A stretch of DNA of 64,000 nucleotides, from contig OZ024741.1 in the NCBI GenBank assembly GCA_964016885.1, positions 96,100,001 through 96,164,000 of the forward strand, read 5' to 3'. Of this stretch, positions 1 to 64,000 are shown piece by piece. Numbering within the stretch: position 1 is the first letter of the stretch; every line of letters begins with the position of its first letter. The notes under the pieces were generated by a model that saw nothing but the letters and a program-made list of their open reading frames with translations, made no database searches and was not told the DNA's origin. This DNA is from Eledone cirrhosa (Eukaryota). A program made the position numbers and the translations under genes.

Positions 1-2805
1 TCGCTGAAACCCCAGAACCTCTGTCCAGAGTTATCTCCGCCGCTATAGACAGGTCATACCACCATCGCCGAGACTACGAGAAAATACGCCTAATGCAAAC
101 ATTTCTCAAACTCAGCACGGCTAACCGTCTTAACAACATCCCAACTCTAAGCACCAACAGAGGCGAACAAGACGGTACCAACACCGAACCTAGCGGCGCC
201 CCGACCAACAACACACCTGACACAAAACACCTCGTCACAGACTTGACAGGATCCCTCTCCCGAGAGGAATTAGACCTCCTCAGCCTGGGTCCCAAGTTCA
301 TATTGAAACAGAGACTGGACGACAAATTATGGCTCGACATAGAAACGAATTTCTGTCGGGCTGCCTACCAACTAAAATGGATATCGACTGTCGGCAACAA
401 CATCACGGAATCTAACAAACCCAGATTCCCGATATACCAACTGGATCGCCCACTTTGTCCACCGCCTGCCAACCGCGAGCTTGAAGAAAAACTCTCGAGG
501 CTAAAACATTCCGTATTTAACATCTTACGGAAACAGAAGATAGCCCCAAACCTCTCCAGGACACAACAACTCGCCCTGAAGAACCTACGGAATAGGGAAC
601 TTATATACTTACCATCCGACAAAGGTAAAGAGTTTTGCGTCATCTCTCAAGCCACATACAACAACCTAGCCTTTGAACACCTAAGCGACAATGAATTATA
701 CACAGAGATCCCGGACATGACTGCAGCCCAGATCGAAAAACAGACCAACTCCATCTGGTTCGATATCTGTAGGAGAAGACAACTCCCAAATAAAGTTAAG
801 CTCAACTACACCACTAGAAATAGCAGACTGCCCACTTTCTACCACCTCATCAAGACCCACAAGAATAGTACTAAGACGCAAATGAGACCCATCGTCTCTA
901 GCATAGAAGGACTCCTATACAAAATTTCCTGGCTCCTCTCCCAGGTCCTCAAGCCTCTACTCTCCACCTTTCCCGGGCATATCAGTAGCTCCGACAAAGT
1001 TATACGTAGACTACACCAACTCCAGCCAGAACAACTTAAACTAAATAGATACGCCTTTAGCCTCGACGTTGTCTCCCTCTACACTACAGTCCCCGCTCAT
1101 CCAGCTGTCGATTTATTGACGGACTGCGTGGTCGCAGAGGACATCCACTGCTACGGCCTCCATCCGACGGACATACACCAGCTTTTGTCCTTCACAGTAG
1201 ACAACACCTACTTCACCTTCCACCACCACACATACAGACAGACAACAGGATTACCCATGGGATCCAGCCTATCGGGCCTGCTGGCCATCACCTATATGAA
1301 CCAGCTAGAATGCCGAGCCTTCAACACCTGCCATTCCCATACCTTCTTCACCCGATATGTAGATGACATACTCATCCTTACATCATCCCGTGAGGAGGCA
1401 GATAAAATATACACAACATTCTCCAGCATGGACGCCAGTATAAAGTTCAGCATGGGACACCCTGATGACCGCGGATCCCTATCCCTACTGGACTTCCAAC
1501 TCAGGGTAACAGAGGAAGGCAACATGCACACCTGCTTCTATAAAAAAGCCACCAGCAGGGACCTATTTGTACATTTCATATCGGCCCTCCCAGCCGGTTC
1601 TAAGTTCGGATACATAAGGAACGAACTACACGTATCCGGAACAAATGCACCGACGCTAGAGACCGAGACACACACACCACACATTTCCTGGAAGTACTCA
1701 AACTGAATGGATACACGACATCCACCACAAACCGTGCCAGAAATAACAGAGGACACCACACTCGAGGCACTAACACTTGCTTCCTGAAGCTCCCACACTT
1801 CAGTGACGAAACAACAACATCCATCCGCAGAGCTATCAGACGAGAGGGATTAGATATCCAACTGGCCCACTCAGGTCCTTCTCTACGAGCACAGCTAACC
1901 AAAATACACTCCACCAGACATGACAACTGCTGCAGGCTAGCCAACTGCCCCATCAACGACACAGACCTATACCACCAGGCTTACGTCGTATACAGACTAG
2001 AGTGTGACAAATGCAGCAACTTCTATGTAGGTAGTACCACCAGACCACTCCACATAAGATTAAAAGAACACCTCAATACTAACGCTTCCTCATTTAAGAA
2101 ACACCTAGTTAAATGCAAAAACACCGACAAAACCATAACAGTTAGGATAGAAACTAAGTAAAGAAACCTCGGCAATCTTAGAATTAAGGAAGCACTAATT
2201 ATAGACAAAACACAACCACCAATCAATAATAGACTAGAACTCAACACCCAATTTATAACTTGATAGAGCTTCTAGCCCCATATTTACCCCCCCCCCCCAC
2301 ACACACACGCACGCACACACACACACCCACGCTTACACCTCCACTTATTCTCTCTCACACACACATACACACACAAAGACCAGTTCTAACACGAGATAAC
2401 ATCTATCCCCCACATTTACGTATAGACATATCTTCTCACTCTCACACACACACACTCACATACTTACACCTCCATGCATTCTCCCACACACTTAAACAGG
2501 CATGTACAAAAAAAACCCTTTTAAAGGGAGACTACTCTTTATTCACCTAACCTTAACTCTTTGACATTAGAGATAGAACAGATATTCTATACCATTTCCT
2601 GTCAGCATGACTTGGCAAGCTATTTAGAACACTGGTTTAACCGCTTTACTTCCCTCCGAAGAAGAGATATTATCTCTAAAATTAAGGACATTTAAATAAA
2701 TCTAAGGTAAAAGACTAATTGTCAACAATATCTTTTGCATTTGCATTCTTTATTCTATGTCCATACCTGCATTGTTGTGGCTTTATTATACATATACAAA
2801 CGTTT
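1..2805 (+). mobile_element. Penelope-like retroelement, family A (5' part beyond window edge)
   Basis: RT plus GIY-YIG coding region to 2263, followed by a CA-rich 3' UTR ending in (TA)n at about 2805. Confidence 0.9.
3..2263 (+). pseudogene. PLE RT-GIY-YIG polyprotein with one frameshift at about 1630
   Basis: ORF 93-1706 has PSDKG, KTHK..MRPIVS, SLDVVSLYT, GLPMGS and RYVDD, and is open to the window edge. Manual translation from 1631 in another frame gives RIRNKC..LKLNGY..KLPHFS..CCRLANCP..VVYRLECDKCSNFYVGSTTRPLHIRLKEH..IKEALII, with TGA at 2261-2263. Confidence 0.9.
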
Positions 2806-2826
2806 ATATATATATATATATATATA

Positions 2827-3137
2827 TAAGGAAAAAAGATGAAATCGAAAATGCAACTGGAGTCTTTTTTTTTAAATATATTTATTTGGTTCTTTTACAG
2901 GTTTCACAGTTCTTGTGCTTTTCAAAAGTAGTATTGAGATGGAGGGTTTGTGGTTTTTACCCTTCATCTCAATTCTACTTTTGAACAGCACAAGAACTGC
3001 GAAACCGGTAAAGGAACCAAATAGATGTATTTAAAAAAAAATAGACTCCAGTTTCATTTTCAATTTCATCTTTTTTCCCTATACATTCACTTGTGTAGGA
3101 CAGCTCGTTTTTTTTCATCTTGTAAAAAAACCCTCAC

Positions 3138-3143
<6 letters not shown>
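2827..3143 (+). mobile_element. Small fold-back PLE-like element with HHR-like motif
   Basis: Imperfect inverted repeat 2827-2947 / 2959-3083, then about 60 bp of unique tail; (TA)n on both sides; HHR-like motif at 2978-3013. Confidence 0.65.
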
Positions 3144-3167
<24 letters not shown>

Positions 3168-3169
<2 letters not shown>

Positions 3170-6100
3170 TTCATTTCTGAATTTGTTTAGCAAGATTTTT
3201 TATCTGAAATCGTGTGTTGAAACCGATATTGTTATACTTTGGGAGGGTCATGTTGCCAATAAGAAACACACGCACCAGTTGCTTTCACTTCAATTTATTA
3301 TAATAAATTTATAATAAATTTATAAATTTATAAATTTCTGGTTGGCTGGTTGGTTCCACAACCAGGTAGTTGTTTATATATTGTCATAGTTCTTTCGTCA
3401 CACACTCTGTGACCTCTTCAGTGACTGGGGATGCCTTTCTTTGTTTCTGTGCCTCTCCTTTGTTCTGTCCTACGCCATTTTGTTTGTGTGTGTGTTGTGT
3501 GCTCAGTCTGTGCATGCGCCACATCCGAGTGTCTGTGTGTGTTTATGTTCATTTATTTATTTGTTTATTTACATGTTACTGGTTGGTTGTTTGTTCTATG
3601 TGTATGTGTGTTTTCATTTTGTCCTTAATTGTAAGTTGTGATGTTGCTGTTCCACTCATATTTTCTATTTAATTTTGGTTGTAATTCTTTTATGTTTATT
3701 GCCCCTGTGATTTGTCTAAACATTGCGTCTTTTCTGTGTGTAGATTCTATTTTTATTTCTATGTTCTCTAATTTACCCTTGTGTTCTATTTTAGCATGTT
3801 GGTACAGTACAGATGATTCTTTACTATCTTGAAGGTCTCGTCAGTGTTCATTTATCCGTTCCCCTACACTACGAGCTGTCTCACCTATGTACACTATATT
3901 TTTGTCTCTACATTGTCCTTCAGTACATCTTATGCCATACACTACATTTCTAGTTTTACAGTTAATATGGGGGCTTATTTTACAGGTTATACATTTCTTA
4001 TCTATACATGAGGGTCTTTGAAAAGGGTATGTCTTGCTAATAAGTGTTTTTACGGAGGTACCTGGTCTTTCTACTATCTTAATATTGAGTTTATGTTTAT
4101 CTAGGGCCCTTCTAAATTTGTAAGCTAATTCACCTCTAGGGGTTGTATCGATGAACATTACACTCTGGTATTTATTGCTATCGTACCATGAGTTTATTCT
4201 ATTAGCCTTGTTCCTAGTTCTTTCTATTTTATTCCAAAATTTGCTCCTATACAAGGGGCAGGTCCCATTTATGTCATTATTTACCATTTTTTCCCATTTG
4301 GTTCTGGCTCCTCTATACACTCTGATTTTATCTCTCTGATTGTAGCCAGAGAACTGCATACGGTGGATGAAGTGTTGTATGTGTCTCTCTAGTTCTTCGG
4401 GGTTGCACATGCGGGACACGTTTCTCATCACCCGTACCAAATCCGCAATCAGTATGTTGATTTTGGTATGGTCCGAAACGGCCGAGTTTCGGTGGATCAG
4501 ATGTTTGGAAGTCATGGGTTTGGCATAATGGGAATGGAGGATTTGTTTTTTGTTATTAATGGTATCTAACCAGAGCTCTGTGTCTAGTGCAGGTAATCGA
4601 TGGTTGGGGTGTTTACTTGGGTAGTCTATAGTAACTCTAATGCTCTGGTAGATGGAGTTAGCTATTTGCTGGATGCTTTCCATTGTGTTTTTCTCTAGTT
4701 CCTGACTGTTCTCTAGTGGGGGTGTCTTAACTACGATGTTTATATCATCAACGTAGCGGGAGTACATTATCAGGGTTAAGGGGTCTTCTAATTGTTCTTT
4801 AAGATTAAGTTTAAGTCTACTGTCCCACCATACCATGAATAAGTTAGCTATGTCGCCTGCAATGCTAACACCAATGGCTGCTCCTTCCTCTTGGGCATAT
4901 GTTTTTCCATTAAATTTGAACATATGTTCCTTAAGGGTTAGTTTTATGCTGGCCCCTACCGCATGTGCAATCATTTTCTTCAGTTCATTGTGGTTTTCGG
5001 GTGTCCGTATGGCTCTGGTCCACCCGTTCCATCTATCTGTGTGGGTTTTCTTGGCCATTGAGGTAATGGTAGGTGGTCTGCCTCTTGCTGGTCTTTTAGG
5101 GCACAGGTTGCTAAGGTCATATGTGTCTAGGTAATTATTACTATAGGTAAGTTTAGGTAGGAGTCCCAGCTCACTGGTATCAATCCCACGGAACTCAACA
5201 TTGCTCTCACTGATCATTTCTACGCATTTCTCCACAGCAAAATCCACGTCAATAGATGGATACAGGGACACAACATCCATACTACCTATTATGCAGTTTG
5301 TTAGGTCCCTACATCAGTTACTCCCGCCGATACTGCTGAGGAGGTCCTCCGTGCTGTCACATACATCTGGGGACATTTCAATGATGGGGCGTATGATCAG
5401 GGAGAGGAAGTAGGACAGTCTGTAGTTACTAGCAATGTTAGCTCCACAGACTGGCCGTGTTGGTGGTCCCGCGACAGGGTCACTGCCCGTTTTATGGTCT
5501 TTTCGAAGCCCATACAACGCCGGCACGTCATTGTTCCAGGCCTGGAAGTTGTTGGCAGTCCTTTTGTTGGGCTGCATTATATTCGTCCACATCACCATAT
5601 GGGCATTGAGGGCTTTTTCTCTATCCTCATGCTCCTGTGGTGTTACCTCTCTTGTGTTAGTGATGTGGGGTTGCATTGCCTGGATGTAGTTTGGCAGGCT
5701 GTCAACCGACATTCTGCCAGACTTGTCTGTTGGAAAGCATGCTATCTCTCCATTACGTGAGCGCTGCATGAGCTTACGCAAGCCATTTGCAGATTTTTCT
5801 CCCAGTTGCTGGGCCTCCATTCTATTATGCTTCTTGCTATACTGTTCTATAATATTTCTAAGTTCGGATCTAGCTATACTAAATTGTGCTTCTGTTTGTT
5901 CATCGACCTGCGACGGCAATTGCGTGCGTTTGTTAAATGGTAAAGTCGTGGCCTGGACTCGTCGCAGGTCGAACGATTTATCGGAGGGATTATAAAAGTA
6001 GAGTTCCAGGCTGCTGCTTTATGTGTACTAGTGCTATTGTTATTGTTAGTTGTGTTGTTCCTATTTCTATTTCCACCAACAGCCTCATGGTTGTTTCTAT

Positions 6101-6321
6101 GTCTCTCATAATTACTCCTGTCTCTTTCCACTTGCTCATTGTTGTTATCTACCCTATTTTGTGTGTCTGTGTGTTCGTCTTGGTTATTTTCTTTGTCCTT
6201 AGTCTCCCTTCTCCTTTTAATCCTATTACTTTCCCTTATTTCTGTGATTTCTGTGCTATTGTCATTACTTGTTTTCTGTGTCTGTGTGTTTGTTAAGATT
6301 GTGGTGGTGGTGAGAGGCATT
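3168..6321 (-). mobile_element. PLE family B copy 1, long arm (disrupted RT-GIY-YIG)
   Basis: ORF pieces 5874-6320, 5314-5919 (PTDKSG, LYGLRKDHK, TRPVCGA) and 3841-5280 (MDVVSLYP, GAAIG, RYVDD, NVVY..YIGET). Frameshifts, plus a TGG>TGA stop at 3841. 3' end abuts (TA)n. Confidence 0.93.
3383..3425 (-). ncRNA. Minimal type I hammerhead ribozyme in family B 3' region
   Basis: Minus strand reads GUCA-CUGAAGA-G-GUCACA gagug UGUGAC-GAAA-G aa C-UA-UGAC. Confidence 0.75.
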
Positions 6322-6353
6322 TCTTATTCTTTTTTTTTATTCAAAAACCTCCC

Positions 6354-7217
6354 TGTATAGATAAGAAATAAGAAATATAAGAAATGTATAAGACATGTAT
6401 AATCTGTAAATTAAGCCCCCATATTAACTGTAAAACTAGAAATGTAGTATATAGCGTAAAATGTACTGAAGGACAATGTAGAGATAAAAATATAGTGTAC
6501 ATAGGTGAGACAGCTCGTAGTATAGGGGAACGGATAAATGAACACTGGCGAGACCTTCAAGATAGTAAAGAATAATCTGTACTCTACCAACATGCTAAAA
6601 TAGAACATAAGGGTAAATTAGAGAACATAGAAATAAAAATAGAATCTACACACAGAAAAGACGCAATGTTTAGACAAATCACAGAGGCAATAAACATAAA
6701 TGAACTCCAACCAAAATTAAATAGAAAACATGAATGGAACAGCAACATCACAACTTACAATTAAGGACAACATGAAAACACACACGCACATAGATCAAAC
6801 GACCAACCAGTAACATGTAAATAAACAAATAAATAAACGAATATAAACACACACAGACACCCGGATGTAACACATGCGCAAACTAAGCACACAACACACA
6901 CACACAAACAAGATGGCGTAGGACAGAACAAAGGAGAGTCACACAAACAAAGAAAAGAATCCCCAGTTACTGAAGAGGTCACAGAATGTGTGACGAAAGA
7001 ACTTTGACAATATATAAACAATCATCTGGTTGTGGAACCAACCAACCAACCAGAAATTTATAAATTCCTAAATTTATAAATTTATTATAATAAATTGAAG
7101 TGAAAGCAACTGGTGCGTGTGTTTCTTATTGGCAACATGACCCTCCCAAAGTATAACAATATCGTTTCAACACATGTTTTCAGATAAAGAATCTTGCTAA
7201 ACAAATTCAGAAACGAA
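6354..7217 (+). mobile_element. PLE family B copy 1, inverted short arm (GIY-YIG plus 3' UTR)
   Basis: Reverse complement of about 3168-4009; ORF 6384-6575 NVVYSVKC..YIGET; HHR at 6966-7008; ends in (TA)n. Confidence 0.92.
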
Positions 7218-7409
7218 ATATATATATATATATATATATTAGAAAGGAGGTTTTTTTACAAGATGAAAAAAACGAGGCGCCCTACACACACACACACACA
7301 CATACACACACACACACACACACCCATATATATATATATATATATATATATCTGTGTGTGTGTGTGGATATATAAATAGTTATATGTGTATATATAGAGA
7401 CAGATATAT

Positions 7410-8636
7410 TTTTTTATTTGCCACAAGGGCGCACAAGAAAAGGGGCCAATACAAAGACACATACCGGAGATTTTACATACAATCGTGCACAAATATTGAA
7501 ACAAAAAATTATAACAATCGAAATCCCCAATAGGGGGGAAGCGTAACAAATGGGTTGTTTAATACCCCGTCGATAGAACAAACCTCAACTTCAGGAGCGT
7601 GTTGTGCAAGTTCTCCCTTCTTCCTTTTGTTCTCTTCTTTAACCTACAGGCTTATAAACAGAGAAGGCCCAATCACTCGGGCCATTTTTGCTTCATTCAC
7701 CCACCTTTCAGTAAATTTACTGGAGTGCAGTGCCTCTCTCTCCACTCTGATTCTCATTCTAAAGTGATACTTAAAGAAGGGAATCAATTGTTGTCCGGAG
7801 AGAAAGGCATCTGTCCTCAGTCCTCTCAAATCGTCCACCATATAACCTCTTTCACCATAGCCACTGTACAGAGGAAAACCGCCTCTCTTTTGTTTTTGAA
7901 AGAGGCTGGCGGTTTGATCCTTACTATGGACTCGGCAGTCAATTGGATTTGTCCCATACGCGACAGCAGTTGTTCTGCATAGTTCCACAGTTCGCTTACG
8001 CCCGGGCAGTGTACAATTGCGTGCAAGATGGTTTCAATGTACTTCTCAATATCCTGCTCAATGTCGGGGCGTCCGTACCTGTAGATCTTATCTCGAACAA
8101 GTAGAGCTCCTCAGTAGCACTGCAAGGCCAGGGACCTCTGGAAGTTGTCCATAGATCCCGGGCGGAAAGTCCTACCGAACAGACTGGTGAGCTCGTCGTT
8201 TTCGACGCCTAGAGTCTCCCCGAGCACGTCGTCCCACTTGTAAACTACTAACCCTCTATAGAATGTCAAAGTGGAGTCTCCACTGATTGCTCTGCCCGCT
8301 TGACAGAGGACTGTGAGCGCTGGGGCGCATTCAATGTGCCAGGCGCCCATCTTCTTCGGTCTTCGCTTCACCCAGGACTGCAGCTCCGTCAGCGTGGGAA
8401 GGCCTGTTACACAAACGGTGCCCACACCGGTTGGTCGGTGAGGAATACCTGGCGATGCCGTAGCCTCAGCGCATGTTTGCGCATCATTAGCCACGGAAGG
8501 GTGTTGACAGCAGACGGATCTCCTCACCAGTGGAGCCTGCTTCTTCAACAGGAACTGGAAGAGCATGCGTTCCATCTTGGTGAGGTATTCACGGGGACAA
8601 GGCACGCAGTCAAGCGGTAGTGGATGACGGACGCTA
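7410..8636 (-). mobile_element. L1/Tx1-like LINE 3' fragment (degenerate ORF2 C-terminus)
   Basis: Frameshifted peptides MERMLFQFL..PLVRRSVCCQHP, ALPVRD.., ETILHAIVHCPGVSELW, VKEVIWW; A-rich 3' end at about 7410. Confidence 0.75.
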
Positions 8637-8701
8637 TGTAAATAGAGAGAGAGAGAGAGAGATAGAGAGAGGGGGGGGGGGGTATAGAAAAGGCTTCTAT
8701 A

Positions 8702-8740
8702 GGACCAGAACTGTTTCATTCCTATGAACTCATCAGAAAT
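8702..8740 (-). ncRNA. HHR-like core
   Basis: CUGAUGA-GUUC auag GAAU-GAAA-CAG uu CUG; stem I unclear. A degenerate relative lies at about 9405-9450. Confidence 0.4.
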
Positions 8741-9225
8741 GTATATATTTATATGGTGAGCTTGTATGTATGAGTATAAACATAGTGCTACGTGTCTGTA
8801 AATATGTAGAGGAACTGGTGTATGTATTAACATTACTCATTTTATGGTATGAGTGGAAAATCTCCATATTTATGCTGGTTTGTGGTTGAATGAAATACAT
8901 TTTGCATTAACTAAACTCGTAAATTCCAATCTAAATTTCTCTGCCAGGCTTGAGTTTCAAGAATGAAAGATGGTTACTAGGCAACCCGAAGAAACTTGTA
9001 AAAAAATGATAAACTCGTTAAAGAACATTTACAGTCTTTAAAACATCACAATAAACATTTAGATAGCTTCCTATAACAAGATGTTACAGTACTAAACAAT
9101 AAAACATAACAAACGCCAGTAATTTACATTGAGAATTAAGAGAATACAAGGATAATGTGGATATACGACTTATTATTACTTTCGCAATTCCGATATATAC
9201 ATACTGACAGACTCAGACACACACA

Positions 9226-9331
<106 letters not shown>

Positions 9332-9467
9332 GGGTTCAATCGGTGGTAACCACAGTAAGGTACTCATTACATAGCAGAGTATAAATATTTGATGTAGAAA
9401 TCGCTTCTACTGGACTAGAACTGTTTCATTCGAAGGAAAGCACCAGAAACGCCTGAAAATCGCATAG

Positions 9468-9780
9468 GTGCGCCCACACCATGGTCCTGTTCGATCCCTT
9501 CAAGATAACACTCGGCCATATACATCAAGGATGACTTGGGAGAAGCTGCTGGAGATAGGGTGGGAGGTTATGCCCCACCTGCCGTATTCGCCCGACCTCT
9601 CGCCTACAGACTATCAGCTTTCTATCTCAATGAGCAATGCAATGCTGTCAAAGCCTTTGGCCAATGAAGACCAGTTAAATTGGCTGACGGAATTCTTTAC
9701 ATCGGAGCCAGTCTACAGGGATTGAAGCATGTGCCTTCCTAAACAATGGTAGACGGAAATCGCAAACGATTTTTAACTTC
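9468..9780 (+). pseudogene. Mariner transposase C-terminal relic
   Basis: LQDNTRPY and GWEVMPHLPYSPDLSPTDY match the mariner HDNARPH and YSPDLAPSD motifs. Confidence 0.85.
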
Positions 9781-10127
9781 AATTCTCTAATTGAGTGATC
9801 ATGAATCGTCTTGATCGTTATATATTATATATCGATCTCTTTTTATATTTATGCTCTTAACGCAGTCGAGCAGTTTTTTCTGAGTTAGTGTGTGAACTAT
9901 TTCTAGCGTTACCAATTAGTGACTATGATAAAACCCTGAAGGTGGTATGTCAGTTTGGTCCCAGTCCAATAATTAAAAGCAGTAAAATATTAAAACATTA
10001 AAAGAATGTCGCGGTTTTCCAGTTTGTGTCTATTTACTACTATATTATTTAATATGATCTTCACTTTTTAAGACATGGTTTCAACATGATTTTGCTACAA
10101 TTTTCGACAGTGGACGCACACTCATAT

Positions 10128-10310
10128 AATTGTTTCTACTTTTGGTTCAAGGCCAGCAATTATCCCAGTGCATTACTGGTACTTTATTTTGTCGACCCCG
10201 TAAGGATGAAAGGCAAAGTTAACCTCGGCGGGATTTGTATTCAGACCTTCAAGGGCCGTAACTATGCTGGAAAGCATGGCGTACGACGCTCTACGGATTC
10301 TGCCAATTCA
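10128..10310 (-). mobile_element. tRNA-derived SINE, main family
   Basis: Homologous to 14953-15143. Confidence 0.75.
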
Positions 10311-10729
10311 CTGATGCTTGTTGTTAACATTATTGCTACTGTTGTTATCGTTATTTATTTACATGTAATTTCTCATCGAATACAGCTATGATGAAAATTC
10401 TTTCCATTCAATCCTGTAGTTTCTCTCAGAAACTCGATGCATTTCAGACCACATTGATCAACATATCAATCCAGTTTTAAGGCAATAAGATGAGATAGGA
10501 GGCTGTTATTGTTAACAGACTGTCCAACTATATCGAAACTTTTAACGTGTATTTCAATGACATAATTTGCTGGTAGGTGGTCACATTTTATTTTTAATAT
10601 GATTATATCGATATCAATGGCAAAGAACAAAATATTTTGCAGTACTATGTTTTCTTCTTTTGTGTTCTAGACAAGTACAACATTGCCCTCCATCCTTCCG
10701 GGATGGATAATAACAATTACTAGTATATA

Positions 10730-10928
10730 TGAGAGTCTGATCAAAAGTTCATACGTTGAATATGAAGGAGTGATGCCAGAGCTGTGAAATCTTGCATGCA
10801 TTCATTTCAACTCTTCTTATTAATAACTGCATTGATTTTCTTCCAGGGACTATGTTGAAAAATAAATTTCATTTGGTTACTCCATGATAGTATCTTGGTC
10901 AGGCTCTGAACTTTTTAGCCGACCCTCG
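10730..10928. mobile_element. Mariner-type MITE
   Basis: Imperfect TIRs TGAGAGTCTGATCAAAAGTTC / GAACTTTTTAGCCGACCCTCG with TA on both sides. Confidence 0.65.
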
Positions 10929-12001
10929 TATTTAAATAAATGTTAGAAAATATATGGCCTTGTACATCTGCTAGAAATTATAATTTTCTGCTTACATTCA
11001 CAAAAATATACTATGCCATACAGTGTATGAAGATGAGATTACTTTTTCAGAATCAAATAAACTAAACATCCACAGAGCACCTAGAGATGTTTTTTCTGAC
11101 GAATTCTTTTTGAAAGGTAATTACCAAAGTTTACAGACGTGGCTTAGATTCTCATTGGGTTTCACTTTTTATTCGTTTTCATAAGCGCCTCGTGCCTCTA
11201 TGGAGCAGTAGCAACGGCAATAATAGTCGTGTCGGCAGCACTAGTAGCAGGATCAGTAGCAGCAGCAGCAGCAGCAGCAGTAGCAGCAGCAGTAGTAGTA
11301 GTAGTAGTAGTAGTAGTAGTCTTAGTAGTAGTAGTCTTAGACAGTAGTAGTTTTTGATTGATGAAAGGTTGATATTTTGTGATAATTTGAAAACGGAAAT
11401 CATATCGCATGTTATAATTGTAAACTATAATATGTAACCACGAGTAGTAAGAAATATAATAACTAAAACTCTACTTGCCTGTGACAGGAATATTTTTTTA
11501 TTTATTACTCCTGATCTACTTATAGGTTGATTCACGAAGGAATATCCTATTTTTACGAGACATTCTGTGGAATCGATTTTAGAGAAAACAATATATAATT
11601 GTATTGTACTTACTTTCTAAATGCATTGAGAGAACTTTGGAATTAATTTAGTCTAGAACAGATAAAAGGGAAAAAAGAACTGTTATATATCATCATATAA
11701 TGCTTTGGATTAGAGAATAAACGTCTGCTAGAATATTTTTTTGGTTATTTATTAAATAATGGCGAAATGGAGTTAAGTTGAATTATGAGATGTATGGTAG
11801 AAAAATATAAAAATACAACAATTTAAGCAATACAAATACGTTGGCATGTTATTTCCTATCATATGTTTTAAGGTTTTACGACCATATTTTAAACCTTTAT
11901 CTCGTGCGTCTAAAGCAAAAGCTCTAGAAAGGACACATCTTCATTTTGCAATTTAACTCTGAACACTTATTTTTTGCATCTGCTTCTGCTTAAAACAAAA
12001 T

Positions 12002-12183
12002 AATTCTTTCTACTTTTGGCACAAGGCCAGCAATTACCCCAGTGCATTACTAGTGCTTTATTTTATCGACCTCCATAAGGATGAAAGGTAAACTTAACCT
12101 CGGCGGGATTTGAACTCAGAACGTAAAGGGCCATAACTCTATGCTGCAAAACATGGTGTCTGACGCTCTACCGATACTGCAAT
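12002..12183 (-). mobile_element. tRNA-derived SINE, main family
   Basis: Homologous to 14953-15143. Confidence 0.75.
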
Positions 12184-12410
12184 TTTGTTAGGGATAGTTT
12201 ATGAGATTCCGTGACGTTCATACATTGCTCAGATGCATCACTTTATTTAATTGAAGTGTAATATGCACAATACGTAATCGATATGCTATAGAGAACTCGT
12301 CTCGTTAGTATTCGTCACTAACTCTAATTTGCTCGATTTTCTATACTAAATGTTAATGAAGGGGCAGAGAACTGGATAATTTCTTCTGTTTGTGTTCATA
12401 GCGAGAGCTG

Positions 12411-12484
<74 letters not shown>

Positions 12485-13084
12485 TCTTTATGCCGTAAGC
12501 GCTATTGACATGCAAATTGGCATCTTTGAATCGCTCTTACTGCAGGGTTTATAAAGCCTTTAGTTACATATATCTTCGTGTATTATAAGAAATGTAGATA
12601 CGAATCGAGACCCTAGTCAAGGTGTTCACCCTTAACGATCGGCGGAGACATGTTTATCTGATTACATATATAAATGTTTGCTGAACCCTGAAATGTTTCA
12701 ATACAGGTATTTATTGTAAACCTCAGCTGCTTACTGCATAATATGATATATTATTGTAATTAGCTACCACCATCAACATTAATAATATGCAAACTAACAT
12801 CCCCAGTTCACTGTTACTCTGACATTTATTGGGTTTATACATTCTTATAGTTAGTAACTATATTGATTCTTAAACCCTTGATCATAAATTCTATTCTGTT
12901 ACGATAATTTTCTATTCTATGCGTTTCTTTTCTTCAGTTATGATTTGGAATACCCCAAATCATACAGAGTTACATGTGAGGAATTCTTACACAGTCATTA
13001 GGCGAAGAACAACCTCATTGTTAATTTTGCAAGCCTGAAGAATGTCACTGCTATTTCCAACTTTCTATGGTGGCTAATAAAACT

Positions 13085-13580
13085 TACCCCAAATTCATGA
13101 CTATAGATACGGGTTGGCACTAATACCGATTTGAAGATAGAGAGTTTAGCTTTTACGCCTACCTCCCTTCTGATTACTGAATGCTGAAGCTGGCACATTA
13201 CTGCACAAGCTCCTGCATTTCTTGCATTTAATTCAGCCTCATGCCTTCCATCATTCCTGAACATGGCCCAGAAAGACTTGAACGTCTCTACCTGCTTCAG
13301 TCGAATCCATTTACATGTAGAGTGCACTGCGCCGGCTTCCTTCGCAGCACTGATTTTCATTCCAGTCATGCAGCACTCGGCATCAAATTTATCAAGTGCA
13401 AGTTGGAGATCACTTTCTGTCGAGAACACCATGTCGTCTGCAAATTCTGGCCGACTGATTTTACACCCACCAGTCAGGATACCATTTCCAACTGGGCTGC
13501 GCATGTCAGTCCTGTTCATCTAAATAACGAACAGGAGAGGTAAAACAATTAACAGGAGAGGTGACAGTACACCTCTTGGA
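13085..13580 (-). pseudogene. RTE-like LINE reverse transcriptase relic
   Basis: VLSPLL upstream, then FADDMV..DLQLALDKF..GMKIS..LKQVETFK..KLSIFKSVLVP. Confidence 0.8.
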
Positions 13581-14952
13581 AGGAATTAGATTAAAACAGA
13601 ATTATTGCAAAATAACCGCGTTCGTTTGTATAAATGCTCGGAGTCCAGTAAACGTATAAGAAAACATAGAAACGGCAAAATACTTTACACTATTGATTTA
13701 GAAATAATAAATAGTATAGTAGAAAATCAGTACACTATTGCTTGTGGAAGCGTATGTAAAGATGTTTGCCATAGAATCTCAAGCATCATACATTTATCTG
13801 TTTCTGGTTTGTCGTATACAAGAAATTCACATGATCTGTGGCTTTCGCGATCTGCAGTCTATTTTATACTTTTATCTTACTATAGTTTTTGAAGCGAATG
13901 CGTGCTTCAATACGATGATTTGTTTTCTCAAAATTCCTTTAATTGTGTTTCAGATAGGAACTAATTGATTTAACTGATTAGTAAGTAACAATTTACTAAG
14001 TTTCGTGTGGATAAAATCAAAGTATATATTGCTTTAATTAACTAGCTGAAAAAAAAGAAAACATTAACTAAATCGAAGTGATGCAATAAAAATTTCGGAA
14101 CGTAGAATTTTATATGTGATTGATTTGTATGACTTGTAAACCTAGAACAAAAATATAATGTTAGAAGAATGTTGGCTGCTCATTGGGTGTTTTGTTGAAG
14201 CAATTCTTATAATTGAGTTTTTCTCTATCCGGCATATGGTGTTGTGTGACATAACGACTGCGTGTGGTAAACATTGACAAAAAAAAAAAAAAAAAAAAAA
14301 AAAGCCTTGTTCACGAGAATCTTGCGATAAATATTTCAATCACAGATGTTGCTCTAATCATTGTTTTCGGTTTTGGTATATATGATTTGTGAAATCTACG
14401 TGACGAATTCAAATCCTAATGGAGTAGAATTTTACTTGTTTACGTCACTTGATAAAGAAATGAAGTTCAGCCTGGCTTATTACCTAGCTTCTGAATATAA
14501 GATCATACATTTTCACAAGCACAACGGAGTTGTAGGCAGATGGGACTTTTCCCTTTCACTTAGCAAAGTTAATGCTGCTGCACAGAGATAACAACATTAC
14601 ATCGTTCGTCGTTCTAAACCCATGGAGCTCATAATTGTAGGTTAAAAACTAATAGTTGGTGGTGCCATGAAAATGTAAATATATGAATGTAAGAATATCA
14701 CTTAAATAAATAAATAAATATGAAGTCTTTAGTGGTACCAATATTACTCTTCAAATTAAGTAATTAATGCCTTGAAGTACAATCCATCTGTCTTATATAA
14801 AACAAGTTTGTAGTTTGTTTTGCGAGAATGTATTGCAGTCCTAGGACCTGATCAATCCTATTTTATGGCAGGTCAGCCTATTCATATTTATGGTAGTATG
14901 GTAGCCATTGCATACGAACTCTATCCTTTTCACCTGGAGTTATATAGTCTTA

Positions 14953-15143
14953 AGGGCGGTGGATTGGCAGTATCGGTAGAGGGTCGGACGCCATACTTTC
15001 CAGCATAGTTACGTCCCTTTACGATCTGAGTTCAAATCCCGCCGAATGTTGACTTTGCCTTTCATCCTTACGGGGTCGATAAAATAAAGTACCAGTAATG
15101 TACTGGGTAATTGCTGGCCTTGTGCCTAAAGTAGAAACAGTTA
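14953..15143 (+). mobile_element. tRNA-derived SINE, main family (reference copy)
   Basis: A-box-like TGGCAGTATCGG and B-box GAGTTCAAATCC, then a conserved GCCTTTCATCCTTACGGGGTCGATAAAAT core resembling the Nin domain; at least 10 copies in the window. Confidence 0.8.
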
Positions 15144-17367
15144 TATAGTCTTAACAGAATGCAGTACTGCAATACAAACTGTAGATTATTCGGTCAGTAG
15201 TAGGATTTCTTATAAGCTTATAGTAGTCGGATAATTTGCAGGAGCCTAATACGTAATTCCACTTATTGTATTTTTATAATTTGATCAAGAGGTTAAACAT
15301 TCATGATGTTTCTCGGATTTGGAAAAGTATCTACAGGAATATATTAACGAGGAGGGCAGCAGGTGTTTGGTACAAAAGCATACAAGAGAATGAAATTTGT
15401 TAAATGTACAGGAGCTCTACAATGTAAAACTAAGACCTATCAATTTTTTATATATGTAATCTATATTGAGTTCTAGGTTATACGATTGGAGAAGGGAGGA
15501 GTTAGTCGCTTCAGCAAATGACCTGTGAAATTGATCTCGACGGGACTTGAACTTAGATAGTATATTTTAACTTTATTTTACTATTATTATGGAGTGAGGC
15601 AGTGCGCTTTATTCGTTTAAATGGTGGAAAGGGGGACTATATCGTCAAGCCGAAGACCTGGATGTTAAAGTGTGCAACAGAGTTGGCTCCCTTAATGGCA
15701 CCCAAGAAAAAAGTGGTGTTGCATCGGGTGAGGGATTAAGTCCAACACCCCAGTAATCCATATCGGGATATGAACTCAGAACTCAAGAGGCCGGAACCCG
15801 CAATAAATATATCTCTTCTGACATTTGAATATTTCTGATAATATATTAATCTGGTATGGTACATTATTTTATCGACCATGAAAGAGTTGCCCCCAGCGTA
15901 GTTTGAACGTAAGGCGTAGAGAGCTGAAACAAATGACGTAAGAAATGTTTGTTCCACGCTGTAAAGAGTCTTCCAATTCACCAACTATATATTAACAGAC
16001 AAGAAGATTTTTATAAGCATAGGAAGTCTTTGAAGGAATAAAAGGTAAAGAAATCCCTAATGGAATTTAAGGTGAAAAATGTGAGACGACCAAACAAACA
16101 CGTATTCGATGCTGTATTTTGCTTCTATATTTGATATTTTTGTCATATATAAAAATAAACTAGAATTTTGACTTTCGAAATTCTTATGAAAAATATAAAA
16201 AAGACATTTTTAAATATAATTTTTCTAAAATGCCCCATAAGAATTATAGGCTAAACATTTTCCAAACACGTTTTTTATTATTCTAAATTGTAGCAGATCA
16301 ATCATTATTTCAAGTGAAAACTCCCTGCCGAAATCCAGGGTCATTTTAGTTATTAGACCTAATTCTGGAAGCACTGCAAAGTATAAAAATATACCATCGA
16401 TTTTTTCCAAGCAGATGCTGAAAAAAAAAATTACTTTAAATTATTTCAGAGTTGTTCTGAGATCCTGAAGCATTCATATTTCAGTATCGTCTAGAGATAG
16501 CGAAGAACTAATTGGATTTCAGGTTTTGAAGAATTCTCCAGAAATGGCTGAGATGCCTGCTTTTCATCAAGAATTGTTTTTTCAACTCATATTGTAAGGT
16601 CCCACTCCATTTAAAGACAATTCAATTATTGTAAAGAAGTGACTGGTGAAAATCAATCATAAACGAAAAGCAACCCGTTTATTTTGTCAGTGATAGAAGA
16701 CAGCACATTTTATTTCAAACTTGGCTTTGCTTTCTTACCGCCATCACCGCTATAGCAATCAGCATCATCATTGCCGAAGGCATCGCTTGCTGCACTACAA
16801 CTAATATCACTACCCTCTCCAGCATCATCACCACTACTATCATTACCACTACCATTTCCAATATCATCATCTCAACATCACCTCCTTAGGCAGTAACAAA
16901 TTTTTTCTAGGCGTAATTCGATTGAAGAGTTGAGCAATGAATAAATTCTACATATATGTATATATTTATTATTTTTAATCGCGATGAAGAGGTGCAGCAT
17001 GTTAGATGTAAACTCAGTGTGAGTAATGTCCTCGTGTCCTGCGTTCAATTTCCGTTGCCAGTTATTTCCAGTTGACTATCTCTCTTGTAAACAGCTGAAA
17101 TGTCATATATTAGAAATCAAGAAATATTATAAATAAAAAAAATTCAGTCGGAATTCAATTCTGGGCTGTAGAATCTATGAAACATTGGTATCACTTCAAT
17201 TATTGATTTGATCTTCTGCTCATTTAGCTGACGTCCATATCATTATCGATGATATATAATGAATTGTTTCACATGTTTATACAGGACTACCATTATATTG
17301 AGGAAGGCTATAATTAATAAAGTTATCCTTGATCAGATTTGGATTAAAACTAAATGGTACCCTAAAC

Positions 17368-17558
17368 TAGACCTGCACACCTCTAAAAACTGAACGGGAA
17401 GTGCCATGAAAAAAAGTGCCCCAAAATGCGGGGAAATGAAGAATAATGGGTAGATTGTACACAATGAAAGCTATACCAATTTTCACAAGAGGAGACTCTC
17501 ACCCATCCCAAAGTGGGTGGGAGTTCTCCCCGTCCGACGGGGATAGCTGACAGGTTTG
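17368..17558. mobile_element. hAT-like MITE (also at about 18950-19095 and 21600-21774)
   Basis: TIR of type CAGACCTGCCAAC..GTTGRSAGGTCTG, degenerate in this copy; flanks CCCTAAAC / CCTTAAAC resemble an 8-bp TSD; three homologous copies. Confidence 0.65.
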
Positions 17559-18653
17559 CCTTAAACATAACCTAACAATTGTTCTTCCCCGATACTTCCA
17601 TTGTCAAGACAATACAATGTATGTACTGAATATGAAATAATAGATGGAAAAAATCAGGTTTACTCCAGGTTACACCCTGTCTAAACATCACAACTATATT
17701 AAATAAAAACTGTTATTTCTTATGTATTTAATACTGAATAGCAGTAAACTACATAAGCAAATCATTTGCTTATAACTAGAAAAAGATTTTAACACGTTTT
17801 TTTACAAATTTCTTTTAGTTTAAATATTTAACGGTTTCACCATGTGGGATCTGGCACTAGAAAAAACAAACAAACAAATACTGTGATGCCTCTTTTCTCT
17901 TGATACTCTAAACATGAGCTTATATTGTTTACTGGTTAAGCCGGGTCTGACCCCGATACACGACGTATTGTATCCTCACTTGAAGAATAAAAGGCCAGGT
18001 CGACCCGGCTGAGGTTTGAAAACGAAAAGTCGAGAAATAAAACTAAATACTGAGATATTTCCCCAGTCATATTAGTGCATCTGAAAATTCTTTTCCTTCG
18101 ATGAAATATAGTTGCTAATGACCTGCTTATGATTTCCAGTCACTACCTCAACAATAATGAGAACGAAAATAGCAATAAACAAAACTCTCTAAACGAGAAT
18201 TTAAAAAAAAGTTAAAGAATAAAATGGATTATAAAAACTGAAAAATAATTAAAAAATACCTTGGAATTAAATACTTCTATTAGGCATGTACAGTCATATT
18301 CATGTAAAATATTGATAGATTTACAGTGCAGAAATATTTGGTTTGGCAATTATTAAAGGGATTTATTTCGCAAATCTGTCAAATCTCTCCATGAAAATAA
18401 ATAATAATTTAGAGTTAGAAAAATTAAAGAAAACATATTTAATAACAACTTAATAATTAACAACCACGTAGTTTAAGATTTAGAATTTTTCTCCACCATT
18501 TAATTTAATTATTAATATTATGTTAACAGTTTTCGGAAGGCGTCAAAGTGACATGAATGTAGAGTTAGGTTTTAAGGAGTTTTTACAGTGTTTAGGTATA
18601 TTCCTACACGTTCTGAGTTCAAATTCTGACGAAGTTGGTGTTTGCTGTACATT

Positions 18654-18733
<80 letters not shown>

Positions 18734-18949
18734 TCTGTCTGTGCGTGTCTGTGTGTGTGTGTGTGTGTCTCTGTGTGTGTGGTGGGATAGATGTAAAGGC
18801 AACCAACTACTGGGATGAAAGTGCGAGACGAAATGGTGAGGACTGGCAGAAATAGCAGCACGAGCTCATATATCAGTATATTTCACTTTGGTTTCATGTT
18901 TCCGGCATACAATTAGGTAGTGGTAGTGGTAGATTCTTTCGACCAACAG

Positions 18950-19095
18950 CAGACCTGCCAGACCATGAATAAAAGTGCCCCAAGACGGGGAGAAATTAGG
19001 CGAAATTTAACATAATGAAAGCTATACCCATTTTCACAAGATAAGACACCTCTCACCCACCCCAAAGTGGGTGAGAGATCTCCCCGTCTGCAACA
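18950..19095. mobile_element. hAT-like MITE copy
   Basis: Homologous to 17368-17558. Confidence 0.55.
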
Positions 19096-19233
19096 GAATG
19101 AATTCCTGTAAATGGTTGAATATTCTGTTGGCGTGTATTCTCAGGCTGAATCAACGTGACACTATGTGATAAGACTGTAATTTTGAATTACTGGTACAAT
19201 CCAGAGAGAGAGAGAGAGCGAGAGAGAGAGAGA

Positions 19234-19278
<45 letters not shown>

Positions 19279-19530
19279 GTTGATTGATACTTTATTAACC
19301 AACGTCAAAGGGATAGAAAGCAAATTTCATTTCCATGGGATTTGCAGTCAGCTTGCAGAGAGCCGGAATGAAATAGACAAGATATTCTATCCAAAGTTTT
19401 ACCTATTCTGTCAAATCGCCGAATTCGATATTGTATGTATCAGTGTAGTAATAGAATAAAAATAATCAACTGCATTATATTCACGAATATATATATAATT
19501 TTAACCGTAAGTATCAAGCTATGGTTGTGA

Positions 19531-19650
19531 AGGTGTGTGGCTGAATGGTTAGAGAATTGGATTCGCAATCGTAAGGTTGTGAGTTCGATTCCTGGACCAG
19601 GCAATGCGTTATGTCCTTGAGCAAGACACTTTATTTCACGTTGCTCCTTC
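19531..19650 (+). mobile_element. tRNA-derived SINE, second family (head region)
   Basis: A-box TGGCTGAATGG, B-box GAGTTCGATTCC, then GTCCTTGAGCAAGACACTT. Confidence 0.65.
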
Positions 19651-20148
19651 TACCTGGAGTTGCGACCGATAGATAGTATTAGCAATTGGAAAGACCAACG
19701 GAAACACAGTTCCCTCGGTCCGATTTGACGAAAGTCGATCGTCCTTTTATATATATATATAAATGTGTGTGAGAGAGAAAGCTCTGGGTTCAATCAGGGG
19801 TAACTACAGTAAGTAATGTACTCAGTACTGATGATTTCCTTCTAGTTCTCTAGAAGCCATTTTTATATTAAATTTGTTATATATATTTATATATAAGTAT
19901 GTATATATATATATATATATAGTGACATATGATATGTTTCCGAATAAACATTTGAAAGCCTTATGCTATGAATTTTTAAATATCAAGTTACAGCAGAAGC
20001 AAAGGGAATTTAACGACAGCTGTTTCTTCCATATTGACCGTTGTCATTGCCACCGCCTTTAAAGATTCATAGCTAAACATATCGTATATTATTTGATATA
20101 CAAACTTCACATAATTATATGTATAAAGCTATATTGGAGCGGGGACTT

Positions 20149-20234
<86 letters not shown>

Positions 20235-20236
<2 letters not shown>

Positions 20237-20421
20237 GAAAAGAGTCAGAACTCCGACGGCTGAACTTCGGCCGTTTCGACAGCTAGATCTAACTGTCGAA
20301 ACTGCCGGAGCTCAGCCGTCGGCGTCCTGACTCTTTTCTTATTACCCACTCTACTACCCTAAGTATCGAGTACTCTGGTGCGTTATGGTCCACCTGGTTC
20401 CTTACCACACTTTCTTTGTTA
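20235..20421 (+). mobile_element. Small fold-back element family C, copy 1
   Basis: Hairpin 20236-20339 plus a unique tail; (TA)n on both sides; homologous to 29620-29813 and 52272-52432. Confidence 0.75.
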
Positions 20422-21599
20422 TATATATATATATATGTGTATATATATGATCAACTACTGAAACACATGTTAAACTAGTATATATAATTATTATTATTGT
20501 TATATATAATTATTATGTTGTAGTCTCACCGGTGGCTCAATAGCTCAATATAGAAGAGACTCGGTGTTGATCAGCCGCGTTTCTTCCTCCGAATTTTTTC
20601 ATCATGAATATCAGCATTGTGAGAATAAATAAAAAAGTGATAAAAACAATATAGCTTTAAAAATTGGTGTTATGGCATAGCAGTATCTATTCTCCACAGG
20701 AAGGATGTGTGTTGACCAATCAACCTATTGTTGTTTTACATAGGCAAAAAGACATGAAGCTGTGATAGTATAGACGATTACATCAATTCTAGTAGTTAAC
20801 CGGTAAATATTGTATATACATCGGAAAGACAAAGTCGATTTGGATGCAATTGAAACCCATAACGTAAAAACCGTATTTGTCCCTCATTCTAGCAACTCTG
20901 CCAATCCATGCTCTTGTGCGTTAAAACTAACACTATTGTTTTGTGCCTATGTAAGAAATTATTACGAAGAAACGTTAGTTGTCGAAAAAAGTGCCTTGCG
21001 GTATTTAGTTACGGCCCTTAATATCCTAAATTCAAATATCGCTTTGCTTGACTTTGCTAACCCTTCTGTGTCGATAGAATATGTACCAGTCAATTTTAGA
21101 GTGATACACTTGACTGGCTTACTCCGCCAAATTTCTGGCGATGGATTGACAGAATCGGTAAAAAGTAAAAAAATAAGAAGTACTATTGTGTATTTATTCC
21201 GGTTCTAAGTTTTGAGTTCAAATTTCACCGAGGTTAAAATTTCTTTCCCTCTGTCCAGGGTCGACATAAAGAAATAGCAGTAAATCAACTAATCGCGCCT
21301 CCCAGATTTCTGTACTTATGCCTATGATAGAAGTTATTAATATCGTTTATAGCAGTAGTGTTAATAATAGTAGCAGCGTGTTTGAAACTGTCATGATAAA
21401 AATAATACAGCATATATTTCCGAAGCATCCTGAGAAAGATTTGCATAACATTCGCTTATATGGAAAATGTTCTTCCAATCGAATCATCTCTACGTTATAT
21501 ATGTCAATAATTTTGATTATTCTGTTAAAATATTTCTTTTCCAGCGTGTCTCACGACGAGCCATCATAACTAGCAAATACGTTCTGTGCGTGCATATAC

Positions 21600-21774
21600 C
21601 AGACCTGCCAACCTCTAAAGACCCTGAAAAAAAGTGCCCCAAAACGGGGAGAAATGAGGCAAAATGGGGAGATTTTACATAATGAAAGTTATACCCATTT
21701 TCACAAGACATCTCTCACACACCGAAAAGAGGGTGTAAAATCTCCCCGTCGGACAGCGAGAGTTGAGAGGTCTG
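21600..21774. mobile_element. hAT-like MITE copy
   Basis: CAGACCTGCCAACTCT..AGAGTTGAGAGGTCTG, with ATATAC on both sides. Confidence 0.65.
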
Positions 21775-21997
21775 ATATACTAGCTAATGTTAATGTGCAT
21801 TACACTCTAGAGAAAATGGCATATGTGTTCCATGTTTACTGCTTATTTCCGTCAGGTGTTATATGTATGCCGGAAGCTGTGATCATCTGTATGATTGTGA
21901 CCGCTTGTGCAAGGTATCCATATTTGTGTATGTAAATATGTGTATACATGTTTACATGCCCTATATATATATAGGGCACACACACACACACACAAAC

Positions 21998-22046
<49 letters not shown>

Positions 22047-22094
22047 TGTGTGTGTGTGTATAAGTAGTTCCACAACAAGCAGTTAGTTCAGAAT

Positions 22095-22137
22095 ACCGAG
22101 AACAAATGTTTCACCTTATGCGGATCCTCAGCTCGGT
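22095..22137 (-). ncRNA. Minimal type I hammerhead ribozyme
   Basis: ACCGAG-CUGAGGA-UCC gcauaa GGU-GAAA-CA uu UG-UU-CUCGGU: perfect 6-bp stem I and intact core; stem II closed by U.U. Confidence 0.7.
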
Positions 22138-22485
22138 CTGAATGAATATATATGTATATATAGTTGCAAACATAATATACATGTATGTGGGTCCATATAA
22201 TCCTCACAGGCGTTATTAATATTTTTGTAACAACCACAATTCCGGTTGATTACAATTTAAACATAGCTGACGATTTGTTTTCGCGGCTCGTACAAGTTTC
22301 GTCTGATAATAGAAGACTTGTGCCTTTGTAAAAATAACCCCAGAAATAATAAAATAATGAGACAACTAGTTCCTTGTAAATCAAATTAATACTATGTATT
22401 GATATACATAAGCGCACATGCATATATATATATATATACTCATTTATATATATATATACATACATATACCCCCCACCCCCACCCC

Positions 22486-22582
<97 letters not shown>

Positions 22583-22896
22583 GCTGGAAGAATGGAAGAA
22601 ACACGTAAAAACTAATAAAATAAGAGCTGATACGTTGGGAATAAAATAACTAAAGGAGAATTTTCTGAGGGCGAGATGCCAACATTTTATATTTATTGGT
22701 ATTACTAAAAGAATTACCAGGACGGCTTATTTTCATTTAGTAAAACACACTCACATAACACCAAAAATACACGTATGTCTCTACTGTAAGTATTGGAAAA
22801 CATTGATATATTTTTATGCGTGTATATTTATACCTACATTTATAGATAGGTAATTATTTATATATGAATACAAACATAATATCACGTTCGTGTACG

Positions 22897-22947
<51 letters not shown>

Positions 22948-22959
22948 GTACGTACATAC

Positions 22960-23527
22960 ATACATATATCCATACATACATATAAATGTTCCGTTTAATA
23001 GGAGTGTTTGTGTTTACTTACATGTGATTATTTACATATGAATACACACATAACATCACGTACATACACACAAACATACATATAAGCATGCATGCACACA
23101 AACACACGTATATGCAAATATATATATATACATTCATACATACATACATACATACTTTTATACATACATACATACATAAATGCATACATTCATACATAGG
23201 CATATATTTATACATACATACATACATACACACATTCATACATTCAGACATATTTATAGATACATACATTCATTCATACATACACACATACATACACACA
23301 AACACACATACATACATAGTTATACATACACACATTCATACATACATACATACATACATTTATACATACATGCATACATACATACATTTATAGATACATA
23401 CACACATACATATTTATACATACATACATTCATACATACATACACACATACATACATACATACAAAAATACATACAAACATACATACATACATTTATACA
23501 TCCATCCATCCATACATACATACATAT
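22960..23527. repeat. Degenerate (TACA)n tract
   Basis: Seen directly. Confidence 0.9.
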
Positions 23528-23851
23528 AATTGTTCCGTATAATAGGACTGTGTTTATTTACATGTAGGGCTTCTATTTTATTTATTTTTATTATATGTGA
23601 TTAATGTAATATTAAAAAAAGAACAATAGGTTTAAATGACAAAGATTTATTACATTACTAGTTCAAATGATTTATATAGGTTCTTAATCAAAATAATGGT
23701 ATGAAGTACATTGCCAATATACATGTTAATATTAGAGACACATTGTGGTCGTCACTCTAGGTCTGTAATTGTTTATGTGCTAAATAGATAGTCAATGTAT
23801 ATATGTATGTGTATATATATATATATATGTATGTATATATATATATGTATA

Positions 23852-24003
23852 CAGGGTGTGGAAAATAAACTCCCTATTTACACACACACACACATATATA
23901 TATATATTACACACACACACACACATACACACATATATACATATATATATACGTGTGTATATATATATATGTGTAAATAGGGCGTTTCTTTTCACACACC
24001 CTG
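23852..24003. mobile_element. Tc1/mariner-like MITE remnant filled with microsatellite
   Basis: TA-CAGGGTGTG..CCCTATTTACAC and its inverted copy GTGTAAATAGGG..CACACCCTG-TA. Confidence 0.55.
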
Positions 24004-24020
24004 TATATATATATATATAT

Positions 24021-24083
<63 letters not shown>

Positions 24084-24195
24084 AAAAAATGGGGAGAAGA
24101 ATACTGCAGGTTGCACATGGATAACATGTAATAAAATAAGTCCCTCATCAGTGATTTGCCGACGATCATAGATATATATATATATATATATATAC

Positions 24196-25165
24196 GTGGA
24201 AAAGTAAGAAATCGCAGAACAGACCGTTAATACATGTTTATTTAAAAGAGCACCTACGTACGTTTCGCCCGGTTGGGCTTCTCAAGGGCATAAATAACCA
24301 AAAGTGTTCCTTACATGGCCCGGAAAGTGTTTTGGGGGTTAAGTTTACGTCATAGTTCATTCTTCGCAAAAAAGCGTGTTTTGATTTTGCAGTAGGTCAA
24401 GGTAGGTAATTCTGGCCGGTGTTAGGGCAGTCTTTCCCGGACAAATTTTTTATCCATTACAAGATGTGGTTACAACCTTACCCTTGTCGATACGCACAGG
24501 GTCAGGTAATCAACGCTTATTTTGAGACGTTTGTTTTTCTGCACCTGCCCGTCTGGGTCATTTGAAGCTGGGTCTGGGATGCATGGTTAGTTTCCTGGAT
24601 GTTTTTTGCAGCTCCTGCCCACCGGGGTGTTAAAGCTTGTTGCAGGGAGACCCGGTACACGGTTTCACTCCTCATCCTTATCCCATCTGAAGAAGGATAT
24701 TTTTAAGCGATGTGTTCAGCTTATCGTCGTTTCAGCTCTGCTGTTGATGAGCTTGTGGGGTGCAGTTATGATGTGGTAGAGCTCCATGAGGCAAAGATCG
24801 CACTTCCTCTTGAAGTTGTACGGTGCAGCCCTGCCGACGATATCCCAGTGCGTAGAGAAGCTGATGTTTAAGTCAAAACACGTTCCGGGCCATGTAAGGA
24901 ACACTTTCGGTTATTTATGCCCTTGAGAAGCCCAACCGGGCGAAATGTACGTAGGTGCTGTTTTAAATAAACATGTATTAACGGTTTATCCTCCGATTTC
25001 TTACTTTTCCATGTGCTTACGCTCTGCTAACTCTCTAGCCCACTAAATATTAACACTTCTAATATTTAATACTGCCGGCACTAGTATTGAGCACCTTCTG
25101 CATACGCTATTTGGCAAATAACTACATGTATCACCTATCCTTCCTTTTTTTCTCTCTCTCGATAC
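24196..25165. mobile_element. PLE family D: minus-strand GIY-YIG end plus 3' UTR, with inverted + arm
   Basis: Minus ORF 24716-24904 (HWDIVGRA..KCDLCLMELYHI..INSRAE) resembles the end of ORF 39031-39999. Inverted arms 24196-24334 / 24874-25013, each with an HHR variant. Confidence 0.8.
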
Positions 25166-25319
25166 GTAAATACTCTCCCTCTCCCCCTCTCTCTCTATAT
25201 ATATATATATACACACGTACGAACATTTTGAAGATTATATTCTTTTCAGTAATGTGTGTATATATATATATATACACACATATTTATTCTCTCTCTCTCT
25301 ATATATATACACACACACA

Positions 25320-25431
<112 letters not shown>

Positions 25432-25548
25432 AGATAAAAATAAAAATACTTGAGTGCATTAGAGTTAAACACACTCGTCGTATTAGAGAAATGACAGTAT
25501 AAGATATAGCTCAATGTTATCAAACAGAGCCGAAAAATTATATAAATT

Positions 25549-25629
<81 letters not shown>

Positions 25630-26589
25630 CACATATATATGTATATGTGTCTCTGTGTGTGTGAACAAATCAATTGATGGAAGAAATATCGGTAAAAATC
25701 AAAATTTGAAATGTGTGTCCCCCAATGGAAATGACCATATTAATAGGTCTAACATTAATAGTTGAGAAATACCTAAAGTGGCTATATTTCCCTTTTCCTG
25801 TATCCAGGAGTACCTTATCCGATATTTTCAAATATTATTTATAGTGATTGAGATTTATCACGTTCACTTACGTTAGGACACACACATTAATACAAAAAAA
25901 CGCACACACACATATATATATATATATTTGTGTGTGTGTGTATGTTTGTGTGCATTAAAATTGTTCTGTCTTTGATGAAGATATAACTGCAGTTTTATAA
26001 ACCAAATATTGAAAAAGTACAGAGGCGTAAATGCTTTTTTTTTTATTATTCTGTACTTACACAGAAAATATAAGGATTGTCGGCATATGGTTCCCAGCTT
26101 GTTGTGGTTGTTTTTATATCAGAAGCGAAATAGGTTCAACCTTCAGCCTATGAAGAAAACATTAGCTGTCAGTCTAAGTTTAAAAAAAAATGTCTAAAGT
26201 CTGTTTAAGCCTGGAGGCACATTTGCCCGGGGCATATCCCGGTTTCCTTGGTGTGTGTGACAGAGAATAGAAGAATTCTCCCTGGACAAAACAACTGCCC
26301 ATCGCAGAGGTAAGCCCCCAGCTACTGCCACACACAGTTTCAGTTAAATATTTGTTTCTTCTTTTTTGGGGGAAGGGGTCTCGTTTGGAGATCCAGCCGG
26401 GTCAAATGGAGACGGTTGTTCCTGACAGGATATGTTAGAAAGCGTGCATAAGGACTCTCAGAAATATGTGGGCGAAGAAGAAGAAGAAGAAGAAGAAGAA
26501 GAAGAAGAAGAAGAAGAAGAAGAAGAAGAAGAAGAAGAAGAAGAAGAAGACCTTCCTTTCTAATGTAGTTAACATAATTATTTCTAACT

Positions 26590-26860
26590 GAGTTACGGCC
26601 CTTTATGGTCTGAGTTCAAATCCCGCCGAGGTTAACTTTGCTTTTCATCCTTACGGGGTCGATAAAATAAAGTACCAGTAATGTACTGGTGTATTGCTGG
26701 TCTTGTGCCAAAAGTAGAAACAATAATTATTTCTAACATTTGCACAAAGCCATTAATTTGATGGAGGGGAAGTATCGATTATATTGGCACCCGTACTTCA
26801 CTGGTACTTTATTTTATTGACCCCGGAAGGATGAAAGGCAAAGTTCATCTCGGTTAGATT
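26590..26860. mobile_element. Two SINE fragments, tail to tail
   Basis: Main-family core on + (26590-26728) and a variant on - (26730-26860). Confidence 0.65.
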
Positions 26861-27392
26861 TAATACAGAAAGTAGAGTGGAAAGAAAGAAAGAATTGTTT
26901 CGCTGTAAAATATCAATTGGTGAAAATACATTTTGTTATTCCACGAGTAAACAGAGAAATATAGAGATTACTTTAGCATGTTTCACAACACATTGGGTTT
27001 TCATCAGAAGACAAGCAGCCATACCATATCACGTTCTCGTTTGTAATTGATACAACTAGCGAGTTGCTATAAAACTCTTTCTGTCGGTGAAAGGGTAAAG
27101 GTCTGAGGAGAAAAATATTGAATATATATGATATTTTTTTCATGATCTCACGTTGAGGTTTATAATTTAAAATCAGATATATGGGCATCAGATTTATCTT
27201 CGGATTCCTAATGTGCGGTGAAATCTCCAAACACACACACACACTAATACATACATGCACATTCATACTCACATGTACACACACTCACACACAAAGACTC
27301 CACATACACATACACCATACACACACGTACGAACATTTTGAAGATTATATTCTTTTCAGTAATGTATATATATATATATATGTATTTTTATG

Positions 27393-27444
<52 letters not shown>

Positions 27445-27646
27445 TACATAAATATATACATATATGTATGTTTATGTTTGTTTAATGATTATTTCTAAGT
27501 TGGTCATACTGAGCTTTCACATTTCTTTGCATATATTGATTCATTTTGTTTACATGTTAAATCCATTTCAGTCTACAGCGATAATCTCAACTGACATGCA
27601 CTAAGTGTTTTGCTTGTATGTGATGCGTATATGCATAAACCTCTCT

Positions 27647-27713
<67 letters not shown>

Positions 27714-27717
27714 CAAA

Positions 27718-28560
27718 TATAAATTAGCGAGAATCGCATTTCGGCTATTGGAAATTAGCGAAAACCAACTTCCGAGATGTGTGGCAAGCGCTCCATAGAA
27801 ACTAGTGAACTAGAGCAACAACGTACGTTAAAAGGCTAAACACACTGAGACGATGGTTAAACCATTATCCACAAAGCCATAGAAACGACCAAGCTATTCG
27901 GGTCAAACAAATAATAAAATATGATTGAAAATTATACCCGGACCCCTGGAAACGGTGGTAAAATCCAATAGGGCTTTCTGCAACTCCTAAATCAGGTACT
28001 GTCTGCTTAAACAAATAATGTTAAGCTTTTGGTATGATGATCGAACAAGGAATTCACTTTTTCAACAGGCATTTAGTTCTATGCAAAGCTAAGGACTGAC
28101 CGTTATCTAAACCCACGTGGGGGGTTAGAAGGGTGACAACCCCTAGTTTTGGCGGATGAATTCAGTATGTGTGGTTATTGCAAAATTGCAAAATATCACA
28201 AAAGGAATTAAGCTCTCAACAGAATAGTTTTTAAAATTAACATAAGCTATTAATCAGTCAATAGAGTTAACTAAAAAATCAAACAAATTAACTGGTTAAT
28301 AGCTAGACTCTGGAGATTAATACAATTATAAATTAGCGAGAATCACATTTCGGCTATTGGAAATTAGCAAAAAACAACTTCCGAGATGTGTGGCAAGCGG
28401 TCCATAGAAGCTAGTGATCTAGAGCAACACGTGCGTTAAAAGGCCAAACACAGTGAGACGATGGTTAAACCATTATCCGTAAAGCCATAGAAACGACCAA
28501 GCTATTCGGGTCAAACAAATAATAAAATATGATTGAAAATTATACCCAGACCCCTGGAAA
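27718..28560. mobile_element. Unclassified non-coding element with about 235-bp direct repeats
   Basis: 27718-27951 is repeated at 28328-28560 (unit about 610 bp); (TA)n flanks; a relative lies at 29868-30380. Confidence 0.7.
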
Positions 28561-28586
28561 AAAAAATAGAGAGAGAGACATACATA

Positions 28587-28647
<61 letters not shown>

Positions 28648-28749
28648 GTATGTGTCTCTCTCTATTTTTTTTTCTACTATATCAAGCGTTAAACTAATAT
28701 ATATCTTCATTGCACTGCATCGTTTGGCTGTTTTGTTTTCTGTTTAATT

Positions 28750-29595
28750 TACGCACCTCTAACCCTCTCCCCATCTCTTCACTCTGGACATCACCTCTCT
28801 CTTCACCATCTTTCCTCACGCTGACAGCCTCCGTGATCTCCGACACGTTTTGGACCTACGCCCTGCACCTTATCCTACCACTTTCACTCTTCTACGTCTT
28901 GCTGAGCTCGTTCTCACCCTCAATGGGTTTTCCTTTTCCAGAGAGTTTAAGTGTTAGGTCTGTGGGGTAGCCATGTGAACCAGAATGGGCAACAACTATG
29001 CCAACTTGGCTAAGATATTCTCCCTAGGACCTATTCCTGCGCTATATGGTCGTTATAGTGACGATTATATAGGCGCCACCTCTGTGTCTCTTGAACAGCT
29101 AGACTCCTTTCTTTCCTTCATCCAATCTTTTCATCCTGCCCTCTCCTTCACCACCTCCGTCTCCGATCCTTCCGCCCAATTTCTCGCCATCTCCCTCTCT
29201 AACGATAACACTCCCCATATGCTTCCTACATCTTCTACAAAGCCACTGACTGCTACCCCTACCTCGACTTCCCCCTTCCAACCTATCCACATCAAACTCT
29301 AAACCATAATCCCAATTCCTCCGTCTTCGTCGGCTCTGCAGCCACGACTATGATTTGAAGATCCAGCCTCAACACAAGGCTTCTTGCTTCACCCAGCGAC
29401 GATATCCTCCTGCAGTGGTTCAAGCTCCCCTTACCTGCGCCCGTGGTACTGACCGCACAACAGCACTCTTACCTACCAAAGCTTCTAACATCCACCTTTT
29501 CTTTCCCATGCACTTTTTACCCGTCTACCCTAACCCTAAAATGCCGCATCCTTCATTGCTTCTGAACCTTCGATTCTGACCACGTCACTTCTCGC
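28750..29595 (+). pseudogene. Degenerate PLE reverse transcriptase fragment
   Basis: ELVLTLN, GVAM*TRMGNNYANL, YGRYSDDYIG, FYKATD..YLDF and QFLRLRRLCS across frames. Confidence 0.8.
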
Positions 29596-29619
29596 TTATA
29601 TATGTATATAACTATACTT

Positions 29620-29813
29620 CTAACAAAGAGGGTGTGGTAAGATACCAGGTGGACCATAACTCACCAGAGTACTCAATACTTAGAGTAGTTGAGTGGGTAA
29701 TAGGAAAAGAGTCAGGACCCCGACGGCTGAGTTCCGGCCGTTTTGACAGTTAGTTCTGATCTAGCTGTCGAAACGGCCAGAGCTTAGCCGTCGGGGTCCT
29801 GACTCTTTTCCTA
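29620..29813 (-). mobile_element. Small fold-back element family C, copy 2
   Basis: Hairpin 29700-29813 plus tail 29620-29699; homologous to 20235-20421. Confidence 0.75.
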
Positions 29814-29824
29814 TATATACTTTT

Positions 29825-29867
<43 letters not shown>

Positions 29868-29870
<3 letters not shown>

Positions 29871-30379
29871 TAAATTAGCGAGAATCGTTTTCAGCTCAGG
29901 AATTAACGAAAATCAACGTCCGATATGTGTGGCAAGCGCTCGATGAATCATATGAATCAGAGCTACAACATACGTTAAGGGCCAAACACACTGAGATGAT
30001 GGTTAAACATATCATCCGCACAGCCAAAATCAAAACGACCAAGTAATTCGGGTCAAACAATAAAAATATATGTGTTGATACTTTCCCGGACCCTGGACTG
30101 ATGGTAAAATCCAGTATTGGTTTCTGCGACTCCAAATCAGGTACTGTCCGCCTACATAAAGAATGTTGGGCTTCTGGTGAGATGATGAACAAGGCAGTCG
30201 TGTTTTCAACGGGTTTTGCTCCAATATGCTATAGATAGTGTAGCTATTACTGACCCCTCGTGGGATTCAGCAAGGGAGGTAACACCTCTATTAAGCGAAT
30301 GATTCAGTTGTGTATTATTGCGAGAATGCAAAATATCACAAATCGAATTAAAGCTCTCAACAGATTGGTTAAATATAAC

Positions 30380-30380
<1 letters not shown>
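29868..30380. mobile_element. Diverged relative of the 27718-28560 element
   Basis: Shared start AAATTAGCGAGAATCG and collinear blocks through AAGCTCTCAACAG. Confidence 0.7.
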
Positions 30381-30414
<34 letters not shown>

Positions 30415-30900
30415 TATTTATATACTAGCCGATAGCTGATTATGATGATGATATATACTTGTATTATATTTTTTGTAACTTCTGACGAATCTATTCACAA
30501 AGAGCTTCTATTATATTTTTAGTACTTTTTTTTAGTTTTTGCCAATTACAGCATTCTATTGTTGTTATTTATTAATTAATTCTGAATATTATTGTTGTAT
30601 CGTCTGCGGTCTCTTCAAATGTGTCTTTATTGTTACTGTTGTTTTGGTCTCTTTAGTTTATTTCATGTTTTGTGTTGCCAAGTATGTGCTGGCTCTTCAT
30701 CAATTGTGACGATGCTGTTTTCCAGTTATTTGTTCAACGGAACGTCCCGCTCGTGAAATTAACCTATAAGGGGATGACGCAAGGGAGCTTAACGTAGTTC
30801 ATAGGGAGATTCAGCGTCACAACGTGTTTGACAAGGCAAGTACAACTTATTTTGCCAGTTAAGTGGAGTGGAGCAATACCAAATAAAGAGTCTTGCTTAA

Positions 30901-31444
30901 CCTTTTAGCATCTAAACCGGCCGTATCTGACCAGTATTCTCTCACCTCTTTCTGTCCAAACTGGTTGTAACCTGTCGCTCATACTGATGTTAAGGTATTG
31001 TTCTCAAAATAAATATCAAAATCTCATAGATTCAATATTACGTTTGATAATTATGTGAGATTAAACCTTACCGTGAAAATAAGACAGTAAATATAGAGTA
31101 ATGTAAATTCTAAAACGAGGGTGTGCAACATATTCCATTGGCGGGCCACATTTGAACTTTGGAACACATATTAGGGCCATTACTATTTCTTAAGTACTAT
31201 TCCAAAGATTTACCACAACTTCTTTCCATAACATGGAACTGGGAAATTATAACACACATAACCCTATCAGTGAAGCCCTTTAGTATAGGTCAACTAACAG
31301 AAAATTGTATTACGGTTACGAAAAAAATTCCAAATAACCCTACAAGGTAACAATTAAAAAAGGTAATCGCGGGCCACTCTGACTGGTCTGGCGAGCCGGA
31401 TTGTGGCCTGCGGGCCACCTGTTGCACGCCCCTGTGCTAAAGGG
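30901..31444. mobile_element. piggyBac-like MITE
   Basis: TTAA|CCTTTTAGCA ... TGCTAAAGGG|TTAA. Confidence 0.7.
31116..31434. mobile_element. hAT/Charlie-like MITE nested in the piggyBac-like MITE
   Basis: CGAGGGTGTGCAACA..TGTTGCACGCCCCTG; subterminal GCGGGCC motifs; flanks TTCTAAAA / TGCTAAAG. Confidence 0.75.
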
Positions 31445-31966
31445 TTAAGGACACTAATTGCCGCCGGAAAACAAACCTTACGCTGCTGCCAAGCCAACAA
31501 GTATGTTGTATTACTTCTTGCATATACGAATGTATTCATCCATGCGTGTACAGTTGGATGTTTGTAATGATGAGCGTGCACGTATATATGTGTAAATTAC
31601 ATTATGTATATATGTGTAAATTACATTATGTATATATGTGTAATACGGAGGCCGAATTCTCTGTCGCTTCCAAACCTTCGTTTCTGTGTGTGAGTGTGTG
31701 TGCATGTGTGTGCCCGTGCATTTGTTTGTGTATGTATGTGCGTGTCTGTATGCTTATATTTTTCATATTGGCAAATAAATAAGAATAATGTTATGTTGCT
31801 ATGCCGCAGAGGATGCGACGAATATATTCAGGAAGAGTTATTAAAGAAAAAAGTATTTAACAAATAAACAACACGCGTTATATAATTGAGAGTATTGAAA
31901 ACGACTATTCTGCATTTGGCTATCTGTCATTCTCTCTCTCTGTCTGTCTCTGTCTCTCTTTCTCGC

Positions 31967-32024
<58 letters not shown>

Positions 32025-32053
32025 CTTGGTGGTGGTCTTGGTGGTGGTGGTAA

Positions 32054-32086
<33 letters not shown>

Positions 32087-32139
32087 AGTAGTAGTAGTAG
32101 TATGTCGTTGTTCTTGTTCTTGTTATTACCAGTATTATT

Positions 32140-32645
32140 AAGGTGGAGGATTGGCAGTATCGGTAGAGAGTCGGACGCCATGCTTTCCAGCACAGTTACG
32201 TCCCTTTACGGTCTGAGTTCAAATCCCGCCGAGGTTAACTTTGCCTTTCATCCGTACGGGGTCGATAAAATAAAAGTTCCAGTAATGTACTGGGCAATTG
32301 CTGGCCTTGTGCCAAAAGTAGAAACCGTTATTACCAGTATTATCTATTGTATTCTTAGTTTGGGAAATACATCAAGTTTGTTTACTACTACTACTACTAC
32401 TACAACTACTACTACTACCAGACAGATAGATTAACAGTGTCAGTAGAATATCGGTCAACAGGCTTTGTGGCATATAGTTACGTCCCTTTACGTTCTGAGT
32501 TCAAATCCTGCCGAAGGTAGCTTTGCCTTTCTTCCTTATAGGGTCGATAAAATAAAATACGAGTAAGACACTGGGGTCGATTTAATCGACATTCCCCTCC
32601 CCACAAAATGTTGGCCTTGTGCCTAAATCAGAAACCCTTATTATT
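32140..32645 (+). mobile_element. Two tRNA-derived SINE copies (32140-32332 and 32435-32645)
   Basis: Homologous to 14953-15143. Confidence 0.75.
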
Positions 32646-32787
32646 ATTCCGCCCTACACTACCACGAGCGATCTTCATCCTTGTGGCAATAAATAAATCA
32701 TTATTATGATTATCTTTCCCATTCCCCTCCTACTCCTCACTCCTCTCCCCCTTTTTTATCCTCCTTCTCTCTCTCCTTTGCATCATC

Positions 32788-32827
<40 letters not shown>

Positions 32828-33407
32828 CCACCACCACCACCATCATCATCACCATCATCATCATCACCGTTAGTACTTTTGTTGTCACCGCTGGCTTTTA
32901 AAGTTGCCAATATTGTTGTTGTTGTCAATGTTGTTCTTAGTCTTTATGTCCTTTCTCTGCTACATTAAGACGCAATCTGATGCCACCGGGCATCTTGTAG
33001 AGGATTTCACTTGCTTGCACCGGGTAAAAGACTAGCTATGAAGATTAGCTACGTTTTCATTACGTGAATGAGAGATGACATTAACCCGAGCGGACACAGG
33101 AACGCCTCTGGCTCAAACTATCGAGTCATTCAACCATTGAACATTTTATTAGGAAACTGGCAAGTATTTGCCAAAGAGAAAGCAAAGTAAAATAATAAAA
33201 AATATATACATTATAATGATCGTAGTGGTTGTTGTGTTGTTGTGTTGTTGTGTTGTTGTTGGTGGTAGTGGCAGCGGCGGCGGCGGCGGCATTGGTTGCG
33301 TTAGTGATCATGATTTTGATGGTGCTTTCAATGATGAGGATGATTGCGATAATAATCTTGCTGATCAGGGTGTTACTAATGAGGATTATAATGATGACGA
33401 CGACGAC

Positions 33408-33470
<63 letters not shown>

Positions 33471-33780
33471 TGTGATGATTTTTCATAATTATTTCGATAA
33501 TGATGGTGATGATGATGATGACGATGATGATGGTGATGTAGACATGGATATGTGTGTATGTTGATTATGCTAATACCATTAAGAGAAAGAATAATACACA
33601 CATACATACCTATACATTTGTATGAATATATAAAATTTGCATGGATTTGCAACTTAATGGTGCATTTGTAATAGGAATTTTAAATGTTGTGCATTTCTCC
33701 TATTATATAAGCTATAGATTTCATCGAAGTGCATTTTGATTTGCGTCATGTAAATATACTTTTATCTATTCACTCTCATT

Positions 33781-33935
33781 TTGTCACGTCAGCGTAAATC
33801 AATATCATTAGATACCAAAGTAAAGGATATAAAAGATAGAGATAGAGGATGGGAGGGAGGGTGGGGGGGGGGGGGGGGGGGGGGCAAAAAATGTGCTGTT
33901 GCAGAATCATTAGTAGTTGCAATGCAATGTAATGC

Positions 33936-33973
<38 letters not shown>

Positions 33974-34760
33974 TGGTAATAATAATTTTAATAATAATTT
34001 AAAAATTACTCAATTAATCCGACAAAATAAATGTTGCTATTCAAAACCCAAAGGAGGACAAGGAACTCACGCAATCCTATCATGGTAAGTATAGTGAGAA
34101 TTCTAACCGTTTAGGAAATATGTGACCACGTGACTCACCACTATCCTATTTATTTTCACTGTTAAAACAAGAATAATCTGAATAATCTCAAAATTTGTTG
34201 CTTGGTGGTCTGTAAGTTTAAACAATTATATAATCCCCATCGCAATCGTATAACAGTGGAATCCAATATATTTGAAGGGGTAAATACCCAATAAATTTCA
34301 TTTTTAATGTAGACGAATGTAGGTTATTTTTGATGCAGTTATTCCCTAATATTTGTATATCAAAGAGAAAAAGAATAGTATCTAAGACTAAAGCCGTAAT
34401 AGTTCATCTCATATTGTTCTGAGGAGTAAATTTCACTGAAGAACTCAGAATTAAACCCTCGTTTGAGTATCATTCTGAATAAACATAGAGCAATAAAAGG
34501 CCGACTCAAATCTAGTTTCCCTGCCATATGGAAATCTTACAGAAAACTTCATTTACCCAAGAATTATTTACTGAATGGGTCGGTGACTAGTTTTGCTCTT
34601 CTGGTAAAAGCTGCTGAGAGAAGAATAATTTCAACCCCAAAACATTACTTCTTCGTCATTCTTAAAATCTCAATTCACTCAAACTATGCATGTTTACTGA
34701 GGTTGTTTTCACGCTATCAGACTGACACAAATTTACTACTACAGCTTATGATTCCCTTGT
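33781..34760 (+). pseudogene. pogo/Tigger-like transposase relic interrupted by microsatellites
   Basis: SRQRKSISLDTKVKDIK resembles a CENP-B/psq HTH start; IFNVDECRLF at about 34300 resembles IFNxDETGLF. Confidence 0.55.
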
Positions 34761-34894
34761 AAAGACATACCATCTTAGAAATTTAAGTCAGTCGATTACA
34801 ATGACTAATGGTAAAAATAAGCAGGCTAAGGAACTGTGCAAAAATAACGAAACACACAATAGAAATATCAAAGATACCCGAAGAGTTAAACATA

Positions 34895-35062
34895 CAGTAT
34901 TTCCCGGCGTCGAAGATGCTACTTTTTTCCTAAAATAAGTCCCAAAAATCTACCATGCGTCCTGGAGGCTGAAGGTTGTTTATTATTTTTTTTCATATTT
35001 TTGGCTGTCAAAATTAGGGTGCATCCTTGAGGACGAAGCGTCCTCGGCGCCGGGAAATACTG
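34895..35062. mobile_element. Tc1/pogo-type MITE
   Basis: TA|CAGTATTTCCCGGCG ... CGCCGGGAAATACTG|TA. Confidence 0.85.
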
Positions 35063-35407
35063 TAGATATTTCATTGGGATTTGGTAGTTAAGGAAGTTCA
35101 ACAGATAGAAAATGAAAGTTTCAATTAGTAATAGTTTTGTTCAAAAATAGCGCAAAATGTGAGAAAATTGGTGTAGGTGATAGTTGAAGATTATTTCAAA
35201 CAGATAATGAGATACTCACCTATGAAGTGTCTCTAGTTTAGGTAGCAAAGAAGAGAATAAGTTACTACAGGTTTTCAACAACAAACATCTTAGCTAAATG
35301 ATTAATGTAAAGATTAATGCGAAAAGCAACAAAATCAAAAATATAAAACAAGAGAGCAGCTGAATGATATATGTATCTTCGATAAGGCAGTATGTCACTG
35401 GTACATA

Positions 35408-35590
35408 TAATTGTTTCTACTTTTGGCAAAAGGCCAGCAATTACCCCAGTGCATAACTGGTACTCTATTTTATCGACCCCGTAAGGATGAAAGGCAAAGT
35501 TAATTTCAGCGGGATTTGAGCAGAGAACGCAAAGGGTCATAACTCTATGCTGTAAAACATGGTGTCTGACACTCTACTGATATTGCCAAT
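35408..35590 (-). mobile_element. tRNA-derived SINE, main family
   Basis: Homologous to 14953-15143. Confidence 0.75.
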
Positions 35591-35681
35591 TTTTGAAACA
35601 TAAAACCGAGAGAAGAGTGCTGAAAGAAACATAATTAGCCATAAATGACGTTTTATATGTCAGATGATGATGATAATGAGA

Positions 35682-35682
35682 A

Positions 35683-35757
<75 letters not shown>

Positions 35758-35813
35758 TACTACTACTACTACCACCACCACCACCACCACCACCAGTACT
35801 ACTAGTACTACTG

Positions 35814-35892
<79 letters not shown>

Positions 35893-35910
35893 GACGACGA
35901 CGACGACGAT
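35682..35910. repeat. (TAC)n/(CAC)n trinucleotide tract
   Basis: Seen directly. Confidence 0.95.
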
Positions 35911-37275
35911 AGTGATAATGATGATGATGATACTGATGATAATGTTGATGATGATTTCGATGACGTCAATGATGTTGTTAGACGATTATGGTATTGATGA
36001 CTGTGGCCATGATGATCATAATAATGCTATAGAAGAAAATAACGTTGGCATGTTCAAAAACAAACAAACTAACATTAACCGATCGCCACAAGTTTACCGC
36101 TGACCTATAATGTTCATGCATATCTCTGGTGAAATTGCTGCATCTTATACAAGCTTATGAATTGTAAAATATGAAACAGGGCTCCGTTATTGTCAGAAAC
36201 ACACTCTTAGAGCTTATATAAACCACAGAATACACACACACAACTCTACAATTACCCTCACAGTTCTGTACGGAACAACTACTAACACACACACAGACAC
36301 ACGCACGCACACACACACATACACACACACACAGACACACATCCTTATATACACACACAGATGCCCACACCTTGGCACTTACAAAGACACACACACTCTT
36401 ATACTTACACATACATATCCTCTTAGCATCGTACGGACACGTATAACAAATATATAGACACCCTTATATACACACATATATGCTCACAGCTTAGTACTTG
36501 CAAACACACACACACTCTTATACTTACCTATACACATATATATCCTCTTAGCATCGTACGGACGAATAACAGATAAACACACACACTCGTATACACACGC
36601 GCACACGTACTGCTCTCTCTATATAAATAAAAAAAAGCGTTTTGTTTTCCTTTTCAGCTAGACACGCTCGATCACTGTCTTTTAAAACAAAAGTATCTTA
36701 CACAAAACGTCATCATCAACAGTTTTCTAAGAGATAAAAACGTGAATAGACCTGGGGGCATTTTTTTTTTATCTAAAAAGAAATTTGTTTTAGTTTCTGC
36801 CATTGCCCGTCTCCTCAATCTTTCTATTTCTTTTTAAAATTAAAATTCTATTTTCTGTTGAAGGACTAATGTCTGGAACATTAACACTCTTTTCCTACTA
36901 TATCGAGCATAAAATATAGCATCTAATACATTTCGGTTACGACAGAGGTGTTTATCTAAATATGACACTGCCGGTAGCACGCCGACGTTTCTGTCGGCAA
37001 CAGTATGATATATATATGTTTTGCTGTCAACACAAACCAATATATATATATATATATATCTATGTACGTGTGTATATATGTTGGATATGGAAACAGTTAT
37101 AGCAGTCCGAGTACCGTATCATCTTACTCAAATGAAGTTGCTTCCTTCGCTGTTTAACGAAAGTGTGCACTCTGGTCAGTTGGGTTTGAATTTTAATAAT
37201 ACGAGATAATTTTCTATTGAGTGAATGAGGAAACGGCCGAAGATATGTCCCTTCTAATGGACTTGCTTTGTCTTA

Positions 37276-37932
<657 letters not shown>

Positions 37933-37949
37933 ATATATATATATATATA

Positions 37950-39999
37950 TGTTTCTTAAAATAACAGATTAAAGTTTAAGCAAGCAAAGAATCGCTGCTT
38001 TCACCCTTAACGGGATCATCTGAAACTAAAAAGATCAATCTGTGAACGCAGAAGTAAATATTTCGAAAAACGTTGCAACTGAAGGAAGACAGGTAGACGA
38101 TACTTTGGTTCGTAGAAACGTTCCCTGGCAAAGAACGGAAAAAAACGAAGATCATTATTTGGAGCGGTGAAAACAATTACACGCAAAGACAAAACCACGT
38201 TTATGGTATAAATGAAGTCGTAGACTAATATTCTATTAGGTGGTTCGTGGAGACTTTCTCTGGCAATGAACGGAAAAAACGAAGATTATACGCCATTAAG
38301 TGGTGCGGGAGAACAATTACACGCAAAGACAAAACCACGTAATATGTATAACTGAAGTCGTAGACTAAAATTCTATTCAGGAAACCGAATGATTCTCGGC
38401 TTCAGAGTTAAGAATAATGTAAATAAATACAGAGGTAATTGAAAACAACAAAAATTAAATATATACATGCACGCATCCATATATTTACATACACATGCAT
38501 ACGCGAAAACACCCGCCATGGGTATGCAAATACAAGCACCTACACAAAAAAACACGCACGCACATACAGAACCCACTCAACGCCTGTACCCGCACACATA
38601 CGAACGTATACACCAAATACACATAAAAATATATATTAAAAAAACATATATATATATGTGTGTGTGTGTGCATGTATACATATAATTATATAAACGTATA
38701 TAAATAAACACACATAAATACGTATATAACGCGCGCACACACAAACCTACATGTAAATACACATATGTTCGCTAAAAGAACGTCAACCAAAACATAAGGT
38801 ACACATATACACACACCCTATATACGTACGAACCCGCATACTCACACAGACGCAAAACTCACGTATACACATAACCATATGCACATGTACGAAAATATAT
38901 AATATAATATATACGCCTATAACATATACAAGCAAATATACGTACAAGAAAGAATACGTACCTTCCCAAAACATACAGGTAATATATACTTACCTATACA
39001 AATAAGTAATGGTATAAACATAACATAAACTTAGTTAACACATCGAGACGTAAAATATCCGAGTATATTTCGTACTTCCGTTAGGGTATAATGTAGGGCT
39101 GTAATACAGGAAAGTGTTGTGCAATTTATGTTTACAAGCGAAATTGCCTCAGATTTTTTGTTAAAGATGTGGTCTTTGGCGTAGAGTATTTCCAGGGCTT
39201 CAACGGCGCAGAGGTCACATGGTCTTTTATTTCCATTACACGATCTAGCCCTAGCTAGAATCTCCCAGTGTAACTTATATTGGGTCTGGTTGACTTTTAG
39301 ACTCCAGATATAAGTCATATTCCTTCTTAAAGGGTTAAGAAAAGAATGGGTATGCATGTAAAGACGCTGCTTGAATCTATTGGCAGTTAACAGTATGTAG
39401 GCCCTACGGGACGTGGGTGTTTCAACCTTACATTTGTAGACAATGTTACTAGAGAGGCATTTCCCGGATAGGGGACAGTCAACCCGATTCCTACAATTAC
39501 AGTTAGTACTAGCTACAGGGTTGCACGTGTTCCTACGGCAAGGTAATTTAGCTAAATTTGAAGCTGTGATGTTATGCGCAAGGTTAGGAGTCGTAGAGTA
39601 AGAAATTTTAATGGTATTTCTATTAAAAGTTTTACTATATTTATGTGCTGGGGGAAAATGCTTCATAATAAGGGAGAGAAAGATGTTAGCTAATGGTGTG
39701 GCCGCCTCCATATTATATGGTGGGTTATGCCATAAAATGCGTCGGGATCTATTTTTCCTAGGTCTATTCTCAAACTCTGTATATGCTACTTTATCGACAA
39801 ACCCACTCCGAGCAAGAGCTTGTTTGTAATATATGGAATGGTCGGTGAAAATATGCTCGTTTGTAGATAGATGAGAAAGCCTCAAAGAAACGTTTCTTAC
39901 CAGGTTCTTGGTTATGCTGGCAGGATGGTTAGAATGCTTACTTATGTAATTAAGCGTATCATTCGGCTTTCTATACGGGTAGTGCAAGCCATAGTGCAA
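37950..39999 (-). mobile_element. 5'-truncated PLE family E (RT C-terminus, GIY-YIG, 3' UTR)
   Basis: ORF 39031-39999: YRKPNDTLNYISKHSNHP, CNCRNRVDCPLSGKC, NIVYKC, RFKQRLYMH, CDLCAVE. UTR has a tandem duplication (about 38060-38380) and an HHR-like motif at 37990-38026. The UTR extent is inferred. Confidence 0.8.
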
Positions 40000-40083
40000 A
40001 TATTTGCTCTACGGTTCTTATATATTTGATATATATTTATCCTTATCGAGGAATTTATTATTATTAAAATTTATTATTATTAC

Positions 40084-40258
40084 TATCGGTAGAGGGTCGG
40101 ACGCCATGCTTTGACGCATAGAGTTACGGCCCTTGCCATTCTGAGTTTAAATCCCGCCGAGGTTAACTTTGCCTTTCATCCTTACGGGGTCGATAAAATA
40201 AAGTACCTGTAATACACTGGGCAATTGCTGGCCTTGTGCCAAAAGTAGAAACAATTAT
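40084..40258 (+). mobile_element. tRNA-derived SINE, main family
   Basis: Homologous to 14953-15143. Confidence 0.8.
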
Positions 40259-40538
40259 TACTATATATATATATAAGCATGTATACGTACATATATATAT
40301 GTATACAGACGTACAGTAGTATGTATATATATATATATATATTCTATTCTAAGGCGGGTAAAATTCCCGAGATCCATGGACGAGTTCTCTCCAGCGGTCT
40401 CTGTCCCTCATTATCGCTGCCATGTCCTGCGTCTCCAACATACGTTAACCTTGGTCTTCCTCTTCTAGGAGACTGATGTTAGCTGGACATGCTCACCGAC
40501 ATCCAGAGTTGACATTGCACTCAGTGCCTACATGGACA

Positions 40539-40597
<59 letters not shown>

Positions 40598-40600
<3 letters not shown>

Positions 40601-40954
40601 GTATGGATTCACCGAACATTTATTATAATGCTCGGTGTGTTTGTAAACAAATATCCCGAATTAAGCCGTACAGTGTCTAGCAATCATCGTTGCTCATTTG
40701 TTCAATACTGACAAAGGAACGCTGTACTAGTTTCAAGCTTATTAGCTATCATCATCAACGTATACCTTCCTGCCAGATGGTTGAACGTCTGAAAGTATAT
40801 ACTTTCCTTATGCCTCTTAACGGCTGAGCAGCCTAATTTGCATATCGAGTCAGTTAATCGACCGGGGTAACGAAAACGATAAACGGCTTAATTCGGGATG
40901 TTTGTTTACAAACACACCGAGCATTATAATAAATGTTCCGTGAATCCATACGTA
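40598..40954. mobile_element. Small element with 72-bp inverted arms and an internal HHR-like motif
   Basis: Arms 40598-40669 / 40883-40954 within (TA)n; HHR-like motif at 40720-40760 on the minus strand. Confidence 0.7.
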
Positions 40955-41112
40955 CATATATATATGTGTACATGTATGTGTGTATATATATATATATACA
41001 TATATATATACTACTGTACGTCTGTATACATATATGTATGTACGTATACATACTTATATTTAAGTAATAGCCGTACTAAGAGTGAGAAATCAAATTTCGT
41101 TTATATATATAT

Positions 41113-42582
<1,470 letters not shown>

Positions 42583-42689
42583 GACCCGACATGCATGGAC
42601 CCGACATTCCACTGGTGGAAACATAGTGATGTCATAGTGATTTTGTGCGTGTCGTAGTCATTTTAAACCTGGTCTAGACACAGTGTGTA

Positions 42690-43055
42690 TGTGTGTATGT
42701 ATGTATGTATGTTATCCCAGTTTCTTGAGTTGCCTTCTCCAAGAAGAATGCCCTGACAAAGGCTAGGGGTCCTTCAGTCTCAGTGGTTTAACCACGCGAT
42801 CGGGTGTCCAGCCCGACTATTTCTATGTCCCCCTGTAGTTACCGGCTCAGCAGTTATCGATGATGTTGATCTTTTCTTCTTTTCGGGTTATAGCTACTGT
42901 CGCTCAGAGAGTGGGATTGGCTCAGTGCACAGTCTTTCCTCACTTGAAAAAATATCTTCACGCACAGGCATTGCACGATAGAATTAATTAATAATTATTA
43001 ATAATGGTATATCGTGCAATGGCTATACTCGATGACGAGGGGGCAGCCATCATGT
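42690..43055. repeat. Interspersed repeat with (TATG)n flanks; homologous to 53615-53870
   Basis: 42845-43055 is the reverse complement of about 53615-53830; GTTATCCCAGTTTCYTGAGTTGC is also shared. Confidence 0.6.
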
Positions 43056-43524
43056 ATGTATGTATGTATCTATGTATGTATGTATATGAGTGTGTATGTA
43101 TCTGTGTATGTATGTATATGTGTGTCTATGTGATATGTATGTATGTATCTACATATTATGTATGTGTGTATGTAAGTATTATGTATATATGTATGCGTTT
43201 ATGAATGTATGCGCGTGCTAATGTGTGTCTATGTACGTATATATGTGTGTGCGTATGTGTGTGTGAGTGTGTGTGTGTGTACATTTCATGCTATTATCCC
43301 ATTAGTGTCTGAAATGAGGTAAAAGGAGCTAAAGTATTTGCCAATTCTGAACCGATCACTGGTATAATATCATCAACGGGTTTGAGAGGGGAGACGACCA
43401 GAAAAGCATTTCAGATAAATTGATGCTAAGTAGGAAGACATTAGGTATGTATGGATGTGTAGGTGTTTGATTATATATATATATATGTGTATGTATACAA
43501 GTGTATATATACACATGTATATAA

Positions 43525-43606
<82 letters not shown>

Positions 43607-43607
43607 G

Positions 43608-43654
<47 letters not shown>

Positions 43655-43856
43655 GTGTATATATATATATATATATTTATATAAATGAAAATAGAGAAAT
43701 TAATGTGAGCAAGAAGCCAACAGTATTTCATAATATATAAGTTTATATACATTTATATATATATATATATGTATGTATGTATACAAATGTATCTATATAC
43801 ATGTATATAAATATATATTTATATACATATATATATTCATATATACACACACATAA

Positions 43857-43904
<48 letters not shown>

Positions 43905-44513
43905 ATTCTTCCATTTATGTACATTGTGGATATGCACGTGTGTGTGGTTATGTATACATCGTATCTGTATAAAATGATTACAACCCTAAACATACATACA
44001 AAGGACATATATATATATATGCACCGTTAAGAATATGTATATTTGTGTGTGTGTGTGGGGGGGGGGTGGCTGTATATGAGTAGATATATGTGTGTGTCTA
44101 TGGGTTTGTACGTGTGAAAGTGTAGATATATGTGTGTGTATGGGTGTGTGCGTATGAATGTATAAACAAACCAGTCGTGCCAAAACAGTGCTGACAAGCT
44201 CCATATCTATCCCAAGGCTAAGCATTCATTGATATAAATTGTTACGGAAGAGGTTTTTGGCATTGAACTGTGTTCTGTGTCACTTCAACTGTGCTATGTA
44301 GTGTGTTTGCATGTATAGTAGGATATGTTGGTGTGACAATGGCTGGTGAAGTGTGGCTTGTGGCTCTTTATAGCTGGAATGGTAGGTATAGGGTTGAGCG
44401 AGAGGCTGTGAGTTTAGTAAAGACAATCAGAGATAGTTCCTGTGTATAATTGTGTGAGAGTGAGAGAGGGAGAGGGAGATAGATAGGTAGGTAGAAAGAC
44501 AGATGAAGAGGGA

Positions 44514-44589
<76 letters not shown>

Positions 44590-44699
44590 CAGTAAAGGAA
44601 ACAGAAGAGAGAAGGGGAGAGGAAACAGGAGCGGGGGATAGAGAGAAGAGGAGAAGAAATAAGAGAGAGATAGATATAGAGTGAAGGGAAAAGGAAATA

Positions 44700-44772
<73 letters not shown>

Positions 44773-44895
44773 TGGAGAAATGGATTGGGGTATGTGACAG
44801 TGAGTAATATAATTTGAGAGAGAAAAATGTCGGGAAGAATCGAGTGGAGGAGGGGAAGGAGAGAAGGGTTAGCAATGAGATAGATAGATTGATAG

Positions 44896-44962
<67 letters not shown>

Positions 44963-45626
44963 AGGGCGGAGAAGAAATGGATCAAAATCAAAGTCTAACA
45001 TTAAAACATGGGACAAACGAAAGACACCGAAAACATGGAGACGGGACTTATGGAAATTTTCCGTTGGTCAACTTTTTACTGGGTGGGGTGTTATTTTGGG
45101 TGTCAAAAAGAGAGAGAGAAACAGAGAGAGTGAGAGAGAGATATAGAGAGGGAGAGAGGGAGAAAGGAAGCGAAAGAAAGTGAGACCAAAAGATAGAGAG
45201 GCGGAGAGAAAAAGAAAAAAGTGTTTGAGAGTGAGAGAGAAAGACAGAAAGAGATAAATAGTTATAGGTAGTTAGATCACTATACAGATATAATGATTGA
45301 AATATACATAGACATTTCACTTTAAATATATAAAAATAAATATATATTTCTTGATTGTACTGTATTGTCTGCTTTCTTATTTCCGTACAGCATATATATA
45401 TATATATATATATATATATTTCGTTTCTGAATTTGTTTAGCAAGATTCTTTATCTGAAATCGTGTGTTGAAACCGATATTGTTATACTTTGGGAGGGTCA
45501 TGTTGCCAATAAGAAACACACGCACTAGTTGCTTTCACTTCAATTTAATTTATTATATATTTATAAATTTACAAATTTATAAATTTCTGGTTGGTTGGTT
45601 GGTTCCACAACCAGATAGTTGTTTAT

Positions 45627-45671
45627 AGTCATAGTTCTTTCGTCACACACTCTGTGACCTCTTCAGTGACT
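45627..45671 (-). ncRNA. Minimal type I hammerhead ribozyme
   Basis: AGUCA-CUGAAGA-G-GUCACA gagug UGUGAC-GAAA-G aa C-UA-UGACU. Confidence 0.8.
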
Positions 45672-45976
45672 GGGGATTTCTTTCTTCGTTTCTGTGCCTT
45701 TCTTTTCTTCTATCCTACGCCATTTTGTTTGTGTGTGGGTTGCGTGCTCAGTTTGCGCATGCGCCACATCCGGGTGTCTGTGTGTGTTTGTGTTCATTTT
45801 TCTATTTTTCTATTTATATTTTTCTATTTGTTTGTTTATTTATTTATTTATTGTTGGTTGGTTGTTTGTTCTATGTGTGTGTGTGTTTTCATTTTGTCTT
45901 GTGTGTGTTTTCATTTTGTGTGTGTTTTCAATTGTAAGTTGTTTGTTCTATGTGTGTGTGTGTTTTCATTTTGTCC

Positions 45977-48691
45977 TTAATTGTAAGTTGTGATGTTGCT
46001 GTTCCACTCATATTTTCTATTTAATTTTGGTTTTAATTCTTTTATGCTTACTGCCTCTGTAATTTGCCTAAACATTGCGTCTTTCTTGTGTGTGGATTCT
46101 ATTTTTATTTCTATGCTCTCTAATTTACCCCTGTGTTCTATCTTAGCATGTTGGTAGAGCACAGATGATTCTTTATTATCTTGGAGGTCTCGCCAGTGTT
46201 CATTTATTCGTTCCCCTATACTACGAGCTGTCTCACCTATGTACACTTTATTTTTGTTTCTACATTGTCCTTCAGTACATCTTATGCTATATACTACATT
46301 TCTAGTTTTACAGTTAATATGGGGGCTTATTTTACAGGTTATACATTTCTTATCTATACATGAGGGTCTTTGGAACGGGTATGTCTTGCTAATAAGTGTT
46401 TTTACGGAGGTACCAGGTCTTTCTACTATCTTAATATTGAGATTATGTTTCTTTAGGGCCCTTCTAAATTTGTAGGCTAGTTCGCCTCTAGGGGTTGTAT
46501 TGATGAACATTACACTCTGGTATTTATTGCTATCATACCATGGGTTTATTCTATTGGCCTTGTTCTTAGTTCTTTCTATTCTATTCCAAAATTTGCTCCT
46601 ATACAAGGGGCAGGTCCCATTTATGTCATTATTTACCATTTTTTCCCATTTGGTTCTGGCTCCTTTATACACTCTGATTCTATCTCTCTGATTGTAGCCA
46701 GAGAACTGCATACGGTGGATGAAGTGTTGTATGTGTCTCTCTAGTTCTTCGGGGTTGCACATGCGGGACACATTTCTCATCACCCGTACCAAATCCGCAA
46801 TCAGTATGTTAATTTTGGTATGGTCCGAAATGGCCGAGTTTCGGTGGATCAGATGTTTGGAAGTCATGGGTTTGGCATAATGGGAATGGAGGATTTGTTT
46901 TTGGTTGTTAATTGTATCTAACCAGAGCTCTGTGTCTAGTACAGGTAATCGATGGTTGGGGTGTCTACTTGGGTAGTCTATAGTAACTCTAATGCTCTGG
47001 TGGATGGAGTTTGCTATTTGCTGGATGCTTTCCATTGTGTTTTTCTCTAGTTCCTGACTGTTCTTTAGTGGGGGTGTCTTAACTACGATGTTTATATCAT
47101 CTACGTAGCGGGAGTACATTATCAGGGTTAAGCTGTCTTCTAATTGTTCATTAAGTTTTTGTTTAAGTCTACTGTCCCACCATACCATGAATAAGTTAGC
47201 TATGTCGCCTGCAATGCTAACACCAATGGCTGCTCCTTCCTCTTGCGCATATGTTTTACCATTAAATTTGAACATATGTTCCTTAAGGGTTAATTTTATG
47301 CTGGCCCCTACCGCATGTGCAATCATTTTCTTCAGTTCATCGTGGTTTTCGGGTGTCCGTATGGCTCTGGTCCACCCGTTCCATCTATCTGTGTGGGTTT
47401 TCTTGGCCATTGAGGTAATGGTAGGTGGTCTGCCTCTTGCTGGTCTTGTAGGGCACAGGTTGCTAAGGTCATAAGTGTCTAGGTAACTATTACTATGGGT
47501 AAGCTTAAGTAGAAGTCCCAGCTCACTGGTATCAATCCCACGGAACTCAACCTTGCTCTCGCTGATCATTTCGACGCATTTCTCCACAGCAAAATCCACG
47601 TCAATAGATGGATACAGGGACACAACATCCATACTGCCTATTATGCAGTTTGTTAGGTCCCCAGATCGGTTACCCGCGCCGATTCTGCTGAGGAGGTCCT
47701 CCGTGCTGTCACACACATCTGGGGACATCTCAATGATGGGGCGTATGATCAGGGAGAGGAAGTAGGACAGTCTGTAGTTACTAGCAATGTTAGCCCCACA
47801 GACTGGCCGTGTTGGTGGTCCCGCGACAGGGTCCCAGCCCGTTTTATGGTCTTTTCGAAGCCCATACAACGCCGGCACGTCATTGTTCCAGGCCTGGAAG
47901 TTGTTGGCAGTCCTTTTGTTGGGCTGCATTATATTTGTCCACATCACCATATGGGCATTGAGGGTTTTTTCTCTATCCTCATGCTCCTGTGGTGTTACCT
48001 CTCTTGTGTTAGTGATGTGGGGTTGCATTGCCTGGATGTAGTTTGGCAGGCTGTCAACCGACATTCTGCCAGACTTGTCTGTTGGAAAGCATGCTATCTC
48101 TCCATTACGCGAGCGCTACATGAGCTTACGCAAGCCATTTGCAGATTCTTCTCCCAGTTGCTGGGCCTCTATTCTATTATGCTTCTTGCTATACTGTTCT
48201 ATAATATTTCTAAGTTCGGATTTAGCTATACTAAATTGTGCTTCTGTTTGTTCATCGACCTGCGACGGCAACTGCGTGCGTTTGTTAAATGGCAAAGTCG
48301 TGGCGTGAACTCGTCGTAGGTCCAATGATTTATCGGAGGGGTTATAGAACGGAGAGTTCCAGGCTGCTGCTTTATGTGTACTAGTGCTATTGTTATTGTT
48401 GGTTGTGTTGTTTCTATTTCCACCAACAGCAGCAGCCTCAGCTTCATGGTTGTTTCTATGTCTCTCATAATTACTCCTGTCTCTTTCCACTGGCTCAATG
48501 TTGTTATCTACCCTATTTTGTGTGTCTGTGTGTTCGTCTTGGTTATTCTCTTTGTCCTTAGTCTCCCATCTCCTTTTCCTTTTAATCCTATTACTATTAC
48601 TTTCTCTTATTTCTCTGATTTCTGTGCTACTGTCATTACTTGTTTTCTGTGTTTGTGTGTTTGTTAAGATTGTGGTGGTGGTGAGAGGCAT
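45977..48691 (-). pseudogene. PLE RT-GIY-YIG protein (about 904 codons) with a single in-frame TAG at 48116-48118
   Basis: ORFs 48116-48691 and 45977-48064 are in frame; copy 1 has CAG at the stop position. Motifs MDVVSLYP, RYVDD, C-x4-C-x2-C-x7-C linker, VVY..YIGET..R..EH..EA. Confidence 0.92.
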
Positions 48692-48933
48692 TGAATGCGT
48701 GTGTGTTGTTGTTGTTGATGTGTGTTGTTGTTGATGTGTGTTGTTGTTGATGTGTGTTGTTGTTGTCTCCGTGTGTGTGTGTGTTATCGTTGTTGTGTGT
48801 GTTGTTATTGTTGTTTGTGTTTGCGTGTCTGTTGTTGTTGTATCTGGGTATGTTGCTATTGTTGTTGTTGTTGATGTGTGTGTTGTTGTTATTGTTGTCT
48901 CCGTGTGTGTTGTTATTGTTGTCTCCGTGTGTG

Positions 48934-51066
48934 TCTATTGACGTGGATTTTGCTGTGGAGAAATGCGTCGAAATGATCAGCGAGAGCAAGGTTGAGTTCC
49001 GTGGGATTGATACCAGTGAGCTGGGACTTCTACTTAAGCTTACCCATAGTAATAGTTACCTAGACACTTATGATCTTAGCAACCTGTGCCCTACAAGACC
49101 AGCAAGAGGCAGACCACCTACCATTACCTCAATGGCCAAGAAAACCCACACAGATAGATGGAACGGGTGGACCAGAGCCATACGGACACCCGAAAACCAC
49201 GATGAACTGAAGAAAATGATTGCACATGCGGTAGGGGCCAGCATAAAATTAACCCTTAAGGAACATATGTTCAAATTTAATGGTAAAACATATGCCCAAG
49301 AGGAAGGAGCAGCCATTGGTGTTAGCATTGCAGGCGACATAGCTAACTTATTCATGGTATGGTGGGACAGTAGACTTAAACAAAATCATAATGAACAATT
49401 AGAAGACAGCTTAACCCTGATAATGTACTCCTGCTACGTAGATGATATAAACATCGTAGTTAAGACACCCCCACTAAAGAACAGTCAGGAACTAGAGAAA
49501 AACACAATGGAAAGCATCCAGCAAATAGCAAACTCCATCCACCAGAGCATTAGAGTTACTATAGACTACCCAAGTAGACACCCCAACCATCGATTACCTG
49601 TACTAGACACAGAGCTCTGGTTAGATACAATTAACAACCAAAAACAAATCCTCCATTCCCATTATGCCAAACCCATGACTTCCAAACATCTGATCCACCG
49701 AAACTCGGCCATTTCGGACCATACCAAAATTAACATACTGATTGCGGATTTGGTACGGGTGATGAGAAATGTGTCCCGCATGTGCAACCCCGAAGAACTA
49801 GAGAGACACATACAACACTTCATCCACCGTATGCAGTTCTCTGGCTACAATCAGAGAGATAGAATCAGAGTGTATAAAGGAGCCAGAACCAAATGGGAAA
49901 AAATGGTAAATAATGACATAAATGGGACCTGCCCCTTGTATAGGAGCAAATTTTGGAATAGAATAGAAAGAACTAAGAACAAGGCCAATAGAATAAACTC
50001 ATGGTATGATAGCAATAAATACCAGAGTGTAATGTTCATCAATACAACCCCTAGAGGCGAACTAGCCTACAAATTTAGAAGGGCCCTAAAGAAACATAAT
50101 CTCAATATTAAGATAGTAGAAAGACCTGGTACCTCCGTAAAAACACTTATTAGCAAGACATACCCGTTCCAAAGACCCTCATGTATAGATAAGAAATGTA
50201 TAACCTGTAAAATAAGCCCCCATATTAACTGTAAAACTAGAAATGTAGTATATAGCATAAGATGTACTGAAGGACAATGTAGAAACAAAAATAAAGTGTA
50301 CATAGGTGAGACAGCTCGTAGTATAGGGGAACGAATAAATGAACACTGGCGAGACCTCCAAGATAATAAAGAATCATCTGTGCTCTACCAACATGCTAAG
50401 ATAGAACACAGGGGTAAATTAGAGAGCATAGAAATAAAAATAGAATCCACACACAAGAAAGACGCAATGTTTAGGCAAATTACAGAGGCAGTAAGCATAA
50501 AAGAATTAAAACCAAAATTAAATAGAAAATATGAGTGGAACAGCAACATCACAACTTACAATTAAGGACAAAATGAAAACACACACACACATAGAACAAA
50601 CAACTTACAATTGAAAACACACACAAAATGAAAACACACACAAGACAAAATGAAAACACACACACACATAGAACAAACAACCAACCAACAATAAATAAAT
50701 AAATAAACAAACAAATAGAAAAATATAAATAGAAAAATAGAAAAATGAACACAAACACACACAGACACCCGGATGTGGCGCATGCGCAAACTGAGCACGC
50801 AACCCACACACAAACAAAATGGCGTAGGATAGAAGAAAAGAAAGGCACAGAAACGAAGAAAGAAATCCCCAGTCACTGAAGAGGTCACAGAGTGTGTGAC
50901 GAAAGAACTATGACTATATATATATAAACAACTATCTGGTTGTGGAACCAACCAACCAACCAGAAATTTATAAATTTGTAAATTTATAAATATATAATAA
51001 ATTAAATTGAAGTGAAAGCAACTGGTGCGTGTGTTTCTTATTGGCAACATGACCCTCCCAAAGTAT

Positions 51067-51072
<6 letters not shown>
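48934..51072 (+). mobile_element. PLE family B copy 2, inverted arm (5'-truncated RT-GIY-YIG)
   Basis: Near-identical reverse complement of about 45478-47608; coding to 50565; lacks the last ~60 bp of the family end. Confidence 0.95.
50871..50915 (+). ncRNA. Minimal type I hammerhead ribozyme
   Basis: Same motif as 45627-45671; predicted cleavage after CUA at 50910. Confidence 0.8.
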
Positions 51073-51610
<538 letters not shown>

Positions 51611-51670
51611 CATGTAATGAAAATGTAACACCTCGTCTATATTATTAGCACAACCACAAAATACAAACTA

Positions 51671-51731
<61 letters not shown>

Positions 51732-52079
51732 CATACATGTGTGTGTGTATGTGTGTGTGCGTGTGTGTGTGTACGTATGTGTGTGTGTGTGAAAGTGAGG
51801 GACAAAATTTCACACAAATACATGTGTACTTACAGATAGAGTGACAGATACGGTGTTAGATCAAAGAAAGAAACAACTTTTTAAGTCAGACATTATACAA
51901 TATACTCAAAGAAATCTCTGCACTAGAGATGCATAACATCATACTGACATCTCTGTGCTTGGGGTGAAATTTGAGGAAAATGACACTCAGCAGATCACAA
52001 CTGAAGTTCATGGTGAGAACCGTCTGACATATTTCATAATATATGTGCACCTACATATGTCTCTTTTGGTCTGTGTGGG

Positions 52080-52118
<39 letters not shown>

Positions 52119-52136
52119 ATGCATGTGTGTGCGTAC

Positions 52137-52178
<42 letters not shown>

Positions 52179-52223
52179 ACTAAACATATACTCAAAACAT
52201 ATATGTGTGTATATATATACTCA

Positions 52224-52271
<48 letters not shown>

Positions 52272-52272
<1 letters not shown>

Positions 52273-52432
52273 AAAATGTTTAACCCCGACAGCAGTGCTC
52301 AAGCCGTCGAAACGGCTTGAACTCTGCCGTTGGGGCTGAACATTTCCCTATTACCCACCACTCTTATACCCTAAGTATTGAGTACTCTGGTGCGTTATGG
52401 TCCATCTGGTTCCTTACCACACTTCCTTCGTT
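52272..52432 (+). mobile_element. Small fold-back element family C, copy 3
   Basis: Hairpin 52273-52345 with a CGAA loop; tail homologous to 20340-20421. Confidence 0.75.
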
Positions 52433-54623
52433 ATATATATATATATATATGCATGTATATATTTATATATATTTATATATGGATATATTGATAGGTGGAT
52501 ATACGCATATAAGTACACATATCATAAAAAGCACACTGTTACATTAGAAGAACAGACAGCTACATGTTTGCCTCGACAACCACATTGCTTGAGTGCAATT
52601 TCACGCATGATGGTGGTAATGCACTTGTAATGTCAGTTTGAACATTAGTCTGGAAAATCGATCTGTTGTTGAGAAGAAGGCGAGACGATAACAAAACCAA
52701 AAAATGGACAAGAAAAATTTACGTGTATCGTTTGAAAAATACATAAAAACATTATAACTAAAAAAATAACCAACGAATTTAGCATGTGAAATTTATAGCA
52801 TGCTACCGCTAGAACATCTTGAAAATTTAGACTTTCGTCAGAAAAATGTGGTCGTGTTGCGGAACTTTAAAATGAGGGACTGATACCTACCAAAATTGAG
52901 AAATGAAGCAAAGAAGGATGGGATGAAGGGTAGAAGTGGGAAGAAGGCGTGAGAACTATAGTTAGAGAATAAACAAATAAATATATATCTATACGTACAA
53001 ATATGCATACTTATATGCATATACGTACATACATACATGCATACATACATGCATACAAACATGCACATATACATGATGGATGCAACTCGATTTCGAGTAA
53101 TGCCATCCCATGGTACTTTCGCTTGAGCATCATGGACGTGGCTTTTTAGTCCTGCTAGGGACTTTCCTATGGCCAGCCATGGTATACATCGTAAAAATGT
53201 TATATATCAAGTGATGCCAGTGCTTAAAGCTTTTTTAAATGAAGAAAGGCTTTTCACGGGTTCAATCCGCCAATTCCACTCTCTGAACACCAAAATGGAT
53301 TTACCCCAAAAGTAGAACTGGTGTACATCATTGGATTCAAATAAAGTCGTAGAGTGACTTTCTCCCAGAGAGATGTCTTAAAGATGACTAGGAGTCTCAC
53401 AACAACAAACTTTATTGGATAGCCCTTGATTCTCATGAGTTTTCCCGCCATTTGATGGGCTTTGTTTTTCATCCCATAGGGTGTCCAAAATCCCCCTCCT
53501 CATCAATCTTGCTTGGTGGTGTTACCGGTTTTGTTGCTGATGACAAGTATTGGGTTACATGTTACCAGTAGCACTCAAGAGCTACCTGGTATAACATACA
53601 TATATACATACATACTGATGGCTGTCCCCTCGTTATCGAGTATGGCCATTGCACGATATAACATTATTAATAATTATCAATTAATGCTATAATGCAATGC
53701 CTGTGCCTAAAGATTTTTTTAAAGTGAGGAAAGACTGTGCACTGAGCCAATCCCATTCTCTGAGCGACAATAGCTGTAATCCGAAATGAAGAAAAGATCA
53801 ACATCATAGGTAACTACTGAGCCGCAGGTTTTATGTCGGAGTTATCCCAGTTTCCTGAGTTGCATTCTCATACATACATACATACATACATGCATGCATA
53901 AATATATACATACATACATACATACATACATACATACATACATACATGCATAAATACATACATACATACATACATACATACATACATACATACATACATA
54001 CATACATACATACATACATACATACATACATACATACATGCATAAATATATACATACTTGCAAACAAAATTAGAATTTTCTAAAAACTTATCTTTCTCTT
54101 TGAGACCCACTTAAAACAAACTTCTTATTTATATAGCAATACCTATGTTATTTATTTTTGTTTGAAGGAAGAGTTAGTCGTGTCAAGTCTTTCATCTTTT
54201 TAATACTAATCTCAGGTAACATTTAATGTCAATAAATTGTCGCTTCTTCTGTTGTCTCAAGCATACCTTAATACAGCAGACTTGTCAAAGTCGTTCCAGC
54301 GGCAAACATCCGACCTATTCAGGAATGTATGTAAATACGTCAGTGTTACAATGGGTGTTGTTATTAATAGTAGATTGTCTGTTCGTCTTGCAGATATATA
54401 TGTTGTAGATAAAGTTGTTGTTGACTCGTCTGTGGATTTTTTCTTGTTATTGCTGAGGATTCTTTTACTATTGCCATTACTGATGCTGTAGTTAGTGAAG
54501 TTGATGTGTATGCTATTGTTGCCGAAATATACTTTGCTGGCGGTATTAATGTCAATAAGATTGGTTGTGGCTTTGTTATATACATTTAGGTTATATACAT
54601 ATTTTATGTACACATACAAACAC

Positions 54624-54738
54624 ACACATGCATACATACACACACATATGTATATATATATATACACATATGTATATGATTATATATATATATATATATA
54701 TATATATAATGTATACACACACACACACACGAATACAC

Positions 54739-54832
<94 letters not shown>

Positions 54833-54941
54833 GTGTATTCGTGTGTGTGTGTGTGTATACATTATATATATATATATATATATATATATAATCATATACA
54901 TATGTGTATATATATATATACATATGTGTGTGTATGTATGC

Positions 54942-54947
<6 letters not shown>
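54624..54947. repeat. Palindrome centred on a (TA)n tract
   Basis: Flank 54624-54740 is mirrored at 54830-54947. Confidence 0.85.
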
Positions 54948-55023
<76 letters not shown>

Positions 55024-55057
55024 GCATATGTATGTGTGTCTGCATTAATGTGTGTGT

Positions 55058-55117
<60 letters not shown>

Positions 55118-55659
55118 AATTATAATATTATAATATTCCTAACTCAATATATACCTTTGATATATATAGTTGTATATATATCCATACATACATATACATA
55201 TGTATATATATATATACACATACACATACATATATGCATATATACATTATAAATACATAATACGTACATACACACTTCATACATACAAAATATAATGTTG
55301 CTGGTTTTCCTCTTAGTGTTTTTGATGCTGAGTACAATTGACTGGTGAGTCAGGTAGAAATGTAACCTTAATTTAACTTTATGTTCTTCCTGAGGATAAC
55401 ATACGGATCCAGGAAAGGAAAGACAATAATTGAGTTAGCTCTCCACCCACAGCACCATTTGTCTGGCCCCCTGCTGATGGTTGGAATTGAGTTTTTGTGT
55501 AAACGTAGATGTTCCCAGAGGTTCTTCCACGGATGGCTTCTCAGAAACCCAATTTGTGCTTTCATAAGATAAATGTATAAATAAATATAGCCACATAAAT
55601 ATATCTTTACGCATATATGCATATATATACATACATACATACATACATACATACATACA

Positions 55660-55695
<36 letters not shown>

Positions 55696-55739
55696 CATAC
55701 ATACATACATATATACATACATACATATTTATATATATG

Positions 55740-55775
<36 letters not shown>

Positions 55776-55790
55776 TATTTGCACACACAT

Positions 55791-55878
<88 letters not shown>

Positions 55879-56098
55879 ATCCATTACGAATTTATTCACT
55901 TATGTGTGTTATATAATATATATAAACTTATGGATACATTTTTATATGAACATATAGATTATTAACGTCTTTTTCTTATTTCGTTAGTTTGTTTTAGCCA
56001 TCACGTCTGAGAACGTAATGGAACACTATCGTGTCTAGCCCTCTGTCAACCATCTACGTTTCATCACATTCTAGGTTAGATATAATTCTAAGAATAAG

Positions 56099-56286
56099 AT
56101 AATTGTTTCTACTTTTTGGCACAAGGCCAGCAATTACCCAGTGCATTACTGGGACTTTATTTTATCGACCCCGTAAGGATGAAAGGCAAAGTCAACCTCA
56201 GCGGGATTTGAACCCAGATCGTTAAGGGACGTAACTATGCTGGAAAGCATGGCATCCAACCCTCTACCGATACTGCCAATCCACCG
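56099..56286 (-). mobile_element. tRNA-derived SINE, main family
   Basis: Homologous to 14953-15143. Confidence 0.8.
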
Positions 56287-56915
56287 TATAAGATAATGAA
56301 TGGATGTAGTATAATGCTTTAAGTATAATAAATAAACAACAGGGGATGGCATTTTAATAGACAATTGAAAATTGAAAATCTTATACATATATATTATAGA
56401 CATATAACATATATTATAGACATCAGAAATGAGGGAATTTTATAAGTGAACTATTAATGTAAGCTAAACTATTTATTGCTGCAGTGTAAATATGAAGGCC
56501 ATTTTGAATTGAGTAGCACATGAAAATATAATCCCTTCTGTACTTGACACGTTGTGTTACACATGCACGTAAGAAAGCCTGGTTCAGTGGCTCTAGTTTG
56601 ATGTGTACTGCAGCTTACCTATGTGAGATTTGTTTCTCAACCAGGACGTTTTCTAATTCCAATAATGGATACACAGAAAATTCTGATCTGACAGATCTGA
56701 CGTATAACTATTATATTTCGTACGCAACGGTTAAAGGGTGTCCTGGATATTCATGATAACGTCTAAAATATTTCAAACGTTTCCACATTTGAAAATGGGG
56801 ATCCTGTAACACGAAAATCAGCTAAAGGAACATTGTTAGACATTTTCTTAATGTTGATTGTTTATAATTCAAGTTTACCTTTGATATCTTTCCCAATAGT
56901 GAGAGTACTAGGCAC

Positions 56916-57002
56916 AAAATATGTACCTAGTATTCCGTTTCACTAAAACCATAGCATCTGTGGCTATGATTTTAGTGAAGCGGAATACTAGGTACATATT
57001 TT
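56916..57002. repeat. Near-perfect 40-bp inverted repeat with a 7-nt loop
   Basis: AAAATATGTACCTAGTATTCCG..ATAGC atctgtg GCTAT..CGGAATACTAGGTACATATTTT. Confidence 0.9.
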
Positions 57003-57779
57003 ACAGAGTTTGGATAGTGATGGTTCTATTTGTAGCCATGGAGTACACACAGCATATGGAATCATTTCACTGAGATGTGTAACCTCTAGAGCAGTGTTTC
57101 CCAACCCTTTTTTATGTCCGCACCCCTAATTTTTTTTATATGTTCTCAAACTTCTTAAGAGAGGAATAATTTATTTTAGGATAAAGAAGAATTAATACAG
57201 AATTTGGGCAACAAATTTATATAATCTAATTTTTGAATAATCTGTAAACAAAAATGGAACACATGGAAAAGAAAAAAATATTTTAACAAATCAAAATTTG
57301 AATAAATCCTAAAAAAGAATTAAATTATCTAAAGTCTAGACACTTCAACTAGTAGAGATGTTTGGGATTTTCTAGACGTCGGTGTAGGTAATTGAGATAG
57401 TGCAGACCTTATAGTTGTAAATGCTTTACTTGATGTAAGTTTAGGGGTTACATATACTTGAGATAGGTTAGACGAATGATTTGTAGAAGTTTGATGTGAT
57501 GTACATGTAGGAGCTATAGGGGGTGTAGATTTTAAAGTTCCAGATACATCCTCCTACTGATTACACTTATTAGTCAGTTCTTCAATTGATTCGACATACT
57601 GTTGCCATATGTCATCACTCCTTAATGTTATCTGACAGTGCTTGGGGTAGATTTAATGTGTTTAATATGATCTCTGCTCTGCACCAAAAGAGAGTCTCGT
57701 ACAGACACATTTTGATACCAGCCTGATAGGTCTGATTGTTTCATTAACACAGGCCGATACTCCAATGATTGCTGTTCTA

Positions 57780-58130
57780 GCACTGCTTCCATCACGTGAA
57801 CATGCCTTACACATCCTGATTTGCACGTTCTACACTTACTTGGCTTTGTTTATGGTGAGAGATCCCATGTAGAATCGGAAACTATTTGCAGTATTTTTAA
57901 GGTTTGAAGCAACCAGATTGAAAAATTCTCTTCCGTTTTCTGATAGCAAGACAGATCGTGCTTCAATAAGATTAAACATTTCAATCAACCTGTTGGATAT
58001 TTTCTCAGCCTGTATGCTTTTAGAGGCTTTCAGAACAATATTTTGACTGATGTTCCTGATATTGTTGTATAAATGTTTCGTCTCCATCTGAATGATTTTA
58101 GAAATCAATCAAATCAACTTGACAGCGAGA
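57780..58130 (-). pseudogene. Ginger2/KRBA2-like DDE integrase relic
   Basis: IVLKASKSIQAEKISNRLIEMFNLIEARSVLLSENGREF resembles the integrase-core LQSDNGREF region. Confidence 0.55.
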
Positions 58131-58486
58131 ATTGAATTGAGAGGAAATTCTCAGGCTAAGAGCAATTACATATTTGTCACCTGTCTGCTTCTGGTTGGCA
58201 TGGTGTACAGAGCTGAATAAATATGATGAGTATTCTTGTACTTGAAGGGGAGCTTCTTGATCAACCAATCATGGCCAAATGATCAGTTGGCACGGGCGTT
58301 TTATGAAACACTTCAACAGCAATATCTTGATCATATAAAGTTGAACAGTAGTATATAGGTCTACTTTTTTTAAATAAGATTGGGTTTTGCTGTTCAAGTA
58401 TAATTCATAACTATTAGATAACCAGTAGTGGTGCTAGACATAATTTGTTGAAGTTTTAGTATGTTACACTACGTTCATTAATATTT

Positions 58487-58677
58487 AATAACTGTTTCTA
58501 CTTTTTGGCACAAGGCCAGCAATTATTCCAGTGCATTACTGGTACTTTATTTTATCGACCCCGTAAGGATGAAAGGCAAAGTTAACCTCGGCGGGATTTG
58601 AACTCAGATCATAAAGGGAGGTAACTCTATGCTTCAAAGCATGGCGTCCGACCCTTACCGATACTGCCAATCCACCG
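58487..58677 (-). mobile_element. tRNA-derived SINE, main family
   Basis: Homologous to 14953-15143. Confidence 0.8.
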
Positions 58678-59232
58678 AACGTTTGTTAATTACAAACACC
58701 CAAATCGTTACTTTAGTACTCTGATTTTCTTTCAGTTCAGCGTAAAAATGTTGCTTCATTACATATAGACATTCACTGGCTGCATTTGTCTCCAGCTTAA
58801 AGGTTTAGCGTATATTTATACGAGAGAACATTTGAGATTTTTATCTCTCTTCATTACAAATGTATTCATACCTTCACACACAATAGCTGTGAAGAAAGAT
58901 CGACACTGTATTTTTTAAGCATATATGTTTGCCACGAAACTTAAGGTTGTTGAAAAGGTTTTTAACCTATATCTATAGATACGTTATATATTCAGTCATT
59001 AGATCTCGGCCAAGCTGGAGCACTACCTTCAGGGAATCTAATCTTTTATTTCGACCCCAGTGCATATTGTTTCACGTCTTATACGTATTTTATCCATTCT
59101 AGGTTTATTGATTGATGAATATGTATATTATATATGTATGTATACATAAATATATCATTTTCTTTGAAATTTACACTCAGTTATTTCTCGTCTTTGGTTA
59201 GCTATTATTTTACTTAATGTCATGTTTTATAA

Positions 59233-59388
59233 ATAATTGTTTCTACTTTTGGCACGAGGCCAGCAATTACCCAGTGCATTACTGGTACTTTATTTTATCG
59301 ACCCCGTAAGGATGAAAGGTAAAGTTAACCTAGGCGGGATTTGAACTCAGGCCATAAAGGACCGTAACTCTATGCTGCAAAGCATGGG
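59233..59388 (-). mobile_element. tRNA-derived SINE, main family
   Basis: Homologous to 14953-15143. Confidence 0.8.
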
Positions 59389-61208
59389 GATCTCTAATAT
59401 ATAGGCACCACATGTTAGATTTATATGTAAAACTCGTATAATTGTAATATATTGGAGCTTAGAGTCAATATCTTCCCGTAGTTTATCTATTACTTGTATA
59501 TCACTTTGAAGCACTACATACAGGAGGTTTAGAGCCTCGAAAATACCAGCTAGTTTAACACACGTTCATTGTTATTTCTGCATTTCCTGAAGTACAATTG
59601 ATAATAAAAGTAAGTGATATTTTGGGACGTCACTTTACGTTATGACTTCAAATTTGGCAAGGGTATTCCTTTGCCTTCCATCCCTGCGGTTGACTTCCTC
59701 GATACTAGCCAATGCAGGATTAACCATTAAGCAAAATAAGCATGGACTTGATCTTTGCTCTTTGAACTCTGCTGCTGGTGATCGAACTTTGTTGAGAGAG
59801 ATATCACATGTTGATGCACAGTCTGCAACTGGCGGAGTTTAGCGTCACAAGAAGAAGAAAATAAGCATATGCTTAGGAAAGAGGGGTAATCATTTTATTG
59901 AAATTACTTATATTTGTCATTCTCCTAAAATTTGTTTTCAGAATTTATATACATATGGGAGGAGCACCACAATATTTTATCGGCTCAAGGCCTCGAATGG
60001 ACTTAATACGGGCTTGAAGGAAGGGCTGCACATATGAATAGAAGAAGAAGAAGAAGAAGAAGAAGAAGAAGAAGAAGAAGAAGAAGAAGAAGAAGAAGAA
60101 GAAGAAGAAGAAGAAGAAGAAGAAGAAGAAATAACATGGCTGCACCTTGAGCATTTTTCATCATAGATTTGTTGAGAAGAAAACTGACCTAGGGCTAACA
60201 TTACAAGAAGAACAGACTTGAACTTGTATTCACATTATGGTCTGAATTCTTTACCTAGAAGCCTCGTTATGTTACCTTCCGTAATTTCCTCCTTACCAAC
60301 AAATACTATTCCTATACTAAATTGCTTAACTCGTTCTTTACTTTATTTCTTTTGGCTAAATCCTTGATTTCTTCGGTAAACAGTGGATTTCATTCGCCTG
60401 TATCACTTAAAACGTGACTCACACATTTATAAGTCCGGCCTTATGTACAAAGTGTATCAATAGGTTTATAAAGTTCTTCGATTTTTCATCAAATCGATAT
60501 AGCAATTGCTTAGTCACACATTTAACATTGAGGTATTTGTTAGATTTTGAATTGCTACACTCCACCACACACATGCACACTCACACACACACACATATAT
60601 ATATATATTTATAGGCACACAAACACAATCACACTCTAAGACCTATATATATATATATATATATAATATGCTTTCTTTTCCATTTGTTTGTATGAGAAAA
60701 TTAAATATCAACAGTTACATATCCTGTTACATTGAGTCCCCAATAAGATACCTGAAACTTGTGGTGGAGGTGTTGTCTCTCGACAATTAATTTGTATCTT
60801 CTTCCTCTCCTCCTTCACTTTCCTCTCCCCCTCTTCTTCTTTCTCCTCCTCCGACCTCTCATCATCTTTCTTTCTTTACTCGTTCCTTCTGTTCCCCCAA
60901 CTCCTACACTTTCACCTCTTCATCCACTTGTTTCTCTCTTACCTCCCAATCTCAATCACCGCCCCTTGTTCACGTCTCCTACAGCCATACCATCCTCTTT
61001 CATGCTCCCATACTCTACAAATTCTACACAACCCCTGCACTCAGATACCCTCCCATCTCCAAATCACCACACCACCACCACCACCAACAACAATAACACC
61101 ACCACTATCAACAATAACAGTACCACCACCACCACCACCACCAACAACAACAACAATAACACCACCACTATCAACAACAACAGTACCACCACCACCACCA
61201 CCACCACC

Positions 61209-61240
<32 letters not shown>

Positions 61241-63247
61241 CCACGCTACCACCAACATTCCCAAATACATCAGAATCGGTTGCTCGACCGCAAGAAATAG
61301 CAGCGAAATCTTCCTCAAATACTACTCTACCGCCTTTAAATGTTTAAAAATACAGGTATGCTCTAACCGAGTCGACTTTGTCCGCCTCCTCTCTTTAAGT
61401 ATTTACCAATCCAGCTTTATTTTCCAGGCGTAGTATGCCTAGGGCTACAATTTTCAATGTGCCCTTTCGTCGGGCTGGGATTTGAGGAACATTCGGCTAT
61501 AAATTCTAGCAGATCCTGTGACCACGCAGAGGTTTCCTCGTTATTAGTTCTAATGTTCTTGTTCTTATTATTATTGTCCTTAGTGGTGGATGTCGTTGTT
61601 GTTGTTGGTTGTAGATATGGCTGTGGTGGTGGTGGTGACGGGGGTTATAACAGTGGCTCCTGTTTAGCTCCATGCCAGCACTGGTCGAGCTGACATATAA
61701 TCAAACCTAACTGTGATACCTTCATCTTTTTCCTATGTGCAGAGAAGTAAAAACTCAGGTGTCAGGACCGCTTGAAGAGGCACTAACCAATGAATATATT
61801 ACGGTACCCCCGTATATGGAAAAAAAGAAATCCCACATATTGTACAGAAAATATATTTACGGGGCCCATTGCTTTATATTTAATCAAATGTTGCTGGAAT
61901 TACACTGCCCAACGTGTCCTTTCTTAAATACTGTATGTTAGGCTATGGGGGAGAATGGATGCTATTTCTAGCAGGTAGAACGACCAGGTTAAGGCTGGTG
62001 GTTGGGGTAGTGGTAACTGCAAGTGATAGTTGTAGTTATAGACGATAGTGATGATGGTGGTGGTGCTGATTGTAGTAAATGGCCATAGTAGTGATAGTGG
62101 TGGTACAGATTTTGATAGTTTTAGAGTTGTTGTTGATGTTGGTGGCCTTAGGTGAAGGTGGTGGGGTGGTAATGATGGTAATGATGCATGTAGGGATTGT
62201 AGGCGTGATGAAGATGGTGGTGGTGATGCTGGTGGTGGTGATATTTGATTGCCATGTTGTTGTAGTGATAGTGGTTGTAGCGATGTTGATATTATTAGTG
62301 AAGCTAGTGTAGTGGCCGTATTTGCAGTAATGATGATGGTGACGATTGTGTTCGGGCGTGAGTAAATTAAATAACGTGTAATGCAAGACAGATGGTAAAC
62401 AGAGTTAATAGTTACTGGTGTCAAGTAGTGTTGGAATGTTTGTGGTAACAATCAAGACGAGAAGACTGCAGGGGCCAACTGAAGATATGGATTTCATCAG
62501 TTGGCGTTCGGCTTGTCAGGCTAGCTGGCTAGTTGGCTGGCTGGCTGGTTGGTGGAATGGTGGATGTCAAGTTTGCTGGTTGTATATCTGGCTGTCTGGC
62601 TGGCTATAGTGCTGTTATATATATATATCCAAACTTCATGAATCTACCATCACCCCACAGACATTTCTTTCTTTCTTTCTTTCTTTTTTCTTTCTTTCTT
62701 CCTTTCTTTCTTTTTTTCTTTCTTTCCACATTACGTTCTAACTTCAAATCCTGCCGAGACGAACTTTGCCTTTCATCCTTCCGGGGTCGATAGAATAAAG
62801 TACCAGTTAAGTTTGCTAAAATAATCAAATTAATTTAATTCAACAGTTAAACACAAATAGGAATAATAAGGTTGTTAACCAAAGGGCCAGAAGATTGACA
62901 AATCGTCCCCAAATATTACTAATAGCTCTAGGAAACGACACCACATCTTTTTAACTTTGATTTTGAAAGTAGGTTTATAATTATCAATTTTTATTATTCT
63001 TTTGTAGTTGTCTTGGTGGCTTAGTTGCATGAATCATAAACGGTGGTGATCTTGGTCTGATGTTCGATCCTAATCGGGAATAGGGTTACCCGTAAACCTT
63101 TTCAGTTTTTTTTCTATTGGTTGTAAAATAAAACCTGAAAGAGGTTACATGTACCTCTTGACCAGGATTGAAGCAAAGGTCAGGATCTCCACCGTCTCTA
63201 GACTATATTTTAACCTGTAATCCATGTTTCATTTCTGTTGCACCCCC

Positions 63248-63317
<70 letters not shown>

Positions 63318-63438
63318 TTATATATGTATATATATCTTTCTCTTTCTCTCTGTGATATTCAAATATACTCTGATTTGGGCTTACCTTATTCCTATATATA
63401 TGTTTTTGCATTTCAGATTCAAACTTACAATGATTGGC

Positions 63439-63495
<57 letters not shown>

Positions 63496-64000
63496 ATAAT
63501 ATTAATAAATTATCTTTATAAAACCCTATTTATTTTATTATATATATTTCAAGGGTACCAAAATGTTGGTACGCTCTCATCAGATAAAATACAAAAGTTG
63601 TTTTACAGATAGTGACATATTAAAAACTAGAACTTAACGTTTTGAGTTCTGTTTGAATAGTGAAGAAGAACTTCAAATCATAGGATGAATATGCTAATGA
63701 GGATAACGTTAAAATTGAAAAAGATGGTTATGTTTAGACGCTAGATTTATTTAAATAATTGTTAGGATTATTTTTTAAAGGAAAAGGAAATAGAGGTTAT
63801 TATTAGGGAGGAAGGAAATTTAAGGAAAGATTTTAAGAAAAAAAAAAATTAAAGTTAATAATAGACTATTAATATGAATATATGTATATAATTGTGTGGA
63901 GCATTATTTTTATTTATTTTATTATTTAATTATATATTTTGGGAGTATTTATAATATAATGTGTGATTTATAAATGTGTTAAAGTGAGAGAATATTAATT

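Follow-up and report, generated by a model that had tools for sequence, protein, structure and literature searches.

A recent head-to-head PLE insertion with 2.1-kb inverted arms in a TA tract of Eledone cirrhosa

Inverted copies in described Penelope-like elements

The integration of Penelope-like elements (PLEs) is still poorly understood, and how their inverted pLTRs form is an open question. Targeting of (TA)n is listed among the usual PLE traits in PMC8557442, which also notes that the 5' end is often directly adjoined by an inverted 5'-truncated copy and that one end bears a tail of 30-40 bp. In rotifers, PLEs with long tandem and inverted structures were found with small RNAs switching polarity (PMC3846280), and long Penelope inverted repeats were linked to siRNAs, which matched inverted Penelope regions in transformed D. 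melanogaster (PMC3681739, PMC3136932). An anole PLE protein was reported to cut and extend both target strands and to initiate at two neighbouring RNA sites, which set the limits of the tail (PMC11167929). A minimal hammerhead was described for metazoan PLEs (PMC4209133), and since 336 recently active Penelope-like insertions are catalogued for O. vulgaris in PMC13282606, young PLE copies are not unusual in octopuses.

The locus described here lies in a window of 64,000 nucleotides, the whole stretch of Eledone cirrhosa DNA that was analysed (contig OZ024741.1, positions 96,100,001 to 96,164,000), which is microsatellite-rich with 36% GC. It is a real, recent insertion of an already known architecture, and an ordinary dead copy.

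Anatomy of the insertion

The insertion totals 5,655 bp (45420-51074) and consists of two PLE copies placed head-to-head. A second head-to-head pair of the same family, referred to as copy 1, stands elsewhere in the window. The parts of the insertion and its target site are as follows.

45386..45419, plus strand: left half of the target site, TACAGC(AT)14
45420..48933, minus strand: left arm, a 5'-truncated PLE copy of 3,514 bp, 3' end facing left, 95% identical to the copy 1 left arm
45420..45475, minus strand: one-sided 3' tail of 56 nt (up to 60 given a shared ATAT), on the left arm only
47609..48933, minus strand: unpaired spacer of 1,325 bp, the N-terminal part of the left ORF
48693..48933, minus strand: A/C-rich low-complexity tract, in frame and T/N/H-rich, either an element linker or a captured host repeat
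48917..48933, plus strand: imperfect junction homology, 13/17 nt, to element sequence 47610-47627 just upstream of the right-arm start
48934..51074, plus strand: right arm, a 5'-truncated PLE copy without tail, its ORF remnant open for 542 codons (48937-50562)
51071..51131, plus strand: right half of the target site, (AT)25GTATGTATTTG
51266..51298, plus strand: intact sister unit, TACAGC(AT)8GTATGTATTTG, which shows the look of an empty site

In the arm-versus-arm alignment, the right arm (48934-51074, plus strand) is the reverse complement of 47608-45476 (minus strand), with 2,126 identities over 2,133 aligned bp, while the spacer between the arms has no mirror copy. The 7 substitutions that distinguish the arms lie at right-arm positions 49074, 49296, 49386, 49388, 49432, 49999 and 51024, and the sole indel is an 8-nt TA insertion in the right arm (50915-50922). 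A sequence-only reading had proposed 2.1-kb arms of very high identity that are not a perfect mirror, and both points are borne out, the protein differences KL/NH, SRY/SCY and NPW/NSW all being present. Its view of the minus arm as near full-length does not hold: the left ORF lacks an N-terminal block of ~200-260 residues, YGG..LPPKF..LRW, found in homologues of 1,024-1,175 aa, and there is no 5' pLTR. That reading also overlooked the one-sided tail, the rejoining flanks, the junction homology and the head-to-head layout of copy 1.

When joined, the flanks give a TACAGC(AT)nGTATGTATTTG unit, which is present intact 190 bp away. The left motif, TACAGC(AT) with at least 3 repeats, occurs three times in the window (21406, 45386 and 51266), and all three window matches to (AT)nGTATGTATTT[GC] fall in the right-hand flank. 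Because the flanks rejoin into a unit seen intact, the 5,655 bp sit within a single TA tract whose flanks have lost nothing. A target-site duplication is not readable, the boundaries falling inside the (AT)n run.

Coding content and family

The left arm carries, in order, the RT, the thumb, a C-x4-C-x2-C linker and a CCHH GIY-YIG endonuclease, and the following features were located on the two arms.

45627..45671, minus strand: minimal type I hammerhead motif, stem I AGUCA/UGACU, core CUGAAGA..GAAA
45977..48115, minus strand: 712 open codons with DKS motif, RT (YVDD), thumb, C-x4-C-x2-C linker and CCHH GIY-YIG endonuclease
48116..48118, minus strand: in-frame stop of the left arm, a sense codon in copy 1
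50567..50680, plus strand: 3' UTR duplication, a 37-nt unit present twice, common to both arms (mirror at ~45862-45975)
50871..50915, plus strand: right-arm copy of the minimal hammerhead motif, with the 8-nt TA expansion coming next

The left ORF runs for 985 codons including one stop and begins inside the low-complexity T/N/H-rich linker. The right arm is without the first catalytic Asp of the RT, and GSMD163 sits at the spacer edge. Since both arms are incomplete and the left one has a stop, the locus would be unable to make an active enzyme, neither arm encoding the whole protein. Both arms are 5'-truncated, and the missing 5' pLTR (direct, partial tandem) lowers the standing of the copy as full-length but not its membership of the family, because truncation is usual in PLEs.

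A homologue search of 7,125 candidates gave 192 matching proteins, and among the best 120 of these 192 the top match was a predicted protein of Octopus vulgaris (70%), most of the other relatives being unnamed (33-54%). In the homologue alignment, YVDD and YIGET..R..EH are conserved across 25 sequences, the CCHH residues C613, C618, H656 and H661 are invariant or nearly so, and the linker C586-x4-C591-x2-C594 is invariant. RVT_1 Pfam matches were obtained on both arms (E 1e-4 to 2e-4) and a GIY-YIG match on the left arm (E 2e-4), all below the Pfam cut-offs. The earlier placing of RT, GIY-YIG and hammerhead in both arms is borne out to the extent of these weak matches and of the hammerhead cores, the Pfam match to GIY-YIG being confined to the left arm.

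By the motif definitions given in PMC8557442, the element is a predicted C-terminal GIY-YIG EN+ PLE of the Neptune/Nematis type. Two other assignments were considered and rejected: Naiad/Chlamys membership needs an N-terminal endonuclease, whereas here it is C-terminal, and the Hydra clade, as defined in PMC8557442, needs a CxCX5C linker and no CCHH, whereas here a C-x4-C-x2-C linker is combined with CCHH.

Both arms carry a predicted minimal hammerhead that matches the description in PMC4209133; sequence and fold give the left-arm motif a 6-bp stem II and a 2-bp stem III. An Rfam search returned 0 matches at the gathering score and the folding z-score was not significant (-0.35 to -1.32); the assignment rests on the core motif. 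In the 3' UTR, the 37-nt unit at 50567-50603 recurs at 50644-50680, which makes ~77 nt extra relative to both arms of copy 1 and confirms, within the window, the earlier observation of a duplication private to the two arms.

Comparison with published PLEs

With the Neptune/Nematis elements of PMC8557442, the locus shares an RT followed by a CCHH GIY-YIG, an upstream CX2-5CxxC linker, a minimal hammerhead at the 3' end, a (TA)n target, 5' truncation, an inverted copy and a one-sided tail; different here are DKS instead of DKG, a tail of 56-60 instead of 30-40 nt, and the absence of a direct 5' pLTR. Penelope of Adineta vaga, as described in PMC3846280, also has head-to-head copies, long tandem and inverted repeats, microhomology at 5' junctions and low-complexity in-frame inserts, but the inverted pLTRs illustrated there measure ~0.2 kb with junction palindromes, compared to 2.1-kb arms and a 1.3-kb spacer here. 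Drosophila Penelope likewise has long element inverted repeats able to give dsRNA (PMC3681739, PMC3136932), but it belongs to the Penelope/Poseidon clade, without a CxxC linker, while the element here has the linker. Poseidon PAc of Anolis exhibited in vitro the AT-rich cutting, the extension of both strands and the two RT starts bounding the tail that would be needed here (PMC11167929); it is of another clade, however, it initiates within the pLTR, at the start of the ORF, and the account in PMC11167929 does not extend to formation of a head-to-head product.

The length of the arms had been put forward as a novelty, far beyond a short inverted pLTR. This claim finds no support, since the inverted part is a 5'-truncated copy according to PMC8557442, and its length is therefore set by where copying stopped; long Penelope inverted repeats with matching siRNAs are also on record (PMC3681739). 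No published inverted-arm lengths against which 2.1 kb could be ranked were found in the portions of the open-access literature covered by the search, including PMC6431247 and 10.64898/2026.07.22.740005, which contributed nothing on inverted arms.

Copy 1 and the related 3' ends

Two further loci of the same family bear on the origin of the arms.

3170..7217, both strands: copy 1, head-to-head, with a 3.15-kb minus arm and a ~0.88-kb plus arm, 6.1% apart
41113..41418, plus strand: solo 3' end in a TA tract, closest to the copy 1 right arm

The arms of copy 1 differ at 50 of 820 sites, and over the 3' end 8/305 sites separate the plus arm from the solo end as against 18/310 from its own partner, while 8 sites place it together with the solo end. 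The copy 1 arms thus look like different subfamilies, which suggests two different templates at one site; because the plus arm is nearer to the solo end, the family would be able to pair unlike templates. Counter to this, the solo end might be a derivative of the copy 1 plus arm. The window therefore holds arms of one subfamily at 45420-51074 and arms apparently of two at 3170-7217. A count of mismatched-arm head-to-head PLE insertions was looked for, and no such test was found in the open-access literature searched.

Outside its TA runs, copy 1 has an inverted repeat of ~52 nt (3092-3143 and 7240-7288), which could reflect a palindromic target, a 3' extension or run-through copying. Its junction shows slipped duplications at 6322-6395. 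Its left arm breaks off (6321-6322) at the equivalent of 48692, within ~7 nt of where the low-complexity tract of the insertion's left arm starts, at an ATG (48692-48699), and this point may reflect stalling of the RT or capture of a host repeat.

Divergence, selection and age

Among the five segments of the family within the window, the two arms of the insertion are mutual closest relatives, at 0.33% compared to 5-9%. In the common 3' region they differ at 1 of 870 sites, standing 6.6-9.3% from the copy 1 arms and 7.6-8.8% from the solo end. The coding changes between the arms, 4 non-synonymous and 2 synonymous, are compatible with neutral change, and one of them alters an arginine invariant in 25 of 25 homologues. 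Relative to copy 1, by contrast, synonymous changes make up 31 of the 68 codon differences, although only 20% of sites are synonymous (p=2e-6), and on the branch common to both arms 7 of 15 changes are synonymous (p=0.018). Because of this enrichment, the states common to both arms are taken to come from an active source and not from homogenised decay.

Of the 7 substitutions, 5 are found in the arm's first 500 bp (KS p=0.05, or p=0.15 if two adjacent changes are counted as one event), and such clustering could mean a mosaic or partial conversion. Polarising the changes at 49386/49388 by copy 1 was discarded as unreliable, since homologues favour the left arm's KL. If the arms began identical, if all changes are decay and if the borrowed octopus rate fits (dS 0.0036 per Myr, as used in PMC13282606), the arms are 0.46 Myr old, with a range of 0.18-0.94.

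Origin of the two arms

The tail of the left arm is present in all three other 3' ends in the window, namely both arms of copy 1 and the solo end, while the end position of the right arm is used by 0 of these 3, so that an RT start there is putative. Of 3,233 positions scored by alignment, the junction homology, 2 nt from the junction, comes first at k=20 and k=25 and equal with a second site at k=15; it ranks third by DNA duplex energy (-10.6 vs -12.7 and -11.8 kcal/mol). The join was likely guided by this homology, which fits two annealed cDNAs and one folded cDNA equally.

From the observed anatomy, we infer a series of steps in which both arms derive from one insertion, the two ends of one break each priming reverse transcription, and we lean towards this reading with modest confidence. 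The TA tract would be cleaved on both strands by the GIY-YIG endonuclease. Priming from the left end at the outer start site would keep the tail and yield a copy of 3.5 kb; priming from the right end, ~56-60 nt further inside, would give a tailless copy of at least 2.1 kb, templated by RNA from the same young subfamily. Annealing of the two cDNAs at their ends through the imperfect 17-nt homology, and repair, would follow. The arms would at first be identical or nearly so, with the 7 substitutions and the TA slip arising as later decay or source polymorphism; one source copied twice and two RNAs of one young subfamily cannot be told apart. Two-end priming is favoured because of the one-sided tail, the rejoining flanks, the junction homology and the unlike arms of copy 1. 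Against it stand the tail of 56-60 nt, longer than the published 30-40 nt (PMC8557442), the absence of any other 3' end in the window at the right-arm end position, the equal fit of the junction homology to fold-back and its third rank by duplex energy, and the clustering of the substitutions. The earlier proposal of a single recent event agrees with the one (AT)n site, the closest relationship of the arms in the window and their neutral-looking differences.

A broader statement, that head-to-head PLE insertions use two independent RNA templates, one per break end and with either start site, is offered only tentatively, at less than even confidence. The 52-nt inverted flank of copy 1 speaks against two-template priming, unless its target was a palindrome.

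The strongest rival, though an unlikely one, is fold-back, in which the 3' end of the left cDNA would anneal to its own sequence at 47610-47627 and be extended on itself. The result would be a loop of 1,325 nt and a mirror copy of 2,133 nt, the latter joined to the right target end by way of ATAT. The geometry of the junction homology is just the one required, the two arms, both with the UTR duplication, are 99.7% identical, self-priming was proposed for head-to-head PLE junctions in PMC3846280, and run-through copying would yield the inverted flank of copy 1. However, the right arm lacks the outermost 56-60 nt of the left one, which is what a second RT start site would produce, the arms of copy 1 group with different copies, and the published self-priming cases described there have a palindrome at the junction instead of a 1.3-kb loop.

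Gene conversion between the arms, acting afterwards on two separate insertions or on one older insertion that already had two arms, is improbable; the sequence-only reading had left this alternative standing. The clustering of substitutions near the junction, with only 2 in the distal 1.6 kb, would suit it, but the shared changes are synonymous-enriched and do not resemble neutral decay, in the unduplicated spacer there is a single stop and the frame is never shifted, and recent age alone suffices to explain the identity, so that conversion is not needed.

Inverted duplication of a single copy after insertion by a replication template switch, with no second reverse transcription, could draw on the imperfect junction homology and the long TA tracts at both ends, but is very improbable given that the duplication covers element sequence only, that both flanks are intact and that copy 1 and published PLEs show the layout too. 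Equally hard to credit is a palindrome made by assembly or library preparation from chimeric or fold-back reads, for although such structures are hard to assemble (PMC8557442) and the junction is known from the assembly, the arms differ by 7 substitutions, the spacer is unmirrored, and rejoining, unmirrored flanks argue against a misjoin or mirrored chimera.

Other repeats in the window and related loci

A second PLE family occupies 1-2200 on the plus strand, with a long RT frame, GPKF and DKG motifs, a GIY-YIG (Pfam E 9e-5) and one frame change. A 3' fragment of a third family (39031-40008, minus strand) has a CxCX5C linker and a later CxxC, as the Hydra clade is described in PMC8557442, and gave no significant match to the left-arm PLE protein. 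Pfam on 8 other ORFs of the window returned one GIY-YIG match at 1604-2158 and two weak spurious matches on a repeat-rich frame; no host gene was found among them. Adjoining the solo PLE end (41573-42557) are a small inverted duplication (41573-41680 / 42290-42397, 99%) and a direct duplication (41739-42005 / 42285-42557, 94.5%). Short palindromic MITE-like elements, 85-93% self-complementary, lie at 2822-3086, 20236-20419, 29597-29814 and 37451-37736, and a 190-bp SINE-like repeat is present in ~10 copies that are 83-92% alike, located as follows.

10123-10314, 11980-12186, 14950-15164, 26590-26729, 32138-32338: SINE-like repeat copies
35404-35593, 40084-40260, 56093-56286, 58487-58678, 59229-59387: SINE-like repeat copies

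An exact 24-nt scan of metagenome contigs gave 0 matches. Related loci in metagenomes numbered 58, at 22-45% identity and all on contigs of 1.1-10.6 kb; 5 of the 58 have an inverted self-match of at least 40 nt and 0 have long high-identity arms, in assemblies of a kind that break at inverted repeats. One related PLE (L002:1-6055, 44%) lies in a tandem unit of 5.1 kb, and its terminal repeat contains a 105-bp minisatellite. A search of sequencing runs gave 24 from 16 studies, 20 of them with part of the stretch and 4 with half of it or more; no RNA run is among those listed, which has no bearing on expression.

Significance

The locus is a clean record of PLE integration, with an intact target site, a one-sided tail, junction homology and young arms. 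Together with copy 1, it suggests a cheap genome-wide test of two-template priming against fold-back. Formation of dsRNA from the locus is possible, only if it is transcribed. In that case, read-through RNA would fold into a 2.1-kb hairpin, and such a long hairpin would be open to silencing or to A-to-I editing, for which Drosophila Penelope already offers a precedent in kind.
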